DNA from: an uncultured Chroococcidiopsis sp.
Lineage (GTDB): Bacteria > Cyanobacteriota > Cyanobacteriia > Cyanobacteriales > Chroococcidiopsidaceae
DNA length: 64,000 bases
Assembly (NCBI GenBank): GCA_964248365.1
Contig: CAXTYC010000008.1
Location: forward strand, 86,492 to 150,491
Direction of reading: 5' to 3'
In this document: one piece after another, positions 1 to 64,000 of the stretch
Position numbering within the stretch: the first letter of the stretch is position 1
Layout: the number at the start of each line of letters is the position of its first letter
Made by a program: the position numbers and the translations under genes
The notes under the pieces: generated by a model
The model's database searches: none
Seen by the model: only the letters and a program-made list of their open reading frames with translations
What the model was told of the DNA's origin: nothing

Positions 1-1002
1 TGTTTGATGGTATAATTGCCGCAAAACGTCTTGCCAGTTAGTGTCCCGTTTAAGTTCTATCACCACCCTGATGCCATCGCGATCGCTTTCATCGCGTAGA
101 TCGGCAATTCCTTCAATCTTGCCGTGATTGACTCCTTCGGCTACCTTTTCAATCCAGCCAGCCTTATTCACCTGGTAGGGTAATTCTGTCACTACAATCG
201 CTGTGCGACGCGATCGCCCTCGCCCAGATTGAATTTCCTCGATTTGGGTGATTCCTCTAATGGTAATACTGCCCCGACCTGTTGTATAAGCCTCTCTTAC
301 GCCTGCTAACCCTACAATTTCGCCTCCTGTGGGGAAGTCTGGTGCAGGGATCAACTCAAATAACTTCTCATCCGATAATTCTGGCTGTTCGATCAAAGCG
401 ATCAAACCATCAACCACCTCACCTAAATTATGGGGCGGAATATTAGTTGCCATACCAACAGCAATACCAGATGATCCATTGAGTAACAGCAACGGTAACT
501 GGGCTGGTAGTACGGTTGGTTCCTGTTGGGAATTGTCAAAATTACCGATAAATTCAACTGTTTCCTCGCCTATTTCCGCTAGCATTGCCTCATGGCTAAT
601 TGGAGCTAGCCGCGTTTCTGTGTAACGCATAGCTGCTGGTGGATCGTTGTCCACACTGCCAAAGTTGCCATGTCCCGCAAGTAAGGGATAGCGGCTAGAA
701 AATTCCTGTACCAACCGCACCAAGGCATCGTATACGGCTTGGTCGCCATGAGGATGGTATTTACCTAGCACGTCGCCCACTACCCGCGCACACTTACGAA
801 ATGGGCGATCGGGAGTTAGCCCCAACTCATGCATGGCATACAAAATGCGCCTATGCACAGGCTTTAATCCATCCCGCACATCTGGTAATGCACGACCGAC
901 AATTACACTCATGGCATATTCCAGATAAGACCGTTGCATTTCTGTATGCAGGGCTATGGGAATTACCTGTCCCTGTGAGAGAAGGTTTAACTGTTTTGCC
1001 AT
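1..1002 (-). CDS. gyrA: DNA gyrase/topoisomerase IV subunit A, N-terminal part (runs off the left edge)
   Basis: Manual minus-strand translation from ATG at 1002: [54 protein letters not shown]...[10 protein letters not shown]...PAAMRYTE. May be the parC-like second paralogue. Confidence 0.92.
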
Positions 1003-1304
1003 GAATTCTGTTTCCTGATTGATAACAACAAAAAAGTTTGAGTTACTTTACAAAGCTTACCCAAGCACCACAAATGAATTGCTAACAAAACTCTATTTAT
1101 AGTAGCCGTTGGGTAATTTGCAGTATTATGCTTGATTAGCGATCGCGCTGTTGAAAATGTTTGAGTCACCAACTTGTTAAGCTCAAAGTAATTCTTGCAC
1201 CCATCGGGGTTTAAATTTCCATAATCTTATGAGTGTTGGGCGATCGCCAACCTCCCCCGATCGGCTATCAAATCTTAATATTAAATTTAGGGTGACAAAT
1301 TCTG

Positions 1305-1694
1305 ATGAAAACTGTATTGATTGTGGAAGACGATCCGATTAATGCCCGTGTTTTTTCCAAAATTTTGACCAAGCGAGGGGGTTTGGATGTAAAGCACACG
1401 GAAAATGTAGAAGAAGTGATGGATATTGCTACCTCTGGAAAAGCTGACATTATTTTGATGGATGTTTCTCTCTCTCGCAGTGTTTATCAAGGTAAAGCAG
1501 TTGACGGCATTAAAATTACCCAAATGCTCAAGGCAAACCCTCAAACTGCGCAGCTACCAATTATCCTCGTTACGGCACACGTAATGGAAGGCGATCGCGA
1601 AAACTTTCTCAAGCTCAGTGGCGCTGATGGCTACATCTCAAAGCCAGTTGTTGACCATCAACAGTTTGTCGAGCAAATTCTGGCAATGCTATAA
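1305..1694 (+). CDS. Single-domain response regulator (CheY/DivK-like)
   Basis: LIVEDD, ILMDV, VTAH and ISKP receiver motifs. Confidence 0.92.
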   Translation: MKTVLIVEDDPINARVFSKILTKRGGLDVKHTENVEEVMDIATSGKADIILMDVSLSRSVYQGKAVDGIKITQMLKANPQTAQLPIILVTAHVMEGDRENFLKLSGADGYISKPVVDHQQFVEQILAML

Positions 1695-1880
1695 AAAACT
1701 AGCAACACCTGCTCTAATAAACTTTTAACTTAAGAAAGCTGATTTGCAACCCTATGTTACCCAGCTTGAGGCTGTTCTCAACCCTCTGTGTAGGGGCAAG
1801 GCACTGCCTTGCCTCTACTGCCCTATATCTTAATACAGACGTACTATATTTATCACAATTTATGATGATCAGAGCCTAAT

Positions 1881-1912
1881 AAAAATACACCGCGAAGGGG
1901 CGATCGCGGTGT
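1881..1912 (-). terminator. Probable intrinsic terminator of hemL
   Basis: Minus strand ACACCGCG-loop-CGCGGTGT followed by ATTTTT. Confidence 0.55.
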
Positions 1913-2030
1913 CATACCGTCTCCGGTTAAATACTTATAAGAGCAGGGGGGCAGGGGGGCAGGGGAGAAATCCTCTCTAGCCACTGGTTCCACTGGTTCC
2001 TCTAGCCCCAAGCCTCTAGCCTCTAGCCCC

Positions 2031-3329
2031 TCACATACTCGACATCACATCCCGTGCTGCTGCCAAAGTCCGGTCAATATCTTCTTCTGTGTGAGCCAAA
2101 GAGGTAAACCCAGCCTCAAACTGAGATGGAGCTAGATAGATACCGCGCTCTAACATACCACGATGAAAACGGCTGAACTTGGCTAAATCAGACTTTTTGG
2201 CATCCTCATAGTTATGAACAGGTCCAGCGGTAAAGAAGAAGCCAAACATAGCGCTAATTTGACCGCCACAAGCTGCATGACCAGTTTCTTTGGCAATTTG
2301 CAGCATCCCGTCGGCTAATTTCTTGGTAATGCGATCAAGAGATTCATAAGTACCAGGCTTTTGCAGTAATTCCAAGGTTTTAATTCCAGCAGTCATGGCA
2401 AGGGGATTACCAGAAAGCGTACCCGCTTGATAGACTGGTCCTGCTGGGGCAACCATCGACATAATATCCTGACGACCGCCATAAGCTCCTACTGGCAGAC
2501 CACCACCGATAATCTTACCTAGTGTTGTCAAGTCAGGAGTGATGCTGAACCTTTCCTGAGCGCCACCATAGGCAATACGGAAACCAGTCATCACTTCGTC
2601 AAACACTAACAATGCCCCATGCTCTTGGGTAATTTCCCTCAAACCTTCCAAAAATCCAGCATCAGGGACAATGAAACCAGCATTTCCTACTACTGGTTCT
2701 AAAATTACTCCAGCAATTTGATCTGGGTTTTCCTCAAACAACGCTTTGACTGCTTCCAAGTCATTGTAAGGTGCACTCAGGGTGTTGCTAGTGGCAGATT
2801 TGGGAACACCAGGGGAGTCAGGTAAGCCCAAAGTGGCAACGCCAGAGCCAGCCTTAACCAAGAACATATCAGCATGACCGTGATAACAGCCTTCAAACTT
2901 GATGATTTTATCTCGTCCGGTAAAGGCGCGCATCAAGCGTAGTACTGCCATACAAGCTTCAGTACCAGAGTTAACAAATCTTACCATTTCAATACTGGGA
3001 ACGGCATCTATAACCATTTCTGCCAGTACGTTTTCCAAGGCACAGGGCGCACCAAAGCTAGTGCCTTTTTCTAGGGCTTCATGCAATGCACCAATCACGT
3101 CTGGATGAGCATGACCACAAATGGCAGGTCCCCAAGTGCCTACGTAGTCAATGTATTGGTTGCCATCTACATCCCAGATGTACGCGCCTTTGACTCGATC
3201 AAAAACGATCGGTTGTCCTCCCACAGATTTAAAAGCTCGGACTGGAGAACTGACTCCACCAGGCATTAGTTTCTGTGCTGCGGTGAAAATTTCTTCTGAT
3301 TTGGTGGTTTTAATCGTGGTATTAACCAA
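2031..3329 (-). CDS. hemL: Glutamate-1-semialdehyde 2,1-aminomutase
   Basis: [42 protein letters not shown]. Confidence 0.98.
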
Positions 3330-3436
3330 GGTTTTCTCCTAAGTTGGAAGTCTAAAGATCTATCTTTTGACTGTTGTGTACTGTGTTTAGAACTTCTATT
3401 TTCAAGGAATTAGTGCAGCATTGGAAAAATAAAATT

Positions 3437-3625
3437 ATGTTATATCAAACTAATCAAGATTTACCTTTAGAAATTCGCAATCGCCATGAGGAAGCAGCGC
3501 AGGATTTATACAGAGCTGCCTACAATTCGGCAATTCAGTGGTACGGGGAAGCAGCTAAGGCGCATAAAGTCGCTCTGAGTGCTGTAAAAATTCATTGTGC
3601 CAGAACAGGGGCTGTATTGGTTTAA
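3437..3625 (+). CDS. ChaB-family protein
   Basis: YQTNQDLP...AQDLYRAAYNSA...AHKVALSAVK matches the ChaB pattern; ATG at 3437. Confidence 0.75.
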   Translation: MLYQTNQDLPLEIRNRHEEAAQDLYRAAYNSAIQWYGEAAKAHKVALSAVKIHCARTGAVLV

Positions 3626-3736
3626 GCTAAAACATTTTGGTTAGGCGATCGCCCCTGTTAAGACGAGAAAAAACCAGCTGACACATTCTCAATGGTATCT
3701 TGAATTGATAGGTTATTGCCATTCGTGTCAGCTGGT

Positions 3737-4390
3737 ATGTCATCTACTTTTGAATTGAACTCATTCCACCAAGCTATTCCTATAGCACAAATTCGCTACG
3801 ATGAGCGGGGATTAGTGCCTGCAATTGTGCAAGATTATTTGGATGGCACGGTTCTGATGTTAGCGTGGATGAATCAAGAGTCGCTGCAAAAGACTTTGGA
3901 GACAGGGGAAACCTGGTTTTGGAGCCGTTCTCGCGCGCAGTTGTGGCACAAAGGAGCCACTTCAGGACATATTCAAAAAGTGCAAAGTATCCGCTATGAC
4001 TGCGATAGTGATGCCCTCCTGGTGGGAGTGGAACAGGTGGGTGATATTGCCTGTCACACTGGTGAGCCTAGTTGTTTTCATCAGGTAGATGGCTCAGTTG
4101 TACCGCCCCCAGCAGATACATTGAGTCAATTATTTGAGACTGTGCGCGATCGCCGCGACAATCCAACTCAAGGCTCTTATACGTGCCAGCTATTGGCTGG
4201 GGGAGACAACAAGATTTTGAAAAAACTGGGCGAGGAAACCGCCGAGGTAGTCATGGCTTGTAAAGATGATGAACCAGAGGCGATCGCATCTGAAGTTGCT
4301 GATTTGCTATATCACACTTTGGTAGCATTAGCTCACCATCGAGTTGATTTGAAAGATGTATATCGGAAGTTGCAAGAACGTCGTAAATAG
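3737..4390 (+). CDS. hisIE: Bifunctional phosphoribosyl-AMP cyclohydrolase / phosphoribosyl-ATP diphosphatase
   Basis: [38 protein letters not shown]. Confidence 0.96.
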
Positions 4391-4394
4391 TGGC

Positions 4395-4620
4395 GAGTTG
4401 TAATTGGTAGTTGGTAGTTGGTAGTTGGTAAAAGGGGAAAAGGAGTCAGGACTCAGGACTCTGGAGTCAGAAGACAGAAGACAGGAGACAGAATATTTAA
4501 TCTTCATTTCCCACTCCCCCACTCTCCCCCTCTCCCCCTTGCCCCCTAATCCCCACAACGCGAGTGAAGAGCGAGTTCCCCCTCTCCCCCTCTCCCTACT
4601 CCCTACTCCCTACTCCCTAG
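4395..4620. repeat. Cluster of short tandem heptamer repeats (GGTAGTT, CAGGAGT/CAGAAGA, CTCCCTA, CTCCCC)
   Basis: Tandem units visible directly; the same units recur at about 1940-2030, 24155-24250, 24965-24995, 47280-47385 and 58630-58840. Confidence 0.8.
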
Positions 4621-5864
4621 ACTTGTAGCATTCGATGTAAATATTGCAAAATCGCAATCGTTACAACTACACTGCAAGCTAAGCCTAGCCAAAAACTGTC
4701 TGCTACTAGAGGCGACTGATCTAACGCCCAACCTCCCAAAGGTGGACCAATGAAATATCCAACCGCCCAGCATAGGGAACTCAGGGAAAAATAAATCCCA
4801 CGTTGAGATTCGGGTGCTAAGTCTGTAACTAGGGAGGAAGCAGAGGGTGTGTAGGAGACGATCGCAATTGCAAATAATCCTAAACTCAAAACCGCACAAA
4901 CTACCTGACCTGATGAAATAATGCCTGTAACCCAAATACAGATGAAGCCTAATGCCCATACCAAAGCAGACACGGTTAGAGCTTGGGCATGAGTAAAGCG
5001 TCTTAAAATACGGGCAACGGGTAGCTGACAGAGGATAGCTAGGGCAAGATGCCAAGCGAATAGCGCACTAATATTTGATTCGGTAAATCCTTTCCCATTT
5101 CCTACTGGCACAAAGTTTTTGAGGTAGAGGGGTAGGGTGCTTTGCAGTTGAGAAACATAGGTAGTGAAGATGATATTAACTACCAGGTAGACGAGAAAAC
5201 GGCGATCGCTCAGTGCTGTTGCCCAACGTTGTGGTAGAAAGCTTGATTTATTCGCTAACGGTCGATAAGTTTCTTTGATAGCAAAGTAAACCACCGCCAA
5301 GAATACCACAAAAGAAATTGCATCAATTACAAATAGCGCTCGATAAGCTCCGGTTGTGCCAATCAAAGCCCCGCCTAAAACAATTCCCATCCCCATCCCA
5401 AGATTATCTGCTAGTCGGGTGATTGCGTAAGCCTCCCCGCGTTGCTCAGGTGGAGTCAAATCTGCTACTAATGCCTCATTTGGAGGCCAGTATAAACCTT
5501 GCCCTAATCCCATTAACAAGTTACCAATAACTAGGGTAGGAAAATTGATCGTTGTAGCTAAAACCAGAGAAGCGATCGCGGCAATAGCAGATGAAAGTAA
5601 CAGCGTCCGTCGCCGCCCCCACTGGGGAGAATCAGAAAACGAACCGCCTAAAATTCTCCCCAACACCCCAGAAATCGAAGCACTGCCTAAAGCTAAACCT
5701 ACGGCTGTGGAAGAAAAACCTAACTGATTAACAAAAAAGATGGGAGCGTAAAACAGAGTAAATCCAGTGCCTACTTCCGTGAGTAATCGACCGATCACCA
5801 GAATCCATACTTGGGGGTTCAGCTGAGGCAACCGGAATCTTTGTCTAGATTTGCTGAAATTCAT
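4617..5864 (-). CDS. MFS transporter
   Basis: About 12 hydrophobic segments; GSFSD..WGRRR motif A. Confidence 0.9.
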   Translation of the reverse strand: MNFSKSRQRFRLPQLNPQVWILVIGRLLTEVGTGFTLFYAPIFFVNQLGFSSTAVGLALGSASISGVLGRILGGSFSDSPQWGRRRTLLLSSAIAAIASLVLATTINFPTLVIGNLLMGLGQGLYWPPNEALVADLTPPEQRGEAYAITRLADNLGMGMGIVLGGALIGTTGAYRALFVIDAISFVVFLAVVYFAIKETYRPLANKSSFLPQRWATALSDRRFLVYLVVNIIFTTYVSQLQSTLPLYLKNFVPVGNGKGFTESNISALFAWHLALAILCQLPVARILRRFTHAQALTVSALVWALGFICIWVTGIISSGQVVCAVLSLGLFAIAIVSYTPSASSLVTDLAPESQRGIYFSLSSLCWAVGYFIGPPLGGWALDQSPLVADSFWLGLACSVVVTIAILQYLHRMLQV

Positions 5865-5985
5865 TCAATCTTTAAGTATAAAGGCTATTTTAACGTAATT
5901 AAAGTAACCCCTTCGGGAAATATAAGTACAGATTGATAGTTGCGCGAGTTATAGAAACTACTAAATCTTATTTTCTATTACCTAT

Positions 5986-6378
5986 ATGAATATATCCCTC
6001 TTAATACTAGGAGTAGTCATCCTCCTAAGTACTCTCCTATTCGGGCTAATCTTTATTTACTTGGGTAATGCTAATCAAGGAGTAAATAGGGCGCGAGGAA
6101 AGCAAAAGAAAAGATCCCCCTTAAAGACTAAGCGCCTTGATAACAGGAGTTCAAATAGGGTAAAGTTTAAACCGAGTTATGTTAACGACAACAGTGAAAT
6201 AAGGATAGAGCAGGTTAGCCGACCGTTGCAAAACAAACTCCTGCTGCTTTTGAATGGCGATCGCAACACAGCCAACAGACTGCTTAATTTAGCAAAAACC
6301 CGCAATCCCCAAAAGTCAGTTCAATGGTGTGCCGAGAAAGTAATTTTTGACTTGCAGCGCGATCGCGGTAGGTATTAA
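5986..6378 (+). CDS. Membrane-anchored hypothetical protein with a C-terminal 'GDR..A.RL...NP.KS..W..EKVI.DL.RDR' domain
   Basis: N-terminal TM helix; C-terminus similar to that of the next gene. Confidence 0.75.
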   Translation: MNISLLILGVVILLSTLLFGLIFIYLGNANQGVNRARGKQKKRSPLKTKRLDNRSSNRVKFKPSYVNDNSEIRIEQVSRPLQNKLLLLLNGDRNTANRLLNLAKTRNPQKSVQWCAEKVIFDLQRDRGRY

Positions 6379-6502
6379 TACTATAGATTTTAGATTTTAG
6401 ATTGGGAAAGCTACATCACTAGCAAGTTAGAAAAATCCAAATGTTGGGATAGAAATATCTAACTAAGTATTTTTTAGTAAAAACGATGTTAAATACATTA
6501 CT

Positions 6503-6609
6503 TATACCGTTTCTCCATAAACTTGCACTTTTTACGATCTCCCAAACCCCCTTTATAAGGGGGCTAGGGGGATCGCTCTTTGTGTCATCATCTAGGAAAA
6601 TTGGTATTA
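6503..6609. repeat. MITE-like dispersed element with internal CCCCCTTTATAAGGGGG hairpin
   Basis: Imperfect terminal inverted repeats TATACCGTTTCTCC / GGAAAATTGGTATTA. Confidence 0.5.
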
Positions 6610-6670
6610 CTTGGGAAATATAAATAGTAGGAATTATTGAAAAAATTATCGCTCGTCACACAAGTAAATT

Positions 6671-7417
6671 ATGAATGCAACAGAAACAGCTAAAAATACT
6701 GAGTATTTTTTAAGCCAAGGATTGAATAAGGCTATAGAAGGAGACTTTAAGGGAGCGATCGCCCACTTCGATCAAGCAGTACAGGTTAATCCTCACAACG
6801 CTGATGCTTACCACAACCGAGGGCTTGCTCGCTTTAAAATTGGAGAAACTCACAAAGCTATAGAAGACTTCACTCAAGCACTGCGACTCAATCCCAATTA
6901 TACGGAAGCTTATGTAGGTCGAGGTAACGCTTATCGTCAATTACAAGATTACCTGGGAGCCATCATCGATTATACTTATCTAGTGCGGCTTAATTCAAAA
7001 GACGCTAAAGCTTACTACAATCGTGGGTTTGTCTACTCACGAGTGGGAGAAAAGCAAAAAGCCATAGAGGACTATCAAACAGCTGTCAAACTCTTTTATG
7101 AACGAGGGGATGATGTCAACAGTAGACGTGCTTGGGAAAATCTCAAACAGCTTCAGCTATTAATTCCTATTAAAAGTCAAGAAAATACTACATCTACTCA
7201 TTTTAGTTCAAAGCATAGCTGTAAAAGTCAAAAAAGTAAACACGGATTTGACTGTGCTAGCCAAAATCTTCTATTTAAACTGATAGGAATATTGCAAGGC
7301 GATCGCGAAGGGGCTATGCGATTGATTTCTCAAGCCAAAATGAAAAATCCTGACAAGTCAGTTGATTGGTGTGTTGAGAAAGTAATTTATGATTTGGAGC
7401 GCGATCGCAGCAGGTAA
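6671..7417 (+). CDS. TPR protein with the same C-terminal domain as 5986..6378
   Basis: TPR repeats (AYHNRG, AYVGRG, AYYNRG); C-terminus GDREGAMRLI..NPDKSVDWCVEKVIYDLERDR. Confidence 0.85.
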   Translation: MNATETAKNTEYFLSQGLNKAIEGDFKGAIAHFDQAVQVNPHNADAYHNRGLARFKIGETHKAIEDFTQALRLNPNYTEAYVGRGNAYRQLQDYLGAIIDYTYLVRLNSKDAKAYYNRGFVYSRVGEKQKAIEDYQTAVKLFYERGDDVNSRRAWENLKQLQLLIPIKSQENTTSTHFSSKHSCKSQKSKHGFDCASQNLLFKLIGILQGDREGAMRLISQAKMKNPDKSVDWCVEKVIYDLERDRSR

Positions 7418-7431
7418 ACGTCAGTTTGGCA

Positions 7432-8277
7432 TTAGCTTGCTTGACTATTCAACCAATCTGTTAAATCTGTTGCACCAGAAAAATCTAACAGTGCTTCCGC
7501 TAAATCTTCTAGCTGAGCGATAGATAACTGGCGCAGACGCTCTTGTACTTCAGGGTCAACACTACCAATACGACGGGTAAGCAAGCGTAGAACCACTGCT
7601 AACTCTCCTTCCTGCTTGCCTTGTTGTAACCCCTGTTGTAACCCCTTTTGAAGAATATCTTGATAAATTACAGATTCACGCATAATTTCCTCTCTAAAAA
7701 GTTGTCGAATCAAATTCTTCTCAAACCGCAAACCTGCTAGCATCTGTACACACGCCGATACATTCTGCTGCTGATTGGTTGATTCAATATTAGCTACTTG
7801 TGTTGCTACTGGCTCTAATAAACCTCTAGGTGAACCTGTCTGTGCTAAAGGAGCTAACGGTAGTAGAGCAGAATCTGCTAGAAGTGGCTCTGGCTCTTGT
7901 TCCCACATCCGAATAACTCGATATCGATGCCGAGTATTAACCGCTACAAATTGCTCAACAAATGCAGACTCTGAGGTTGTGTACTTTAAAAAAATAACTA
8001 CTTGCTCAACCGGACAGCGATACTGCCGATGCAGCCTTACCCAATAATCTAGCATCCTTAAAGGCATAGGCGGATCTGTTGGGGGCAGTGTTTGAAACTC
8101 TAGGTGTAAGATTTGGTTGGAGGTTTGCAATAAAGTGACAGAATCAGCACGTATTGGTTCTACGCTAAGCTCTGTCTTGAGTACTTGAATTTCCCCAGAC
8201 TCGGCTGAAAATAGCCAGCGGACAAAATTGCTGGGATATCGTTCAGCTAGGTATTTGCAAATGTTGTCGTAAGTCAA
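7432..8277 (-). CDS. Rpn-family recombination-promoting nuclease / DUF4351 protein
   Basis: YDNICKYLAE, IRADS, LHLEFQT, RMLDY, GLQQG repeats, QLEDLAEALLDF. Confidence 0.88.
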   Translation of the reverse strand: MTYDNICKYLAERYPSNFVRWLFSAESGEIQVLKTELSVEPIRADSVTLLQTSNQILHLEFQTLPPTDPPMPLRMLDYWVRLHRQYRCPVEQVVIFLKYTTSESAFVEQFVAVNTRHRYRVIRMWEQEPEPLLADSALLPLAPLAQTGSPRGLLEPVATQVANIESTNQQQNVSACVQMLAGLRFEKNLIRQLFREEIMRESVIYQDILQKGLQQGLQQGKQEGELAVVLRLLTRRIGSVDPEVQERLRQLSIAQLEDLAEALLDFSGATDLTDWLNSQAS

Positions 8278-8322
8278 TTGATATTGTTGTCTGTTTTCCT
8301 GTCAAATTATTAACTAAAAGTC

Positions 8323-9072
8323 GTGACACCATTTCTCTTCGTAACCGATCTCGATAATACCCTCGTGGGTGATGACCAAGCCTTGGTAGAACTAAATCAA
8401 AGATTAAGTCAGCATCGCCAAGAATATGGGACTAAAATTGTTTATGCGACTGGGCGATCGCTCGCTCTTTATCGAGAACTGCAAGCACAAAAGCAGTTGT
8501 TGCAACCTGATGCTTTGGTTGCAGCAGTAGGTACAGAAATTTACCTCAATGGTAGTGAAAATCCTGATCCTGCATGGTCAGAAAAGCTCACTCAAGGATG
8601 GAACCGAGACTTGATTGTAGCTACAACCGCTCATTTTGCCGATCTCGTTCCCCAACCCGAAACAGAACAGCGTCCTTTCAAAGTAAGTTTTTTCTTGACA
8701 GAGGCGATCGCACAGGAAGTTCTGCCAGAACTAGAGTTGAGGTTGCAAAAACAGGGTTTAGATGTCAAGCTGATCTACAGTACAGGTCAAGATCTGGATA
8801 TTTTACCCCGCCATAGCGATAAAGGTTTAGCAGTGGAATTTCTACGCCAACAGTGGGGAATTGCACCAGAGCAAACAGTTGTGTGTGGTGACTCTGGTAA
8901 TGATATTGCATTGTTTGCCTCTGGCTCGTCGCGGGGTATTATTGTCGGCAATGCTAGTTCTGAGCTACTCCAATGGCATAATGCTAATCAGGTAGATTAC
9001 CATTACCTGGCTGGGGCGGATTGTGCTGGTGGTATTCTAGAAGGCTTGAAACATTTCGGTTTTTTAGGATGA
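8323..9072 (+). CDS. spp: Sucrose-phosphate phosphatase
   Basis: HAD motifs [22 protein letters not shown]. Confidence 0.92.
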
Positions 9073-9695
9073 TTAGCTTTCTTAAAGGCACAGTCGCCAC
9101 TATTCAAAAAAGCAGCAATCGCGTCATTCTTACCCTAGAAGTTAATTCCTGCGGCTTAGAAATGCAAATTTCTGGTCGTCTAGCGGCTGGGTTATCAGCA
9201 GGTGAACAAGTGCAGGTTTTCACTCATTTGCAAATTCGGGAAGAAGTGCCACAATTGTATGGATTTGGAACGCTGGCTGAGCGAGATTTATTTCGCCAGT
9301 TAATCAGTGTGAGTGGAATTGGTGCAGCAGGTGCGATCGCTCTATTGGATACTCTGGAATTACCAGAACTTGTGCAGGCGATCGTCAGCGGTAATACTCA
9401 ACTGCTAGTACAAGCTCCTGGTGTGGGTGGTAAGACAGCCGAGCGCATCTGTCTGGAACTGAAAAATAAGTTGGTTTCTTGGAGCCACACCTTCGGATTA
9501 GCCGCAGCTACTGCATCTGTAGCGCTTCCACCGTCCATATTAGAAGAAGTGCAAATGGCATTACTGGCGGTAGGGTATACACCGAATGAAATCGCTCAAG
9601 CACTTACTAGCATTAGTCAAAACGCTCTGGTTGGCAAAAACGCTGCTTCAGAAGATTGGATTAGACAAGCGATCGCCTGGCTTAGCAGTCAATAA
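9069..9695 (+). CDS. ruvA: Holliday junction branch migration protein RuvA
   Basis: [37 protein letters not shown] overlaps the spp stop. Confidence 0.95.
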
Positions 9696-10713
9696 TTTCT
9701 CCCCCTACTACATCAACAGGTACTCCTTCCTGGCTTGAGAGTATCTGATCTGGTTCCTTACTTGAACCATATAAGTGGGCAAATCTTCTCATTAGCCACA
9801 TTGTTTCATGATTGTTCGTTTTACTTAAATTGACTATACGGTCTATATTTCTTTGGGCTAGTTTACGTAAATAAGGCAAATCTTCAAATAGTGTCAAACT
9901 AGAGGCGAAATGCAAGATTAATTTCAGTAACGGCTTGGGCCACTTCAGATTACTGTAAATATCTATAAATAACTTATGTTCATTGTTATTTATAGGAAAG
10001 GCATTGAATAATACAGTTATATGTTTGTTGTTATAAACCGGAATAACTAATTCAACAGTATAGGGAGTATGCAATATTAATTGCACTTCAACCGTTGGTT
10101 TCCTCCAAATTCTAAGAGGATTGATCGGCGAATCTAAAACTGTTTGAAACTTAATTATCCCACCGCTTGTTGTAGGCTGAAAATTGCTGACTTTGATTAC
10201 TCTTAGATTGTTGAGACTAAAAGCGTGAATTGTTTCTAAATGTTTTAAGTTCAAGAGATGATAGATTTGGCAGAGATAGGGAAAAGGCAAAATATATTCC
10301 TGCCTAATCATATGTTGCTCTTGCAACTGAAGCATTCTATTTGCAACTATTCCTTTATATACTTCAAGCTGGTAAGGTTCTACATCGAATTGGTAGCTTG
10401 TTGTACCTTCGTCTGCACTATTCAAGCTCAGTTCTGGCTTTAAATAAATCCAACTCAAAAAGAAGAAACTCGCCGTAAATAGTTGTACAAGTTCTAGGGT
10501 AGATAAATAGCCATCAGCAAATGAAGCAAGTGTTCTATCGGTAATTCCAAACAACCAAGATGGAAGCCCAAAGAACCAAATACCATTTCTTAAATTGTAT
10601 ACAAACAGAGAAATTTCTCTAGTTTGTTCGTTTTTTATGACTTCACAGTCATTAATTGCAAATATATCGTTAGACATAGAAATTAGTAATTGTTCGCTTA
10701 CTTGTACTTGCAC
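9682..10713 (-). CDS. Hypothetical membrane-associated protein
   Basis: 343-aa ORF with two N-terminal hydrophobic segments; no family recognised. Confidence 0.7.
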
Positions 10714-11359
10714 AAGTCATCATCCAAGTTACCAAACGTTAAATCTGATTGACTTAGAAGTTTATTTGTGCATAAAGCTAAGGTAACAATTATAACTTTT
10801 CTTGCCTTCTACCACAAGTAGGGGCTGACCTTCTATCCAAATGATGAGGTACTGGCTCTAGGTAAAGCTCAATGTATTTTTATATACAAATAGACAAGTT
10901 TATTCAAACACTCTGGCACTTACTCACTAGCATTTGGGTTTACATTTCGTCTAATTCGAGAAAGCGATACCTACGGCTGCTGATTTGTGTGCAGTAAAAA
11001 ATCAGTCTTAAGACATATTTTTTAAGAAAGGCATTGTGCAATATTTTGACGTATGCCACCCATGCCCACCTTACTTTTTGATCGAGTAGGGTGCGTTAAT
11101 AACGCACCCTAATATTTGATTATTTAAAATTATCTTTTTGATTACTCTATAAATTAATTACCAGGCTGAGTCTGGTAACGAAAGCTGCTCTTTTAATTAC
11201 CTAAATATCAGATATTCAACCGAAAAATTTAGAGATTTCACAACCTGTACAACACTAGGAATAGTATTTTGTGTAAAATTACACCCCAAGATTGATTTTC
11301 AAAAAGAAGTAGATAACCGGACAATACAGATATACGCATTTTCTACTTAACTAACTTAT

Positions 11360-13012
11360 ATGGCAGCTTTAATTGAGTTTAATTTATTTGCCCCTTATAA
11401 CAAAGGAGCAAAATTAATTGGATCTTTTTCTAACTGGGAAGAAATCCCAATGGAAAAAGGTAAAGATGGTTATTTTCGGACTAAAGTTGAACTGGAAGAT
11501 GGCGTTTATCAATATAAATTCCGTGTTCAATCAAAATCTTGGTTCTTTGAACCAGACCAATGGGTAGACGTTGTAGATCCCTATGCAACAGACATTGATA
11601 ACCCTACTCAAAATGGCGTAGTGCGGATCAAAGATGGTGAAAGAATTGTCGATACTTATGTTTGGCAACATGATGACAAACCATTGCCACCAGACAACGA
11701 ATTAGTGATATATGAACTGCACGTAGGTGACTTCTCTGGTGGTGAAGACGATCCAGATGGTCATGGTAAATATAAAGATGCTGTCGCAAAATTAGATTAC
11801 TTGTGCGAACTGGGTATCAATGCAATTGAATTGATGCCAGTAAAAGAATATCCAGGCGATTATAGTTGGGGATATAACCCGCGCTATTTTTTTGCAACTG
11901 AATCTAGTTATGGCACAACTGAAGAGTTAAAAAATTTAATAGATGAATGCCATGCTAGAGGCATTCGCGTGATTATGGACGGAATTTATAATCATTCAGA
12001 AGCATCTAGTCCACTCACGCAGATTGACCATGACTACTGGTATCACCATTCTCCACGCGATCCTGATAATAACTGGGGACCAGAGTTTAACTATGAATTC
12101 TACGACGAAAATTTGAAGACATTCCCAGCACGGCGTTTTATTGGTGATACTGTTCGCTTCTGGATTCAAGAATATCACATTGACGGTATTCGCTTCGACG
12201 CTGCACGGCAAATAGCTAACTACGACTTCATGCACTGGATAGTTCAGGAAGCGAAAAACACTGCCAGTATGAAGCCTTTCTATACCATTGCCGAATATAT
12301 TCCTGAGACACCTAGCATCACCAATGCAGACGGTCCTATGGATGGTTGCTGGCACGAGAGTTTCTATCACTGCATTCGAGAACATATATGTGGTGACACT
12401 TTCGATTTAGAACGTCTCAAAAATGTCATCGACTGTAAGCGTCAAGGCTTCATGGGTGCAACTAATGTGGTCAATTACCTAACAAATCATGACCACAATC
12501 ATCTTATGGTAGAGTTGGGCGATCGCGGTATTTTTGACGAAGAAGCCTTCAGACGCATTAAATTGGGTGCTGCCATCCTAATGACGGCAGTTGGTGTACC
12601 CTTAATATGGATGGGTGAAGAGTTTGGCGAATACAGACGCAAAACATCTGATTCATCTAAAATTGATTGGAAATTGCTAGGCAACAACTTAAATCACGGC
12701 TTGCTTGAATACTACAAAGGTTTGGTTAACCTGCGTGAACACAATCATGCCCTTTATACAGAAAACATTGACTTCATCCATGAAAATCCAGAAGCCAAAG
12801 TACTAGCATACAGCCGTTGGAATGATCAAGGTTCCCGAATCGTTGTCGTGGCAAATTTCTCAGATAATTTCCTAGCTGGATATCTAGTTCCTAATTTCCC
12901 CGCACATGGTATCTGGCACGAGTGGACAGGTAATTATAACGTCGAATCTGGGGAACACGACATTATGCTTGACCTAGGTCCTCACGAAGCCAAAGTCTTT
13001 GTTTGGCAGTAA
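11360..13012 (+). CDS. GH13 alpha-amylase-family glycoside hydrolase with N-terminal CBM48-like domain (paralogue 1)
   Basis: IYELHVGDF, SWGYNP, DGIRFDAA, IAEY, NHDH. Confidence 0.92.
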   Translation: MAALIEFNLFAPYNKGAKLIGSFSNWEEIPMEKGKDGYFRTKVELEDGVYQYKFRVQSKSWFFEPDQWVDVVDPYATDIDNPTQNGVVRIKDGERIVDTYVWQHDDKPLPPDNELVIYELHVGDFSGGEDDPDGHGKYKDAVAKLDYLCELGINAIELMPVKEYPGDYSWGYNPRYFFATESSYGTTEELKNLIDECHARGIRVIMDGIYNHSEASSPLTQIDHDYWYHHSPRDPDNNWGPEFNYEFYDENLKTFPARRFIGDTVRFWIQEYHIDGIRFDAARQIANYDFMHWIVQEAKNTASMKPFYTIAEYIPETPSITNADGPMDGCWHESFYHCIREHICGDTFDLERLKNVIDCKRQGFMGATNVVNYLTNHDHNHLMVELGDRGIFDEEAFRRIKLGAAILMTAVGVPLIWMGEEFGEYRRKTSDSSKIDWKLLGNNLNHGLLEYYKGLVNLREHNHALYTENIDFIHENPEAKVLAYSRWNDQGSRIVVVANFSDNFLAGYLVPNFPAHGIWHEWTGNYNVESGEHDIMLDLGPHEAKVFVWQ

Positions 13013-13020
13013 AGACAGAG

Positions 13021-13111
13021 TGTAAGGTGGGCAATGTGGAGATGATGGCATCATGATTGATATTGGTTTTCACCAATAGACATATTGTAAGGTGGGCAAT
13101 GCCCACCCTAC
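13021..13111. repeat. REP-like element GTAAGGTGGGCAATGCCCACCCTAC, one partial and one full copy
   Basis: Palindrome with GTA/TAC ends; relatives at about 1790, 11051-11110, 23133, 25841, 30737 and 39797. Confidence 0.7.
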
Positions 13112-13380
13112 TATTTTGGTTTTTCCATCCGAAACAGGAAAATCATCAAGGCAACTACTCCCACCTGGAGGGCAAAGTTAGGTAGGGCGCTAGCTACTTC
13201 ACGTCCGGCGGCTAACTGGGTTAAGAAAATGAATGCGCCAATAAAACCAGAGGCTCCGAAAGCAACATAGACAAATTTTCTTAGTCCCTGGTAAGGGGCT
13301 GCTGCTTCTGCTTTCAATCGGGCATATTGTTCAGGTGTGAAACGCTTATCGCTGCGATTTTTTGAATTTTGCTTTATCAT
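13111..13380 (-). CDS. DUF3493-family small membrane protein
   Basis: RLKAEAAAPYQGLRKFVY followed by two TM helices. Confidence 0.75.
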   Translation of the reverse strand: MIKQNSKNRSDKRFTPEQYARLKAEAAAPYQGLRKFVYVAFGASGFIGAFIFLTQLAAGREVASALPNFALQVGVVALMIFLFRMEKPK

Positions 13381-13415
13381 AGAACTCTTAGATGGTATGA
13401 TTATAGATTGGCAGT

Positions 13416-13487
13416 GCCGATGTGGCTCAGTGGTAGAGCAATTGATTCGTAATCAATAGGTCGCGGGTTCAAATCCCGCCATCGGCT
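13416..13487 (+). tRNA. tRNA-Thr(CGT)
   Basis: GCCGATG/CATCGGC acceptor stem, TGG D-loop, anticodon arm ATTGA-TTCGTAA-TCAAT, GGTTCAAATCC T-arm. Confidence 0.96.
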
Positions 13488-13720
13488 TTTTCAAAACCGT
13501 TACTGGGTCTAGACTTTTAAGTATTGCTCAATTTAGCAGGGAGTAGGGAGTAGGAAAAGACAGCGAGGCAACAATTGATTCATAGTAAATTGAGTTGTCC
13601 TAATCTATTTACTCACTGCTATATTTCTAGTTCCCCCGCTGAGGCTCTAGCGAGGTCAACTCGTTACCCAGCTAGTGCCTGGTAACGAGTATTTGGATGC
13701 AGAGCATCGGGCAGATGGAA

Positions 13721-15631
13721 TTACAAAATTGTCGGGATTTCCTTCAAATAAACTCGACTAAAGGGTTCAGTCGCTCCCAATTCGTACTGTTCGATCAAAC
13801 CCTCGCGGCGAATTGAAGCATTATGTCCCTGCTTAATTACGACGGTAGAGCGATCGAAAATGTCCCGCGCTAGCATCATTTCGTTCTCTGTGGGATGATC
13901 TAGAACTACCATATTGCTACCGTAGTAAAACATCCCCTGCTGTTCCAGAACATCTTCCCTGTATTCGACAATTAATAAATCAAGTTTAGGATTACGCAGT
14001 AAGTTTTGCACATTGGTGTTGTAATCCTTCTTCATCACTTTCTGTGAGCGGTTGAGAAATACTGCATCACGACAAACAGCACCAATTGTCCAGTGGGGAT
14101 GCTGGAAAAGAATTTGGTCAATTGTTTCTTCGAGTTCTTCAACTGAGACTCGGTTGAAAGTAATAATTGGTATCCTTGCTTGTTCCCCTGAATCAAAAAA
14201 GGTTTCTAAGATCCGCGCAGGTACATCAACGCTTTCACCAACAGCAGGATTAAGATGCATAAAAATGCCTGGAGCGGCATTAATTTCAAGGATACTAAAG
14301 TTACCAGATTTCCATGATGTTGCCAGGTCTGGGGCAATTACATCAATTCCCAGGCAAGTAAGACGAAAATGTTGAGCAATGTCTTGCGCCAAGATAATGT
14401 TATCAGGATGAACTGTCGGCGTTGCATCTATACTCACTCCGCCAGCAGAAAGATTGGCTACTTTGCGTAGATACACAGTACGCCCCTCTTCCAGTACGCT
14501 GTCTAATGACAAGCCTTGTTCTTCTAGATACATATCCATTGCTTCGTCCACCTGGATCTTACTCAGCGGCGAAGTTGGTGTATCCATTCGAGCTGGTAAG
14601 CGGTTTTCGCGCTTGATCAGATCAGCTATAGCACTTTTTCCATCTCCTACAACCGATGCTGGACGGCGTTGGGTAGCAGCAACAAATCTGCCATTGACAC
14701 ATAACAAGCGAAAATCTGATCCAGAAATACTTTTCTCAACAATTATCCGCGTTGGTTGATCCTCTGGAATTGCTTTGACAGCTCGATTAAAAGCAGATTT
14801 TAGTTCCTCTGCGTCTTGCACATCAGCTGTCACTCCGATGCCTTTGTGTCCTTCCACTGGCTTAACTGCTACAGGATAACCAATGTCTCTTGCTACATCC
14901 AAAGCTCCTTCCCTGGTGGTCACAATATCACCTTGAGGTACTGGAAAGCCAAGGGTATTCAAAAAAGCCTTGCAGTCATCCTTGCGGGTAGTAAAATCTG
15001 AATCGAGATGACTATCGCCATCAAACGTTGTCGCTACACCACGAACTTGTTTTCTCCCGTAGCCGTATTGCATTAGTCCTTCATCCCACAAATAAAAGGC
15101 TGGGATACCTTTTTGGTAGGCTGTGCGTAACAAAGCATAGACTGTGGGACCGCCATAAACCGATTTGCGAAATAAGTTCTGAAGGTGCTTGATCTGCTCA
15201 TCCAAGGCGATATCAGAGTCTTGGGTAAGAGATTCAAACCAGTCCCAAACTAGGTAAACTATTCCCCGACTTGTCCGTTCGTGGATTGATTCAAAGCTAA
15301 TTCTGACAAAATCTGGATAAGGTTTTACACTCCAACGGTGGAAGTGCAAACCCATGTCCAGCTTGCCTACTTCTGATACTGTACGCGCAAATAAATCGGC
15401 ATGGGTAGAGTATTTTTCATCGCGGATATGAGGATAGCGATCGCCAATCTTCTCTATATATTCGTCGATGGGCAGAGGCTGCCTATACCCAGTTAGAGAA
15501 AAATCAAATGTACAAGCCGCCGTCTCTAAATAGGGGTTTGGACCAATGTAATGTCTGAAGTTGAATATATCGAATACATCGGTTTTTCTAGCGTTAACGC
15601 GAACGACATCGGTGCTTGTGTCAATAACCAT
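13721..15631 (-). CDS. cphA2: Cyanophycin synthetase 2 (CphA2, ATP-grasp beta-Asp-Arg polymerase)
   Basis: 636 aa; GPNPYL, VAVKPVEGHKGIGVT, ANLSAGG, EINAAPG; shortened C-terminal domain; divergent from a cyanophycinase. Confidence 0.88.
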   Translation of the reverse strand: MVIDTSTDVVRVNARKTDVFDIFNFRHYIGPNPYLETAACTFDFSLTGYRQPLPIDEYIEKIGDRYPHIRDEKYSTHADLFARTVSEVGKLDMGLHFHRWSVKPYPDFVRISFESIHERTSRGIVYLVWDWFESLTQDSDIALDEQIKHLQNLFRKSVYGGPTVYALLRTAYQKGIPAFYLWDEGLMQYGYGRKQVRGVATTFDGDSHLDSDFTTRKDDCKAFLNTLGFPVPQGDIVTTREGALDVARDIGYPVAVKPVEGHKGIGVTADVQDAEELKSAFNRAVKAIPEDQPTRIIVEKSISGSDFRLLCVNGRFVAATQRRPASVVGDGKSAIADLIKRENRLPARMDTPTSPLSKIQVDEAMDMYLEEQGLSLDSVLEEGRTVYLRKVANLSAGGVSIDATPTVHPDNIILAQDIAQHFRLTCLGIDVIAPDLATSWKSGNFSILEINAAPGIFMHLNPAVGESVDVPARILETFFDSGEQARIPIITFNRVSVEELEETIDQILFQHPHWTIGAVCRDAVFLNRSQKVMKKDYNTNVQNLLRNPKLDLLIVEYREDVLEQQGMFYYGSNMVVLDHPTENEMMLARDIFDRSTVVIKQGHNASIRREGLIEQYELGATEPFSRVYLKEIPTIL

Positions 15632-15945
15632 TAATTCTCTCCGTTTGGCGAAAACTTGCTAAAAATTCAGGGCAGCTGTTGAGTCGATCCTAACTTAGCA
15701 ATTTCTCTGTGCCAGGAAACGTCTTGAAAGCTCGACAATCATCTATTCGATGTACGGATTTTAGTATAGACGCAAGAGAGCAAAACATCTCAATGGCAAT
15801 TTAATTTGTTGCTCAAATAAGAAAAATTATAAAAAATCATATTTTATGACTAATGTATCTTGACAAATTTATAATTATCAGTTTAGTAAGCGTATTCACA
15901 CTTAATTAAGTATTATGACCTATTAAATTAGATAGACATATTAAC

Positions 15946-15961
15946 TGTATTACAAAATACA
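15946..15961. promoter_or_regulatory. Candidate NtcA box
   Basis: TGTA-TTACAAAA-TACA (GTA-N8-TAC) in the cphA2/cphB2 divergent region. Confidence 0.55.
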
Positions 15962-16035
15962 ACTTTGGAAGGGTGGCAATAGGCGGGCAAGTTTCATATA
16001 AATAAAGAATAAAAAACTTTTGGGATCAGCAGCAT

Positions 16036-16224
16036 ATGAATGGCACAATAGCTGATTTGAGACATGAAATTCGGCAACTTGCTGAAGAAGCTTTTCACCG
16101 GAAACTTATTTCCGGCTATGGCGATGGTCAAAATAACAACGAGTTTCAGGTTGTTTACAACGGCAAACCAAGGCATCTTTCCCTACAAGAGGCATACTCC
16201 TTCTTAAATAAGTTGCTCAAGTAG
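16036..16224 (+). CDS. Small hypothetical protein between cphA2 and cphB2
   Basis: 62-aa ATG ORF, LRHEIRQLAEEAFHRKLISGYGDG. Confidence 0.65.
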   Translation: MNGTIADLRHEIRQLAEEAFHRKLISGYGDGQNNNEFQVVYNGKPRHLSLQEAYSFLNKLLK

Positions 16225-16551
16225 CCAAATTGTAAATAGGTAACAAAATTGGAGTATGCTTATGTTTTGAGGAAAACATTGCTCAAAACATAATTAATAC
16301 TTCCCTAAAAAAAGCTTCTGATCTATCCCTTGGATTAGGGGTATTTTTTTGACTATACATTATTGAAAAATGCGAAAGTTAGTTAGCAAAAATCACCGTA
16401 AAGGATTTATTTAATACCAGCAAACATCTTTACTATACTTATTTTTATATTTCTGTATTAAGATCTACCGAATGGATGTTTTGACCAGCCCAATTATGAT
16501 GTTTTATTGAAATTGACAGTTTTACTAACTAAAAGCAATAGCAATATACTT

Positions 16552-17385
16552 ATGAGTGAACCACAAGGGCAACTGATGATTATTGGCGGTGCTGAAGACA
16601 AGCAGGGAGATTGCCAAATCCTACGGGAATTTGTTCGACGCGCTGGGGGAACCAAGGCTCGAATTGTCGTCATGACAGCAGCAACAAGCTTGCCTGAAGA
16701 AGTGGGTGATAACTATATCAGAGTGTTTGAGCGACTCGGAGCTGAGGATGTTCGAGTCGTTGATACCAAAGAGCGGAGAGATTCAGAAGATTCCAGAGCC
16801 ATAGAAGCAGTTGAGCAAGCTACTGGCGTATTTTTTACAGGGGGAGATCAAGCTCAAATCATCAGAGCAATGAAGGATACCCCGCTTGATGAAGCTATTC
16901 ACAGGCGTTATCAAGAAGGCATCATAGTGGGAGGCACAAGCGCAGGAGCTGCTATGATGCCAGATATCATGATCGTTGAAGGCGACTCCGAGACGAATCC
17001 TCGGTTTGACGTTGTAGATATGGGTCCTGGTATGGGCTTTTTACCTGGGATAGTAATTGACCAGCATTTCTCACAGCGCGGACGTTTGGGACGCTTAGTT
17101 GCAGCTTTGGCACAGCAACCTGCTGTTTTAGGATTCGGTATTGACGAGAATACCGCTATCCTAGTGAGAAATAACCAATTTGAAGTGATTGGTGCAGGTG
17201 CTGTCACCGTTGTGGATGAGTCAACGGTTACATATAGCAATGCTGATGAAATCTTAAAGGATGAGCCTTTGGCATTTTGCGGAGCAAGGCTTCATATTTT
17301 GCCCAATGGTTACAAATTTGACATGAAAACCCGCAAGCCTATCATAAATAATGGCACTGTACTAGCTGGTCAAGCAAGCGCCTAA
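16552..17385 (+). CDS. cphB: Cyanophycinase (CphB2-like)
   Basis: IIGGAEDK, FFTGGDQ, GTSAGA (Ser), DQHF (His), GIDENT (Glu). Confidence 0.93.
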   Translation: MSEPQGQLMIIGGAEDKQGDCQILREFVRRAGGTKARIVVMTAATSLPEEVGDNYIRVFERLGAEDVRVVDTKERRDSEDSRAIEAVEQATGVFFTGGDQAQIIRAMKDTPLDEAIHRRYQEGIIVGGTSAGAAMMPDIMIVEGDSETNPRFDVVDMGPGMGFLPGIVIDQHFSQRGRLGRLVAALAQQPAVLGFGIDENTAILVRNNQFEVIGAGAVTVVDESTVTYSNADEILKDEPLAFCGARLHILPNGYKFDMKTRKPIINNGTVLAGQASA

Positions 17386-17655
17386 TTTTTAGTAGCGTCA
17401 GCTAGACTTCAATAAATCTATAAATGTCTATATCCCTCCTAAGCCTTGATTGCAAACCTGTGCTAGGCAACCAGAAAGGTGAATTAAAGGAGGGATTTAA
17501 TTTATATATAGTTTGTGTGTTAATTAAGTAAATTTTAACAGGTGCGTCTGAAAAAAGTCGAAAGTAGTTAATGATACTTCCGTCTAGTTTCATTTCGTTT
17601 ATTGTTTTAATTAACTTGCAGTCAAAAAAGTAGCAGCGATCGCTTGCCAAAATCC

Positions 17656-17683
17656 AAAACGACCCAGATTTTATCCTGAGCCG
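17656..17683 (-). terminator. Intrinsic terminator downstream of the Gly/Ser/Thr-rich gene
   Basis: Minus strand CGGCTCAG-GATAAAAT-CTGGGTCG-TTTT. Confidence 0.6.
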
Positions 17684-17869
17684 CTGTTTAAGTGTGGGTA
17701 CGATGCGATCGCATCGGGAGAAGAAGTGCGATCGCTTACATTTTATCTGTGTGAGGATGTATCAGAGTGAATTCCAGTTCTAAGTGCTTCAACTCATGGT
17801 CTGCTGCTCTTTTTTATGCAGTAATAACCTGCACTTGAGACTTAATAACTTCCTTCACACTATCTTTAA

Positions 17870-18535
17870 TTATTGACCGCTGCCACCACTTGTGCCGCCA
17901 CTGCCGCCAGCAGATCCAGATCCGCCAGAACTGCCACCGCCGCCCATTGATCCACCATTCATGCCGCCACTGCCGCTCGGTTTATTAGCGCCTCCTGTAG
18001 GACTACCAGGGTTGGTGGTTGTGCCGCTAATTCCGTTATTGGTCGAACTGCCGCTAGTTCCGGTGCGGTGCTTTTTAGTGCCGCTGTGATGTTTCTTAGT
18101 ACCAGTTGAGCTGCTCGTACCAGTTCTGGTTGTACCAGTTCCGGTTGTACCAGTTGAGCTTGTACCACTTCCGGTTGTACCAGTTGAGCTTGTACCACTT
18201 CCGGTTGTACCAGTTGAGCCTGTACCAGTTGAGCTTGTACCACTTCCGGTTGTACCACTTCCGGTTGTACCAGTTGGGTCGCTCGTACCCATTCCGCCTG
18301 TACCACTTCCGCCTGTACCAGTTCCGGTTGTACCACTTCCGCTTGTGGACGAACCGCTACCCATTGAACCACCGCTACCCGATGACCCACTTCCACTGGA
18401 GGACTGAGCAATCAAAAGCTTAGAATTTGTATTGGGCTGTGCCAATACAGGGAGACTAAGTAAAGCACTAGCGCCTGCAACTCCTGCTAGGCAAGCAAGC
18501 TTTTTGAGCAAATTTTTATTATTGTGTCCGCTCAT
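17870..18535 (-). CDS. Secreted Gly/Ser/Thr-rich low-complexity protein
   Basis: Signal peptide KKLACLAGVAGASALLSLPVLAQ, then GTTGS/GTSST repeats. Confidence 0.8.
   Translation of the reverse strand: MSGHNNKNLLKKLACLAGVAGASALLSLPVLAQPNTNSKLLIAQSSSGSGSSGSGGSMGSGSSTSGSGTTGTGTGGSGTGGMGTSDPTGTTGSGTTGSGTSSTGTGSTGTTGSGTSSTGTTGSGTSSTGTTGTGTTRTGTSSSTGTKKHHSGTKKHRTGTSGSSTNNGISGTTTNPGSPTGGANKPSGSGGMNGGSMGGGGSSGGSGSAGGSGGTSGGSGQ
18105..18345. repeat. Coding 15-bp tandem repeat (TGTACCACTTCCGGT / TGTACCAGTTGAGCT)
   Basis: Visible tandem units encoding 5-aa repeats. Confidence 0.85.
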
Positions 18536-19105
18536 TAGATATCTCCTCACTAGTCATACTAAAAGATTTGGGGCTTTTGCACGCATCAGATCAAAATTGG
18601 ACAAAGTGTTAGTTACAACCAAAAAAAGAACTGACTAAGCGTATTGTTGAACTTGCTATTCAAGCCCACCGTTTAAAACCTAACTCGCTTGAGTTTCTTA
18701 CTCGTCTGCCAAAAGACGTATTTCGCCACAAGCAATCATCCCATAGCAGCTAGGATATTGGCAACAGTTAAACCTAAGAAAGTTGTTTTATATTTCTTTG
18801 CCAAGAAATAAATAAGACGTTTGCTTTTCCTACCTCAATTAGAGGCTAGACAAAGCAATAATGTTATCTACAAAGCTATTAATTAACCTTTAAAAGAAGA
18901 TAGCACTGCCTAAACCAAAGGGCTTGACAGCGATAAAAAGTCTAATTTGATTCTAACAGATTCTTCCAAATTTGAGTAGTAAGTTGTTAGCTCTAATTGC
19001 AAATTTGTGTAATTTTATTTATTTCTTAAGATAGAAGACGAGCTTCCCCATTCATGAAATAATACGGCAAATTTGTTTGTGATTTAGTCTTTTTAATGAG
19101 GGAAA

Positions 19106-20776
19106 ATGGCTGCTATTGAATTCGATTTGTTTGCTCCTAACAACAAAGCTGCTACGTTAATTGGCTCTTTTTCTGAAGGTCAAGAAATTCCAATGGAAAA
19201 AGGTGAAGATGGTTATTTTCGGACAAAAGTATCGTTAGAAGATGGGGTATATCAATATAAATTTCGCATTCAAACCAAAAGTCCAAATTTTGAATCAGAC
19301 CAATGGGTGGATGTAGTCGATCCTTACGCTACAGATGTTGATGACGAGAAGCAGATCGGTATAGTACGAGTTAAAGATGGTAAAAAAGTTGTTGATGCTT
19401 ATGTTTGGCAACATGACGATACACCGTTGCCACAAAATCATGAATTAGTAATATATGAAATGCACGTTGCAGATTTTACTGGTGGGGAAGTCGATCAGTA
19501 CAGACGAGGAAAATATGTAGATGCAATAGAAAAGTTAGATTATTTGAAGGAATTGGGAATTAATGCGATCGAGTTGATGCCAGTTAATGAATATCCTGGT
19601 GATTATAGTTGGGGATATAAAGTACGACACTTTTTTGCCACAGAATCCAGCTATGGTTCAACAGAAGATTTGAAGCGGTTTATTGACGAGTGTCATGGTA
19701 GAGGCATTCGCGTCATCATAGACGGAATTTATAATCACACTGATGAAGAATGCCCGTTAATGTTGATTGACCGAAATTACTGGTATTACAAGTATATGCA
19801 CTATCCCGAAGATCCCCAGAACTACTGGGGACCAGAGTTTAATTACGATAATTATGATGAAAAATTAGATGTTAAGCCAGCGTGGAAATATGTTGGAGAT
19901 GTGGTAAAATATTGGGTGGAAGAGTTTCATATTGATGGTATTCGCTTTGATGCAGTGCGCCAATTAGCGAATGATGAATTTCTAGAGTGGGTTGCCCAAC
20001 AAGCGAAAAAAAATACTGCACCTAAACCGTTTTACAACATTGCCGAACATATTCCAGATACAAGCAAAATTACGGCTCCAGAAGGACCATTGGATGCTTG
20101 CTGGCATGAAAGTTTTCGCTACTTTGTAGTTCCCCATATTTGTGGGGAAACATTTGAATTAGAAAGACTTAAGGAGGTTTTAGATCCTAAACGGCAAGGG
20201 TATGCAACTGCTATAAATGTAGTAAATTATTTGTCAACTCACGATCGCGAACACTTGTTTAGAGAGTTAGGTGATCGCGGCATTTTTGGCGAAGCAGCAT
20301 TTCGACGCGCCAAGTTAGCAGCTGTTATGTTAATGACAGCTATGGGTGTACCGATGCTGTGGATGGGAGAAGAGTTTGGCGAACACAAGCGTAAAAGTGA
20401 AACCGTAACTCAGCCCAAGAAAATAGCATGGGCTTTGTTGGAAAGACCAGAAAATCATGATTTATTTGAGCATTACAAAAGCTTGATCGCCCTACGTAAA
20501 AAATCTCCCGCGCTGCAAAGCGACAACATTGAGTTTTTTCACGAAAATCCAAATAACAAAGTGTTTGCCTTCGTGCGCTGGAACGATATGGGCGATCGCG
20601 TTGTTGTCATTGCCAATTTCTTCGCTCAAACCCTGAATGGCTATCAAGTTCCTCACTTTCCAGCTGCTGGTAAATGGCTTGATTGGCTGAGTAAATCCGA
20701 AATCGAGGCAACACAAGATAGACTAGCGATCGACCTACCAGAGTATGAAGCCAAGGTATTAGTTTACATAGCTTAG
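19106..20776 (+). CDS. GH13 alpha-amylase-family glycoside hydrolase (paralogue 2)
   Basis: Collinear with 11360..13012; DGIRFDAV, IAEH, STHD. Confidence 0.92.
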   Translation: MAAIEFDLFAPNNKAATLIGSFSEGQEIPMEKGEDGYFRTKVSLEDGVYQYKFRIQTKSPNFESDQWVDVVDPYATDVDDEKQIGIVRVKDGKKVVDAYVWQHDDTPLPQNHELVIYEMHVADFTGGEVDQYRRGKYVDAIEKLDYLKELGINAIELMPVNEYPGDYSWGYKVRHFFATESSYGSTEDLKRFIDECHGRGIRVIIDGIYNHTDEECPLMLIDRNYWYYKYMHYPEDPQNYWGPEFNYDNYDEKLDVKPAWKYVGDVVKYWVEEFHIDGIRFDAVRQLANDEFLEWVAQQAKKNTAPKPFYNIAEHIPDTSKITAPEGPLDACWHESFRYFVVPHICGETFELERLKEVLDPKRQGYATAINVVNYLSTHDREHLFRELGDRGIFGEAAFRRAKLAAVMLMTAMGVPMLWMGEEFGEHKRKSETVTQPKKIAWALLERPENHDLFEHYKSLIALRKKSPALQSDNIEFFHENPNNKVFAFVRWNDMGDRVVVIANFFAQTLNGYQVPHFPAAGKWLDWLSKSEIEATQDRLAIDLPEYEAKVLVYIA

Positions 20777-20936
20777 GGGCTAGAGGCGAGAGGCTAGAAT
20801 TACTCCCCCTCTCCCCCTTGCCCCCTTATCCCCAGAGGGGAAGATCGAGTTCCTCCTCTCCCACTCCTCCCCTCCCCCAAACAGGCTGTGATAGAATGAA
20901 AAACTGCTGCATTTTAGAGAAAAAATAGAGTAAATC

Positions 20937-21206
20937 ATGGCACTGACGCAACAGCGCAAACAAGAGCTAATTTCTGAATACCAAGTTCACGATACCGATA
21001 CAGGCTCCTCAGAAGTCCAAATCGCCATGCTCACCGAGCGGATCAATCGGCTGAGCGAACACCTCAGAGGCAATCAAAAAGACTTTTCTTCTCGGCGCGG
21101 ATTGTTGAAGCTGATTGGTCAACGCAAGCGCCTTTTATCCTATGTTCAGAAAGAAGACAGACAAAAGTATCAAGCTTTAATAACTCGATTGGGCATTCGA
21201 GGCTAG
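20937..21206 (+). CDS. rpsO: 30S ribosomal protein S15
   Basis: [32 protein letters not shown]. Confidence 0.98.
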
Positions 21207-21220
21207 GGAGTATCAAGTTT

Positions 21221-21718
21221 ATGGCATCTGAATCAGAACCGAATCGATTGCCGTTTGAACCAGCCAAAAAGCGTAAAAAACCAGCAGCAAAAACAAAAAC
21301 GAACGCTCCACCTGAAGCTGTCAAAAAGCCAGAAAAAGCATCTGCTGCAAAAGAGACTAAACAGCCCCAGCAGGTGAGACGATATACTAAAGAAGAAATG
21401 GCTATTCCCAAAGTTGTGAGCGATCGCATGGCGCGGCGGGCAGCTTTGTTTAGTGGAACACCAACATTTTTGGGCGTAGCTACATTTTTTGTCAGCTATT
21501 TCATTGTTAGTCATGGCTGGGTTAAACTACCCAACGTTGCCGTCTTGCTAGTGAGCATGGGCTTTTTTGGCTTGGGTGTGTTGGGTTTAAGCTATGGTAT
21601 ACTCTCAGCTTCCTGGGATGAAGACAGACTAGGAACTAAGATAGGCTGGCAAGACTTTAAAGTGAACTGGGGAAGGATGGTATCAACTTGGCGCTCAACG
21701 AGACAAAAAAATGTCTAA
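21221..21718 (+). CDS. pam68: PAM68-family photosystem II assembly protein
   Basis: IPKVVSDRMARR, GLSYGILSASWD; located directly after rpsO. Confidence 0.9.
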   Translation: MASESEPNRLPFEPAKKRKKPAAKTKTNAPPEAVKKPEKASAAKETKQPQQVRRYTKEEMAIPKVVSDRMARRAALFSGTPTFLGVATFFVSYFIVSHGWVKLPNVAVLLVSMGFFGLGVLGLSYGILSASWDEDRLGTKIGWQDFKVNWGRMVSTWRSTRQKNV

Positions 21719-22063
21719 CTGAGCTATCAGCTAGATAAGGTGCGTTCGCTTGGAACTGTTGTACTTTAAAAAAAATAGATTCTTTGCCTAACGCACCCAA
21801 CCTACTGATAAAAATTTATAATTAAAACTTACTTAAATTAAATACATAATAAACAACAGCAAAGTATTTCAAAGCTATATTAAAAAATAGTGTTTATTGA
21901 TTATTTTTAATGTCAAGACATTATTGAAATCTTGGTAGCTAATTAACGGGTGTGCCTCGTTCTAGTTCCTACGCTCTCGTCTGGAAACTAGATCTATGAG
22001 GTTCTATCTCCCCAAACGCAAAATGTCACATTAAAAATAAATTAATTGAGCGAGGAATTTAAC

Positions 22064-23122
22064 ATGATTATTGTCATGAAAATTGGTTCGCCAGAAGCGG
22101 AAATCACCCGCATCAGCGAGGAAATGCTTACTCGTGGGCTAACTCCAGAAAAAATTGTTGGGAAGCACAAAGTAGTATTGGGTCTAGTGGGGGAAACAGC
22201 GGCATTAGATCCATTACAAATTCAGGAAATAAGCCCTTGGATTGAACAAGTGCTGCGTGTGGAGCAGCCGTTTAAGCGAGCTAGTTTGGAGTTCCGTCAC
22301 GGACAAGCCAGTGAGGTGGTGGTAGGAACTCCTAACGGGCAAGTTCATATCGGTCAAAACTATCCTGTTGTAGTGGTAGCAGGTCCTTGCTCAGTAGAAA
22401 ACGAACAAATGATAGTCAAGACAGCGCAGCTTGTCAAGGCAGCAGGGGCGCAATTATTGCGGGGTGGAGCATACAAACCTCGTACTTCGCCCTATGCCTT
22501 CCAAGGACATGGTGAAAGCGCCCTGGGTTTACTAGCAGCAGCACGGGAAGCAACTGGACTGGGTATTGTCACAGAAGTGATGGATACAGCAGATTTGGAC
22601 AAGATAGCCGAAGTAGCAGATCTAGTCCAGGTTGGCGCTCGGAATATGCAGAATTTTTCCCTGTTGAAAAAAGTTGGAGCGCAACCAAAGCCAGTGTTAT
22701 TGAAGCGGGGAATGTCGGCAACGATTGAAGAATGGCTGATGGCAGCAGAATATATTATGGCAGCTGGCAATCCCAATGTGATTTTGTGTGAACGGGGAAT
22801 TCGCACGTTTGACCGCCAGTATGCACGTAATACCCTGGACTTGTCAGTATTACCAGTGTTGCGAAGTCTTACTCACCTACCAATAATGATCGATCCTAGT
22901 CATGGTACAGGTAAAGCAGAGTATGTACCATCGATGGCAATGGCAGCGATCGCAGGTGGTACAGATTCTCTAATGATTGAAGTTCACCCCAACCCTGCCA
23001 AAGCTTTATCAGATGGTGCGCAGTCACTGACACCGGAGCGTTTCGACCGCTTGATGCAAGAACTAGCAGTAATTGGTAAGGCAGTTGGACGCTGGACACA
23101 GCCAACTGCGGTTCGTTGTTAG
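22064..23122 (+). CDS. aroF: 3-deoxy-7-phosphoheptulonate (DAHP) synthase
   Basis: AGPCSVE, RGGAYKPRTSPY, GARNMQN, DPSHGTG. Confidence 0.95.
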   Translation: MIIVMKIGSPEAEITRISEEMLTRGLTPEKIVGKHKVVLGLVGETAALDPLQIQEISPWIEQVLRVEQPFKRASLEFRHGQASEVVVGTPNGQVHIGQNYPVVVVAGPCSVENEQMIVKTAQLVKAAGAQLLRGGAYKPRTSPYAFQGHGESALGLLAAAREATGLGIVTEVMDTADLDKIAEVADLVQVGARNMQNFSLLKKVGAQPKPVLLKRGMSATIEEWLMAAEYIMAAGNPNVILCERGIRTFDRQYARNTLDLSVLPVLRSLTHLPIMIDPSHGTGKAEYVPSMAMAAIAGGTDSLMIEVHPNPAKALSDGAQSLTPERFDRLMQELAVIGKAVGRWTQPTAVRC

Positions 23123-23173
23123 CTATTATTAGCTGTTAGGTGGGCATTGCCCACCCTACTTAATTAATCGCTC

Positions 23174-24073
23174 CTAACGTCTTCGACTACCGAAACCACC
23201 AGACGAGCGACTTCTGCTACCTCCAAACGATCGCCCACTACCAAAACTACCAGATGATGGTTGTCTGAAGGTGGAATTTGACCTACCAGAAGGACGTAAG
23301 GTACTGCCACCAAAGCCCGAACCAGTAGCACGGCTACCTGTGTTAATACGGGGGGTATTTATTCCCGCAGAAGGCGTTCTGATTCGTCCAGTTGTACGGA
23401 AAGTCTGCCGATTTCTGACAGCCGCAGGTGGAGCATTATAACGTGTGCGGTAGCGATCGACTGCTTGACCGTAAGTGCTGCCATAGCCGCCATAACCAGT
23501 TATTACCGAAGCTCCTGGCTGATAAACAGGTGGTACATAGTACTGGGGTCTAAACAAGAGGCTTCCTATAGCTTGACCTGCTATGCCGCCTGCTACAGCT
23601 CCAGCAAACGGAGCCCAGAAACCATTTTCTCGCCGCACTACGACAGTTTCTTGCTGTCCGGTTTGGGGGTTGGTTTGTGTCTGGGTAACGTTATGAACGT
23701 ACTCAATTTTGAAATCTTCCGTTAGATATAAAGCTGGTTGTCCGTTTTCAACCTTTAGATAGGTTTTTTGACCATTCTTAATTTCTTCATCGGTCAGCCG
23801 AGCCATCTGTAAATTTTCGGTGCGAAAAACGGGAGGTGTACCAGATGGTGTATTCAGTAAAACTAGGCTGTACTCTCCAGTACCATCGTCATATTCGACT
23901 TGTTGCACTGGATATTTACCATCGCTGATCCTAGTAGGAGCAGCAGGTGTATTTGCATTCCTTGCTGCACTTGTATTCCTAGCCTGGGGAGTAGTTTGAT
24001 TGGGTCCTCCACAGGCTACAGTTGTCCAGCACAAAGTTAAGGTTAAAAACAGAATTGTGAGTTTACGCAACAT
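23174..24073 (-). CDS. Putative lipoprotein with Gly/Ser/Arg-rich tail
   Basis: Lipobox-like TVAC after a hydrophobic stretch; GSGFGG/SSGSFG tail. Confidence 0.75.
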   Translation of the reverse strand: MLRKLTILFLTLTLCWTTVACGGPNQTTPQARNTSAARNANTPAAPTRISDGKYPVQQVEYDDGTGEYSLVLLNTPSGTPPVFRTENLQMARLTDEEIKNGQKTYLKVENGQPALYLTEDFKIEYVHNVTQTQTNPQTGQQETVVVRRENGFWAPFAGAVAGGIAGQAIGSLLFRPQYYVPPVYQPGASVITGYGGYGSTYGQAVDRYRTRYNAPPAAVRNRQTFRTTGRIRTPSAGINTPRINTGSRATGSGFGGSTLRPSGRSNSTFRQPSSGSFGSGRSFGGSRSRSSGGFGSRRR

Positions 24074-24260
24074 GAAGGTATAGATCGTTAATTCAGCTTT
24101 CACTCTACCTTTAGTGTAAGCAGATACAAGCAATGATTGCTGACTACATCAACCAGGGGCTAGGGGCTAGTGTTGAGGACAACAAGGGCAAGGGGACAAG
24201 GGGGAATTAAATATTCTGTCTTCTGTCTTCTGTCTCCTGACTTCTGACCTGAAGCGTGGG

Positions 24261-24857
24261 TTACAAAGGCACTAATTCGGGAAAATTTTGCAACAGTTGG
24301 TCGTTGGTGAGTTCGTCACCCAGTTGAGCGGGAGAGAAATGCACTTGGATTGCCCGTAGCCGTTCTTGGTAGTGTAGGTTAATCAAAGCTTTCAAACCAG
24401 CTTTCAAGGCACTGATATCCGCTAGATTTGTTTCTAATTGTGGGGCTTCTCCCTCAAAAGCCACCGTAATCATGACAACTAAGTTACGTGTCACTGGCAA
24501 GGAAAGAGGATCATCCGCCCTACCTATGGGAGCATTTAAATCAGGTTCACTTAAGTAGCGTTGGGCTGAGTCGGTAAATAATTCATTGACATAATCTCCT
24601 GCTGCACCTTCATCCCAAAATACATCCCCTTCATTAGCAGCAGAAAGCCAGTATTCATCATATTGTAGCAGACTTTGGCAGATTTCGACTAGTCCTTCTC
24701 CCAAAATTTCTAAATCCCCATCAGCATCAATAGCTTGTCGAGCTGTACGATTGAGAACTCCCAATAGTGGTGCTACCTCTTGTCCTGCAAGATGGAGAAA
24801 CAGACGACAGACTACAAAGCGAGTGCGTCCTGTCATGCGATTGAGCCATGAACTCAT
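24261..24857 (-). CDS. DUF1517-domain protein
   Basis: LVVMITVA, HFSPAQLGDELTNDQLLQNFPELVPL C-terminus. Confidence 0.75.
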   Translation of the reverse strand: MSSWLNRMTGRTRFVVCRLFLHLAGQEVAPLLGVLNRTARQAIDADGDLEILGEGLVEICQSLLQYDEYWLSAANEGDVFWDEGAAGDYVNELFTDSAQRYLSEPDLNAPIGRADDPLSLPVTRNLVVMITVAFEGEAPQLETNLADISALKAGLKALINLHYQERLRAIQVHFSPAQLGDELTNDQLLQNFPELVPL

Positions 24858-25001
24858 GGTTATTCCTCTCTAGAGCTACATTGCCTTCATACCAAATTTA
24901 TCGCCCAAACTCTAAATATTTAAGTTTATGTTTAGGTAGAAATTATTAAAACAGTGACCAGGGGTAACTGGTAGTTGGTAGTTGGTAGTTGGTAAAAGCA
25001 A

Positions 25002-25844
25002 ATGAATATTGGTATTGTTGGACTAGGACTGATTGGCGGCTCGTTGGGTTTAGACTTAAGAGCGCAAGGATACAAGGTTTTTGGAGTTAGTCGGCGCGAA
25101 TCAACTTGTGATAGGGCGAAAGATCTTGGTGCTGTAGATGATGCTAGTGTTGATCTGGCAAGTCTCAAAGCTACCTCAGTAGTATTTATTTGCACCCAGT
25201 TAGCTGCAATTCGCTCGACAGTAGAGCAATTAATTCCCCATCTTGCTCCTGCTACAGTTTTAACTGATGTGGGTTCAGTCAAAGCAGCAGTAGTAGAAGA
25301 GATAACTTCTTTGTGGGCTAATTTTGTGGGCGGACATCCAATGGCTGGTAAAGCAGATAGTGGGATTGAAGTTGCTCAATTAAAATTATTTGCCAACAAA
25401 CCTTATGTGTTAACACCAATAGCAACTACCCCACCATCCGCCCTCGAAACTGTAGAAAAAATTGCGCGAACTCTAGGAGCTAATATCTACTATTGTCAAC
25501 CAGAAGAACATGACCGAGCAGTCAGTTGGATTTCTCATTTACCAGTTATGATTAGTTCTAGCTTGATTGCTGCTTGTATGAGTGATAACTCGGATGTTGT
25601 GAAATTAGCACAGCAATTGGCAAGTTCTGGATTTCGAGATACAAGCCGTGTAGGTGGCGGTAATCCTGAATTGGGCGTAATGATGGCACAATATAATCGA
25701 CAGGAATTGCTGCGAAGTCTTCTACAATATCAGCAGCAATTGGAAGTTTTAACTAATTTAATTGAACAAGAAGATTGGCTTGCTCTAGAGCAACATTTAA
25801 AATTTACCCAGTCAGCAAGACCTGAATTTATTCATGAGTTGTAG
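25002..25844 (+). CDS. tyrA: Prephenate/arogenate dehydrogenase
   Basis: GLGLIGGS, TDVGSVK, GGHPMAG, ISHLP, SGFRDTSRV. Confidence 0.95.
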   Translation: MNIGIVGLGLIGGSLGLDLRAQGYKVFGVSRRESTCDRAKDLGAVDDASVDLASLKATSVVFICTQLAAIRSTVEQLIPHLAPATVLTDVGSVKAAVVEEITSLWANFVGGHPMAGKADSGIEVAQLKLFANKPYVLTPIATTPPSALETVEKIARTLGANIYYCQPEEHDRAVSWISHLPVMISSSLIAACMSDNSDVVKLAQQLASSGFRDTSRVGGGNPELGVMMAQYNRQELLRSLLQYQQQLEVLTNLIEQEDWLALEQHLKFTQSARPEFIHEL

Positions 25845-25869
25845 GGTGGGTATGGGTGGCATACTTAAT

Positions 25870-25945
25870 AAAAACCCTCCCAATATATAAAGGGAGGGCA
25901 GAGAAATTGAAATCAGGTGTGAGGCACAAACTAATTGTCTGTTAA
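25870..25945 (-). ncRNA. Candidate small RNA, copy A (CCUCACACC loop plus terminator)
   Basis: Homologous to 63768..63847; -10 TAAGCT at 25951-25956; terminator CCCTCCC..GGGAGGG-TTTTT. Confidence 0.6.
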
Positions 25946-25950
25946 TAAAT

Positions 25951-26003
25951 AGCTTAATGGGTGAATGTGACAGCAAAATGACAATCAAATGTCGATTGTG
26001 TCA
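25951..26003 (-). promoter_or_regulatory. OmpR/PhoB-type 11-bp direct-repeat box plus -10 element, copy A
   Basis: Minus strand TCGACAT-N4-TTGTCAT-N4-CTGTCAC-N10-TAAGCT. Confidence 0.6.
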
Positions 26004-26007
26004 TAAT

Positions 26008-26340
26008 TTAAATTGGTAAACGATTAATATCTTTGTTGCAGCCCATTACCAGCATAGCTGAACCTTTTTCTTGGCGCTTTCTGGGGTCAGGATTAATTTC
26101 AAACTTGCGATCGTGACTCACCGCCTGCAAGTTCAAACCATAGCGATTACGCAGTTGCACACTGATAGTTTTGCCGTGAAATTCGTCTGGGACAATGATT
26201 TCGACAATTCTATGATCTGGGTCGAGGTCAAATCGATCTAGGATAGATGGCTTGGTGAGCGATCGCGCTAGCGCACAACCCGCCTCATACTCTGGAAAAA
26301 CAACGCGCTCGGTTCCCACTCTTGTCAACAGCTTGCAGTG
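26008..26340 (-). pseudogene. 3' fragment of a TrkA/KtrA K+ uptake regulatory subunit
   Basis: HCKLLTRVGTERVVFPEYEAG...LRNRYGLNL (RCK C-terminal part); the NAD-binding N-terminus is absent. Confidence 0.85.
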
Positions 26341-26341
26341 G

Positions 26342-26661
26342 AATGGTTAATAGTAATAATGTGGTAATTGTAGCTACTTTAAAATCGAGAGAAAATCCCA
26401 TCCATTGTGGTTTTTTTGTAGGCGATCGCGTCCCCAAAGGTACATTTCCAAAATTACCTGCTCCCCAATTACCCCAAATATAATTAAAAGAGTTACTACA
26501 AGATTTAATAATATTGATGTTGACTAGCCAATCAAGCCATCTTTAAACAGACTAAAACCAGCATTATTCCATGAATTAATACTGGGATTTGTTAACCAAA
26601 GTCCTTGTTGTAAGCCATACTTGGGTGCGAAAACTAGTATAAGTAAGAAAATACCTGTAAT
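26342..26661 (-). pseudogene. Internal fragment of a TrkH/KtrB K+ transporter
   Basis: Manual translation: ITGIFLLILVF..GLW..SWNNAGFSLFKDGLIG*STS..LIIFGVIG, then a frameshift to FSLDFKVAT. Confidence 0.8.
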
Positions 26662-26753
26662 TTAAAAAAAATTTTCTCTCCCTTTGCTCCCCCATATCCC
26701 CTTTGCTCCCAATGTTTGCTACGCTAATTGCGGTTTGGCTGGACAGCTGTAAC

Positions 26754-27605
26754 ATGACTACGTCACTTTACGAACGAATTGGGCAATTTTATGACTCATC
26801 CTCTGGTTTGTGGGAGCAGATCTGGGGAGAACATATGCATCATGGCTACTATGGCATAGATGGCAAAGAGAAAAAAGAGCGACGAATTGCGCAAATTGAT
26901 TTAATTGAAGAACTGCTCTCGTGGGCAGAGGTACAGCAAGCACAGAATATTCTTGATGTAGGCTGTGGGATTGGTGGTAGTTCTCTTTACTTAGCCCAAA
27001 AGTTCAACGCTAAGGCGACTGGGATAACGCTCAGTCCATTTCAAGCGGCTAGGGCATCCCAACGCGCCCAAGCCGCCCAATTGAGTGCTAGAACTCAGTT
27101 TTTGGTAGCAAATGCTCAAGCTATGCCTTTTGCTGACAATAGTTTTGATTTGGTTTGGGCGCTGGAAAGTGGCGAACATATGCCGGATAAAGTTCAGTTT
27201 ATGCAGGAGTGCTACCGAGTGCTCTGTCCTGGGGGAAAGTTGATTATGGTAACTTGGTGTCATCGACCTACGGATGTAGAATCTGGTGGGATGCTGACGG
27301 CTGATGAACAAAAGCATTTGGCTGATATTTACCGAGTTTACTGTTTGCCTTATGTGATTTCTTTACCAGAATATGAGGCGATCGCAAACCTTTTATCTTT
27401 ACAAAATATTCGCACGGCTGATTGGTCAACTGCTGTTGCGCCTTTTTGGAATGTGGTGATTGATTCGGCGTTCAATTTAGAGGCGATTTTGGGTTTGATT
27501 CGTTCGGGTTGGGGAACAATTCAGGCGGCTTTGTCTCTAGGGTTGATGCGTCGGGGTTATGAACGTGGTTTAATTCGGTTTGGTTTGTTATGTGGCAATA
27601 AGTAA
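26754..27605 (+). CDS. Gamma-tocopherol (tocopherol C-) methyltransferase
   Basis: WGEHMHHGYY, LDVGCGIGGS, ESGEHMPDK; adjacent to homogentisate phytyltransferase. Confidence 0.88.
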   Translation: MTTSLYERIGQFYDSSSGLWEQIWGEHMHHGYYGIDGKEKKERRIAQIDLIEELLSWAEVQQAQNILDVGCGIGGSSLYLAQKFNAKATGITLSPFQAARASQRAQAAQLSARTQFLVANAQAMPFADNSFDLVWALESGEHMPDKVQFMQECYRVLCPGGKLIMVTWCHRPTDVESGGMLTADEQKHLADIYRVYCLPYVISLPEYEAIANLLSLQNIRTADWSTAVAPFWNVVIDSAFNLEAILGLIRSGWGTIQAALSLGLMRRGYERGLIRFGLLCGNK

Positions 27606-28567
27606 TGAAACGAACCGCAGAGGCGCAGAGGGCGCAGAGAAAAGAGGAGTTGTTATCTGGTAGTGGGGGTTTAGGAGGGTGGTTGTATGCTTTTTGGAAG
27701 TTTTCTCGCCCTCACACGATTATTGGTACTAGTTTGAGTGTGTTGGGTTTGTTTTTGATTACTTTTTCCCTCACCCCTCGCCCCTTACCCCTCGCCCCTC
27801 TTCTAGGGGCTTGGATTGCTTGTTTGTGTGGCAATGTTTATATTGTGGGGTTGAATCAGCTGGAGGATGTGGCGATTGACAGGATTAATAAGCCACATTT
27901 GCCGTTGGCTAGTGGGGAGTTTTCACGGCAAACGGGTGAAATTGTTGTTGCAGTTACGGGGATTTTGGCGCTGTTGTTGGCGTGGTTAAGTGGACCGTTT
28001 TTGTTTGGAATGGTGGGAATTAGTTTATTGATTGGTACTGCTTATTCTTTGCCTCCAATTCGGTTGAAGCGGTTTCCTTTTTGGGCGGCGTTGTGTATTT
28101 TTTCGGTACGTGGGGCGATTGTTAATTTAGGCTTGTTTTTGCATTTTAGTTGGGTGTGGCGGGGAAGTTTGGTGATTCCGCTCTCGGTTTGGGCTTTGAC
28201 AGGGTTTATTTTGGTGTTTACGTTTGCGATCGCTATTTTTAAGGATATTCCCGATCTGGAGGGCGATCGCTTGTATCAGATTACTACTTTTACGATTGCT
28301 TTGGGTAAACCGCGAGTATTTAATCTCGCACGAATGGTTTTGACTGTGTGTTATTTGGGTATGGTTATTGCTGGTATCTTCTGGCTACCAGAGGTAAATT
28401 CAGTTTTTCTCGTCAGTACTCATCTGGTATTACTGGGTTTAATGTGGTGGTACAGTAGTCAGGTGGATTTAGAGGATAAGGTGGCGATCGCCTCTTTTTA
28501 TCAATTTATCTGGAAGCTGTTTTTTCTCGAATACTTAATTTTCCCCGCTGCTTGTCTATTAGCTTAA
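27605..28567 (+). CDS. hpt: Homogentisate phytyltransferase
   Basis: FSRPHTIIGT, NQLEDVAIDRINKPHLPLASGE, KDIPDLEGD, FYQFIWKLFFLEY. Confidence 0.93.
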   Translation: MKRTAEAQRAQRKEELLSGSGGLGGWLYAFWKFSRPHTIIGTSLSVLGLFLITFSLTPRPLPLAPLLGAWIACLCGNVYIVGLNQLEDVAIDRINKPHLPLASGEFSRQTGEIVVAVTGILALLLAWLSGPFLFGMVGISLLIGTAYSLPPIRLKRFPFWAALCIFSVRGAIVNLGLFLHFSWVWRGSLVIPLSVWALTGFILVFTFAIAIFKDIPDLEGDRLYQITTFTIALGKPRVFNLARMVLTVCYLGMVIAGIFWLPEVNSVFLVSTHLVLLGLMWWYSSQVDLEDKVAIASFYQFIWKLFFLEYLIFPAACLLA

Positions 28568-28595
28568 AACAAATCCATTCCCCGCTATCAAATTG

Positions 28596-29060
28596 ATGGA
28601 AACGCCTAATTTTTCTCTGCTGGCTATAGCTGTTGTCGGTATTGGGTTAACTATCCTGGGTTGGTTCGTGCGTGACTCATTTATCACCTCTAATATCTAC
28701 AAACAGGGAGTCAAATTATATCAGGAAAAGAATTACAAAGGTGCAGAGGTGGCTTTTCGTCAAGTAATTTCACGTCACCCTAGTAATGATGTGGTTCACT
28801 TGCTGTTGGGAGACTGTCTGATGCAGCAAGATAAGTTAGAGGATGCGACGGCTGTATTTCAAGAATTGAGCGATCGCGCACCCAAAAACGTTGATGCTCA
28901 TTTAAGATTAGGGATGGCTTTGGTGAAACAAGAAAAGCTACAAGAGGCGAAAGCTCCTTTAGAAAAAGCTAGAGATTTACTTCTGGCAGGGCGTAATACT
29001 CAAAAAGCTGAATCTGTTGAACAGCTCTTACAGCAAATTAGCAAGAGGCAAATACCCTAG
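28596..29060 (+). CDS. Membrane-anchored TPR protein
   Basis: N-terminal TM helix followed by TPR-like helices. Confidence 0.8.
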   Translation: METPNFSLLAIAVVGIGLTILGWFVRDSFITSNIYKQGVKLYQEKNYKGAEVAFRQVISRHPSNDVVHLLLGDCLMQQDKLEDATAVFQELSDRAPKNVDAHLRLGMALVKQEKLQEAKAPLEKARDLLLAGRNTQKAESVEQLLQQISKRQIP

Positions 29061-29089
29061 AATCGATTGTGTGACCCAAAGCAACAATT

Positions 29090-30724
29090 ATGAAGCAAAG
29101 TGGTAAAGTCTACCTGGTAGGTGCGGGACCTGGAAATGTTGCTTACCTGACGGTGAGAGCGCAACAACTACTAAGTGTTTCAGAAGTACTAATCTATGAT
29201 GCATTGGTTGATGCTCAGTTATTGGGTTTAGTACCGTCCAATTGCATCAAGGTGGATGTAGGTAAACGGGGAGGAAAACCCAGTACACCGCAAGCAGAAA
29301 TTAATCAACTCTTGGTAGAGCATTGTCAAGCAGGTTCGCAGGTGGTAAGGCTCAAGAGTGGCGATCCGTTCATTTTTGGTCGCTCTGCTGCCGAAATCGA
29401 GGCATTAATCGCCGCAAGTTGTGAATTTGAGGTCGTACCTGGGATTTCCTCAGCGTTAGCCGCTCCCGCACTCGCCGGAATTCCTTTGACAGATCCAGTC
29501 CTCAGCCGCTATTTTGCTGTTTTAACTGCTCATGAACCAGATCAGCTAGACTGGGAGGCTTTGACACCCATTCAGACATTGGTAATTTTAATGGGAGGAC
29601 AGCAGCTAGGGGAGATTGTACATCAGTTGCGGCGACATGGGCGATCGCATCACACACCCGTCGCCGTTATTCGTTGGGCTGGTACTCCTCAACAGCAAGT
29701 ATGGACAGCAACGCTTGAAAATATTGTCTCGCAAACTGTCGGAGTGTCGCTTTCTCCAGCAGTAATTGTGATTGGCGAAGTTGTCCGCTTGCGTAACTAT
29801 TTACAACCACAGAAGTCAGAATTCAGGAGTCAGAATTCAGGAGTCAGGAGTCAGGAGTCAGGAGAATTCCCCCCATCACAGGCGAGAGGTGAGAGGCGAG
29901 AGGCGAGAGGCTTTTCTCCCCCCCTCCCACTCTCCCCCTCTCCCACTCTCCCTCTTGCAGGTAAAACAATATTGGTGACGCGCTCTGTTGGACAGTCAAG
30001 TCAATTTGGCGATCGCTTGACAAAAGCTGGCGCTAATGTTCTAGAAATGCCAGCTATCGAAATTGGTTGTCCTTCGAGTTGGATAGGGCTGGATAATGCG
30101 ATCGCCCATTTATCAGATTTCGATTGGTTAATTCTCACTTCCACTAATGGCGTAGACTACTTTTTTGAGCGGCTGGAAACACTAGGTAAAGATGCAAGAG
30201 CTTTAGCCCATGTAAAAATTGCTGTCGTAGGTGAGAAAACAGCATCAGTTCTGAAACAACAAGGTATACAGCCAGATTTTATCCCGCCAAACTTTGTAGC
30301 AGATTCCCTGGTTGAACACTTCCCAGAACCATTAGAAGGTAAAAAGGTGCTGTTTCCCAGAGTGGAAACTGGAGGAAGAGAGGTTTTAGTGAAAGAATTT
30401 ACAGCTTCGGGTGCAGAAGTAATAGAGGTTGCGGCGTATGAATCTCGCTGTCCTCTTGCGATCGCCCCAGCTGCACTGGATGCGCTACAACGGCAAGCAG
30501 TAGATATAATTACCTTTGCCAGTTCCAAAACTGTCAAGAATTTCTGCCAGCTTATACAACCTCACGCTGATATTAATTTGGATCGGGTTTGTATCGCCTC
30601 AATTGGTCCCCAAACTTCAAAAGACTGTGTTTCTCTGTTGGGACGGGTGGATGTAGAAGCAAAAGAATACACTTTGGATGGTTTAACCGAAGCAATTATC
30701 CAGTGGGCGCAAAATAAAGGATGA
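29090..30724 (+). CDS. cobA/hemD: Uroporphyrinogen-III C-methyltransferase / uroporphyrinogen-III synthase fusion
   Basis: VYLVGAGPG, RLKSGDPFIFGR; GKTILVTR, LTSTNGV, ITFASSKTV, SIGPQT. Confidence 0.93.
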   Translation: MKQSGKVYLVGAGPGNVAYLTVRAQQLLSVSEVLIYDALVDAQLLGLVPSNCIKVDVGKRGGKPSTPQAEINQLLVEHCQAGSQVVRLKSGDPFIFGRSAAEIEALIAASCEFEVVPGISSALAAPALAGIPLTDPVLSRYFAVLTAHEPDQLDWEALTPIQTLVILMGGQQLGEIVHQLRRHGRSHHTPVAVIRWAGTPQQQVWTATLENIVSQTVGVSLSPAVIVIGEVVRLRNYLQPQKSEFRSQNSGVRSQESGEFPPSQARGERREARGFSPPLPLSPSPTLPLAGKTILVTRSVGQSSQFGDRLTKAGANVLEMPAIEIGCPSSWIGLDNAIAHLSDFDWLILTSTNGVDYFFERLETLGKDARALAHVKIAVVGEKTASVLKQQGIQPDFIPPNFVADSLVEHFPEPLEGKKVLFPRVETGGREVLVKEFTASGAEVIEVAAYESRCPLAIAPAALDALQRQAVDIITFASSKTVKNFCQLIQPHADINLDRVCIASIGPQTSKDCVSLLGRVDVEAKEYTLDGLTEAIIQWAQNKG

Positions 30725-30780
30725 AGGATGAATTTTGTAGAGACGTAATATATTACGTCTTTACACAAGGATGAAGAATA

Positions 30781-31386
30781 ATGAGGTTTTCCGAATTGGG
30801 TTGTCGCCGTATCATTGGCTTAACTGGTGGTATTGGTACTGGAAAAAGTACAGTTTCACATTATCTAGCTACTACTTACCAGTTACCAATTTTGGATGCA
30901 GACATATACGCAAGAGAAGCTGTAGTAAAGAGTTCACCGATTTTAAGCGCGATCGCTTCTCGCTACAATTCCAATATTCTCCTACCCGATGGTACACTCA
31001 ACCGAAAAAAGCTAGGTGAGATTATCTTTCATAATATAGATGAGCGACGCTGGCTAGAACAGCAAATTCATCCATATGTACGCGATCGCTTTATCCAAGA
31101 AATTGATAAATTACCCCTACAAACAGTAGTATTAGTCATACCTTTACTATTTGAAGCCCAAATGACAGATTTGGTGACAGAAACTTGGGTAGTGTACTGT
31201 TCAAAGCAACAGCAACTAGAAAGATTGATGCAGCGCGATCGCCTCAGTTTAGCACAAGCACAAGCTCGGATCAACAGTCAAATGCCGATAGAAGAAAAGT
31301 GCGATCGCGCAGATATTGTTTTAGATAACTCCTCCACCCTATACGCATTACTTAAACAAGTGGATACAGCATACCATCACTGTTGA
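30781..31386 (+). CDS. coaE: Dephospho-CoA kinase
   Basis: IGLTGGIGTGKSTV, LDADIYAR, IPLLFE, RINSQMP. Confidence 0.95.
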   Translation: MRFSELGCRRIIGLTGGIGTGKSTVSHYLATTYQLPILDADIYAREAVVKSSPILSAIASRYNSNILLPDGTLNRKKLGEIIFHNIDERRWLEQQIHPYVRDRFIQEIDKLPLQTVVLVIPLLFEAQMTDLVTETWVVYCSKQQQLERLMQRDRLSLAQAQARINSQMPIEEKCDRADIVLDNSSTLYALLKQVDTAYHHC

Positions 31387-31491
31387 TGAGAAGGGCGATC
31401 GCTCTTAATCTTGCTATGCTGTTTAGCTATGGTTTTGAAGAGTAGACATCTTGCATAAACCGAATTGTTCCCATAGATCTGTATTGTTAGG

Positions 31492-31932
31492 ATGTTTAAA
31501 TCTATAAGTAAAAAAATGGATGATAATAAAACACGTCACACATTGCTACTAATTCTATTAATTATCAATGTAATTTCCACTAGTCTTCACTACACGGATA
31601 ATTTTCTGAACAATGACAAATATCCAGAACCTGCTTGGCTCACTCCTAATAGTGTTTATATTAGCTGGATCATACTGACATTGTTTGGAGTGGCAGGTTA
31701 CTTGTTGTATGTAAAGGATGCTTTCTGGCTTACTTATTTCTGCCTTGCTATTTATTCAATTACTGGCATTTCAAGTACAGCGCATTACTTTTTTCCCGCT
31801 ACCGAACCATTTTCTTTGAAAATGAATGTGTTGATTTGGTTTGATGCGATCGCAGGTATTTCCCTACTCATTTTTATCTTATGGTCAGGATTAATATTAA
31901 GAGAGTGGGAAAGTGCGATCGCCGATCAATAA
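31492..31932 (+). CDS. Hypothetical four-TM membrane protein
   Basis: Four hydrophobic segments; LHYTDN and AHY motifs. Confidence 0.7.
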   Translation: MFKSISKKMDDNKTRHTLLLILLIINVISTSLHYTDNFLNNDKYPEPAWLTPNSVYISWIILTLFGVAGYLLYVKDAFWLTYFCLAIYSITGISSTAHYFFPATEPFSLKMNVLIWFDAIAGISLLIFILWSGLILREWESAIADQ

Positions 31933-31933
31933 T

Positions 31934-34471
31934 CTATTCAATTCGTACAAATTTACCACCTTGAATTTTAATTACTGCATCATTTTGTGCGAGAGACACT
32001 CTTTCTCCTGTACCGCTATCGAACCTAAATTTTCCAGTTGCACCATTAACTTCAAATTTAGGGTTTCTGAGTAAACTGTTTATCTCTTGACGATTTGGCT
32101 GTCGTAGTTGCTCTAAAGCAGTTGCGATCGCCTTTGTTGCATCATAAGCCATAGGCGATCGCCAGGTAATTGTTTTTGGATGCCAACTCGACTGAAACTT
32201 GCTGACAAAAGAATTTTTCTCTGCATTCGGATACCAGGGAACTGATAATGTTAAACCTTCTACTGCTTTCCCGCCTAACTCAATTGTTTTATTTGTATTT
32301 AGAGTAGGGCTACCAAACAGCCTCACTTGTAACTTATTGGAGCGCACTGCTTTGAATATTTCTGTTGCCTTGGCAATTCTATCGACATGAGGTGACATCA
32401 GCAAGGCATTAACACTGTTCTTTTTAATTTCCGCTACTACACTACTAGGTTTGAAATTTGGGTTGGAAAAGTCACAGTGTAAATCTATTGACTGTCCTTT
32501 ATCGGCTCTGAAAACTTGCTCAAATTGGTTTTTAAAGAATTCATTATCTGGTGCATCAGGATCTAAACAAATGCCAACTTTGGGATTAGGGACTTGATGG
32601 CGAATAAAATTTGATAGCTTCGCTGCAAAATAAGTAATCTGGGGAACCATCCTAAAAATATACGGCTTGTCTTGCAATTTGTCAGAAAAACTAGTCGGCG
32701 ATATCATTACTAGTTCTCTTTGGTTATATATGTCAGCAGCAGCAACCGAGGCATTCGAGGCATTATGCCCAACTACGGCTAAAATTGTGGTGTCTTTGAC
32801 AAATTTATCAGCAACTTTTCGAGCCAGAACGTCGTTGTTATTGTCATTGGCAATTACTACTTGTAATAGCTTGCCATTGATTCCATCATCGTCTTTAATT
32901 TCCTCTTGAAGTTGAGAAACAGGCTGTAACATCTCTTCTGCTACAGGTTGATTGCTACCAATAGGTACGCTAACCGCAATTTTTAAAGGTTCTTCTTTTC
33001 GAGTTGCTGCTATTGCATTGTTTAAATAAATTCGTGTTTCTGAATCGTTAGGGTTACGCTTGAGAGCAGCTTTGAAATTAGCGATCGCATTTGAATAATC
33101 TTGCTGTGCAAATGCTTTCACACCTGCTTCTTTCTCAGGGCTACTATTTTTAAATAGAACTTCTTCCCCCAAACTAATTCCAGGTGCAGATTCCGCCGCC
33201 CGATGAAATAAAGAATTATATATCCAGTAGGCAGCAGGTATTGATAGCACGGCAGCTGATAATATGATTAATAGCTTTACTTTTTGTGCAGTTGCAGGAT
33301 TTGGCAATGATTTAGTTGCTTTTGCTACTGGCTGCTGTGAAGGTTTTGCTTGAGGATAAAATAGCCCCTGTTCTTCGGGATTTTGGAAAAGCACAGGTAG
33401 CCAAGAGGCGTTAGGGGAGCGATTTTCGATTAACCTGAGCTTGTCACGGGCTTCACGCACTGCTTGATGTAAAGAAGCACCACCAGCAAAACAGGTGAGA
33501 AAATCATCTAAAAATTTTTGGGCGACGTTATCGTGAATCGGCTGCCGCATTACGATAACATGAGGAATCTGTAAAGAAGCTAGTTGTCGTGCCAATCCTA
33601 ACCCATCACAAGAGTTAAAAATTGCCAGTTTCAAACCATTTTCTACCGCTGTTTCTAGAGCAGTATTTAGTTGTTTAGGGGATAAATATTCTTGGTCATT
33701 GATCCAAATTCGTGCATTGTTACCTGCTGGTTCAGTTGCACTATGTCCGGCAAAGAAAACAATATCCCAAGGCTGACTCCTCAGTTTTTCTCTTAGCTCA
33801 GTTGCTCTAGGTTTTCGTAGCAGAACTAATTCGGCGAGTGGTAAATTCTTCTGGATAATGTTCCAGTCTGTTTCAATATCAATATGTTCATCGCTACCCA
33901 GAATTACTAGAAGTTTGACAGGTTCGCTCAGAGATCCTCTTGGTGGTACTCTAATGCTGCTCAGAGCAACTTCGGCATAACGATAGCGCTTTCTAAGTAA
34001 CCCCCATAACTCCCAAGGTATTTTTTGTAATTCTGAGTTTTCAGTTTCTATAATGAAGCTGACAGAATCATTTTTGCCCACTGTATGTAGCAATTCATCT
34101 CGTATATCCTTAATGGCAGAACGATCTAACCAGTCATTTAGGGCAAGCTCAAACTTGGGAGCAATTTTACTAGTATTATCCTCACTATCTCCACTTGAAT
34201 AATTTTTGATTATTTGGTTTGGAACACTAATTTGCCGAGTACTTTCCCGCCACCAGCGGCAGCTTTCTCCCCAAGATATGTGTTCTTCTAGCCAGTCATT
34301 CAAAAGTTTGACTATTTCTGGTGCTGGTGACAAACTACCCTTAACTTCTGAAACACAAAGCCGACCATTTTCTCTAATTTGTAATCTGACAGGAAAACCA
34401 TTCTCAAAATCACCGCCTCCAATTTGAAAAACAACTTGCTTGCTCCTTTCTACTAAGTTTTGGGCATTCAT
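31934..34471 (-). CDS. CHAT (caspase-like) protease - TM - TPR - LivJ-like periplasmic binding domain fusion
   Basis: FFAGHS and FNSCDG catalytic dyad; TM LLIILSAAVLSIPAAYWIY; GINGKLLQVVIAND, LAVVGHNAS, MISPTS, AYDAT. Confidence 0.9.
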   Translation of the reverse strand: MNAQNLVERSKQVVFQIGGGDFENGFPVRLQIRENGRLCVSEVKGSLSPAPEIVKLLNDWLEEHISWGESCRWWRESTRQISVPNQIIKNYSSGDSEDNTSKIAPKFELALNDWLDRSAIKDIRDELLHTVGKNDSVSFIIETENSELQKIPWELWGLLRKRYRYAEVALSSIRVPPRGSLSEPVKLLVILGSDEHIDIETDWNIIQKNLPLAELVLLRKPRATELREKLRSQPWDIVFFAGHSATEPAGNNARIWINDQEYLSPKQLNTALETAVENGLKLAIFNSCDGLGLARQLASLQIPHVIVMRQPIHDNVAQKFLDDFLTCFAGGASLHQAVREARDKLRLIENRSPNASWLPVLFQNPEEQGLFYPQAKPSQQPVAKATKSLPNPATAQKVKLLIILSAAVLSIPAAYWIYNSLFHRAAESAPGISLGEEVLFKNSSPEKEAGVKAFAQQDYSNAIANFKAALKRNPNDSETRIYLNNAIAATRKEEPLKIAVSVPIGSNQPVAEEMLQPVSQLQEEIKDDDGINGKLLQVVIANDNNNDVLARKVADKFVKDTTILAVVGHNASNASVAAADIYNQRELVMISPTSFSDKLQDKPYIFRMVPQITYFAAKLSNFIRHQVPNPKVGICLDPDAPDNEFFKNQFEQVFRADKGQSIDLHCDFSNPNFKPSSVVAEIKKNSVNALLMSPHVDRIAKATEIFKAVRSNKLQVRLFGSPTLNTNKTIELGGKAVEGLTLSVPWYPNAEKNSFVSKFQSSWHPKTITWRSPMAYDATKAIATALEQLRQPNRQEINSLLRNPKFEVNGATGKFRFDSGTGERVSLAQNDAVIKIQGGKFVRIE

Positions 34472-34575
34472 ATATGTCTTCCTTGGGGCGGTATAATCTT
34501 AAAATTTAAGTCAAAAAGAAGGAGCATAAATGAAAACTCAATAATTCTTTAACTGCTAGTTTCCACTAGCTAAAA

Positions 34576-35937
34576 TTAAACTATAAAGTATTCGGTAATA
34601 CTTGAAGAAGCCAGAACAAGACGAACACCAAAGCGATCGCCCACGTCAGCTCTAAAATAAAGAGAAATGTAATCGTCTTGTGGCTCATTTCTCGCTACAG
34701 CTTCCAACCCAGAAATGCTTGCGCCATTTTCATTTACTCCTAGTAATTGCAAAAGGGGTGGTAATTTAGTTTGGCTACCTGTAGGATAAGCTCTTAGCAA
34801 CACGCCAATTCGACTATCTGGTTTACGTAAAACTGCTACCATCAAAGCAACAGGATACCCCATTAGTTGAATTCCTAAATCCATCACTCTTCTAATAGCA
34901 GCATCGGGATGATGGGGATTGATCGCCCACAAATATTCAGCCGCCTGCCAACAAGTGGTATCATCTTCAGTTGTCTGCATTAGATGAACTAAGGCGGATT
35001 CTGGTTCAAAATTGGCAGGGAGAGCAACCATGTTTTGACTACTATACAACTGCGCGATCGCTCGTTTCACCAATTCTTGTGTATCCAATCTAATTCCTCT
35101 GACTTTTTTCGAGCGAACTGCTGGAGTTAGAGTCTTTGCATTCAACCAATTTTCGATTGTCTGCCAACCAGCTTCAACTACACCATCAAACCAAGCTCCC
35201 AGCCGCACTAATTGCGGTTGAACTCGTTCCATGCGCCGCTGGTATAATTTTTGTAACCATACTTGCCGATCTAGTAATGCTCCCCACTGCTCAAACTTCA
35301 CTTCTAGCCTGGGAGAATAGGACGATGGTTGGCTCAGTTGCTCAATTAAAGCTTTAGCATCATCATTTGACAACGAAGTTAATAAGGCTACTTCTCCTTT
35401 TTCATCAGGATAATCGAGTGCAACCCACAGCAAATCTAAGTTTGCAATTACGGCATCTTGCTCTACATAATAAGTATTCGCTGTCGCGTCATACTCACCT
35501 TTAGCTTTCAAACTGCGGCGAGAAACAAAGCCCCAAATATGCAGGTATTTCTCAGTAAGATCGAATTGTACGGGTAAATAATAATCTGCTGCCCAACTGG
35601 GTATATCTACCCATTCTTGAGGTACAGCAAAATCCTCGGTGTCTATAGCATCACTGGGAATCAGCACTAGTCGCTTTTGCTCTAGCTCAATTGCTATACC
35701 ATTTACTACTTCCCAAGCGATTTCACCTGGAAACAAAGTGAAATTAGCGGATAAACCGAAATCCTGTATCAATTTTACCAACAAATTAAAACACAAACGA
35801 GCAATTTTGGCATGATTGCGTCCAGTTTGGTTAGAGTAACTTCTGGTTGCAGCTTCAGCGATTTGCAAATCGCTGTCGGAAAATTCTAACCAAATGTGTT
35901 CAGAATAAATTTTGCGTAATATTTCTATCGACTTCAT
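34576..35937 (-). CDS. DUF1822-family protein (candidate anti-sigma/partner)
   Basis: WEVVNG..I....RLVLIP, VPQEWVDIPSWAADYYL, LGAWFDG...GWQ, DLGIQL, DRFGVRL...SITEYF. Confidence 0.85.
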   Translation of the reverse strand: MKSIEILRKIYSEHIWLEFSDSDLQIAEAATRSYSNQTGRNHAKIARLCFNLLVKLIQDFGLSANFTLFPGEIAWEVVNGIAIELEQKRLVLIPSDAIDTEDFAVPQEWVDIPSWAADYYLPVQFDLTEKYLHIWGFVSRRSLKAKGEYDATANTYYVEQDAVIANLDLLWVALDYPDEKGEVALLTSLSNDDAKALIEQLSQPSSYSPRLEVKFEQWGALLDRQVWLQKLYQRRMERVQPQLVRLGAWFDGVVEAGWQTIENWLNAKTLTPAVRSKKVRGIRLDTQELVKRAIAQLYSSQNMVALPANFEPESALVHLMQTTEDDTTCWQAAEYLWAINPHHPDAAIRRVMDLGIQLMGYPVALMVAVLRKPDSRIGVLLRAYPTGSQTKLPPLLQLLGVNENGASISGLEAVARNEPQDDYISLYFRADVGDRFGVRLVLASSSITEYFIV

Positions 35938-35949
35938 TGTATTTCCTGT

Positions 35950-37338
35950 TTAATCCAAATGTTGACTGAAAGAATGCATTCCAGATTCGTTTAACCTTTG
36001 TTCTACCAACATAGGAATTTTGGCGATCGCACATCCTTGTTGATCTAGTTTTAATTCAATGTGTTGCTCAATTTGTCTTGTTAGGCGATCGCACAAATAA
36101 ACGAGCGGTTCCCAAGGTGCAATTCGCATTTGTGGTAGTGAGTCTATTGATGAATCCCAAAATTTATCTATGATTTCGCTGCAATAACTACCTAGCAATG
36201 ATTCCATCTCTGATAAGCCTTCAGAACTCGGTTCAATATTTAGATTTTGTCTTACCCAATTCCAAATTTGAGGCAAGATTTTCTTGTATACCGATTGCAG
36301 ATGACGACAGATTTGATATTGCTTTAATCCTAGTTCAGTGGCAACTTCATTTTGTGTTAATTCCAAACCATAGCTAAGAAAAAGAATTTGGTATTTTTGC
36401 ACTGGCTGAATTTTTAGTTCATTTATCAGGCGCTCTATCTCCTGCTTCAATTCACCTAATTCTTCTATATCCATGCTCGATTCTGAGGAAGGCATTACAA
36501 AACTAGCATTTTCCTCACCGCGCTCAAGAGCAGCATCTAGAGAAGTAGTTTGTGGAGCTAATAATTCTCGAATTGCTGCTCCGATATTTTCTAGCCAAGT
36601 TTTGATCTGTTCTCCATTTATATTTTGTCCGTGTAATTGGTTGTAACGTTCAGCAATTTTCTGGTAATGTTCCACCAAAATATTATTTACCGCCAGATTG
36701 CTAGCATTTTTTACTTCTTGAAAACATTGCCAAGCCAGTAAATATTGAGATAATTGTAGCCCTCCGTAATTTGAATTTTGTATAGCTTCTTTTACTCGTT
36801 TGCGGCTGGCGCGTGCCACCAAAGCCAAGTTCGAGCGCCCCAAAGTTTCGATTTGGGTAATTTTTCTTACTTGGGTAAGTAAAAGATACTTAATTTTTTG
36901 CTCGGTAAACTTCTTTAACGTGGGATACCAATAGACAATTTGAGAACGCCTAATATCGAACTTAGCCAAAAATTTTTCCGGCTCGATTGTAGCTTGATAA
37001 CCTATGATAAATAAGTCAGAGAAACAATCAAACCGTAAATGATCGGGTAGTAGCCACATAATTTTGTTAGCTACTTTTTCACAGCTTCTTTGAAGAAAAG
37101 CAATCCAATGTCTACGGCATAATTCATCGGGGGGATGCTGCTGTAACTGCTCGAATAAATATCGAGCTAGTAATGCTTCTAGTCTCTGTTCATCTAATTG
37201 TGCTGATGGATCTATTTGAGTAGCGCAACGATTAATATGCTGTAATAACTGTTGGTCAACTCGCCAGATAATGCGACGATTTTCTATGCTGCTGGGTATG
37301 GTATAAAAGCACTCAAGGGGCATGGCGTGTGTAATCAA
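35950..37338 (-). CDS. Sigma-70-like (HetZ-related) RNA polymerase sigma factor / HTH regulator
   Basis: Region-4-like HTH ILFLSYGLELTQNEVATELGLKQYQICRHL; SLDA motif; YLLAWQCFQE. Alternative ATG at 37323. Confidence 0.75.
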   Translation of the reverse strand: MITHAMPLECFYTIPSSIENRRIIWRVDQQLLQHINRCATQIDPSAQLDEQRLEALLARYLFEQLQQHPPDELCRRHWIAFLQRSCEKVANKIMWLLPDHLRFDCFSDLFIIGYQATIEPEKFLAKFDIRRSQIVYWYPTLKKFTEQKIKYLLLTQVRKITQIETLGRSNLALVARASRKRVKEAIQNSNYGGLQLSQYLLAWQCFQEVKNASNLAVNNILVEHYQKIAERYNQLHGQNINGEQIKTWLENIGAAIRELLAPQTTSLDAALERGEENASFVMPSSESSMDIEELGELKQEIERLINELKIQPVQKYQILFLSYGLELTQNEVATELGLKQYQICRHLQSVYKKILPQIWNWVRQNLNIEPSSEGLSEMESLLGSYCSEIIDKFWDSSIDSLPQMRIAPWEPLVYLCDRLTRQIEQHIELKLDQQGCAIAKIPMLVEQRLNESGMHSFSQHLD

Positions 37339-37351
37339 AGAGTGGAGTTAA

Positions 37352-38734
37352 TTAATCTGCCGTAGGGAGCTTGACAAATTCGTAAACAGAGCCTTTAGAT
37401 TGAACTTGGACAATCACAGGCTGACCGATGCGATCGCCACTAGGTGAAAATCTAACCGCAACACCAGCTCCCTCAACTGCAAACTGGGGACTTCGCAACA
37501 CTTGCTCTAAACCATCACGAGTATTACTTTGCTGCAATCCTGCAATAATCGCTCTTGTTGCATCATAAGCCGTAGCCGAGCGCCAACTTACCTTACCGCG
37601 CCATCTTTGACTCATCTTGTCTGCAAAAGAATTGCGCGGATTAGCTTGGGGATGCCAAGGTGCAGCTAGCACTAATCCTTCAACACTTTGCTGCCCAAGT
37701 TGTAAGGTTTTAATGGTATACATTGTCGGGCTGCTAAATAGAGCTAATTTGCCCTGATTTTGATTTGCTCTTGCAAGATCGATCCCAGCTTGTAAGCGAT
37801 CGACATGAGGAGAGATAAATAACCCATCCGCACCACTGCTTACAGCTTGATTTACTGCCGTAAAAGCGTTAAAGTTAGGAGCAGATAAATCGCAAACGGT
37901 GGGGACTAATTGACCTCCCTTTGACACAAAAGCTGCCTGAAATTCATCTTTGAATGAGACATTATCTGGGGCTTGGGAATCGTAACAAAAAGCAATTTTG
38001 GTTTTATGGGCAGTTTTAACTGTATAGTTGGCTAACGCTGTTGCTGTTACTTTGGTAGTGAGAACAGTCCGAAAAATATAATTACCAATTCCAGAGAGAT
38101 TATTAGCAAAACTAGTAGGTGACACCATCACTAAACCCCCCTTTTGATAGATGGGAGCAGCCGCCAAAGATGCATCTGAGGCATTATGTCCTACAACTGC
38201 TAATACTTGCGAATCTTTAACTAATTGTTCGGCTACCTGACGGGCAATTTCAGGTTTATTTTCATCATTCACAATCTCTACAAGCAATTTTTGCCCATTG
38301 ATTCCACCCTGCTGGTTAATTTCATCCTGCGCCTGGGCGACACCTCGAAGGATTTCTTGAGCAACATTGAGGTTACTGCCGATTGGTACGCTTACAGCTA
38401 TTTTGAGAAAGCGATCGCCTACTTGGGCGTTATTTAAATAGATCAGTGTTTCGGGATCGTTAGGATACTGGAGGAGGGATTTTTTAAAATGTTCAATTGC
38501 CTCAGAGTGATCGCCCCCCGCAAATGCTTCAATTCCCTTTTGTTTGTCTGGTGTAGCATCTTTTTGGATTAATAAGCGATTACCGATACTGACGCGATCG
38601 CTACTACTAAATCTGTCTTTGTTAACACTTTCGCGCAGTTTTGGAACTAAGAAAATCAATAACAATCCCAGGCAGATGTAGACAATCGGAGGTAGTCCAC
38701 CTTTCTTAGTTTTTACATCATGTGGTTGCGACAT
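37352..38734 (-). CDS. Membrane-anchored LivJ-like (Venus-flytrap) substrate-binding protein with TPR
   Basis: N-terminal TM; PNDPETLIYLNNA, KIAVSVPIGSN, GGINGQKL, VVGHNAS, AYDAT. Confidence 0.88.
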   Translation of the reverse strand: MSQPHDVKTKKGGLPPIVYICLGLLLIFLVPKLRESVNKDRFSSSDRVSIGNRLLIQKDATPDKQKGIEAFAGGDHSEAIEHFKKSLLQYPNDPETLIYLNNAQVGDRFLKIAVSVPIGSNLNVAQEILRGVAQAQDEINQQGGINGQKLLVEIVNDENKPEIARQVAEQLVKDSQVLAVVGHNASDASLAAAPIYQKGGLVMVSPTSFANNLSGIGNYIFRTVLTTKVTATALANYTVKTAHKTKIAFCYDSQAPDNVSFKDEFQAAFVSKGGQLVPTVCDLSAPNFNAFTAVNQAVSSGADGLFISPHVDRLQAGIDLARANQNQGKLALFSSPTMYTIKTLQLGQQSVEGLVLAAPWHPQANPRNSFADKMSQRWRGKVSWRSATAYDATRAIIAGLQQSNTRDGLEQVLRSPQFAVEGAGVAVRFSPSGDRIGQPVIVQVQSKGSVYEFVKLPTAD

Positions 38735-38794
38735 ATGTAATTATTGAAATTTGAATTATGAATTGTATAAACTGATATCTTGCACCTGTTGCAA

Positions 38795-38916
38795 CAGCCG
38801 CTCTCGAAATTAATTTCCCAGCTTACAGCTAAAATCGATTGAAATCGGTTCAAGCCTTCCTGGTAGTCTACTTCAGTAGACTTCTGCTATGAGCCGTGAA
38901 CTTAAGTTTACGGCGG
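38795..38916. repeat. Multi-hairpin dispersed repeat (REP-like)
   Basis: Palindromes GAAATTAATTTC, AGTCTACTTCAGTAGACT and GCCGTGAAC..GTTTACGGC. Confidence 0.55.
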
Positions 38917-38942
38917 ATTTAGTTCCCTACGAAGCAAGAAGT

Positions 38943-39677
38943 CTAATTAGTATTTTTCAACTTGGCAAGACGACGGGAAATTTCATCATCAAGCGTCAAG
39001 CGTTCTAAATCTGTTTGCAGCTTATCCGTGTGACTTTCAGATAGTTCTGCTTGAGCATTAACTTTCAAATATCTGCCTTCGATTGCTGCTTGTGCAGATT
39101 CAAATTGATCGCTAGCTGCACTGAGGTTTAAACTACTATCAACTTTGGCAATTGTCGCTAAGGCTTCATTGATTTCTGATAAAGCCTTCAGATTTTGCAT
39201 TTCTGTTTTATAAGCCTCTACCTTTTCTCGTTCCCGATAGAGTTTTTCTTTAGCGGCAATTACTACTTTTTCAGCAGAGGCAACTTGTTCGGCAATTTTG
39301 GGTAGTAGCCGTTCAATTGCGATCGCCCGGCTCATTGACAATCTTGCTGCTTCTTCATTACCTTGTTCATAGGCAAGCCTTGCCCCATTTTCTGCCTGTT
39401 TCAACTCTTGAAGTTTGGCTGCGTATTTAGTTTGAGCTTTTTCATAAGCAGCTACTACTGTGGCGACAGATTCAGTAATTTTGGCGATCGATCTTTGCAT
39501 CGATTCGAGAGATTCCTGCGCCACTTCTTGTGCAATTTTGCCTCCAGATTCGACTGGAATACCCCATAGCCAATTCCAGATCCCTACCAAAGTACGTCCA
39601 GATCTGTCCCCAATTAACCAATATATGACCAGTTTTAACTTACCTTCGCCAATTAACCAATAAATCAGTTGCTTCAT
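38943..39677 (-). CDS. PspA/IM30-family coiled-coil protein
   Basis: Long coiled coil; ARLAYEQGNEEAARL, LDDEISRRLAKLK. Confidence 0.82.
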   Translation of the reverse strand: MKQLIYWLIGEGKLKLVIYWLIGDRSGRTLVGIWNWLWGIPVESGGKIAQEVAQESLESMQRSIAKITESVATVVAAYEKAQTKYAAKLQELKQAENGARLAYEQGNEEAARLSMSRAIAIERLLPKIAEQVASAEKVVIAAKEKLYREREKVEAYKTEMQNLKALSEINEALATIAKVDSSLNLSAASDQFESAQAAIEGRYLKVNAQAELSESHTDKLQTDLERLTLDDEISRRLAKLKNTN

Positions 39678-39901
39678 TTCTCACCACTTCCAACCCATCT
39701 GATTAAGTATTGGGATGGAGTAAGAAAAAAATGCAGCCTGTTTCTGCCTGCGATTATTAACTTATATTAAATCCGGCTAAACACCCATAAATTCTATAGG
39801 GGCGGGTTTAATGATACATCTGGCTCGAAGACAAATTACCTAGTTAACCCGCCTCTACTAAACACTATTTTTACAGGTATTTCACCCTTCCAACCTTCAT
39901 A

Positions 39902-40076
39902 ACAGACGCAATATATTGCGTCTGGAACACCTTTGTTTTCCTTAGCGCCTTTGCGCCTACTGGAGCGAGTTGCCGCTAGCCTGCGGCAACGCTCCGCGAA
40001 CGCGTCTATGCGTGACATTATCCTCCTACCTTCGTGCAACGCTACAGACGCAATATATTGCGTCTGGAACACCTTT
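39902..40076. repeat. Two exact 33-bp palindromic direct repeats flanking other dispersed repeats
   Basis: ACAGACGCAATATATTGCGTCTGGAACACCTTT at 39902-39934 and 40044-40076. Confidence 0.85.
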
Positions 40077-40085
40077 CGGGTTTCA

Positions 40086-41486
40086 TCATTCAGGCGCTTC
40101 GCCCCCAACTACCACATTACGAATCCTTAAGCTGGGACCACCACAACCCACAGGTAAGCCACTTTGTCCACCCTTACCACAACCACCAGATTCATCCCAA
40201 TAGAAATCATCTCCAATCGCCTCAATATCACCTAGAGTTTGGAAGACATTTCCAGAAAGAGTGACATCGCGCACAGGTTCTGCAATCTTTCCATTGCGAA
40301 TCATCCAAGCTTCACCCGCACTGAAAGTAAACATCTCGCCATTGGTCATTCCACCCAACCAGTTACTAGCGTAAACTCCTTTTTTAATTCCATTAAACAA
40401 GTCTGCTACTGGTGTTTTTCCCCGCTCAATCCATGTATTAGTCATACGAACAATTGGGGCATAGTGGTAGTTAAGACAGCGAGCATTTCCTGTCGGTGCT
40501 TCTCCCAATTTTCCAGCTGTTTCGCGTGAATGCAGTCTTCCCACTAGAACGCCATCTTTAATTAATTGCGTAGTAGTGGCGGGAGTGCCTTCATCATCAT
40601 AGAAGTAGCTACCGCGATGTCCTTGGGGTGCTGCACCATCGAAAATTTGTAATTCTTTAGGTCCAAATCGCCGCCCCATGCTCATCACTTCTAACAAATC
40701 AGGGTTTTCATAAGCCGAGTCTGCTTCTGAAAGATGACCAAAGGCTTCGTGGACAAACAAACCAGTCAAAATTGGGTCGATAACTACAGTGTAGGTGTTA
40801 CCTTTGACTGATGGCAGAGATAGAGCTGCAACAGCTCTTTGGGCAGCGCTGCCCACTTGCTCATCTAATGTGGTTAAATCTTCATAAGCCTTGCGGGAAC
40901 CACTGGTTTCGCGTCCTGTTTGCACAGTGTCGCCGTTTCGAGCTGTAGCGGCGAAGCGCATTTCCATATCTACCCAAGACTGATCGATTAATGTGCCTTC
41001 TGAAGTGGCAAAGATCACCCGTTGCATAATGTCGCCATAACGCACCGAAGTAGTGGTAATCTTAGGGTCAAAGCTTTTGAGAATTTCGCTGTAGTGATCG
41101 CACAGTTGCTTTTTCTGCGTTAGGGAAATATGGCGTGGATCAGTGCCAGTTAGCGGTACAAAGCAAGTTGTTTGAACTGGTTCAATCGGGGCTAGAAGAG
41201 TTTCTCCATCCCCAACTATTCTAGCTGCGGCGATCGCTTCTTCTATTCTTTCAGTAATACTTGACAGCTGGTTAAAGCTACTCTGTCCCCAGCCACCTTT
41301 ATAACAAGCTCGTACTTGTCCACCAATAGCAATACCTTCACTCAAGGTTTCCACTTTCTCACTACGCAAAAAGATATCAGTTCCCTGAGATTCTTCGAGT
41401 CGAATCATCAGATAATCTACGCGGTGTGAATAACGGGCGATCAAGTCAGCAAGTAAGTTTTGGGCATCAGCAAGTGCATTCGGCAT
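40086..41486 (-). CDS. tldD: TldD/PmbA-family metalloprotease
   Basis: HEAFGHLSEAD, YDDEG, PIVRMTNT, CGKGGQ..PVGCGGP. Confidence 0.92.
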   Translation of the reverse strand: MPNALADAQNLLADLIARYSHRVDYLMIRLEESQGTDIFLRSEKVETLSEGIAIGGQVRACYKGGWGQSSFNQLSSITERIEEAIAAARIVGDGETLLAPIEPVQTTCFVPLTGTDPRHISLTQKKQLCDHYSEILKSFDPKITTTSVRYGDIMQRVIFATSEGTLIDQSWVDMEMRFAATARNGDTVQTGRETSGSRKAYEDLTTLDEQVGSAAQRAVAALSLPSVKGNTYTVVIDPILTGLFVHEAFGHLSEADSAYENPDLLEVMSMGRRFGPKELQIFDGAAPQGHRGSYFYDDEGTPATTTQLIKDGVLVGRLHSRETAGKLGEAPTGNARCLNYHYAPIVRMTNTWIERGKTPVADLFNGIKKGVYASNWLGGMTNGEMFTFSAGEAWMIRNGKIAEPVRDVTLSGNVFQTLGDIEAIGDDFYWDESGGCGKGGQSGLPVGCGGPSLRIRNVVVGGEAPE

Positions 41487-41658
41487 GGGAGAGAGCAACA
41501 ATGACACACTCACTTCATTTTGCAATTAATCTGAGCTATTGTGCTATTGAATTTCTAGTCTTGTACACAAGTTAGGGTAGTGTCTTGCAAAGGCGCAAAG
41601 GCGCTAAGGTGATAAGATTAATTCATCTATTTGTGCAAGGTGGTTCAGAATACCCAGT

Positions 41659-42537
41659 TTAACGTGCATACCCAGTTTGACGTATAAAGTTCATTAAATG
41701 GGTGGTGAATGCCTTGCCGCTACTATCAGAGTATCCTTGCTTTAAACGTCGCATCGCGTCAGCTTCCTGACCCAAAAGGAACTTTGAAGCGATATATGCT
41801 GCCATTGCTCCCTGTGCTGACTCTGCACCATATTCAGAGCGAATTTGGTTATACATTCGCCACAAATCGGTAGTATTCTGGTAAACTATCTTCGGGAATT
41901 GTCTGGTAACGTCTATCATTTTACCTGCGCGATAGCGCCATATTTGCACTGGAGCTGCTGAGACGGCGTAACTGCCAAACTCTCCTCTAAAACGGTCATC
42001 TAAAGCTACAAACTCTCGACTACCATCTTTATTGAGATCAAGAAGATTTCTGTCGTTATCTTTGCCTGACACTCCAGATAGATTGTAGCCGCTGGTATAG
42101 TTACCCCAAAAGTGTGATAAAACAAGGTATTTTTTCGCCTTTGAGTCATAAGAATAAATGAATGTTGACGCGCAACAATGAGCGCCAGCTTCTGTTAAAT
42201 CTACTAATACTTCTGGTTCACCGCTGCCATCGAGTTCTATAACTTTTATATCTGCATCGTTGCCCCTCACTCCCAGTTCTTTATCGTATGTAGGTAGCAG
42301 CTTAACCGGAAGTTCAGAGTCAAGTACTGTTTGTTTGTTTCTAGTAATTCTGACTTTAAAGTTAGTCAAAAAATTATTGTCTTCAGCTTCCAAATAGCTA
42401 AGTTTTGCTTTTATTAAAAGAAAACCGCTTTGATAGGTTGCCTCTTTAAATTTATACTTTTGAGAAGCAATAGAAGGCTCAAGAGTCAGAGATAGGCTAC
42501 TTAACGTCACCAAGCTTAAAAAAACCCATCTCAACAT
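41659..42537 (-). CDS. Secreted hypothetical protein
   Basis: Signal peptide; ELDGSGEPEV and DLNKDGSREF Ca-loop-like motifs; GAHCC. Confidence 0.7.
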   Translation of the reverse strand: MLRWVFLSLVTLSSLSLTLEPSIASQKYKFKEATYQSGFLLIKAKLSYLEAEDNNFLTNFKVRITRNKQTVLDSELPVKLLPTYDKELGVRGNDADIKVIELDGSGEPEVLVDLTEAGAHCCASTFIYSYDSKAKKYLVLSHFWGNYTSGYNLSGVSGKDNDRNLLDLNKDGSREFVALDDRFRGEFGSYAVSAAPVQIWRYRAGKMIDVTRQFPKIVYQNTTDLWRMYNQIRSEYGAESAQGAMAAYIASKFLLGQEADAMRRLKQGYSDSSGKAFTTHLMNFIRQTGYAR

Positions 42538-42692
42538 AAATTGCCCAGTCCCTTTCCCTAGCTGCTCAAAAGTATATTTTTATACTATTAAATTTTGTAA
42601 ATAATTGAGTAATTGTACTCATTTAATTTTTCAATCTATACGTTTAGATCTATCTAAACATAAAAAGGATAAGTTAGAGGGGAGAGGGGTCG

Positions 42693-43883
42693 ATGAAAAT
42701 ACTTGTACTAACCTGGGAGTTTCCGCCGCGTATTGTGGGAGGAATTGCCCGTCACGTAGGAGAGTTGTACCCAGAACTGGTAAAGCTAGGTCATGAAGTT
42801 CACCTGATTACGGTAGAATTTGGCATGGCTCCGATGTACGAACGGGTAGAGGGAGTACACGTACATCGAGTTCCGGTAGCGCCTGGTAACGACTTTTTTC
42901 ATTGGGTGGTGAACATAAATGAAAGCATGGGTCATCACGGGGCTAAGCTGATAATGGAGGAAGCACCATTTGACATTATTCATGCCCATGACTGGTTAGT
43001 GGGAGATGCTGCGATCGCCCTCAAGCATACTTTCAAAATACCCCTAATTGCCACCATCCACGCTACAGAATACGGTCGCTACAACGGTATCCGTACCGAA
43101 CAGCAACACTACATCAACGGCAAAGAGCAACTCTTAGCTTACAACGCTTGGCGAATAATTGTTTGCACCGACTATATGCGCCGCGAAGTAGAACGGGCGC
43201 TTGCTAGTCCTGGAGACAAAATTGATGTAGTCTACAACGGTATTCGCCCAGAAAAGAAAAAGCACGACCAAGACTTTGACTTTTGGAACTTCCGCCGCTC
43301 TTTTGCCCAAGACGACGAGAAAATAGTTTACTACGTTGGTCGCATGACCTACGAAAAAGGTGTCTCGGTATTATTAAATGCCGCCCCTAAAGTGCTGTGG
43401 GAAACGGGAGGTAAAGCCAAATTTGTCTTCATCGGCGGAGGTAACACAGATCATTTAAAACGTCAAGCTTGGGATTTGGGCATTTGGGACAAATGCTACT
43501 TTACAGGTTTTATGTATGATGAATACCTAGATAAATTCCAAACTGTAGCTGACTGTGCTGTTTTCCCCAGCCTTTATGAACCATTTGGCATTGTAGCCTT
43601 AGAAAGCTTTGCGGCGCGGGTTCCAGTAGTAGTATCAGATACAGGCGGCTTGCCAGAAGTTGTGCAACATACTAAAACAGGTATTGTCACTTGGACAAAT
43701 AATCCCGACTCCCTAGCTTGGGGAATTTTGGAAGTATTAAAAAATCCCAGTTATAGACAGTGGTTAATTGATAATGCTTATGAGGATTTAGACCGCCGCT
43801 TTAACTGGACTAAACTAGCCCAGCAGACAGAAGCAGTTTATCAGCAAGTAGTGCAAGAGCGATCGCAAATAACTTGGTTGTAA
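42693..43883 (+). CDS. Glycosyltransferase family 4
   Basis: WEFPPRIVGGIARHV, HAHDWL, PSLYEPFGIVALE. Confidence 0.93.
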   Translation: MKILVLTWEFPPRIVGGIARHVGELYPELVKLGHEVHLITVEFGMAPMYERVEGVHVHRVPVAPGNDFFHWVVNINESMGHHGAKLIMEEAPFDIIHAHDWLVGDAAIALKHTFKIPLIATIHATEYGRYNGIRTEQQHYINGKEQLLAYNAWRIIVCTDYMRREVERALASPGDKIDVVYNGIRPEKKKHDQDFDFWNFRRSFAQDDEKIVYYVGRMTYEKGVSVLLNAAPKVLWETGGKAKFVFIGGGNTDHLKRQAWDLGIWDKCYFTGFMYDEYLDKFQTVADCAVFPSLYEPFGIVALESFAARVPVVVSDTGGLPEVVQHTKTGIVTWTNNPDSLAWGILEVLKNPSYRQWLIDNAYEDLDRRFNWTKLAQQTEAVYQQVVQERSQITWL

Positions 43884-44032
43884 GCGTTCCAATCAGCGAA
43901 AAAATAAGCCGACACACGAGTAGAAGCGGAGAATTACTATTTCTCCGCTATGCTGTGAGTGCTAAATTTGGCATTTGTGGACACATCACATTTATGTTGT
44001 GCCATGCCCAAAATGTTATGAGTCGAGGTGCT

Positions 44033-44635
44033 TCACCATGTGTCTTTTTTTGCCTGATTGTCTAAGGAGTGGATATGGCTGAGGGAATTTTTCAACTCGA
44101 TTTTGGTTTTGCAACGGTTAATTGATTCTTTATAGGAAGTAAGTTTATCGCTGCTGAGGGTAGTCATTGCGGCTTTGACATAATAATCTATTGCCGCTTC
44201 TGGGTTTTGTTGCATCTCGTACATAATGGCGTACTCAAGGTAAACCGTTTCTTTGGGAATGCTAGGTACATTCGAAGTTATGTCCAAATGCTCTTTGAGT
44301 TCATCAAAACGTTGGTTATTTGATAAAAGATAACAGTAATTCAGATATGCGGCGGCGTACTCCGGTGCATATTTCATCGCCTTTTTGTAGCATTCTTCGG
44401 CACTGGCGGAATTTTTGTATTTGTTTTCATAAATCCAGCCAAGGTGATTATGAGCTTTGCCATACTGCGGATTACGTTGCACAATTTTGAACAACACTTC
44501 GATCGCTGCTTGTATTCGCTCTTCTTTGATTAATAAATCGGCTTGCGCGAACATTTCCTCACATTCGATGTGGTTTCTGTCAAGACTGATATATTCCTCA
44601 CCGTAGTTGCCGTTGATGAATCCACTTAAATCCAT
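44033..44635 (-). CDS. TPR-containing hypothetical protein
   Basis: NPQYGKAHNHLGWIY, APEYAAAYLNY; AGGAG RBS upstream. Confidence 0.8.
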   Translation of the reverse strand: MDLSGFINGNYGEEYISLDRNHIECEEMFAQADLLIKEERIQAAIEVLFKIVQRNPQYGKAHNHLGWIYENKYKNSASAEECYKKAMKYAPEYAAAYLNYCYLLSNNQRFDELKEHLDITSNVPSIPKETVYLEYAIMYEMQQNPEAAIDYYVKAAMTTLSSDKLTSYKESINRCKTKIELKNSLSHIHSLDNQAKKDTW

Positions 44636-45331
44636 TTGGCTTCTCTCCTTAAATAGGAACTACAAGTATATTGGTACAAGTATTCATAAAATATGCAATG
44701 CCTATGCCCTGATCGTCACTGTATCATATCTGTATGGGCAAGCCTATATATAGAAGCAATTAGAAATAATTGGCAGTCTTTATCAGTGATATATGTGGTT
44801 AAAAATTTAAGATTTGGCAGCATCTAGACTAAGGTTGCTTGCTTGGTCTTAATTTTGGATAGTAGCGATCGCGTGTTCTGCTACCAATAATCAAATCCGC
44901 GATCGCGCTCGCCGCATTTATGCGCTTATCCTAGAATAATTTTTGTTAGCCGTAGTAAAAATACCAGTGTGCTGCTTTTAACCTTGCACAATACCTAAAT
45001 CTATCTTCAATTGACTTGTTTTCTTCCTTTGGAAGGAAAGAAAAGGTAAACAATAGGTTAATAATAGGTAAAGTTAAAAGCAGCCCAATTAGTCCTTTGC
45101 TCCTTTGTGAGCACAAGTGTTAAGAGGCAGCTAAGAACACTCAAGCAGCATTAGTCCTGATATCAAGTTGCCACCAGCTAGACTGGACATCGAGTTCAGT
45201 GGCTTTGCTTTCTCTAATTGAAAGCTAAATATTATACCACTTGGTATGCGTGTAGTAGATGTTCGCTGTTTGAGACTTATACAGTAGATACTGCTTTCTA
45301 GTCAGCTTAAACAGTAAGCAAACGTATTTTC

Positions 45332-45676
45332 ATGCTTAGTGAACTCTGTCTTCGGTTTGTAATCGGTGGTCTTGTAGTCTCTGTGTTTGCTGTGATTGGC
45401 GACATCATACAGCCTAAAAGCTTTGCAGGCATTTTTGGCGCAGCACCATCGGTGGCGCTAGCATCTCTGGGTTTGATTTTTGCTAAAAAAGGCGGAGCTT
45501 ATGCTGCTGTGGAAGGTCAGTCCATGTTTTTAGGAGCGATCGCGCTTGGCTTTTACTGCATTGTCGTGAGTTGGCTGTTGAAGCGCTACAAATTGGGCGC
45601 ACTACAAGCAGCAAGCGTATCATGTCTGCTGTGGTTAATTGTGGCTTTTGGTTTGAGAGCAATATTCTATAGTTAA
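45332..45676 (+). CDS. DUF3147-like small four-TM protein (copy 1)
   Basis: RFVIGGLVV...FAGIFGAAPSV. Confidence 0.75.
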   Translation: MLSELCLRFVIGGLVVSVFAVIGDIIQPKSFAGIFGAAPSVALASLGLIFAKKGGAYAAVEGQSMFLGAIALGFYCIVVSWLLKRYKLGALQAASVSCLLWLIVAFGLRAIFYS

Positions 45677-45690
45677 AAAAATAGGTTCAA

Positions 45691-46071
45691 ATGAAAATAA
45701 AGTTCAATCTCTCAAAGCTAAAGCAGACTAAATGGCACGAATATGCAGTGCGCTTTGTGTTTGGTGGTGCGATTACTGCACTAGCTGGATTTCTAGGTGA
45801 TAAATACGGACCTACTGTAGGTGGTTTGTTTCTGGCGTTCCCTGCAATTCTGCCAGCGAGTATCACTTTAATTCAAAATCACGAAGGCAAGCAAGCAGCG
45901 TGGGCTGACGTTTTGGGAGCAGCTATTGGTAGTATTGGTCTGTTAGGATTTGCAATTGTTGTCTGGGAGCTAGCGCCACAAATTGCGGCATGGAAAGTCC
46001 TCGTGTGTGCTTCATTTGTCTGGTTTGCTGTTTCTGCTGGACTGTGGATGGCTCGTCAGGTGGCAAGATGA
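45691..46071 (+). CDS. DUF3147-like small four-TM protein (copy 2)
   Basis: RFVFGGAIT...GGLFLAFPAI. Confidence 0.75.
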   Translation: MKIKFNLSKLKQTKWHEYAVRFVFGGAITALAGFLGDKYGPTVGGLFLAFPAILPASITLIQNHEGKQAAWADVLGAAIGSIGLLGFAIVVWELAPQIAAWKVLVCASFVWFAVSAGLWMARQVAR

Positions 46072-46094
46072 TTTTGAGTATAACTGGAGAAAAA

Positions 46095-47258
46095 CTATAC
46101 TAGAGTTGCCAGCGATCGCAAACTTTGGATAGTAGCGATCGTATGATCCGCTACTTTCTCAATTTCCTCGACTGTATTAAAACGCCCAATCCCAAATCTT
46201 ACCGTTGCATAAGCTAGTTTTTCCGAGTGTCCCAACGCTGTCAAAACATGAGAGGGCGCTGTTTTTGCCGAAGAACAAGCCGCACCAGAAGAAACCGACA
46301 TTACAGGCTGTAACCCTAATAATAACGCCGCTCCATCTACATCTTCCACACTAATATTCAAGTTTCCCGCTAACCTCTGGGTAGGATGTCCATTTAAATG
46401 AATACCGTAGAGTTGCTGTAAATATTGCCACAATAGTTGAGCTAAATGTTTCAAACGTGCTGTTTCTTGTCGTTGTTGTGCGATCGCTATTTCTACCGCC
46501 TTAGCAAATCCGACAATTTGCGGCGTGTATAATGTACCCGAACGCATCCCCCGTTCATGTCCACCCCCATGCAACTGAGGAGCTAGCTGTACTCTAGGAT
46601 TACGGCGACGCACGTAAAGCGCACCAATTCCTTTGGGACCATAGACTTTATGAGCCGTCATGGATAAGAGATCAATTTTCATCGCTTCTACGTCCAAGCC
46701 AATTTTACCTATAGCTTGAGCAGCATCGGTGTGAAAAAGAACAGAGCGATCGCTACACATCTCGCCAATTTCTGCTATTGGTTGCAATACACCGATTTCG
46801 TTATTTGCCGCCATCACCGAAACTAAAATTGTATCGGGACGAAAAGCAAGTTCCAACTCGCCTAGATCGATTAGTCCATTCTTTTGGACTGGTAGAAATG
46901 TTACCTCAAAACCAAGCGAGCGCAAATACCCACACGGATCGAGGACGGCATTATGCTCGGTTTCTAGGGTAATAATATGCCGTCCTTTCTGAAAATAAGC
47001 TTCAGCAACACCCTTGATTGCTAAATTATTCGCCTCTGTCGCCCCACTAGTAAAAATAATCTCCTCCGGCGTAGCATGAATAGCATCTGCCAAAATTTCC
47101 CTTGCTTGTTTGACAGCCCCTTGGGCTTCCCAGCCGTAAACATGACTTGTACTAGCTGGATTACCAAAATGCTCAGTGAAGTAGGGTAGCATCGCGCACA
47201 GTACCCTTTCATCTACGGGTGTGGTTGCGTGACAATCTAAATAAATAGGACGTTGCAT
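46095..47258 (-). CDS. iscS: Cysteine desulfurase (IscS/NifS family)
   Basis: IYLDCHATTP, HTDAAQ, TAHKVYGPKG, SSGAACSS. Confidence 0.93.
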   Translation of the reverse strand: MQRPIYLDCHATTPVDERVLCAMLPYFTEHFGNPASTSHVYGWEAQGAVKQAREILADAIHATPEEIIFTSGATEANNLAIKGVAEAYFQKGRHIITLETEHNAVLDPCGYLRSLGFEVTFLPVQKNGLIDLGELELAFRPDTILVSVMAANNEIGVLQPIAEIGEMCSDRSVLFHTDAAQAIGKIGLDVEAMKIDLLSMTAHKVYGPKGIGALYVRRRNPRVQLAPQLHGGGHERGMRSGTLYTPQIVGFAKAVEIAIAQQRQETARLKHLAQLLWQYLQQLYGIHLNGHPTQRLAGNLNISVEDVDGAALLLGLQPVMSVSSGAACSSAKTAPSHVLTALGHSEKLAYATVRFGIGRFNTVEEIEKVADHTIATIQSLRSLATLV

Positions 47259-47384
47259 AATAGGGGCTAGGACGCTTAAGAGGGAAAAGGGTAAAGGGTA
47301 AAGGGAAAAGGGCAAAGGGTGAAGGTTGAAAGCTAAAGGTTAAAATTTTATACTTTATACTTCACACTTCACACTTCATACTTT

Positions 47385-48647
47385 TTATCTGCGTTCAGTT
47401 ACTCGCCAGCTTAGCTTTAGGTTAATCCAGAAATTCCAGAAGGTGACGATCGCGATCGCAATAATATTAGCGATTTGATAGTGAACTCCCAAAGTATTGT
47501 ACAAAATATTCAATAACAGTACATTTAATACCAGACCGACTAAGCAGACGATATTAAATTTTACAAACCGCTTGATTCGCTTACGCCATCCTTTTTGCTG
47601 ACCGGACATATCACTAAATGTCCAAGCGTCATTCCACAAAAAGTTATTAATAATTGCCGCTTCGCCAGCTAATATTTTACTGCGAGTTAGACCCCATCCT
47701 AAAGTACTGGCATCGTGGAGCAAGTAAAGTACTATCATATCTACAAACACTCCACTTAAACCGACTACTCCAAACCGGATAAACCGACCGATTGGGAATC
47801 GTTGTCTAAGTCGTCCAATTCGACCTTGGGAAAGACGTAATTTGAGTAAGTGCTGTAAATACTCTACGTATTGTTTCCAAGTTACCTTGCTCTCACCTTC
47901 TCGCCGTTCTTGAAATTCGTATCCAACTTCGGCAATTTTGTCAATCTTTCCCCGACCGAGAACTTCAATTAGAATTTTGTAACCAACGGGACTCATGGTG
48001 TGTCCTGCGATCGCACTTCGACGCACCATAAAATAGCCACTCATCGGATCAGAAACTCTTCCCACTACTTGTGGTAATATAACTAATCCTAATAGCTGAG
48101 CGCCCCTCGATAAGAAACGTCGAATAAAACTCCAGCTACTAACCCCTCCTCCTTCAATGTGTCTGCTAGCAACTGCTAGATCAGCTCCTTGCTCAATTGC
48201 TTTCAATAGTTGTAATAATACCTCTGGTGGGTGCTGGAGATCGCCATCAATTACCCCTAATACCTGTCCCTGTGCGGCTTGCCAACCTCGGATCACTGCT
48301 GTAGAAAGTCCCCGTTCTTCTTTCCGCCGCATTACCCGTAGCTGTGGATACTCTTTTATCAATGCTTGGGCTAATTCCCAAGTGCGGTCTGGGCTATTGT
48401 CATCTACTACAATTAGTTCGTAGTCCCCTGGCATAGCTTTGTCAAGCAATCCGCTCAATATCTCGGCGATCGCCCTAATATTTTTACTCTCGTTATAGGT
48501 GGGAATTACCAATGAAAAACTTACCGGATAGGTTTGGAGCGGTTCTGCTTGATGAGCATTTAATTCCCTGGATGCTGGTGTAATCTCAGAAATTTGCAAA
48601 GCTCCTGTAGGTACACATAGCAGAGACGCTTGTTGTCTGATGGTCAT
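47385..48647 (-). CDS. GT2 polyprenol-phosphate glycosyltransferase fused to a GtrA-like domain
   Basis: VIPTYNE, VVDDNSPD, IDGDLQHPP, DPMSGYF; C-terminal RFGVVG..NFLWNDAWTF. Confidence 0.9.
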   Translation of the reverse strand: MTIRQQASLLCVPTGALQISEITPASRELNAHQAEPLQTYPVSFSLVIPTYNESKNIRAIAEILSGLLDKAMPGDYELIVVDDNSPDRTWELAQALIKEYPQLRVMRRKEERGLSTAVIRGWQAAQGQVLGVIDGDLQHPPEVLLQLLKAIEQGADLAVASRHIEGGGVSSWSFIRRFLSRGAQLLGLVILPQVVGRVSDPMSGYFMVRRSAIAGHTMSPVGYKILIEVLGRGKIDKIAEVGYEFQERREGESKVTWKQYVEYLQHLLKLRLSQGRIGRLRQRFPIGRFIRFGVVGLSGVFVDMIVLYLLHDASTLGWGLTRSKILAGEAAIINNFLWNDAWTFSDMSGQQKGWRKRIKRFVKFNIVCLVGLVLNVLLLNILYNTLGVHYQIANIIAIAIVTFWNFWINLKLSWRVTERR

Positions 48648-48802
48648 AGATTAAGTTTTAGGGTTACTGTAATTTCTTGACAAATTTCTGTGCTGCATAA
48701 TAATATTAATAATTACCTTAAAAACTTATTTACTCTAAACTAATTTAGACGCAGCAATAAATTTACCAATGATTTTAAAATCTATATTATCTTAAGTGCT
48801 AA

Positions 48803-50025
48803 TCAGTACAAACAAACACTTACTTTTTGAAGTTTCTCATACATTTTGATTAACTCTTGATTAACTTGCTCAATGTTGTTGTAGCGCTCCTCTACATATA
48901 CACGACCATACCGACCCATGTCAGCCCAAATTTCTGAGTTTTCAATAAGATAACTTAATCGCTCAGCCAACGCATCCCGTCGCTTGGGAACTATAAATCC
49001 TGATTTTCCATCTAATACACCTTTAGGAATACCATTATGCAGTGTTAGCACAACTGGTAAACCTATCACCCCAGCCTCTTGTAATCAGGCAAGACGTTCT
49101 CGATCTCCATTAGCAGCAGTCACACTAGGTAATACAAATATGTGAGAATCTGCATAAAGCTGACGCACTTGCTTTTGTGTTATCCACCCTAATAATTTTA
49201 CATTATCTGATATTTTTAAATCTAAAATTAGATTTTCTAAATATTATCGTAAGGCTCCTCCAGCAATTGTGTAAATACTCGGAAATTTTTCTTTAACTTT
49301 TGCTATAGCTTTGATAGCAAATTCAATTTCTTTATTTTCTAATAGTATAGCAACACTAATAATCTTTACTGGTTCACCAAAGCTCAGTTTTCATTCACAA
49401 AATAATACTCATAAATTTCAAAACCTACAGGTAACTTAACGAGCTTATTTTGAGGACAGCCCAGTGCTATAGCAACCCTAAATGATTTGTAAAATATGCC
49501 CGTTGTAGGTGTCCTTTGTTATTTGTCCTTTGTCCATAGTAACTACAAATGACGCGGGACTAATGACTAATGACGATTCTGTCGCAGGATTTCATGGCTC
49601 AAATAGGATTGCTATATAGCCTTGCTTCTAGTAAATTCAGTGTTGACACTGTACAAATCTCCACGCCCAAAAAGCTGTTTATAAACATCTGCACCGCACT
49701 GGCGAGGTATTACATTCACATCCATGCCATGAAATGACGTGATTAACTTTCCTTGGATAGCGCCGATTTCTTGTAATAATGCACCTTTTAAACCATTTGT
49801 ACCAAAATGGCAATGAACTATATCATAAGTCAACCCCTGGCACAACCAAGATATTACTTCATATAGCAATGTTAATGTATATTGTTTACCATACTTAAAA
49901 ATGTTTAATACTCGCAGTATAACTAGGATCGCTTTGGGGAATTCTTGAAAAATAAATCAATGCTTTTTAATATTTGCTGCCAGCGTTTATGTGACATATT
50001 TGTAGCATAGTAAGTGCGAGATACT
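48803..50025 (-). pseudogene. Degraded WcaL-like GT4 glycosyltransferase
   Basis: Fragments DIVHCHFG, LITSFHGMD, ALGCP..KL, HIFVLPSVTAANGD and GLPVV..HNGIP..VLDGKSG, separated by stops, frameshifts and a MITE. Confidence 0.85.
49470..49614. mobile_element. 145-bp MITE with imperfect TIRs and TA target-site duplication
   Basis: TA|TAGCAACCCTAAATGA...TCAAATAGGATTGCTA|TA; removing it restores the K-A-I-A-L-G-C-P reading frame. Confidence 0.85.
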
Positions 50026-50082
50026 GAAGTTTTTTTAATTCGTGGGTCGATCTTCGTGGGTTTCTTTCTTTTGTAAAAATAC

Positions 50083-50105
50083 AAAAAAAACCCGCGTGCG
50101 GGTTT
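50083..50105 (-). terminator. Intrinsic terminator of the secreted hydrolase gene
   Basis: Minus strand AAACCCGC-AC-GCGGG-TTTTTTTT. Confidence 0.6.
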
Positions 50106-50166
50106 GTAAAATTAATGAGTTAGCGATCAAATTAACACAATCACAGTGCTGGATTACTGTGCTAAC

Positions 50167-51792
50167 TTATTGAGATCGTAAAACCTTCATATACGAGATT
50201 TTGTTGTCGATGTCGTTTCCCACGTAAGCGTATTCACCAGCCTTGAAAGTCCGGCATAAACCTTGTTGACTTTCATTTTCACAAACATACGCTGCTAAGC
50301 CTTGAGGTACGCGCATTGAGCTAATCGCGTCGTTGCCAACAATATTAAAAGCACCTTTATCAGCTCTATAGACACCTGGCGAAAGTGAGAAACTTTGGGA
50401 CACGCCACCAAAGTTGGGCTGACGATAAGCCACTACTTGCGCCGAGTTAGAACCACCTTTGGAACTAACAGACGTTGAGGCTCCGTTGGGTACTAGCTTG
50501 ATGATTAGTGGATGATCTGGTACAGAAACGGTCAGATCACTCAGGCGACCGCCACTAGGAGCATCGGATGTTAGGATAGGAGAAACCGAATTTTTCGGCA
50601 CGTAGACCTCTGCGTGATTGATGGAGGTTTGCAGATTGACTTTAATTTGTCGGTCTCCAACTGCAATATCTTTTTTGCTATCGTTATTCCAGCTATGTGC
50701 CTCTTGCCACAGGATGAGATAAAACTCTCCGTTGCTCTTTTGCAAGAGGGTGCTGTCAACACCGTCAGTATTGCCGCTCAGGGTATAGTCTAAGCTCTGG
50801 GGCGTAAAAATAGCTCCAGGCTCTTTCAACAACGAGGTCATGTTTTTAATTGCTGTATAAGCTGGTTTGGCAGAGCCATCGAAGTGTAGCAACCCATAGT
50901 TACCTTGGTCGCCAGCGCCGCTTGACTCATTAATGAACTCGTAAAGATAAGTCCGTGCGATGTTGCGGTTGAAGCTTTCTAGCAATAGCCTGGGTATGTA
51001 TTTGCCTGCTGCTTCCTCAGATACACCGAGGTCGTTAGATAGCTCATTGTGGTAGCCAGTTTCAGTTGCCCACTTGGTCATACTGTTACCGCACATCTTA
51101 TTGATATGAGGGATGAAATACGAATCGAGATCGATGGTAGGCGGCTGACCGATATTGGGATAGCTATGCATATTGCACAAATCGCCCAAATTGCCGATAT
51201 ATTCCATCTTGTCTGCATCCTCTCCCCACCCCATAGAAGGCAGTACAACTGATAGATTCTTGGTGGCAGAATTGCCCTTGATAGTGTTGTACAAATCCTT
51301 TTGGTAGTTGCGAGTACCATCTGGGAATTTTTGACCGTTGTACGAAAAATTGAAAACATCTAAATCAGACTCGTTCGGACCTTCTACTGCGTCTATCCCT
51401 CCTGTCATTGAATTGACAACAGATGAAACTTCATCCATCGAATTGCCGGAGAAGATGATGTCAGACTTAATCCCAATAGAGCCTAGCTTTTTGATCTTGT
51501 TAAAGAAATTAGGGTCGTTGTAGCCACCGTCACGGATGTGACGAATACCCAGTTCTTGCAATTTGGGAATAATTAGGTCGTCAAATCGCTCATAAGGAGT
51601 GCCACCATAAGTTAGATGGGTATTTACCCCGATGCTATCCACAAAAGCATCAGCACTTTTAGCAGGTTGTGGAGCTGCCCAGGCTATATTGAATTTTTGG
51701 TTTATTATTGGTAATATAGTGCTACTTACTAACGTGGCAGTGAAAACTGCTAGGTGAAATGATGCGCGTTGTGATTTATTGTGTAATTTCAC
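50167..51792 (-). CDS. Secreted clan GH-A-like glycoside hydrolase with C-terminal beta/gamma-crystallin domain
   Basis: Signal peptide; FVDSIGVNTH, EGPNE, WATETGY, YGLL..DG..KPAY; C-terminal Y..PNFGG, NDAISS, DNKISY. Confidence 0.72.
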   Translation of the reverse strand: MKLHNKSQRASFHLAVFTATLVSSTILPIINQKFNIAWAAPQPAKSADAFVDSIGVNTHLTYGGTPYERFDDLIIPKLQELGIRHIRDGGYNDPNFFNKIKKLGSIGIKSDIIFSGNSMDEVSSVVNSMTGGIDAVEGPNESDLDVFNFSYNGQKFPDGTRNYQKDLYNTIKGNSATKNLSVVLPSMGWGEDADKMEYIGNLGDLCNMHSYPNIGQPPTIDLDSYFIPHINKMCGNSMTKWATETGYHNELSNDLGVSEEAAGKYIPRLLLESFNRNIARTYLYEFINESSGAGDQGNYGLLHFDGSAKPAYTAIKNMTSLLKEPGAIFTPQSLDYTLSGNTDGVDSTLLQKSNGEFYLILWQEAHSWNNDSKKDIAVGDRQIKVNLQTSINHAEVYVPKNSVSPILTSDAPSGGRLSDLTVSVPDHPLIIKLVPNGASTSVSSKGGSNSAQVVAYRQPNFGGVSQSFSLSPGVYRADKGAFNIVGNDAISSMRVPQGLAAYVCENESQQGLCRTFKAGEYAYVGNDIDNKISYMKVLRSQ

Positions 51793-52688
51793 TTCGTACC
51801 TCTAAATAGTGTAGTAAGTCATGGTCGAAAAGCGATCGCCAAAACATAGCTGTGCTGTACGCAGTACCAGTGCGTCAGCTACTAGCTAAATGTTTAGCAA
51901 GCAAAATTTATCAGATTAAAAAAGGGCAGCCGTCTTTGAGATATAAGTGCTAAGTGCTGCCTTTTTTATTGGCATTTTGGAATTAAATTAATTAATTTCC
52001 CTTCAAAGGTGAGAACAACTGTTTTGAAGTAAGGTTGTGCAATTAGGAAGTGTAGGAAAGTAAAAGGTTGATGAACCATTACACTTGAGTTTCAAGATAA
52101 AGCGCTGGGGATAAGAGCGTTCATGAAACGGGACACGACCGAACTAAACATAAAGGTAATATTTAGTTCGTTTGTTATCCAATGGAGTTTTTACTGAAAT
52201 TATTTTTCAGTGGATTTCACGCAGAAATTTAACCCCTTTTGCTATTTGGGAAAAAATACCTCGTAATTGTACGGTCACAATCGTAGATAGATTGCTTAAA
52301 AAAGCCTGCTATGCTTCTTTGAGCAAGGAAAAGGCGACTGCTCAAACAAGAGTGTCAATTATAAATATTTTTAATTAGTTATTAAGTGATTAAATAGTAA
52401 TAGATACTGTTAGAAGTCGTTTTTGACTTTGATTGTGCTGAGGAATTTATATTGGATTTCTATTTGAGCGAGTTAATTTATCGGGAAAGTAGTAAATCTT
52501 ACGGAGATAACTGTAAGCATTGGGCTGATGTCGGTAGTTTCCCCGCAGGGGATCTAATTGCATAAAAGATTGCTCCCAGGCAAGAGCTTGGGAGCAAGGA
52601 ATAGGGGTTATGTTCTTTGTAGTAAAATTCTCGCTCATGTGGGCAATCCCTCCGCATGGTGTAATACCCAGCTTCGCCCACCTACAGT

Positions 52689-55523
52689 TTACAAAGGCTG
52701 TAACTGCGATCCGATTAGCGTACCCGCAGCCTCGCTTTCTACTGGCTTCGAGAAAAAGTAACCCTGCCCATATTCGCATTTGAGCGTGTTAAGCCGAGCC
52801 AGTTGCCCTGCTGTTTCTACCCCTGCTACAGTCAGATCCATATTTAGGTTGTGGGCGATCGCCATAATAGTCTGTAGAATTTCTAAACTCTCTTCATCGC
52901 GATCAATCTGACTTACAAGCGAGCGATCGACATTTAACAAGTTGAAGTGTTCGTAACACATACGACTTGGTAGGCGTTGTATCAGGCTAAGGAATGAATA
53001 GCCTATACCCAGGTTATCAACCTGCAACTGAACACCCAATGCTTTTAGTTGCAAAAGTTTTTCATTTGCCAAGTCAATATTTTGCAAAATTACATTCTCA
53101 GGAATCTCTAGTCTGAGACTACAAGCATTCAACTCAGCTTCTGACAAAGCTTGCTCAATTCGCTGGCATAGAAGAGGTTGGTAAAACTGTTTACTTGAGA
53201 GATTGACACTAATTGTCAAAGGCGCTGGGGAAAATTGTTCCTGCCATTGACGCATTTGACGGCAAGCCTTGCGCAACGCCCACCAGCCAATAGGGACAAT
53301 TAAACCAGTTTCTTCAAGTAGTGGCATAAACTCTGCTGGCGACACTATACCCCGTGTCGGGTGCTGCCAACGCAAGAGAGCTTCAAAACCAATGATTTTA
53401 TTAGTTTGTAAAACTACAATCGGTTGGTAGTGAATTTGAAACTCCTGACGCTCAAACGCCTGCTTTAAGTCCGTATCCAATGGCGATGGCACTAACTCAA
53501 TTGTATTTATAGGCGTATCTAGTATATTTGTACGTCTTGCTCCTGGCATTGAGTAATCTGTTGCTATGGCGTTTTTTGCCTTTAATTCTTTTACTTGTGC
53601 ATCAGCCTGGGTAGATTTAGGTGTGTATTCAGGCACTAGCTGCTGTAGTAAAAAGACGATCAAATTTGGGTCATTTTGCCGTGCTGCTTCACAAAGGGCT
53701 TCTACTAAAGAATTAAGAGTTTTTGGAACAATACTACTGGCGTTTTTGAGAATCATAATTTTTTTATGCTCAGTAGGTCCATATTCCTCACCTGGAATAA
53801 ATAATTCTTCGTATAGCTTTTCTCCAGGTCTTAGCCCTGTAAATTGAATTTTAATGTCTTTGTCTACTTCGTACCCAGACAGGCGAATCAAATCCTTTGC
53901 CAGGTCAACGATTTTCACTGGCTGTCCCATATCCAGCATTAATATCTCGCCACCACGCCCAAGTACAGCAGACTGTAAAACGAGTTGAACTGCTTCAGGA
54001 ATAGTCATGAAGTAGCGACAAATATCAGGATGAGTGACACTGATAGGTCCACCCTGAGCAATTTGTTGTTTGAATGTGGGGACAACACTGCCTCTACTTC
54101 CCAGAACGTTGCCAAATCGTACTACGACAAAAGGCTTACCACTCTTTTTAGCTGCTTGCAGCACTAGCATTTCGGCAGTTCTTTTACTTGCTCCCATGAT
54201 ATTGGTAGGATTTACTGCCTTGTCTGTGGAAATCATGACAAAGTGATTCACATCATATCGCAAGGCAAGATCGAGCAGATTTTTTGTGCCTAAAACATTA
54301 TTGGTAATCGCCTCTGGTGAATTTGCTTCCATTAGCGGTACGTGCTTATGAGCCGCCGCATGGAAAATGATATCAGGTCGGAAAGTGTTAAAAGCGTACT
54401 CTAGTCGTGATGGAAATCGAATATCGGCTATGAAGCAAGCTAGGCGGGGCATATATCCTTCGACTGCCCCATCTTGTCTAAGTGTCTCCAAAACTCGCTC
54501 TAGCTCTTGTTGGATACCAAAGACTGAGTTTTCACCGTGTCCTATAAGCATGATTTCGGCAGGGCGAGACTTGAAAACTTGGCGACACAGTTCACTACCA
54601 ATTGATCCTCCTGCGCCTGTGATCAGTACCTTTTTGCCCATTAAAAATTTGGATACACTTTGGACATCGGTTTGTATCGGTTCCCGTCGCAATAGATCTT
54701 CTATTTTGATGTCTCGAATGCTTTCTATGCCTACGCGACCATTGACTATTTCATTAAATCCAGGTAGGGTACTGGTACGAGTGCCAACGGATTGACAAAT
54801 GTCTAAAATGTCCCGCATTACTTTTCCGGTAACACTCGGCATGGCAATAATGACGCGGTTGATATCTAGCGATCGCACATATTTGGGAATACTCAAGCGA
54901 TCCCCCACTACAGGTACGCCACGAATGTATAGTTTTAATTTAGCTGGGTCATCGTCGATGAAAGCGATCGGGTAAAGCCCTAGCTTCGGATCGTGTTGCA
55001 TCTGTTGTACCAAATTTACACCCGCATTCCCTGCACCTACGATCAGTACGCGCTCACCATGAGTAGAATTTTTCTGCTTTTGACTGACTCTTTCGACCGC
55101 ACGTATACTAAAACGTAAACCGCCGACAAAGAGCAAGCTAAGTATCCCATCTACCAGTGGTAGACTTCGCGGTAGAAATTGGTCTGCACCAAACAAGTGA
55201 TTGCGTGCATATACAAATATAGTTTCCAACACTATCACAGCCGCTGCTAGCATACTCATTTGAGTTAGTTCATCGATGCTGGCGTAACGCCAGTATCGTC
55301 TGTAAAATCCAAACCCATAAAGTACGCTCAGTTTTAATACCAGGAATATTGTTGTAACGATAAGTAGGTGAAATCCATATGTATGAACTATATGGAAAAT
55401 ATTGAACCTATCTAATCGCAAGGCAAGCGCCACTGTAGGTGTGAGCAAAAAGGCGATCGCATCAATGACAATGAAATGTCTATTCCTTAGTTTTAATAAA
55501 GTTTTGGATATTGTGTCTATCAT
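52689..55523 (-). CDS. CapD/PglF-type nucleotide-sugar 4,6-dehydratase fused to a C-terminal EAL domain
   Basis: Four N-terminal TMs, GAGNAG, GAGGSIGSE, HAAAHKHVP, STDKAV, MGASK, RFGNVLGSRGSV, GLRPGEKLYEEL; then HYQPIV..FEALLRWQHP..QGYFFSKP. Confidence 0.9.
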   Translation of the reverse strand: MIDTISKTLLKLRNRHFIVIDAIAFLLTPTVALALRLDRFNIFHIVHTYGFHLLIVTTIFLVLKLSVLYGFGFYRRYWRYASIDELTQMSMLAAAVIVLETIFVYARNHLFGADQFLPRSLPLVDGILSLLFVGGLRFSIRAVERVSQKQKNSTHGERVLIVGAGNAGVNLVQQMQHDPKLGLYPIAFIDDDPAKLKLYIRGVPVVGDRLSIPKYVRSLDINRVIIAMPSVTGKVMRDILDICQSVGTRTSTLPGFNEIVNGRVGIESIRDIKIEDLLRREPIQTDVQSVSKFLMGKKVLITGAGGSIGSELCRQVFKSRPAEIMLIGHGENSVFGIQQELERVLETLRQDGAVEGYMPRLACFIADIRFPSRLEYAFNTFRPDIIFHAAAHKHVPLMEANSPEAITNNVLGTKNLLDLALRYDVNHFVMISTDKAVNPTNIMGASKRTAEMLVLQAAKKSGKPFVVVRFGNVLGSRGSVVPTFKQQIAQGGPISVTHPDICRYFMTIPEAVQLVLQSAVLGRGGEILMLDMGQPVKIVDLAKDLIRLSGYEVDKDIKIQFTGLRPGEKLYEELFIPGEEYGPTEHKKIMILKNASSIVPKTLNSLVEALCEAARQNDPNLIVFLLQQLVPEYTPKSTQADAQVKELKAKNAIATDYSMPGARRTNILDTPINTIELVPSPLDTDLKQAFERQEFQIHYQPIVVLQTNKIIGFEALLRWQHPTRGIVSPAEFMPLLEETGLIVPIGWWALRKACRQMRQWQEQFSPAPLTISVNLSSKQFYQPLLCQRIEQALSEAELNACSLRLEIPENVILQNIDLANEKLLQLKALGVQLQVDNLGIGYSFLSLIQRLPSRMCYEHFNLLNVDRSLVSQIDRDEESLEILQTIMAIAHNLNMDLTVAGVETAGQLARLNTLKCEYGQGYFFSKPVESEAAGTLIGSQLQPL

Positions 55524-55923
55524 TTGCTTCATCTTTTTTTAATTTCACAAAATTTTGTTCAATTAATATTACTGTTTACCTCTCTTATCAAACCTAAAGG
55601 TAAACAAGGTATCAGTTTAGAAAATTTATTAAGACTAGCAGGCTGCAACTCTTACACTATGAGCGTCCTGCTACCAGGTAAAAATAGCATATCAATTGCC
55701 TATAACAGTTTCTTTTTTCTGGAAAATCGGTGATTTTTTTCCTCGTATCTGTCCTAGAGCAACCCTGAGACCTAAATTTAATAGGTACTATATTTGTTCA
55801 GGTTTTTTTATCCTGAATCCACTAAATCTAGCTAACAAATCATTGTTGATTAATCTCCGATTTCTTAGCATTTAATTTAATCACTGTTAGAACCATACCA
55901 CATTTATTTATCAACACAAACGT

Positions 55924-55966
55924 TTTTCACATGATTTTCACATGAGTTTCACAGGATTTTTACACA
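55924..55966. promoter_or_regulatory. Four direct repeats with 11-bp period (TTTTCACATGA-like) upstream of the CapD-EAL gene
   Basis: TTTTCACATGA TTTTCACATGA GTTTCACAGGA TTTTTACACA. Confidence 0.55.
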
Positions 55967-56420
55967 AAATTGAAAATTTATTTATAAGAAACTTGAATGA
56001 TAAGCTAATACACCTAGATAAGTTGCATTCTTTCGATTATGATCTTTTTTGTCCTTTGTCAATAGCCGTTCGTCTCTTGTTTGTAACTCTTAACTCTTGA
56101 GTTTTGACGACCTTAAAGAGAAATATACAATCTTATTTGCGGCTCAGCTTATCATAGTAGCTTTACTAATATTTGAGGCAATATTTATTACATTGAACCA
56201 CAGATATAAGTTAAGGTAAAACCAGTAATGGCTGTTTATCACATCATACAGATCATGTGTTTTCATGATATTAATCTTTAAGCGATTAGCTAAAAGCTTG
56301 CTTAGTAACTGGTAACTGGTCGCTGCTCACGCTTTGCTTTGTAAGTAAAATTAAATTTTGGGCGCTGCCATGCCAGTATAAAGAAAGAGAGAATTTAGTT
56401 GACAAAGTGACCCACTTGCA

Positions 56421-57389
56421 GTGCAGATTACATTTTTAGGGACAAGTTCTGGTGTACCGACGCGATCGCGCAATGTTTCTAGCGTCGCTCTGCGTTTGCC
56501 GCAACGGGCAGAGATATGGTTATTTGACTGCGGTGAAGGAACCCAGCATCAAATTTTGCGGAGCGATCTGAAAATTAGTCAAATCACCCGCATCTTTATC
56601 ACCCATATGCATGGCGATCATGTATTCGGTTTGATGGGGCTTTTAGCTACCTGCGGTTTAGCTGGTAATCCCCACCGAATCGATATTTATGGTCCACCTA
56701 AGCTGGATGAATATCTTCGTGCCTGTAGCCGTTATTCTCAAAGCCATTTGTCCTATCCACTACAAGTTCACACTATACAGCCAGGTGTAGTCTACGAAGA
56801 CGAAGAATTTACAGTTAGCTGTGAGCGATTAGAGCATCGTGTGACTGCCTTTGGCTACCGAGTAGCAGAACTCGACCGTCCAGGGCGCTTTGATGTCGAG
56901 AAAGCTAAGGCGTTGCAAATTCCTCCAGGCAGAGTATACGGTCAGCTAAAGCGGGGTGAAACAGTAACGCTAAACGATGGACGAGTAATTAACGGATCTT
57001 CTTTGTGTGGACCTACCGAAAGGGGGCGATCGCTGGCATACTGCACTGACACAATTTATACCGAAAGCGCGGTATCCCTAGCACAGGATGTAGATGTGTT
57101 AATACACGAAGCGACTTTCTCTCATCAGGATGCTGAACTTGCTTTTCAACGAATGCATTCCACCTCAACAATGGCGGCGCAAGTAGCGTTAGCTGCAAAA
57201 GCGAAGCTGCTGATTATGACTCATTTCAGTCCGCGTTATGCGCCTGGAAATGACATAGAGTTACAGCATCTACTTGAAGAAGCTCGTGCTATTTTCCCCA
57301 ATACACAGATGGCTTACGACTTTTTGACTTATGAAATACCCAGACGCAGGGAACTAGTAGCTAGCGGAACCAGTGGAACCAGTGGCTAG
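56421..57389 (+). CDS. rnz: Ribonuclease Z
   Basis: [39 protein letters not shown]. Confidence 0.96.
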
Positions 57390-57516
57390 AAAAAAGGGAA
57401 AAGGGTAAAGGTATTTTCTCCCCCTCTCCCTCTCTCCCCTGATTCCCTACTCCCTCTCTTACCTCGTTCTGATCGGAGGAAACCTCCGCGCTTGTCTTCG
57501 CGCTACTCCCCCATCC

Positions 57517-57933
57517 CTACTCCCTCTTCTGGAGCCGATCGCGGATTACCATTAATTGTGTTTGAGAATTAACAGGCGATCGCGGGGAGGGAACTTCAGT
57601 ATTGGGCCAGTTGGGTAAATTATTGCAGGGACAGAATAATGGTGGCATCCCTACATTGCGCATTGGTATTGGCATATTGCAACGAGCGCAGGGAGCCATC
57701 ACCCATTCTGGTGTAAGTAATTGAGCTAGAGTTTCCCCAGTTCCTTCTAGGTGACACTCTCCGCTATCTGGTGAAGTAACTTTAGTCCAACACTCTTCAA
57801 ATGCTTGACTGTAGCGATCGCCAGAAATCACTGGTTGTGGTAGCAGGCATTCTTGCCCATTACGAATTAGAATCGGCTTACCTAACTGAAACCAGTAGGC
57901 TAAATATTCTCTTACTTCTTGTGCAGATGCCAT
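57517..57933 (-). CDS. Cys-containing hypothetical protein
   Basis: MASAQEVREYLAYWFQLGK; CARC and CPC motifs. Confidence 0.75.
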   Translation of the reverse strand: MASAQEVREYLAYWFQLGKPILIRNGQECLLPQPVISGDRYSQAFEECWTKVTSPDSGECHLEGTGETLAQLLTPEWVMAPCARCNMPIPMRNVGMPPLFCPCNNLPNWPNTEVPSPRSPVNSQTQLMVIRDRLQKRE

Positions 57934-58012
57934 TTTTAATAATTTAATGATAAATTTTATTTCACCTTAGAACTGAATAACTTGGAAAAAAGCTCTAACT
58001 CTATGCTATCTC

Positions 58013-58585
58013 CTAGGATTGGGTATTGCTGGGCAGTGCAAAACCGAGATTACTGAGGTTAAGAACGTGACCGCCTGTTACTAAGTACACCGTACTTGCG
58101 ATCGCTCCCAAGCGTCGGATTAAATCGCCCAGGCGATCGCGGAATAACCTCCCAGTCGAATAAGCTGGCACTACACCCCAACCAGTTTCTTCTGCCACTA
58201 TAATCACATCCTTACTGCCAACCTGCTCTAAATTAAAGATTAAATTTTGCCCAATCCTCTCCCAACTGGCGTTATCTTCCTCCAACAAATTAGCCACCCA
58301 AGTACCCAAAGAATCAATCAACAAGCAACTAAAGTCGGGAGTAGATTGAATAGTTTCCACCAAATTTTGTGGCACTTCCAGAGTTACCCACTCATCTGGA
58401 CGGCGATTGCGATGTTGTTCAATTCGCAACAGCCATTCCCAATCAGCCCTGTCAAGTTTAGCCGTCGCCACATAAAATATAGATTTGCCCGACTCTAGAG
58501 CTAAAGTTTCCGCCCATTCACTTTTGCCACATCGGGCGGCTCCAGTTACTAAAATGACTCTACCTGTAGCAGGATCGGAATTCAT
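58013..58585 (-). CDS. cobU: Adenosylcobinamide kinase / adenosylcobinamide-phosphate guanylyltransferase
   Basis: LVTGAARCGKS, YVATA, RIEQHRNRRP, EETGWGVVP, FRDRLG. Confidence 0.93.
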   Translation of the reverse strand: MNSDPATGRVILVTGAARCGKSEWAETLALESGKSIFYVATAKLDRADWEWLLRIEQHRNRRPDEWVTLEVPQNLVETIQSTPDFSCLLIDSLGTWVANLLEEDNASWERIGQNLIFNLEQVGSKDVIIVAEETGWGVVPAYSTGRLFRDRLGDLIRRLGAIASTVYLVTGGHVLNLSNLGFALPSNTQS

Positions 58586-58920
58586 CTTTAATAGATACAA
58601 TTATCGCCATCAAGAATAATCATGCATTGAAACAGTTGTCAGTTACCAGTTATCAGTTATCAATTTCACAGCAGAGGTCGGAGGTCAGAGGTTCACTGGT
58701 GGGGTCATTGCTTACAAGTATTGAGTGGGGTACTATCTATTTACCTTCAGGTGTTAGTAAAAAGTGGGGGTAACTGATCATTGGTAATTGGTAACTGATC
58801 ATTGGTAAGTGATAACTGTAAAACTGGTAACTGACTACTGACGAGGGTAGCTGATGTTAATGCAGTAGCATTTTACTACTAAACAGAACAAACGTAATTA
58901 TCAATTGCTAGTTGCTCATT

Positions 58921-59751
58921 ATGAAACAAGCTTTAAAACGGATTGAAGAAGCTCTAAACCAATTAGAGACGCGAAAGAATGCTGCTAATCCTCAGCGAGA
59001 GCCAGCCAAACGCAGCTATTCTTTTGATTTACACAAGCCGCCAAACAGCGATTTTCCTCAACCGCAAGTAGGTGATTCTTCTACACAGACAAAACAAGCC
59101 CTTCTTGCACCTAAATTACCGTATTTCAATGTTCTGGGCAACTATTGCCCCCCAGCAGAAGAAACAAATTTAGAAGTAAGCTCGTTACCAGAAAATCTCA
59201 CAGAAGATAGTGATGACCGAAGAAGAGCTGGGGGAGCTGGGGGAGCTGGGGAAGTTGAAGAAAATTCGTCTGGTTGCGCCTTTGCACCGGACACTTTGCC
59301 TCCTGTCGGAGGGGGGGTGTCCTCGTCTTTGCGTGACACTAATTCAAAATTCAAAATCCAAAATTCCCTCACGTCGTCCCCCCAAAAGGCGATTGAGCAA
59401 GTTGTGCATCAAATTCAAGACCTTTACCACCAGGGACCGATTGTAGATGGCTACTTAGAGTATTATCCCCCAGCACCAGAGCAGAGCGACTCAACTTTGT
59501 TAAGGGAAGTTTGCTTTGAACGTGTAATCGACAATCTAGAAGAAGTTAATAGTTTGACATCAGGGCAAGAAATTAGCGAGTTACCTGGTGCTAGCTACCG
59601 TTTGTGTGGTGTAGATGCATCTGGTCAACACTGGTCTTATCCTTGTCCTTTAGACCAATTGACAAGTGTAAGCATGGCGATCGCGCGTTACCAAAAACTA
59701 CAGCAACTGTTGCAGCAAAAGTATGAACTTGAACAAGTGGCTGGTGACTAG
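58921..59751 (+). CDS. Hypothetical protein
   Basis: GPIVDGYLE, YRLCG..CPLDQL..VSMAIARYQKL; contains a repeat-derived insert. Confidence 0.7.
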   Translation: MKQALKRIEEALNQLETRKNAANPQREPAKRSYSFDLHKPPNSDFPQPQVGDSSTQTKQALLAPKLPYFNVLGNYCPPAEETNLEVSSLPENLTEDSDDRRRAGGAGGAGEVEENSSGCAFAPDTLPPVGGGVSSSLRDTNSKFKIQNSLTSSPQKAIEQVVHQIQDLYHQGPIVDGYLEYYPPAPEQSDSTLLREVCFERVIDNLEEVNSLTSGQEISELPGASYRLCGVDASGQHWSYPCPLDQLTSVSMAIARYQKLQQLLQQKYELEQVAGD

Positions 59752-59854
59752 TAACTAGTGACTAGAAAAACAAGCAATAGACTACAAGTAGAAATTCCAG
59801 CTTTAATTCTCACCTTACATCTATTGAGTGAGAATTCTAGCCACTAGCCACTAA

Positions 59855-61204
59855 TTACTCGTTCATATTGCGATAAGTAGCAACTGCTGAAGGTGAAATG
59901 CGGTTGAGATAGCGGAATATCCAATACTTGAATATAGTATCTAAAATTACTGGGAAAGTAGCAATAAATAGGAAGATGAAATCGTGATTTTCTGGTAGTC
60001 CAAGATGGCGAGATATATTTGCTAGAATTACTTCCCAGCCGTGAGGTGAGTGAAACCCTACAAAGACATCAGTAAATAGAATGATAATAAATGCCTTAGC
60101 ACTATCGCTAAGACCATACACTATCTGATCAAAAAATTCCTTCAATACTGCCAATTCTCGCTTGCTGATCAGGAGCAGCCAGATAAAAGCACCTACAGAT
60201 AATATATCTGCAAACACATTTTTCAGCGCATTGGAACTCTCGGCGCGAAATTCCTCAGCTAATTCTTCTACCTTCTCCTTTAGTTGCTCCTCCACCTTTT
60301 CTGGAGAAGGTTCAAAAACCCCATTCAATAAATTTTGAAACTTGATTTTTTCCTCAAATCTTTGCAGTTCTAATAGGGCTTTTTCTTCCATTTCAGAATT
60401 GAGGAATATTCTAGCCTCTGAGGAACTTCTAAAATGGTCAACAATTGGACTGACGATTAAGTTTTTTGATACCTGAAAAGTGAGAAAAGGTACTATAATT
60501 AGTAGTAAGACCAACCTAACAGAAACTATGGTTCTGCGCTGAGAAGAACGAAATTTTTTGACTACTTCTTCCTCCGCATTGGGATCTAATTCAATCTGGA
60601 GACGATTTAGTGTATTGATAATAGATCTTGGCAGTACGTTCGTTTCTTCAGCTTTACTACTTACTTTTTTGTCTATTTTAATAGACGTTTCTGGCTGTTC
60701 TGTAATATTTACTAACGATTGTCCCCGCACTGTATTGACAATTTCAGGAATTTTTGCTGTTGAGGGTAGATTTTCTTCGGTTCTATATTTCGCTACTACT
60801 TCATCAATAAATCTGAGTTTTTCTAGAATTAAATTAGGATTATTTCTTGGTTGAATCGCAAAGGAGTCTTTAGCAGAAGTTGTGCCATCTTTTCTGGATA
60901 GTTTTGTAATTGTTTGGTTAGAACTGCCAAAAAATGAACGAGTTGCATTAAATTCTACAAGCCTCATGCGAATAGTTTTTAAGTGTTTTTTCAGATCTGA
61001 CTGAAAATAAGCAAAAACGCTACCGCCGTAGTTAGCAGATTCAGGTGCTATTTTCTTACCGTTAAAGTGTTCATCTTCGATTGCCTTGATTAGTAAAGCA
61101 GCCTTGTATGCTTCATCTAGCGATCGCTCTGGTGTATCTAAGTACCATTGTTGAGCGCTGCGTAAGTAAGAATAAACTCTTTGTGTCCAATCAGACTTTT
61201 TCAT
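59855..61204 (-). CDS. pcxA: Proton extrusion protein PcxA (CemA/CotA)
   Basis: LSDSAKAFIIILFTDVFVGFHSPHGWE, FPVILDTIFKYWIFRYLNRISPS. Confidence 0.95.
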   Translation of the reverse strand: MKKSDWTQRVYSYLRSAQQWYLDTPERSLDEAYKAALLIKAIEDEHFNGKKIAPESANYGGSVFAYFQSDLKKHLKTIRMRLVEFNATRSFFGSSNQTITKLSRKDGTTSAKDSFAIQPRNNPNLILEKLRFIDEVVAKYRTEENLPSTAKIPEIVNTVRGQSLVNITEQPETSIKIDKKVSSKAEETNVLPRSIINTLNRLQIELDPNAEEEVVKKFRSSQRRTIVSVRLVLLLIIVPFLTFQVSKNLIVSPIVDHFRSSSEARIFLNSEMEEKALLELQRFEEKIKFQNLLNGVFEPSPEKVEEQLKEKVEELAEEFRAESSNALKNVFADILSVGAFIWLLLISKRELAVLKEFFDQIVYGLSDSAKAFIIILFTDVFVGFHSPHGWEVILANISRHLGLPENHDFIFLFIATFPVILDTIFKYWIFRYLNRISPSAVATYRNMNE

Positions 61205-61290
61205 CGCCAGCAACTATCCAGCTTTGATAAAAAATTTTAAATTTAAGCTAGTGTACGAGGTATCTTAACAAATCTTCGAGGTAACGGTGT

Positions 61291-63693
61291 GTGTCATTCG
61301 ATTCGATTTGGCTAATCGGTTCTAGTCGCAGTGGTAAGACCAGTCGCCTAGTCAAGCAGTTTTGTAGTTGGGTTCAAAGTGGAACGGGTAGGGGGCAGTT
61401 GGGCAAAAACGGCTTGCCACAACGCTTGTATATTCAGCAGAGCGAACCAGCAGTTTTGGTTTTGGCGGCAAATGATGATAATCGGCGCGAGTTGGCAGAT
61501 AAAATTGTGGCAGCAACAGGAGGGAAATATCCCATTCGCGCTAAGACACCTTTGGGATTTTTTCAGGATGAAGTCATTTTATTTTGGCCTTTGCTTATAC
61601 AGCTATTAAACCTGAAAGCACAGTTTCCGGTAAGGCTACGCCCAGAAACTGAGCAGGAATTAGCAACTTTCCTCTGGCGACAGGAGTTAGATGAAGAAAT
61701 TTTACGTTCACAAGGAGTGAGTGAATCTCGATGGGTGCGTCGCCTGTTGGACTTATTGCAACTGGCTGCTTTAAGCGGCACACCTGTCGAGGAGATTTCC
61801 AACGTTCTGGCTGCGTCTGGGGAAGGTGAGGGAGCAGGGGAGCAGGGGGGACTCGGAGTCCCCGTCCCCGAAGGGGATGGGGATTGGGGGGAGAGAGGGG
61901 CACAGGGGCAGAGGAGCAGGGGAGAATTCCCAATCCAAAATCGAAAATCTAAAATCGAAAATTCCCTCACCCCTCAAGAGTCACTCCTCTTAAAATGGCG
62001 TAATTGGTGTTGGGAGCAGGGATTTCTAACTTATGGAATTACTACTGAACTGTACTACCGTTACCTTCTGCCTAACCAATATTACCAGCAACATTTAGCT
62101 CGTTCTTATGGGTATGTATTGGCAGATGATGTAGATGATTATCCCGCGATCGCCCGCGATCTATTTGATTTACTTCTAGATCAAGGAGCAGTCGGGGCAT
62201 TTACTTATAATTCTGATGGAGCAGTTCGCTTGGGATTGGGAGCTGATCCCAATTACCTAGAAAAGCTATCAAAGCGCTGTCAAGTAGAAACTTTGAGCCA
62301 ACCACAGCTGTCTCTAGCAGATCAGTTGGCACAAGTAGTCGAATCAGTCTCCCAACCGATGGTACTGTTGGACTTACCCTCGTGTGTGCAAACACTGCAA
62401 ACCACTTCGAGGGCAGATTTATTGCGACAAACAGCTCTGTTGATTATTCAGGCGGTGCAGTCAAAACAGGTACAGCCGCAAGAAATAGCAGTAATTGCTC
62501 CTGGTTTAGATGCGATCGCGCGTTACACTTTGGTAGAAATTTTAACCAAGCAAGGAATTCCTGTCTCGTCCCTCAACGATCAACGTTCACTGACTAGTTC
62601 CCCAATTATCAGAGCCTTGCTTACCCTTCTTGCCCTAGTTTATCCAGGTTTGGGGCGGCTGGTAGATCGGGATGCAGTAGCTGAAATGTTGGTTGTACTT
62701 AGCACAAGGCGAGAGGTGAGAGGTACGAGGCAAGAGGGCGCTACGCGCAGGCAAGAGGAAAAAACGTCTACTGGTAGCATAGATCTGCCTTCAAACGAAA
62801 AATCTAACCTCTCGCAGATCGCCTCTAGCCTCTTGCCTAACATTGATCCAGTTCGGGCTGGCTTAATAGCAGATCACTGCTTTGAACCCCATCCCGATCG
62901 CCCCAATTTACTACCAGTGACAGTATACGATCGCTGGGATAGACTGGGATATACTGCAAGCTTGGCATATGAGCAGATATGGGAGTGGATAGAAGGACAG
63001 CGATCGCAACAACAACAGCGTTTACTTCCTAGTCCTATTTCGCTATTAGACAGAGCTATTCAAAGATTTTTGTGGAATGGTAGCAATTTACCTTATGACC
63101 AATTAGCAGCATTACGGGAATTATTAGAAACTGCCCAACATTACTGGGAAGTTGATACTCGCCTGCGCCAGATCGAGCATTACCAGAGTGATCTACATTC
63201 CCAGTTTCAGGCTGGTAACGAGGCTACTTCACCTCACGCAACTATTGCCTCTTTTATTCAACTGCTACGGCGTGGCACAATTACAGCCAATCCTTATCCT
63301 GTCCGTCCAATAGGTTTTGCTAGTCGGGCTGTCACTCTGGCGACTATTTTCCAATATCGTTCTAGTCGGCAATTTCATCGGTGGCAATTCTGGTTAGATG
63401 CTGGTTCACCCTTATGGTTAAGTGGTGGTGCAGCAACTTTGTTTGGTGCGCCATTGTTTTTACAGCATCGAATGAGTCAACCTTGGACAGCAGAAGACGA
63501 AATCAATGCTAATGAGCAAAGACTGGGACGAATATTGCGGGATTTACTAGGACGTGTGGGAGAGCGAGTTTACCTGTGTCATAGTGAGCTAGCCGTAAAT
63601 GGACAAGAGCAAACTGGACCTTTGTTGCCTTTGATTAATGCTGCACATCCGATAGCTTCTTCGCCTGCGCTTGCCCCTTCTGTAACGATTTGA
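61291..63693 (+). CDS. UvrD/AddB-like helicase-fold protein, probably degenerate
   Basis: N-terminal Walker A GSSRSGKT, VLADDVDDY, EIAVIAP. Confidence 0.65.
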   Translation: MSFDSIWLIGSSRSGKTSRLVKQFCSWVQSGTGRGQLGKNGLPQRLYIQQSEPAVLVLAANDDNRRELADKIVAATGGKYPIRAKTPLGFFQDEVILFWPLLIQLLNLKAQFPVRLRPETEQELATFLWRQELDEEILRSQGVSESRWVRRLLDLLQLAALSGTPVEEISNVLAASGEGEGAGEQGGLGVPVPEGDGDWGERGAQGQRSRGEFPIQNRKSKIENSLTPQESLLLKWRNWCWEQGFLTYGITTELYYRYLLPNQYYQQHLARSYGYVLADDVDDYPAIARDLFDLLLDQGAVGAFTYNSDGAVRLGLGADPNYLEKLSKRCQVETLSQPQLSLADQLAQVVESVSQPMVLLDLPSCVQTLQTTSRADLLRQTALLIIQAVQSKQVQPQEIAVIAPGLDAIARYTLVEILTKQGIPVSSLNDQRSLTSSPIIRALLTLLALVYPGLGRLVDRDAVAEMLVVLSTRREVRGTRQEGATRRQEEKTSTGSIDLPSNEKSNLSQIASSLLPNIDPVRAGLIADHCFEPHPDRPNLLPVTVYDRWDRLGYTASLAYEQIWEWIEGQRSQQQQRLLPSPISLLDRAIQRFLWNGSNLPYDQLAALRELLETAQHYWEVDTRLRQIEHYQSDLHSQFQAGNEATSPHATIASFIQLLRRGTITANPYPVRPIGFASRAVTLATIFQYRSSRQFHRWQFWLDAGSPLWLSGGAATLFGAPLFLQHRMSQPWTAEDEINANEQRLGRILRDLLGRVGERVYLCHSELAVNGQEQTGPLLPLINAAHPIASSPALAPSVTI

Positions 63694-63708
63694 GGTTTAC
63701 TCTTTTTG

Positions 63709-63761
63709 TGACACAATCGACATCTGATTGTCATTTTGCTGTCACACTCATTTATTAAGCT
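63709..63761 (+). promoter_or_regulatory. OmpR/PhoB-type direct-repeat box plus -10 element, copy B
   Basis: TCGACAT-N4-TTGTCAT-N4-CTGTCAC-N10-TAAGCT. Confidence 0.6.
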
Positions 63762-63767
63762 ATTTAT

Positions 63768-63847
63768 TAATAAATAATTAGTCTGCCCCTCACACCGCAT
63801 TCTAATTTGTACCTCCCTCCCTTCCCCAAATAAAGGGAGGGTTTTTT
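63768..63847 (+). ncRNA. Candidate small RNA, copy B
   Basis: Hairpin AATTAG..TGC-CCCTCACACC-GCA..CTAATT; terminator CCCTCCCTT..AAGGGAGGG-TTTTTT; homologous to 25870..25945. Confidence 0.6.
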
Positions 63848-63946
63848 ATCAAGTGGTTGCCACAAGAGCGAGCTATTAGCCCTTGGGACAAACCTGATCG
63901 ATAATTGGGCAAGCTTGGGCAAAAAGAGCGGTATCTTTTGTCATTA

Positions 63947-64000
63947 GTCAGAGTCGGAGGGAGAATCGCTTCTCCCACCTCTGTTTCAGAACCGGACTTG
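63947..64000 (-). mobile_element. 3' end (domains V-VI) of a group II intron, continuing off the right edge
   Basis: Minus strand CAAGTCCGGTTCTG (domain V 3' arm), then AGAGGTGGGAGAA-GCGA-TTCTCCCTCCGACTCT-GAC with a bulged A and AC terminus. Confidence 0.8.

What the first reader, a model, noticed from the sequence alone, without database searches (positions are those of the whole stretch)
25870..26003. Unannotated promoter + sRNA + terminator cassette present twice, 38 kb apart (copy A)
Seen: the reverse complement of 25870-26003 aligns with 63709-63847. Both read TGACACAATCGACATyTGATTGTCATTTTGCTGTCACA, then TAAGCTATTTATTAA, AATTAGT, CCTCACACC and CCCTCCC-loop-GGGAGGG-T-tract. Conservation concentrates in the box, -10, seed and terminator stem while loops diverge, which suggests function rather than a recent mobile repeat. 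Known: the cyanobacterial sRNA Yfr1 uses ACUCCUCACAC to pair with mRNAs, including envelope genes. Inference: a pair of ~75-nt sibling sRNAs with a Yfr1-like seed and a regulated promoter.
Basis: partly seen in the sequence, partly recalled or inferred. Interest (0 to 1): 0.75.

Follow-up and report, generated by a model that had tools for sequence, protein, structure and literature searches.

The report
Envelope-stress small RNAs sharing Yfr1's seed
These two short DNA units in a cyanobacterium are sister copies of a likely small regulatory RNA gene; they carry the core of the known Yfr1 RNA's pairing motif and share a repeated promoter motif with the htrA protease gene, so they likely form a stress-induced switch that would turn down porin and cell-wall genes.

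Summary
The duplication is real: 80.5% identity over 149 nt, two close copies only, so not a MITE. Both units are members of a cyanobacterial family of ~74-nt small-RNA genes with a 5' hairpin, an exposed CCUCACACC seed and a terminator. They are neither Rfam Yfr1 (the genome's Yfr1 lies elsewhere) nor Rfam Yfr10. A close relative in Nostoc PCC 7120 (TSS 2515196r) is already in print as a transcribed, uncharacterised 'Yfr10-like' RNA, so the RNA class is known.

Not found in my ten paper searches: the promoter is a tandem (T/C)G(T/C)CA repeat with an 11-nt period, ending 10 nt before the -10 box (40 of 42). The same repeat precedes htrA in 23 of 28 genomes and RND-efflux genes. Copy B likely sits just upstream of htrA, beside an Rre3/Hik10-like two-component system. 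The seed's complement lies at the starts of 5 of 9 porins and of murC.

Best model: an inducible, OmrA/B-like arm of the Yfr1 network. Against Rre3 as sole regulator: the boxes persist where it was not found, and purified Sll0649 did not bind the htrA promoter in one paper. Expression and targets are untested.

The parts
25967..26005 (-). Copy A operator: four half-sites in direct repeat, 11-nt period (26000-26005 degenerate, 25989-25995, 25978-25984, 25967-25973)
   Evidence: (joint-best score in the genome, 29.5)
25951..25956 (-). Copy A -10 element, 10 nt after the last half-site
   Evidence: the same spacing in 40 of 42 family promoters
25870..25943 (-). Copy A predicted small RNA, ~74 nt; start inferred from the -10 and from the mapped start of the Nostoc relative
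   Evidence: (71 bits; a training sequence of the model)
25916..25924 (-). Copy A seed, the 9-nt core of the Yfr1 motif; predicted to be partly occluded in this copy
25870..25899 (-). Copy A intrinsic terminator (hairpin plus T run)
26011..26340 (-). 3' remnant of a trkA gene directly upstream of copy A (a trkH remnant lies at 26410-26667); relatives have intact trkH-trkA followed by the same RNA gene
63707..63745 (+). Copy B operator: four half-sites in direct repeat, 11-nt period (63707-63712 degenerate, 63717-63723, 63728-63734, 63739-63745)
   Evidence: (29.5)
63756..63761 (+). Copy B -10 element, 10 nt after the last half-site
63769..63847 (+). Copy B predicted small RNA, ~79 nt
   Evidence: (71.4 bits; a training sequence)
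63788..63796 (+). Copy B seed, predicted fully unpaired in a loop
63815..63847 (+). Copy B intrinsic terminator
63903..63932 (+). Left arm of a palindromic element whose right arm is at the end of contig C12, upstream of htrA; the basis for placing copy B next to htrA
63946..64000 (-). End of a repeated element that breaks the assembly (same 55 nt at the ends of C8, C11, C29); looks like a group II intron 3' end from recalled features, no Rfam hit

Best explanation
The two units are sister copies of a likely trans-acting small RNA gene whose promoter is likely switched on by an OmpR/PhoB-type regulator, most likely the Rre3 homologue encoded near copy B, and whose 9-nt Yfr1-type seed is predicted to block translation of porin and cell-wall mRNAs during envelope or salt stress. 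Shown by sequence and calls: the duplication, the family, the conserved seed, the two hairpins, the repeat and its fixed spacing to the -10, the same repeat before htrA and RND-efflux genes, and the seed complement at porin and murC starts. Inferred: transcription, activation rather than repression, the identity of the regulator, the inducing signal, and repression of the targets. Step odds: functional small-RNA genes 0.9; repeat is an OmpR-type operator shared with htrA 0.8; Rre3 is a binder 0.55-0.6; envelope mRNAs are targets 0.65.
For: Family: a model built on the RNA part only finds four copies in this genome and matches in 28 of 28 family genomes (in 3 of the 28 the best hit is plain Yfr1). 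A 20-letter RNA motif finds 68 stretches in the species collection; every title that names a taxon is a cyanobacterium, and all 68 score with the model. Structure: terminator pairs covary; a 5' hairpin not given to the model is paired in 90% of cells against 24-51% for slid controls. Transcription of a relative: Nostoc TSS 2515196r, 159 reads, 19 homologues; its first 34 nt equal those of L107 (compared by eye). Operator: all 42 non-Yfr1 hits with full upstream DNA score 5.8-38.7 leaving their own genome out, while 11 Yfr1 loci score -19.7 to -5.5; 31 of the 42 were found without any promoter information. A TAnnnT box lies exactly 10 nt after the last half-site in 40 of 42. Regulon: the matrix, trained on RNA promoters only, scores 13 or more before htrA in 23 of 28 genomes, against 1 of 28 on the opposite strand, 2 of 560 shuffles and 0 of 29 regulator promoters. 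In this genome only 1 of 6 Deg protease genes has it, the one beside an OmpR-type regulator and kinase. That regulator matches Synechocystis Rre3 in cysteine spacing, length and C-terminus, and htrA is reported as the only gene under Hik10-Rre3 in salt and hyperosmotic stress (PMC3195437). The RNA gene lies 2-4 kb from this regulator in 7 of the 18 family genomes where the regulator was found. The three genomes where the regulator was not found all lack the htrA box. Targets: the seed complement lies at the start of 14 of 4523 gene models, 9 of them envelope genes, including 5 of 9 porins; one porin ranks 2nd (A) and 5th (B) of 4352. These gene classes are validated Yfr1 targets in Nostoc (PMC6974561).
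Against: No expression data for this organism. The regulator was not found in eight family genomes whose RNA genes keep intact boxes (G001-G003, G006, G010, G017, G021, G023), nor in 8 of 50 further genomes, four of which have box scores of 14.9-29.5. There the boxes also persist before RND-efflux genes. In heterocyst-forming relatives only 25 of 68 promoters score 13 or more, and many Scytonema/Brasilonema copies have lost the box although the regulator is present. Purified Sll0649 (Rre3) did not bind the Synechocystis htrA promoter by EMSA or DAP-chip (1.05-fold), although the protein fell in the mutant; the passages read do not mention phosphorylation (PMC5559466). The Rre3 assignment rests on three features from a primer table, not on an alignment. 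The count of 14 start-region sites is close to that of control octamers (4-11), so only the gene classes are informative, and those sites may exist for Yfr1 alone. A and B both depart from the family consensus just before the seed, and A's seed is predicted partly paired (unpaired probability about 0.3 at 5 of 9 positions). Six of the seven syntenic genomes belong to two related genera, so they are not independent.
Confidence: 0.55

Rival explanations
1. The same small RNAs with the same seed, but the repeats are read mainly by another OmpR-type regulator present in all these genomes (for example the SrrA-like, NblR-like, CusR-like or NrrA protein), alone or alongside Rre3, so the inducing signal is different or broader.
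For: Boxes before the RNA genes and before RND-efflux and permease genes persist in genomes where Rre3 was not found. Those genomes hold 17-23 OmpR-type domains, some 77-95% identical to regulators of this genome. Negative EMSA for Sll0649 on the htrA promoter. NrrA is recalled to use a similar half-site; the paper was not held.
Against: The best non-RNA sites in this genome cluster around the Rre3-like locus. The htrA box is missing in the 3 genomes that lack the regulator. In G004 the regulator, a boxed Deg gene and a weak RNA match lie on one 371-kb contig. The recalled NrrA spacer (8 nt) differs from the 6 nt seen here. The names of the other regulators are recalled, not from a call.
Confidence: 0.25
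2. The RNAs act mainly by titrating Yfr2-family RNAs, or buffer Yfr1, rather than repressing mRNAs directly; or copy A is a decaying duplicate and only B works.
For: The genome has three Yfr2-like genes, and A and B are predicted to pair with them at -16 to -26 kcal/mol. Yfr2 binds Yfr1 and Yfr10 in Prochlorococcus (PMC6778093). A sits behind a broken trkH-trkA operon and its seed is predicted partly occluded.
Against: A and B pair with two of the three Yfr2-like RNAs more weakly than Yfr1 does by 2-10 kcal/mol, and with all three more weakly. A keeps a top-scoring operator, the -10 spacing, the seed core and the terminator. Sponging and mRNA repression do not exclude each other.
Confidence: 0.13
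3. A non-functional or mobile repeat (MITE, terminator duplication, or a cis-acting leader) with no RNA product of its own.
For: Copy B lies next to a palindromic element and a repeated mobile element. In G038 the boxed promoter and a Yfr1 motif lie in the leader of an htrA-like gene without an obvious terminator.
Against: Only two close copies, no terminal repeats or target duplication seen in the flanks, a conserved seed with covarying hairpins in 92 distinct sequences, a mapped start in Nostoc, and no gene directly downstream of A on the same strand.
Confidence: 0.05

Closest known systems
'Yfr10-like' RNA from TSS 2515196r of Nostoc sp. PCC 7120 (PMC6778093 passages; PMC4734099 Table S3 row 129)
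   Same: Same 5' end and seed as the family consensus, similar length, terminator; its first 34 nt equal those of family member L107. Almost certainly the same family.
   Different: In print only as a mapped start with 19 blastn homologues; no promoter motif, regulator or targets in what I read. I did not hold the PCC 7120 locus itself, so its promoter was not scored. A and B deviate from it just before the seed.
Yfr1 (Rfam RF01116)
   Same: Seed core, two-hairpin layout in most family members, and predicted targets (porins, murC, LCP protein, TolC-like).
   Different: A and B do not score with RF01116 and lack the full 11-mer; the genome's Yfr1 is at C16:8240-8304. Yfr1 is reported as near-constitutive and its promoters lack the repeat (0 of 11). 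The family's 5' hairpin runs up to the seed, leaving 9 nt free, and the genes are multicopy at variable loci.
Yfr10 of Prochlorococcus (Rfam RF02362)
   Same: A second, variable RNA with the Yfr1 motif; motif in a loop on a stem, as predicted for copies A and B.
   Different: A and B give no match; paralogues C and D score 21-24.5 bits against a cut-off of 43. Most family members fold like Yfr1, not Yfr10.
Hik10-Rre3 (Slr0533-Sll0649) system of Synechocystis PCC 6803
   Same: The regulator near copy B matches Rre3 in cysteine spacing, length and C-terminus; htrA is the shared downstream gene.
   Different: No binding motif or small-RNA target found in the papers seen; here regulator, kinase and htrA are neighbours; direct binding to htrA was negative in one study.
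OmrA/OmrB and MicF of enterobacteria; pho-box promoters (all recalled, from no call)
   Same: Paralogous small RNAs activated by an OmpR-family regulator that repress outer-membrane proteins; tandem half-sites with an 11-bp period replacing the -35 element about 10 bp before the -10.
   Different: No sequence relationship; analogy of logic only.

Membership tests
Yfr1 (RF01116) | Score above the Rfam gathering cut-off (38 bits) | tested here: not met
   no match at A or B; the genome's Yfr1 scores 61.3 bits elsewhere
Yfr1 (RF01116) | Invariant 11-mer ACUCCUCACAC | tested here: not met
   A and B have only the core; 5 of 92 distinct family sequences have the exact 11-mer
Yfr1 (RF01116) | Motif unpaired between two stem-loops | tested here: inconclusive
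   Met by most of the family; A and B are predicted to take an alternative fold with the seed in a loop
Yfr1 (RF01116) | Location between guaB and trxA | tested here: not met
   A follows a trkA remnant, B follows an unannotated 800-aa gene; a thioredoxin neighbour appears only at plain Yfr1 hits
Yfr10 (RF02362) | Score above the gathering cut-off (43 bits) | tested here: not met
   no match at A or B up to E 10
'Yfr10-like' RNAs in the loose sense of PMC6778093 | A small RNA other than Yfr1 that carries the Yfr1 motif, with unconserved synteny | tested here: met
   Seed core present, separate Yfr1 present, several neighbourhoods; the paper's own Nostoc example belongs to the same family
'Yfr10-like' RNAs in the loose sense of PMC6778093 | Discrete transcript detected | not testable with these tools
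   One search listed no RNA holder; start mapped only for the Nostoc relative
Hik10-Rre3 regulon | Genome encodes an Rre3 orthologue | tested here: met
   three matching features; no direct alignment to Sll0649
Hik10-Rre3 regulon | Shares an operator with htrA | tested here: met
Hik10-Rre3 regulon | Operator occurs only where the regulator occurs | tested here: not met
Hik10-Rre3 regulon | Direct binding and regulator-dependent induction | not testable with these tools
   Needs EMSA and mutants; one published EMSA on htrA was negative
MITE | High copy number with terminal inverted repeats and target duplications | tested here: not met
   two close copies; none seen in the flanks by inspection

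The most novel reading that the evidence does not exclude
Cyanobacteria have an unrecognised envelope-stress regulon in which the Hik10-Rre3 system, through a tandem TGTCA operator, co-induces HtrA, RND efflux and a multicopy family of Yfr1-seed small RNAs. The constitutive Yfr1 and this inducible family would share one seed to set porin and peptidoglycan output, and seed-variant paralogues would be acquiring new targets. This would supply both the missing Rre3 binding motif and the RNA arm of a Cpx/OmrAB-like response in this phylum.
Probability: 0.45. Interest if true: 0.7.

Novelty: new variant of a known kind. Interest (0 to 1): 0.52.

Why it matters
Yfr1 is the one near-universal cyanobacterial small RNA and is reported as nearly constitutive, which left open how its envelope targets respond to stress. 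Extra RNAs with its motif were noted in 2019 as a loose, unconserved set. This work shows that many form one family with a shared operator that also precedes htrA. That gives a candidate binding site for Rre3, whose only reported salt-stress target is htrA, and a direct test in Nostoc PCC 7120, where the relative is transcribed and genetics are routine.

Tried and rejected
Rfam: no family at either copy at gathering or E-value thresholds. MITE: rejected on copy number. Single palindromic or CRP-like operator: rejected; the conserved signal is a direct repeat. Autoregulation of the regulator: 0 of 29 promoters carry the repeat. Coding: no ORF of useful length seen in A or B by inspection; not tested with a coding-potential program. 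Clean co-occurrence of box and regulator: not obtained. Sequencing runs: no RNA holder listed, which is no evidence either way. Group II intron identity of the element at the window end: Rfam gave 0 matches. NrrA motif: the paper was not held by DOI or PMC id, so the comparison is from recall. SyR5 of Synechocystis: passages show it upstream of sll0737 and unchanged in three conditions; its promoter was not examined. Figure S7 of PMC6778093 is a picture, so its alignment could not be read and may bear on how the Nostoc RNA was grouped. The 17-bp match of paralogue D to gpmI is exact in only 2 of the 7 genomes with the D-type seed. A consensus promoter scan found no sigma-70 site on the RNA strand of copy A, only two on the opposite strand at chance level. 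Most weak model hits (108 of 151 genomes at E 0.05) were not examined and are not counted as members. Earlier scan notes: nothing by sequence, place or the second word search.

Full report
Observation. The reverse complement of 25870-26003 aligns with 63709-63847. In the 5.58-Mb, 102-contig genome, blastn gives 80.5% over 149 nt (E 8e-31), and no other non-self hit is better than E 0.19. Both units are intergenic. A follows remnants of trkH and trkA and faces a prephenate dehydrogenase gene tail to tail; B follows an 800-aa gene with no Pfam or NCBIfam hit. Each folds a terminator better than 200 of 200 shuffles. Profile searches add two more paralogues, C (C2:22056-22126) and D (C1:88356-88427, variant seed), and a weak fifth, E (C12, about 114955-115030; 14.5 bits). 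The host is a cyanobacterium; its genus-mates carry the same allele as two records titled Chroococcidiopsis.

What the RNA is. No Rfam family matches A or B. The genome's own Yfr1 scores 61.3 bits at C16:8240-8304, and the Yfr10 model gives only sub-threshold hits at C and D. I aligned 11 copies without their promoters and built model R1. It matches 28 of 28 family genomes at E 0.05 and 108 of 151 order genomes; most weak hits were not examined. Of 55 hits read, 11 were plain Yfr1 and kept as controls, 2 were dropped for missing upstream DNA, and 42 were analysed. A 20-letter RNA motif found 68 stretches in the species collection, mostly heterocyst-forming genera; a few repeat earlier hits. 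In 92 distinct sequences the seed core occurs in 82 and the exact Yfr1 11-mer in 5; this is biased, because 68 were picked by a seed-containing pattern. The terminator covaries (80.8% paired, score 0.54 against 0.31 shuffled; alignment fitted to it). A 7-bp 5' hairpin that the model did not contain is paired in 90.0% of cells (shuffles 86.8%, slid controls 24-51%), with 15 double changes against 4.9, though only 3 of 7 pairs show one, which 294 of 500 shuffles reach. So the family has Yfr1's layout with a 9-nt free seed. A and B are its most deviant members: both are predicted to present the seed in a loop, fully open in B and partly paired in A. They group as sisters (96/87, bootstrap not settled), although A occupies the trkA-linked site of relatives G001-G004 and G006 and B the htrA-linked site of G005; conversion or replacement is the likely reason.

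What is in print. PMC6778093 (abstract, introduction and passages; supplement legends) names RNAs with the Yfr1 motif besides Yfr1, including Nostoc TSS 2515196r, and calls them unconserved outside the motif. PMC4734099 (parts 2-3 of the text and Table S3 rows) lists 2515196r with 159 reads and 19 homologues. Its first 34 nt equal those of L107, and its start aligns with 25943 in A and 63769 in B. PMC2190773 (first part) defines Yfr1. PMC6974561 (parts 1-2) validates porins, murC, mraY, conR and others as Yfr1 targets and calls Yfr1 near-constitutive. PMC12873609 (passages) has no mention of Yfr10 or htrA. Ten searches showed no listing that links these RNAs to an operator or to Rre3; most listings were seen as title and abstract start only, and subscription papers are not covered.

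The operator. All 42 promoters carry tandem (T/C)G(T/C)CA half-sites at an 11-nt period, scoring 5.8-38.7 with their own genome left out; the 11 Yfr1 loci score -19.7 to -5.5 and shuffles have a 99th percentile of 2.6. Eleven of the 42 were training copies found with promoter-containing queries; 31 are independent. A TAnnnT box follows the last half-site at exactly 10 nt in 40 of 42. From recall, this is the geometry of pho-box promoters, where an OmpR/PhoB-type activator replaces the -35 element. Among the 68 motif hits, 25 score 13 or more against 0 of 395 control windows; others are degenerate or have lost the box.

The regulon. Scanning this genome, the top sites are A, B and C, then three on contig C12: after a histidine kinase and before an RRM gene, before unit E, and before htrA. 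Between them lies an OmpR-type regulator with its kinase (best profiles PhoB and MtrA, below their cut-offs). The regulator has cysteines 36 residues apart, 235 residues and a C-terminus that match the table and reverse primer for Synechocystis Rre3 in PMC4361706 (passages). Hik10-Rre3 is a salt and hyperosmotic system (PMC3264485 passages; PMC3514855 passages) whose only reported target there is htrA (PMC3195437 passage). The matrix scores 13 or more before the best htrA match in 23 of 28 genomes (2 of 30 too short), against 1 of 28 opposite strands, 2 of 560 shuffles and 0 of 29 regulator promoters. Only 1 of 6 Deg genes here has it, and 9 of 3738 gene upstream regions reach 13. Four of 20 further Deg upstream regions score 13 or more, and in G038 the boxed promoter is followed by a Yfr1 motif in the leader of the Deg gene. 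In G005 the order is RNA gene, htrA, kinase, regulator. Here C8 ends 144 nt after copy B in a repeated element; the flanks at the C8 and C12 ends are two arms of one palindrome that is intact on C4, and they pair at -49.7 kcal/mol against -16 to -33 for the other five pairings. So B likely lies a few hundred bases plus one insertion upstream of htrA.

Against Rre3 alone. The regulator was found in 14 of 14 genomes outside the family that have a boxed RNA and in 9 of 23 others chosen for lacking one, but not in 9 of 27 family genomes, eight of which keep boxed RNAs; the kinase was not found in 5 of 5 of these tested. It was found in 42 of 50 motif-hit genomes (50 of the 68 searched), with no clean match to box score. 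In five genomes without it, two-box sites (35 against 15 for the reversed pattern) still precede the RNA genes, RND-efflux adaptors (identified from the translations by eye) and a permease, and the orthologues in this genome have sites too. PMC5559466 (passages) reports no binding of purified Sll0649 to the htrA promoter. A second reader is therefore plausible.

Targets. The octamer complementary to the seed lies at the start of 14 of 4523 crude gene models; control octamers give 4-11. The 14 include five OprB porins, MurC, an LCP protein, a TolC-like protein and a glycosyltransferase, and 5 of 9 porins carry it. By duplex energy without accessibility, one porin ranks 2nd for A and 5th for B, and murC 12th and 9th, of 4352. 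Pairing covers or abuts the ribosome-binding region, so repression is the likely effect. Three Yfr2-like genes are present and are predicted to pair with A and B more weakly than with Yfr1.

Verdict. A real pair of small-RNA genes, the closest two of a multicopy Yfr1-seed family whose Nostoc member is already listed but uncharacterised. The new element is the shared operator with htrA and efflux genes and the link to a Hik10-Rre3-like locus. Works like OmrA/OmrB (recalled analogy); not a member of Rfam Yfr1 or Yfr10. New variant of a known kind; interest 0.52.

Noticed in passing
window 63946-64000; G000 ends of C8, C11, C29 and of C12, C91: A repeated element breaks the assembly. Its ends look like those of a group II intron (recalled features; Rfam gave no match), and at C8/C12 it sits in the loop of a palindromic element that is intact at C4:94573-94724.
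   Followed up: partly
window 26011-26667: trkA is reduced to its 3' half and trkH to an internal fragment; tblastn found no other trkA or trkH match in the assembly, so this potassium transporter seems lost.
   Followed up: partly
G000:C1:88356-88427(-) and C34:38430-38442: Paralogue D has a variant seed that can form a 17-bp duplex with the early coding region of gpmI, top of 4352 at -33 kcal/mol; the 13-nt core site is exact in gpmI of only G000 and G005.
   Followed up: partly
L092:8955-9033(-) and L225:7716-7791(+): A fifth boxed unit with terminator and a diverged seed, beside an mprF-like locus and near the two-component system, conserved in position in G005.
   Followed up: partly
G000:C12:123041-123596: A strong operator just after the kinase gene precedes an RRM RNA-binding protein gene; a box after the kinase is also seen in G004 and G005. 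An RNA-binding protein in the same regulon as the small RNAs could be a chaperone.
   Followed up: partly
L363 / L369 (G038) and L367 (G035): A boxed promoter followed by a Yfr1 motif or a variant inside the leader of an htrA-like gene, possibly a leader-derived form of the RNA.
   Followed up: no
L047 (G011); L051, L236, L237, L242 (G012): Two family members in tandem with different seeds in G011; several copies on small contigs near transposase-like genes in G012, suggesting spread on plasmids.
   Followed up: no
L309, L310 (G001, G003): A further boxed unit with a variant seed after a deg-dnaJ pair, below the model's threshold.
   Followed up: no
G000:C20, near 48012(-): A seed-core match in the leader of a gene, about 35 nt before its start codon, without a terminator.
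   Followed up: no
window 61291-63693: An 800-aa gene upstream of copy B with no Pfam or NCBIfam match at E 0.001.
   Followed up: no
L107:1778-2393: A CRISPR array (nine CRISPR-DR33 repeats) about 570 nt downstream of the family member in the Nostoc minutum record.
   Followed up: no

What the first reader, a model, noticed from the sequence alone, without database searches (positions are those of the whole stretch)
31934..38734. Candidate receptor-protease / anti-sigma / sigma signalling operon with a Venus-flytrap co-receptor
Seen: four co-oriented genes with gaps of 13, 12 and 104 bp. They encode an anchored LivJ-like binding protein, a 462-aa protein with a sigma region-4-like HTH, a DUF1822 protein, and a CHAT protease. 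The protease has an intact His (FFAGHS) and Cys (FNSCDG), and one TM helix joins it to a TPR plus LivJ-like domain. No ABC permease or ATPase is nearby. Known: CHAT proteases are caspase-like; Anabaena HetF (CHAT) cleaves PatU3, a partner of HetZ; the Craspase protease Csx29 cleaves the sigma inhibitor Csx30. Inference: a periplasmic ligand activates the cytoplasmic protease, which cleaves DUF1822 and frees the sigma-like factor. That would be a kinase-free transmembrane pathway with unknown ligand and regulon.
Basis: partly seen in the sequence, partly recalled or inferred. Interest (0 to 1): 0.85.

Follow-up and report, generated by a model that had tools for sequence, protein, structure and literature searches.

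The report
Protease-gated sigma switch for envelope repair
A cyanobacterial operon encodes a membrane sensor joined to a caspase-like protease, a sigma factor and its probable inhibitor; this core was predicted by computer in 2021, and here it comes with a likely promoter, a likely cut site and membrane-repair target genes that make it testable.

Summary
The four genes, gaps and catalytic His243/Cys288 are as described. The sigma / DUF1822 / CHAT core is the EACC2-caspase system that Kaur et al. predicted in 2021; I found no experimental study, and this scan has noted the core, and a TGCAT promoter, on other genomes.

Added here:
(1) Modelling supports sigma:DUF1822 binding (0.87, best control 0.00), covering sigma region 2 and the region-4 helix.
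(2) DUF1822 has a conserved Arg275-Ser in its least ordered linker, resembling the HetF cut in PatU3.
(3) The operon has a fifth, upstream gene (PspA/IM30-like, 38943-39677) behind a TGCAT-N17-CCAAT motif that tracks this sigma clade and, in relatives, precedes sigma, psp, kinase, protease and flotillin-like genes.
(4) The free Venus-flytrap protein is better read as a sigma-induced membrane partner of the PspA-like protein than as an obligatory co-receptor: it shares a PPIV anchor with unrelated PspA partners, and many receptor loci lack it.

Best model: an outside signal activates the cytoplasmic protease, DUF1822 is cut, and sigma turns on itself and envelope-repair genes. Cleavage, gating and ligand are inferred, not shown. 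New variant of a known kind.

The parts
39709..39735 (-). Candidate promoter TGCAT-N17-CCAAT (putative -35 and -10), ending 31 nt before the PspA-like ATG
   Evidence: function inferred
38943..39677 (-). PspA/IM30-like gene, 244 aa; probable first gene of the operon and output of the sigma factor
   Evidence: Pfam PF04012 E 2.7e-12; linkage
38760..38915 (.). Dispersed genomic repeat filling most of the 208-bp gap between the PspA-like and free VFT genes (approximate ends)
   Evidence: blastn: 19 further hits in the genome, 70-80% identity in those printed
37352..38734 (-). Membrane-anchored TPR plus Venus-flytrap (Peripla_BP_6) protein, 460 aa, with a PPIV motif at the start of the anchor
35950..37338 (-). 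Long divergent sigma-70-type factor (462 aa from TTG; probably 457 aa from ATG 37323): region-2-like about 54-161, insertion about 165-260, region 4 about 290-362
34576..35937 (-). DUF1822 protein, 453 aa, candidate anti-sigma: N-terminal alpha/beta sigma-binding domain (1-240), linker, helical part, C-terminal beta-sandwich
35113..35115 (-). Codon of DUF1822 Arg275 (PAVR|S), candidate P1 residue
   Evidence: Arg in 92 of 101 rows; lowest pLDDT block, 60; cleavage inferred
31934..34471 (-). Receptor-protease, 845 aa: N-terminal EACC2-like domain, CHAT (His243, Cys288), one TM helix (about 400-421), periplasmic TPR and Venus-flytrap domain

Best explanation
A transmembrane proteolytic switch for an envelope-repair response. 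At rest the N-terminal domain of DUF1822 binds the sigma factor across region 2, its basic insertion and the region-4 recognition helix, holding it inactive (binding modelled, inhibition inferred). The 845-aa receptor has its CHAT domain in the cytoplasm and its TPR-Venus-flytrap part outside (topology from sequence). A periplasmic cue, probably not a standard branched-chain amino acid, activates the protease (inferred), which cuts DUF1822 after Arg275 (inferred) and frees sigma. Sigma then fires TGCAT-N17-CCAAT promoters (motif and its link to this sigma clade shown computationally; recognition inferred). In this genome that drives psp, free VFT, sigma, DUF1822 and receptor as one autoregulated unit. 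The free VFT protein is mainly an induced membrane partner of the PspA-like protein and may feed back on the receptor. My odds by step: sigma binds DUF1822 0.85; sigma reads the motif 0.85; CHAT cuts DUF1822 0.65; VFT gates the protease 0.6; free VFT is chiefly a PspA partner 0.65.
For: Order sigma, DUF1822, CHAT-VFT in 11 of 11 close-clade loci. His243/Cys288 invariant in 60 rows. More K/R on the N-side of the TM in 48, on the C-side in 4, of 59 rows with a TM. All 52 sigma-alignment members hit TIGR02937 at E<=0.01; fold hits are nearly all sigma factors. Complex score 0.87, best of 3 controls 0.00; runs agree in at least 85% of contacts, partner pLDDT at least 82; that mark was reached by 116 of 157 solved and 2 of 215 mismatched pairs, counts only rough with my own alignments. 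Only DUF1822 residues 3-211 touch sigma, so the linker lies outside the interface. Arg275 in 92 of 101 rows. HetF cuts PatU3 between Arg117 and Ser118 (PMC9457339), and PatU3 is a potential anti-sigma of HetZ (PMC13342950). A matrix trained on 11 sigma-upstream sites alone ranks the site before our psp gene joint first (boxes) or third (all columns) in 5.58 Mb. In G414 and G541 all 3 exact pattern matches per genome lie in the locus. Three or more matches in 10 of 12 genomes with the close sigma, 6 of 389 others (counted by eye). Motif upstream of 13 of 15 close-clade sigma genes, 2 of 48 distant ones, 1 of 50 small sigma, 6 of 735 unlabelled ORFs. Genes behind the motif include psp, an M48 and S8 proteases, a Band_7 protein, kinases and a glycine-rich multi-TM protein.
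Against: No experiment exists for any step. Modelled interface residues are no more conserved than the rest (0.70 vs 0.66 in sigma, 0.71 vs 0.73 in DUF1822). Arg210, Arg235 and Arg416 are as conserved as Arg275, and several DUF1822 proteins next to CHAT-VFT genes lack the linker Arg (L040, L047-L049, L055). The sigma score is below the curated cut-off, the best fold Z is only 9.1 and the Foldseek hits are all weaker than E 0.001. The motif counts are partly circular: most of the 13 of 15 sites were training sites and the regex was widened. The 12 genomes come from three families, 130 of 401 genomes have at least one match, and the reversed control is biased low. The psp, kinase and glycine-rich promoters are nearly identical, so they are probably copies of one cassette rather than independent sites. 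In G000 no second convincing target gene appeared. L051-L106-type loci show the same core with other sensors, so envelope repair need not be the role of the whole family.
Confidence: 0.55

Rival explanations
1. One reading: same switch, but the free Venus-flytrap protein is a needed co-receptor that pairs with the receptor's own Venus-flytrap domain to bind ligand and activate the protease.
For: 34 of the best 120 receptor homologs carry two TPR-VFT units in one chain (counted by eye). Six of 11 close-clade loci hold 2-4 full CHAT-VFT genes. Of 20 psp-VFT pairs, 14 lie near a sigma/DUF1822/CHAT-VFT locus, against 3 of 32 psp pairs with a PstS-like partner near a DUF1822 gene. Free and fused VFT lineages form separate supported clades drawn from the same genomes (quick tree), and the free one is more conserved (73-78% vs 54-58%; 61-63% vs 41-42%).
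Against: Many single CHAT-VFT loci show no second VFT in the fetched DNA (L032, L036-L038, L040, L044, L046-L049, L055, L120). Three of 11 close-sigma genomes gave no psp match at E<=1e-40. The free protein follows the psp gene, and its PPIV anchor is shared with PstS-like PspA partners (54 of 57) but absent from the genome's other free VFT paralogs. Tandem VFT units do not group with the psp-linked free clade. No VFT:VFT complex was modelled.
Confidence: 0.2
2. Kaur-type conflict system: the protease activates by cutting itself, and DUF1822 is an adaptor or effector that binds sigma without being the destroyed inhibitor (for example a co-activator or a nuclease-fold effector).
For: Kaur et al. 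proposed autopeptidase activation. The DUF1822 N-domain model resembles restriction-endonuclease folds (DpnI Z 6.8, rmsd 4.5, 144 aligned; Hjc Z 6.5). The genome has six DUF1822 genes and a paralogous protease with nSTAND1 and WD40 domains. The system is patchy: close sigma not found in 6 same-genus genomes at E<=1e-100.
Against: Z below 7 may be only a common arrangement. The modelled contact covers the region-4 recognition helix, as expected of an inhibitor. The genes behind the motif look like membrane repair, not defence. The linker Arg-Ser parallels a proven CHAT substrate.
Confidence: 0.15
3. The motif is a repeated cassette or a site for another regulator, and the psp-VFT pair is a passenger not controlled by this sigma.
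For: Near-identical 5' regions, even shared first codons, before psp, kinase and glycine-rich genes. In small-sigma loci psp has a different upstream element, a TGTAA direct repeat. The pattern occurs at least once in 130 of 401 genomes.
Against: Sigma-upstream sites share only the two boxes, the spacing and a T-rich spacer with psp-upstream sites. The motif follows the sigma clade. The -10 box shifts to CCCGAT in a neighbouring sigma subclade (L116, L129, L130).
Confidence: 0.07
4. The free protein is an orphan ABC-transporter binding protein and the neighbours are a chance grouping.
For: Best solved relatives are LivJ-type binding proteins; databases name the receptor homologs 'ABC transporter substrate-binding protein'.
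Against: Conserved order and linkage. LivJ Thr102, Tyr150 and Tyr202 align to Phe, Pro and His. No ABC ATPase by regex in the window.
Confidence: 0.03

Closest known systems
EACC2-caspase systems with ECF sigma and DUF1822 (Kaur, Iyer, Burroughs, Aravind, eLife 2021, PMC8195603)
   Same: Constant N-terminal alpha+beta domain plus caspase-like domain, variable C-terminal sensor behind a TM helix, neighbouring sigma and DUF1822 genes; computational prediction.
   Different: A periplasmic-binding-protein sensor is not named (text says 'several small-molecule-binding domains'; 0 'PBP' in main text and Fig. 3 source data). They proposed autoproteolysis and called DUF1822 a TPR protein; the model here shows no TPR fold. 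No anti-sigma role, cut site, promoter or PspA link in what I read.
Anabaena HetF / PatU3 / sigma-HetZ (PMC9457339, PMC13342950)
   Same: CHAT-TM-periplasmic TPR protease, Arg-Ser cut in a sigma inhibitor, long ECF-like sigma with insertions.
   Different: Not orthologous: HetF model 24 bits vs cut-off 1200; sigma family vs HetZ probability 10.9%, region 4 and C-terminus only; DUF1822 vs PatU 0.3%. Different promoter (TCCGGA / TGnA). HetF has no VFT domain in the description I read.
Myxococcus DdvS / DdvA (PMC6061681)
   Same: ECF sigma controlled through a membrane protein with TPR and CHAT; clustered local promoters.
   Different: In DdvA the CHAT domain is extracytoplasmic and part of the anti-sigma; here it is cytoplasmic and the candidate anti-sigma is a separate soluble protein.
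Craspase Csx29 / Csx30 / CASP-sigma (recalled) and the SAVED-CHAT cascade (bioRxiv 2023.06.23.546230, search listing only)
   Same: A caspase-like protease cuts an inhibitor and frees a sigma factor.
   Different: Triggered inside the cell by CRISPR target RNA or cyclic oligoadenylate, not by a membrane receptor; no CRISPR genes were seen here.
PSP / Lia envelope-stress systems (Ravi et al. 2024, PMC11237479)
   Same: PspA with a membrane partner, Band-7 proteins and a dedicated regulator; PspA next to PBPB proteins is listed in two supplementary rows.
   Different: Those PBPB contexts include Snf7, AAA+ and ABC genes; the supplement has 0 hits for DUF1822 or CHAT.

Membership tests
EACC2-caspase / ECF sigma / DUF1822 system | N-terminal EACC2 domain | tested here: inconclusive
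   No EACC2 profile at hand. Indirect: an HMM of residues 8-125 hits the N-termini of paralogs with CHAT+CHASE2 and CHAT+nSTAND1+WD40 (E 2e-27, 5e-13, 5e-13), the architectures Kaur labels EACC2+CASPASE.
EACC2-caspase / ECF sigma / DUF1822 system | Caspase-like domain with His-Cys dyad after the N-domain | tested here: met
   CHAT E 2.8e-15; His243/Cys288 invariant in 60 rows.
EACC2-caspase / ECF sigma / DUF1822 system | Variable C-terminal sensor, may be extracellular behind TM | tested here: met
   TM plus TPR plus Peripla_BP_6 here; CHASE2 or nSTAND1-WD40 in paralogs.
EACC2-caspase / ECF sigma / DUF1822 system | Adjacent sigma and DUF1822 genes | tested here: met
EACC2-caspase / ECF sigma / DUF1822 system | Autoproteolytic activation (proposed in the paper) | not testable with these tools
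   Needs an assay.
sigma-70 family | Region 2 and region 4 domains | tested here: met
   Model matches sigma-4 domains (2h27 Z 8.4, rmsd 1.2, 69 aligned) and region-2 fragments (5h6x Z 7.2, rmsd 3.0, 96 aligned; 4x8k Z 6.6); 52 of 52 members hit TIGR02937. Individual Z values are middling.
sigma-70 family | Curated TIGR02937 cut-off (42.9 bits) | tested here: not met
   40 bits.
sigma-70 family | Binds core RNA polymerase and directs transcription | not testable with these tools
   Needs an assay.
HetF / PatU / HetZ pathway | Orthology to HetF, HetZ and PatU | tested here: not met
   NF045509 24 bits vs 1200; hhalign 10.9% to HetZ, 0.3% to PatU, the latter with only 3 PatU rows. Atlas lists a HetZ-related cluster at 0.90 as a lead.
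TRADD-N-linked EACC2 subtype | TRADD-N domain in the partner gene | tested here: inconclusive
   No TRADD-N family in the Pfam scan at E<=0.1, none among fold rows; no dedicated profile was run.
LivJ/LivK amino-acid ABC binding proteins | Ser79 and Thr102 polar contacts, Tyr150/Tyr202 pocket | tested here: not met
   Ser kept (Ser186); Thr102 to Phe209, Tyr150 to Pro, Tyr202 to His310. Residue list is from a docking passage in PMC6983066.
LivJ/LivK amino-acid ABC binding proteins | Cognate permease and ATPase genes nearby | tested here: not met
   No ABC ATPase by regex in the window; three other flanking ORFs scanned are not ABC parts.
PspA/IM30 family | PF04012 above gathering score | tested here: met
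   47.2 bits vs 33.9.

The most novel reading that the evidence does not exclude
A closed-loop, phosphorylation-free envelope-stress circuit: a Venus-flytrap receptor directly gates a cytoplasmic caspase-like protease, which destroys a new fold of anti-sigma (DUF1822); the freed sigma induces an ESCRT-III-like PspA together with a membrane-anchored Venus-flytrap protein that both recruits PspA through its PPIV anchor and pairs with the receptor as co-receptor or feedback decoy. It would generalise the HetF-PatU3-HetZ logic to a family of parallel, sensor-swappable switches (six DUF1822 genes in this genome) and tie bacterial ESCRT-III recruitment to small-molecule sensing.
Probability: 0.2. 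Interest if true: 0.82.

Novelty: new variant of a known kind. Interest (0 to 1): 0.58.

Why it matters
DUF1822 and its CHAT and sigma partners are common in cyanobacteria (836 clusters at 50% identity hit the sigma profile; six DUF1822 genes in this genome), yet I found no experiment on them. This locus offers concrete handles: a predicted complex, one candidate scissile bond, a two-box promoter for a reporter, and a target set pointing to membrane repair. If right, DUF1822 is a new anti-sigma family, HetF-PatU3-HetZ is one case of a wider cyanobacterial design, and a PspA subfamily has an undescribed class of anchored binding-protein partners.

Tried and rejected
Homology to HetZ/PatU: weak or none; DUF1822 alignment against the 214-aa protein after the genome's CHAT-FHA gene, probability 0.6%. 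PDB sequence search with the sigma protein: one irrelevant hit, E 0.12. Foldseek of DUF1822: only low-TM, high-rmsd hits; VIA-align best Z 6.8, so no fold is assigned. Atlas with DUF1822 1-240, skipping PF08852: no usable hit. Metagenome scan with the sigma alignment: 2 distant loci only. Sigma-70 consensus and terminator scan: 27 vs 21.8 +/- 4.7 and 10 vs 6.8 +/- 2.6, uninformative. The bare pattern in the window alone is not significant: 2 matches, 0.78 expected, 21 of 100 shuffles reach 2. A second sigma-type motif for small-sigma loci was sought; only a TGTAA direct repeat emerged. A wider regulon in G000: no convincing second target. Interface conservation: no enrichment. Literature: DUF1822 appears in 2 papers; EACC2 in 36, of which 20 were listed and only Kaur is relevant; five-term search 0 papers; some searches gave only the papers cited. 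The ECF reclassification paper has 0 hits for DUF1822, CHAT or caspase in its main text (supplements not searched). The script dropped L169 through an ORF overlap; one search shows it is psp, free VFT with kinase and CHAT-VFT genes, which would make 15 of 21. No structure of the receptor and no CHAT:DUF1822 or VFT:VFT complex was modelled.


Full report
Observation. Pfam and NCBIfam give CHAT, TPR and Peripla_BP_6 for the 845-aa protein, DUF1822 for the 453-aa protein, TPR and Peripla_BP_6 for the 460-aa protein, and a sub-threshold sigma-70 match for the 462-aa protein. Named homologs and genome records are almost all cyanobacterial. The window is G000:C8:86492-150491.

Prior art. Kaur et al. 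2021 (PMC8195603; I read section 9, passages, part 3 of 6 of supplement 3, and term searches of the supplements) describe proteins with a constant EACC2 domain and a caspase domain followed by variable sensors. Most TRADD-N-independent neighbourhoods also encode an ECF sigma factor and DUF1822, and the authors propose autopeptidase activation with a sigma output. 'PBP' occurs 0 times in the main text and in supplement 3. In the other files only the first two places per term were shown and none was an EACC2 row; the figure itself is not held. So the core is a known prediction. DUF1822 appears in 2 papers of the library (the second, PMC9679502, is a variant table). The library lacks most subscription journals.

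The receptor. Of the best 120 of 1654 homologs, 116 match a His motif and 115 a Cys motif by regex. In an alignment of the query with 59 single-VFT homologs both residues are invariant. Lys/Arg counts flanking the TM favour N-in in 48 rows and C-in in 4, of 59 with a TM, so CHAT is cytoplasmic and TPR-VFT periplasmic. HetF is described with the same CHAT, TM, periplasmic TPR layout (PMC9457339, passages). An HMM of residues 8-125 finds the N-termini of three paralogs in G000 that carry CHASE2 or nSTAND1-WD40, the architectures Kaur labels EACC2+CASPASE. Against LivJ, Ser79 is kept but Thr102, Tyr150 and Tyr202 align to Phe, Pro and His (residue list from a docking passage in PMC6983066). The SPTSF motif is kept in both free and fused clades. 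A standard branched-chain amino acid ligand is therefore doubtful (inference).

Sigma and DUF1822. The AlphaFold model of the 462-aa protein (pLDDT 83.6, pTM 0.53) matches region-4 domains over about 290-362 and region-2 fragments over about 54-161. Foldseek's top rows are nearly all sigma factors, though none reaches E 0.001. All 52 alignment members hit TIGR02937. The DUF1822 model (pLDDT 86.6) has an alpha/beta N-domain, a low-confidence linker (261-280), three helices and a beta-sandwich, with no confident fold match. The complex job gave 0.87 against a best control of 0.00; runs agree in at least 85% of contacts and partner pLDDT is at least 82. That mark was reached by 116 of 157 solved and 2 of 215 mismatched pairs, counts that hold only roughly with my alignments. 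It supports binding and does not show it. Contacts join DUF1822 3-211, including the acidic strand 95-104, to sigma 144-163, the basic segment 176-181 and the region-4 helix 341-356. Interface residues are not more conserved than the rest.

Cut site. HetF cuts PatU3 between Arg117 and Ser118, and R117A/D/H block it. PatU3 is called a potential anti-sigma of the insertion-bearing ECF sigma HetZ (PMC13342950; abstract, sections 8 and 9, passages; supplement not read, and its tree of HetZ homologs may bear on this family). DUF1822 has Arg275 in 92 of 101 rows, within the lowest-confidence block of the model, and a hydrophobic-Arg-small motif aligns there in most of 97 DUF1822 ORFs from the fetched loci (regex 17 of 23 and 44 of 59 in two classes; 0 of 15 by regex in the third, 14 of 15 by eye in the alignment). 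The G000 paralog without a neighbouring CHAT gene (L112) is the one that lacks it. Against this, other arginines are as conserved, and L040, L047-L049 and L055 lack the Arg beside intact receptors. The proteins are not orthologs of HetZ or PatU, so this works like HetF-PatU3-HetZ without belonging to it.

Neighbourhood. The close sigma clade is patchy: 24 of 401 genomes of the order at E<=1e-60, 11 besides G000 above 600 bits. All 11 have sigma, DUF1822, CHAT-VFT in that order. A PspA-like gene followed by a free VFT gene lies in the same locus, within about 16 kb, in 7 of the 11 (L117/L224, L118, L119, L124/L168, L125, L126/L169, L127/L172), on another contig in 1, and was not found with this query in 3. 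The PspA-like gene has matches in 97 of 401 genomes. I fetched 60 of the 101 matches, hand-picked across the ranking. Of 59 scored, 20 have a VFT gene next; 14 of these lie by a sigma/DUF1822/CHAT-VFT locus, 2 by a kinase-VFT gene and 4 by neither (classified by eye). Over 65 psp loci the next gene is an N-anchored binding protein in 57: 25 VFT and 32 PstS-like (PBP_like_2). A PPIV-type motif begins the anchor in 54 of the 57. The anchor is constant and the ectodomain swappable, which points to a PspA partner, in the manner of PspC or LiaI (analogy recalled). The five same-genus genomes checked lack the receptor and the 146-aa ORF within 1.5 kb of coaE. The 208-bp gap after psp is mostly a dispersed repeat.

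Promoter. Comparing upstream regions showed TGCAT-N17-CCAAT before our psp gene and before the non-homologous sigma genes of relatives; it lies at 39735-39709. A matrix without our site ranks it first in G000, and one trained on 11 sigma-upstream sites alone ranks it joint first by boxes or third by all columns. A combined matrix finds 35 sites in 345 kb of 21 close-clade loci (overlapping loci and training sites included), 11 in 2.19 Mb of 143 other loci and 9 in G000. The sites sit mostly about 30 nt before psp, kinase and glycine-rich membrane-protein genes, and also before S8 protease, DUF4359, RTX-repeat and M48 protease genes. One genome-wide site precedes a Band_7 gene. In G414 and G541 all three exact matches fall inside the locus; three same-genus genomes without the close sigma have none. 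Across 401 genomes, three or more matches occur in 10 of 12 with the close sigma and 6 of 389 others, two of which hold related loci (counted by eye; kin are not independent, and the reversed control is biased by its TA and CG content). Upstream of sigma genes the motif is in 13 of 15 close, 2 of 48 distant, 1 of 50 small-sigma and 6 of 735 unlabelled ORFs (partly circular). Our own sigma gene lacks it, as expected if it is read from the psp promoter. Clustered promoters of one pattern are also how DdvS works (PMC6061681, passages).

Mechanism and verdict. Shown in sequence: gene content, intact dyad, topology signal, conserved linkage, motif and its tracking of the sigma clade. Modelled: sigma:DUF1822 binding. 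Inferred: inhibition, cleavage at Arg275, gating by the VFT domain, the envelope-repair role. The co-receptor idea keeps some support (two-VFT receptors in 34 of 120 homologs; paired clades) but is not required by the gene sets. The PSP survey (PMC11237479, passages and supplement search) and the ECF reclassification (PMC7826278, passages) show no such system in what I saw. Earlier notes of this scan report the same core on eight other DNA stretches and a TGCAT bipartite promoter on one (seen after I had found the motif); none matched the PspA plus Venus-flytrap words or this sequence. These notes are not evidence. Verdict: real, a new variant of a predicted kind, untested and now directly testable; interest 0.58.

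Noticed in passing
L175-L226 (psp loci), e.g. L184:6423-7337: A cyanobacterial PspA subfamily is followed in 32 of 65 loci by an anchored PstS-like (PBP_like_2) protein with the same PPIV anchor as the free VFT protein; this pair usually has no CHAT system nearby. I did not find it described in the PSP survey passages.
   Followed up: partly
P0228-P0294; L033, L035, L041: About 1240-aa CHAT receptors with two tandem TPR-VFT units; flotillin-like, NfeD, DUF2207 and glycine-rich genes lie upstream in several small-sigma loci.
   Followed up: partly
L124 / L168 (G435:C21): Four tandem CHAT-VFT receptor genes behind one sigma and DUF1822 pair, with diverged VFT domains, suggesting several inputs to one switch.
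   Followed up: no
L173, L174, L177, L178, L183, L191, L032, L047-L049 upstream regions: TGTAAAGTTTTGTAA direct repeat before psp, small-sigma or glycine-rich genes; it resembles the RpaB HLR1 site (recalled, not tested).
   Followed up: no
L108-L112 (G000 C8, C9, C48, C59, C64): Five more DUF1822 loci in this genome, with CHASE2 or nSTAND1-WD40 proteases; the C64 pair has no adjacent CHAT gene, lacks the linker Arg and faces a 642-aa ORF that looks like a caspase-WD40 protein (not scanned).
   Followed up: partly
L113:1158-6697 (G000 C3): A Ser/Thr kinase gene followed directly by an anchored TPR-VFT gene, then mgtC and a second anchored VFT gene; neither VFT has the PPIV anchor. Possibly a split kinase-VFT receptor.
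   Followed up: no
L114:3043-5366 (G000 C3): CHAT-FHA protein (526 aa) followed by a 214-aa protein with no Pfam family, between a kinase-like and an FHA-like gene; a possible further protease-substrate pair.
   Followed up: partly
L245 and G000:C31:57238-58155: Two distant HetZ-family proteins in this genome (91 and 85 bits, below the 550 cut-off).
   Followed up: no
L117:13590-16830: Near-identical promoter and 5' regions before kinase, glycine-rich and psp genes, with shared first codons in two of them: an array of cassettes built by copying one promoter.
   Followed up: partly
window 31492-31932: 146-aa low-GC (0.35) membrane ORF converging on the receptor gene with a 1-bp gap; absent beside coaE in 5 same-genus genomes.
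   Followed up: partly
window 23174-24857: A 319-aa lipoprotein-like ORF with a Gly/Ser/Arg-rich tail preceded by a 198-aa ORF, both on the minus strand; not scanned.
   Followed up: no

Follow-up and report, generated by a model that had tools for sequence, protein, structure and literature searches.

The window, a stretch of 64,000 nucleotides from an uncultured Chroococcidiopsis sp., encodes on its minus strand a protein in which a predicted membrane-bound dehydratase of the PglF/CapD type runs on into a degenerate EAL domain (Table 1). As the preliminary description had it, the two parts share a single uninterrupted reading frame, and Pfam recognizes both of them: CoA_binding_3 at residues 74-248, Polysacc_synt_2 at 302-596 (E 2e-115) and EAL at 688-930 (E 7.5e-65). 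The lower boundary proposed there, 52689, holds, whereas the upper one, 55523, falls at Met4, the second ATG in frame, and the frame reaches 55532. The structure model used here is alignment-based, a single-sequence model having been set aside (pLDDT 37); it places four helices in the N-terminal membrane region, three stretches of which pass the hydropathy threshold. This is the only PglF/CapD-type gene found in the genome, tblastn with residues 1-640 retrieving its own locus and one weak match of 25%. The divergent rnz gene lies outside the system and marks a conserved chromosomal site; it also neighbours the fusion gene in five relatives within the genus and at one further locus (L079). A local operon with the glycoside-hydrolase-like neighbour at 50167-51792 is unsupported, a counterpart of this gene occurring at none of the 40 loci compared; the gene itself gave no Pfam match, and the ESM Atlas offered look-alike leads only. 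No Rfam match to a c-di-GMP riboswitch was obtained within the window or three related loci.

Table 1. Features of the fusion gene and its divergent neighbour, in window coordinates.
Feature	Position	Strand	Basis and remarks
capD/pglF-EAL fusion gene (P0001)	52689..55532	-	947 aa; single unbroken ORF
N-terminal membrane region, four helices, ~residues 17-153	55074..55484	-	model helices 17-40, 45-73, 86-114, 124-153
First Rossmann-like domain, ~residues 160-290	54663..55055	-	Pfam CoA_binding_3; PDB 3nkl match 160-287
Catalytic 4,6-dehydratase domain (predicted), ~residues 300-600	53733..54635	-	Pfam Polysacc_synt_2; PglF 5bju match E 3.7e-86, TM 0.93
Linker, disordered and variable, residues 640-683	53484..53615	-	pLDDT <50; dN/dS 0.58
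Degenerate EAL domain, residues 688-930	52743..53471	-	Pfam EAL; TM 0.90 to 3n3t; dN/dS 0.18
EALLR motif (E717, R721)	53370..53384	-	each 120/120
D839-N840	53013..53018	-	first Asp: D in 118/120; second Asp gone family-wide: D in 0/120
Family-specific insertion of 6-7 residues after loop 6, ~residues 855-862	52947..52970	-	gap in 40/40 control EALs and four PDB alignments
N867 at conserved Lys site	52932..52934	-	K in 103/120 homologues; N or S in 7/7 genomes of the genus checked
A903 at catalytic Glu site (RocR E352, TBD1265 E703)	52824..52826	-	E in 0/120; 2r6o alignment
rnz (RNase Z), divergent neighbour	56421..57389	+	NCBIfam

Predicted dehydratase and its polysaccharide pathway

The N-terminal half is predicted to be a PglF/CapD-type UDP-GlcNAc 4,6-dehydratase with its catalytic motifs intact. 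GAGGSIG (306), HKHVP (395), T436-D437-K438, M446, K450 and GNV (474) are invariant in 120/120 homologues, as are the positions of the NAD-binding GxGGxIG signature (G306, G308, G309, I311 and G312); the T-D-K triad and the M-x3-K that replaces Y-x3-K align with PglF, variants of which at T395, D396, K397 and M405 are named in PDB titles. The membrane domain at the N terminus and the extra Rossmann-like domain are both present, as in enzymes of this type, and membrane helices, two Rossmann-type domains, T-D-K and M-x3-K together make up the likeness to PglF of Campylobacter jejuni, EpsC of Bacillus subtilis and CapD-WbpM (PF02719), with 43% identity and a TM score of 0.93 to the PglF structure 5bju. 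What distinguishes the fusion is its C-terminal EAL domain, which is missing from the solved PglF/EpsC/CapD relatives matched in the PDB.

In relatives the fusion gene stands first in a flippase/Wzy operon that also carries priming genes of the bacillosamine type, and at 13 of the 20 fused loci it heads a flippase/glycosyltransferase operon. A Microcoleus-type locus (L120) holds the dehydratase, a DegT aminotransferase, an acyltransferase (PglD_N, TIGR03570 above cut-off) and a small PglC-like transferase. The window genome carries its cognate operon on another contig (C32), apart from the fusion gene, a separation seen in the window's genus. This operon encodes a PGT whose top PDB match is PglC (E 6e-68), a DegT protein and, in place of the PglD-type acetyltransferase of the Microcoleus-type locus, a FemAB/GNAT-like protein that would be the N-acyltransferase; it also includes a MurJ-like flippase, a Wzc-like kinase and a Wzy_C protein, for which a polymerase role is the likelier one, though unproven since Wzy_C covers ligases too. 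The same partner set is known from EpsC/N/M/L and PglF/E/D/C (PMC10653937). This context supports the earlier assignment of the enzyme to the first step of exopolysaccharide precursor synthesis, in that the dehydratase probably takes part in priming a polysaccharide of the Wzx/Wzy type. Judging from its family, the membrane-anchored enzyme would yield UDP-4-keto-6-deoxy-GlcNAc, from which the DegT-family aminotransferase, the acyltransferase and the PglC-like phosphoglycosyl transferase could make a bacillosamine-type priming sugar for the flippase/Wzy/Wzc polysaccharide.

Degenerate EAL domain and the history of the fusion

Residue counts for the EAL domain refer to the best 120 homologues of the fusion protein, and sites were mapped by alignment to TBD1265 (2r6o) and MorA, N840 corresponding to the second Asp of DDFGTG, N867 to the conserved Lys and A903 to the first Glu of EGVE; residue roles were taken from secondary papers. 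All motifs quoted in the preliminary description were found (EALLR 717, SVNLS 775, EIPE 809-812, DNLGIGYS 839, LNVDRS 866, AGVET 903 and QGY 923), but its reading of them needs two amendments. EIPE in place of EITE is no loss of a catalytic residue, since both glutamates (E809, E812) are kept. As for the Asp, Lys and Glu residues held to be missing, the second loop-6 Asp and the catalytic Glu are gone family-wide (D at 840 and E at 903 in 0/120, with Asp at 903 in two homologues), whereas most of the family retains the Lys, whose replacement by N or S is, in the genomes checked, confined to the window's genus. Loop 6 itself, DNLGIGYSF as against DDFG(T/A)GYSS in active domains, has drifted freely across the family.

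The rest of the pocket is kept: Q703, E717 and R721 in all 120 homologues, E809, E906 and Q923 in 119, D839 in 118, N777 in 117, E812 in 116 and D869 in 114, the control EALs being canonical at all 13 sites in 40/40. In a set of 51 representatives whose EALs share 52% identity on average, conservation has a mean of 0.96 over the 11 pocket positions that were kept, the two lost ones being excluded from the test, versus 0.60 for random polar columns, with 0 of 100,000 draws as high, a signal that may be partly structural since H724, Q759, Q764 and Q910, polar residues outside the pocket list, are equally conserved. Measured against the seven residues of active EALs defined in RocR (E175, N233, E265, E268, D295, K316 and E352; PMC2952852), the family retains six and the window protein five, with N867 at the equivalent of K316 and A903 at that of E352. 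Three of the four residues of the c-di-GMP recognition set given in the same paper (Q161, R179, D296 and D318) are kept, in 120, 120 and 114 of 120, and D296 is lost in all; such a four-residue rule is not strict, because FimX, with only 4/10 catalytic residues, still binds c-di-GMP (PMC3527489).

The domain keeps the fold of an EAL barrel, and its residues predict that it is catalytically dead; an active phosphodiesterase is rejected on the absence of the catalytic Glu and the second Asp from 120/120. The substitution rates nevertheless indicate purifying selection on the EAL domain (dN/dS 0.18 pooled, 0.12 for the window against its nearest relative, and 0.58 for the linker), so the degeneracy proposed earlier is borne out in a domain that is predicted dead as an enzyme, yet held by selection.

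By the preliminary description, a fusion unique to this assembly would have told against its proposal. Both domains are present in all of the best 120 matches to the fusion protein, and fusion-length frames occur in 53 of the 80 genomes with this CapD clade (401 genomes searched). Chance read-through and an artefact of assembly are thereby rejected: the fusion is old and occurs widely, so that it is not peculiar to the window. It is kept across at least seven family groups, its bearers including Microcoleus, Chroococcidiopsis, Gloeocapsa, Moorena and Pleurocapsales. The fused EALs group in a single clade (53 rows; SH-aLRT 99 in a quick tree) and derive from an ordinary active phosphodiesterase domain; trees fit a single gain followed by about eight losses or degradations, Nostocales being among the losers. 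A complete EAL is lacking in 26/80 members of the CapD clade, and three genomes carry a remnant with an internal deletion. No split copy of the fused-type EAL was seen among 19 genomes with unfused CapD, the best matches fetched being canonical, in a test that is not fully sensitive because canonical EALs outscored a divergent positive control. At least four GGDEF matches were found in 48/48 fusion genomes tested, and the window genome has ten GGDEF proteins. None of the five genomes with 0-2 such matches has the fusion, but 10-35 matches occur in many genomes with an unfused CapD; EAL loss does not track signalling loss, and a link between loss of the EAL and loss of cyclases is unsupported.

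A candidate c-di-GMP receptor on a priming enzyme

We consider the chances evenly balanced that the EAL domain serves as a receptor through which c-di-GMP gates the supply of the priming sugar. This reading is favoured by the kept pocket beside the lost catalytic residues, the low dN/dS, the single clade of fused EALs, the operon context, the GGDEF complement of the fusion genomes and the regulatory modules gained by other CapD lineages; against it stand the clade members short of a complete EAL and, in the window's genus, the loss of the Lys and the parting of the gene from its operon. An ordinary active EAL lost its second-metal Asp and its catalytic Glu while the first-metal and phosphate/base contacts stayed, and most likely it would now bind c-di-GMP without cleaving it. 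Ligand-dependent dimerisation of the EAL, or its docking across the flexible linker, might then alter the activity of its own dehydratase, which is the weakest step of the scheme. The repeated clean losses of the EAL suggest a module that holds back an enzyme which could function by itself, and one guess is that c-di-GMP may relieve this restraint. A more specific proposal is put forward tentatively, with confidence slightly short of even: the degenerate EAL would be an allosteric switch that responds to c-di-GMP, works in cis on the nucleotide-sugar enzyme to which it is fused and so gates the Wzy-type priming sugar across many cyanobacteria. In the alignment-based model no helical relay runs through the linker, whose 44 residues are disordered, and a near-neutral, disordered linker of this kind would suit classical allostery no better than a tethered or scaffolding module.

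A linker of such length, together with a family-specific surface insertion that, along with the conserved Q837 and L872, could make a new interface, would also suit a receptor that binds c-di-GMP and passes its output to partners (the priming transferase, Wzc or a diguanylate cyclase placed at the membrane) at an unchanged dehydratase rate, much as LapD works through partner proteins and as FimX, which undergoes no large change on binding, is thought to signal (PMC3032553). We hold this to be rather unlikely: no partner gene accompanies the fused form, operons with fused and unfused CapD consisting of the same gene clusters, and a cis fusion across so many family groups would more simply mean action on its own enzyme. 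The pocket might otherwise serve another ligand (pGpG, another cyclic dinucleotide or acetyl-CoA), or the EAL might be a ligand-independent dimerisation module. The FimX EAL does bind pGpG (PMC3527489), acetyl-CoA is reported to inhibit purified RocR, with docking into the pocket of the EAL (2026 preprint 10.64898/2026.06.11.731730), and is used by the downstream acetyltransferase of such pathways (PMC10653937), and the recognition set is without its second Asp; still, the residues that were kept are, with hardly any drift, those canonical for c-di-GMP and the first metal, which makes this reading improbable, and cyclases are found in every fusion genome tested, a weak test since 73/74 genomes have them.

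There is little to recommend the idea that the EAL senses c-di-GMP via turnover, as a trigger enzyme or a very slow phosphodiesterase. The almost complete catalytic set, the Asp at 903 in two homologues and the trace activity described in FimX, whose EAL is far more degenerate (PMC3527489), would agree with it, but the catalytic Glu is missing throughout, the same loss in TBD1265 (E703A) abolished activity (PMC12943098), the second Asp that was lost is a ligand of metal 2 (PMC5301497), and loop 6 drifts freely. Least to be expected is a relic without function that is in the course of being lost, to which the losses on the tree and the three deleted remnants could point: a neutral relic is rejected on the dN/dS values given above, and Q703, E717 and R721 are invariant in the 51 representatives despite their divergence.

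The receptor proposed here resembles LapD of Pseudomonas fluorescens and FimX of P. aeruginosa and Xanthomonas in its degenerate EAL, its drifted loop 6 and the Arg kept after the EAL motif (PMC3032553, PMC3527489). Those are, however, GGDEF-EAL signalling proteins acting on protease or pilus machinery, whereas the fusion EAL has no GGDEF partner, is joined to a metabolic enzyme, is much nearer to active EALs (45-56% against seven of the eight encoded in this genome) and, according to the tree, arose separately. Post-translational control of matrix polysaccharide by c-di-GMP is known from the PilZ domain of BcsA/XcsA and from Alg44, PelD, PgaCD and BcsE (PMC10519070, a receptor review whose main text does not contain the words 'dehydratase' and 'UDP'), and Streptomyces GlgX, which acts in glycogen breakdown, is reported to be a carbohydrate enzyme under direct allosteric c-di-GMP control (PMC9530166). 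The former proteins act at the synthase or export step, whereas the fusion would act at nucleotide-sugar supply in a Wzy-type pathway. GlgX is not known to have a dedicated EAL receptor domain. Within the same enzyme family, three CapD proteins of Nitrospirota have confirmed inserts of MshEN, a c-di-GMP-binding module (PMC5013675); there the module is of another fold, is inserted between the Rossmann domains and not appended, and belongs to another phylum. Outside the EAL-fused lineage, CapD proteins have independently gained MshEN-type inserts of this sort or a receiver domain.

The literature searched yielded no description of a CapD/PglF-EAL fusion. The known c-di-GMP receptors of cyanobacteria are few: passages of a 2023 review list the cellulose synthase XcsA, the MshEN-bearing PilB and CdgR (PMC10124867), ComFB is a further one, and none of these ties the signal to a Wzy-type polysaccharide. 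The fusion family offers a concrete, soluble and assayable receptor candidate, with natural EAL-less orthologues and remnants as controls. Genera bearing the fusion build soil crusts and survive desiccation by means of extracellular polysaccharide. If our proposal is true, the biofilm signal c-di-GMP may act directly at the start of polysaccharide synthesis, a dead EAL would regulate an enzyme in the same chain, and control would fall on precursor supply, a point at which cell-wall synthesis draws on UDP-GlcNAc too. Taken with the independent MshEN and receiver-domain fusions of other phyla, the PglF/CapD step would then be a repeatedly evolved and hitherto undescribed checkpoint of surface polysaccharides.

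Architecture and distribution of the fusion

The preliminary description had a dehydratase running in frame into an EAL domain, and a single ORF indeed carries the Pfam domains of both. Its AlphaFold2 model (117 homologues in the alignment, mean pLDDT 79.5) comprises four N-terminal helices, two Rossmann-type domains and an EAL barrel; Foldseek matched the dehydratase part to PglF 5bju (TM 0.93, 43% identity) and the EAL part to the TBD1265 c-di-GMP complex 3n3t (TM 0.90). Judged by its motifs the dehydratase part is intact, with GAGGSIG, HKH, T-D-K, M-x3-K and GNV invariant in 120/120 proteins, and no further gene of PglF/CapD type was found in the window's genome.

Coordinates of the features discussed
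Feature	Position	Strand	Remark
Fusion gene	window 52689-55532	-	947 aa
CoA_binding_3	residues 74-248	-	Pfam
Polysacc_synt_2	residues 302-596	-	Pfam
EAL	residues 688-930	-	Pfam
Linker	residues 640-683		disordered in the AlphaFold2 model
TGTGAAA direct repeats	window 55925-55960	-	three copies, 11-base spacing, about 400-430 bases upstream of the fusion gene
541-aa protein	window 50167-51792	-	signal-like N-terminus
Gene cluster	window 31937-38734	-	CHAT + periplasmic-binding protein, DUF1822, sigma-70-like protein, second periplasmic-binding protein
314-aa protein, C32 operon	L117:15910-16851
430-aa protein, C32 operon	L118:6028-7317		upstream of wzc, where an export protein is expected
Transferase-CapD-receiver triple fusion	L207:949-3933	-
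Split fusion gene (L016/L092)	G009:C14:61017-63774		270-aa and 673-aa frames, split near residue 276

The fusion, which might have been peculiar to this assembly, is widespread. Both domains occur in all 120 best protein-search matches (query included; 8000 candidates scored; identity 54-83%), the named organisms being cyanobacteria (Microcoleus, Gloeocapsa, Gloeocapsopsis, Merismopedia, Moorena, Phormidium, Pleurocapsales), and five full-length proteins and two fragments span both among the best 150 of a profile search of 50%-identity representatives. The CapD clade, i.e. related dehydratases with (fused) or without (unfused) the EAL, is present in 80 of the 401 genomes of the window's order; by open-frame length 53 are fusion-sized (at least 880 aa, the EAL being confirmed directly in part of them and inferred from frame length in the remainder), 23 are unfused and 3 of intermediate size, and the remaining one is truncated at a contig end. 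All 15 members of one family group of Nostocales genera (f7) are unfused. The intermediate proteins (L152, L153 and L154, from two genus groups) retain an internally deleted EAL remnant of about 130 aa without YQP and EALxR, and represent domain loss caught midway. One split fusion gene may reflect a frameshift or an assembly error.

State of the EAL domain

The EAL domain is conserved yet appears catalytically dead. RocR sites, including the conserved Gln that we take to be Q372 in RocR numbering, were mapped onto the fusion protein via alignment to 2r6o. The reference comprised the seven catalytic and four recognition positions listed in PMC2952852, with E355 added from PMC12943098. Among the 120 proteins, Q703, E717 and R721 are kept in 120, E809, E906 and Q923 in 119, D839 in 118, N777 in 117, E812 in 116, D869 in 114 and K867 in 103. 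Asp at the second-Asp position 840 (N, H, Q, R or K instead) and Glu at the catalytic position 903 (mostly T or A) are found in none. Of the degeneracy proposed earlier, these two losses hold family-wide and that of Lys, which extends to the window's genus, does not; nor does EIPE mark a lost residue, since both its glutamates are kept. The second Asp is a ligand of metal 2 (PMC5301497), and in TBD1265 the first ExxE glutamate is indispensable (PMC12943098). All 40 control EALs, top scorers against the fused family rather than a random draw and seven of them from the window's genome, were canonical at the 13 sites.

Across 51 representatives sharing less than 80% identity, the 11 kept positions had a mean conservation of 0.96, an average that omits the two lost ones, vs 0.60 for randomly chosen polar columns; some unlisted polar residues are conserved equally. 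Over seven close pairs, pooled dN/dS was lowest in the catalytic domain (0.10), followed by the EAL (0.18) and the membrane part (0.22), and highest in the linker (0.58); the EAL value for the window and its nearest relative was 0.12. Further family features are 6-7 extra residues inserted after loop 6 and the family-specific conserved residues Q837 and L872. A fused pair sister to the Nostocales group (P0072, P0079) shows another pocket variant, in which position 777 is Lys and position 903 is Asp.

Genomic setting and polysaccharide pathway

The placement of the dehydratase at the first EPS precursor step agrees with its gene context, by which the fusion protein opens a polysaccharide pathway. 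Among 20 fused loci fetched, 13 head a flippase and glycosyltransferase operon, one has a divergent wzc only, five are orphans and one lies at a contig edge; wzc adjoins the fusion gene in six, and glycan genes follow in 16/17 unfused loci of the clade. The window's gene stands next to rnz (RNase Z) as an orphan, an arrangement shared by five genus relatives. Since one locus (L079) has the rnz neighbour together with the operon, the latter seems to have moved away in the window's genus. A matching operon is found on contig C32 of the same genome, and we infer that the window's dehydratase, being the sole candidate, serves it. This operon encodes a DUF4874/4832 protein, a MurJ-like flippase, five GT4 enzymes, a Wzy_C protein, an epimerase, a small phosphoglycosyl transferase (matching PglC at E 6e-68 and WbaP much more weakly, at E 2e-39), a FemAB/GNAT-like protein, a DegT aminotransferase and Wzc. 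The aminotransferase has as top PDB matches 1o61 and 4ztc, presumably PglE, and a Microcoleus-type locus includes a PglD-type acetyltransferase. In C. jejuni and in the EPS pathway of B. subtilis, this gene set is responsible for synthesis and transfer of di-N-acetylbacillosamine (PMC10653937). The window's genome has 10 GGDEF domains.

The 314-aa and 430-aa C32 proteins had no match in Pfam or NCBIfam at the thresholds used. In Microcoleus-type loci L087, L089 and L090 a 1140-aa histidine kinase that has PAS/GAF domains and an N-terminus resembling ethylene receptors adjoins wzc and the fusion gene. The TGTGAAA repeats may be a binding site for a transcription factor; a related block is retained in part in three genus relatives. 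The 541-aa protein had no Pfam match, its look-alikes in the ESM Atlas suggest a glycoside hydrolase of cellulase/GH39/GH42 type, and its gene is not conserved beside the fusion gene in relatives.

Origin and possible role of the EAL domain

In a quick tree that leaves out one long-branch EAL of the window's own genome, the fused EALs group to the exclusion of 40 other EALs (53 rows, SH-aLRT 99); with that EAL included, the support is 98 on 46 rows. The EALs of the two-domain profile-search proteins belong to this group. In the CapD tree, with near-duplicate rows and most outgroups dropped, the base is an unfused protein and the fused/unfused label switches nine times, 6-7 of them forced by well-supported branches. 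The single EAL origin and the surviving remnants suggest that the domain was gained once and lost about eight times, an approximate count given the root on long branches and the quick trees.

The fusion is, on comparative grounds, real, old and selectively maintained; that its EAL is a mere relic is highly improbable, and that it is a slow enzyme scarcely less so. Binding of c-di-GMP by the EAL is likely when all readings that require it are added up. The EAL would then act on the dehydratase in the same chain, for which we see about even chances. Ligand-driven dimerisation, as described for the LapD EAL (PMC3032553), could work across the flexible linker, although the disorder and near-neutral evolution of the linker count against such a switch. 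Own-chain action is also weakened by the absence of the whole EAL in 26/80 clade members, many from cyclase-rich genomes. A receptor recruiting partners is a distinctly less favoured alternative; binding of another ligand, for which an acetyl-CoA preprint (10.64898/2026.06.11.731730) speaks, or dimerisation without ligand, is somewhat less probable still.

No description of the CapD-EAL fusion was found in the literature searched, including term searches of the available text of PMC10124867, PMC10519070, PMC3747582, PMC7063779, PMC13492106, PMC6717892 and PMC5013675, and supplements (for PMC2952852, 10 of its 17 files). The architecture may already be listed in some census, because automatic JGI protein names give both domains and most subscription papers lay outside the reach of the search. 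Other modules are found on CapD proteins. In the phylum of locus L073, where CapD occurs in 81/201 genomes, 38 fetched loci gave a parsable protein in 33, two of which matched a relaxed MshEN pattern (from PMC5013675) between the Rossmann domains; a third showed a tandem MshEN motif by eye, all three coming from eight loci selected because their matches were split or their frames long. These three are L202, L203 and L204, with a tandem MshEN-type insert at this place. A response-regulator receiver domain stands at the C-terminus of three other CapD proteins: the triple fusion at L207, and P0287 and P0301, both single-member clusters. The fusion is best described as a degenerate EAL of the predicted receptor kind attached to a known enzyme family. 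Signalling modules are, by their predicted domains, joined to CapD in at least three ways, which is no proof of binding by the fused EAL and supports the view that this dehydratase catalyses a regulated step.
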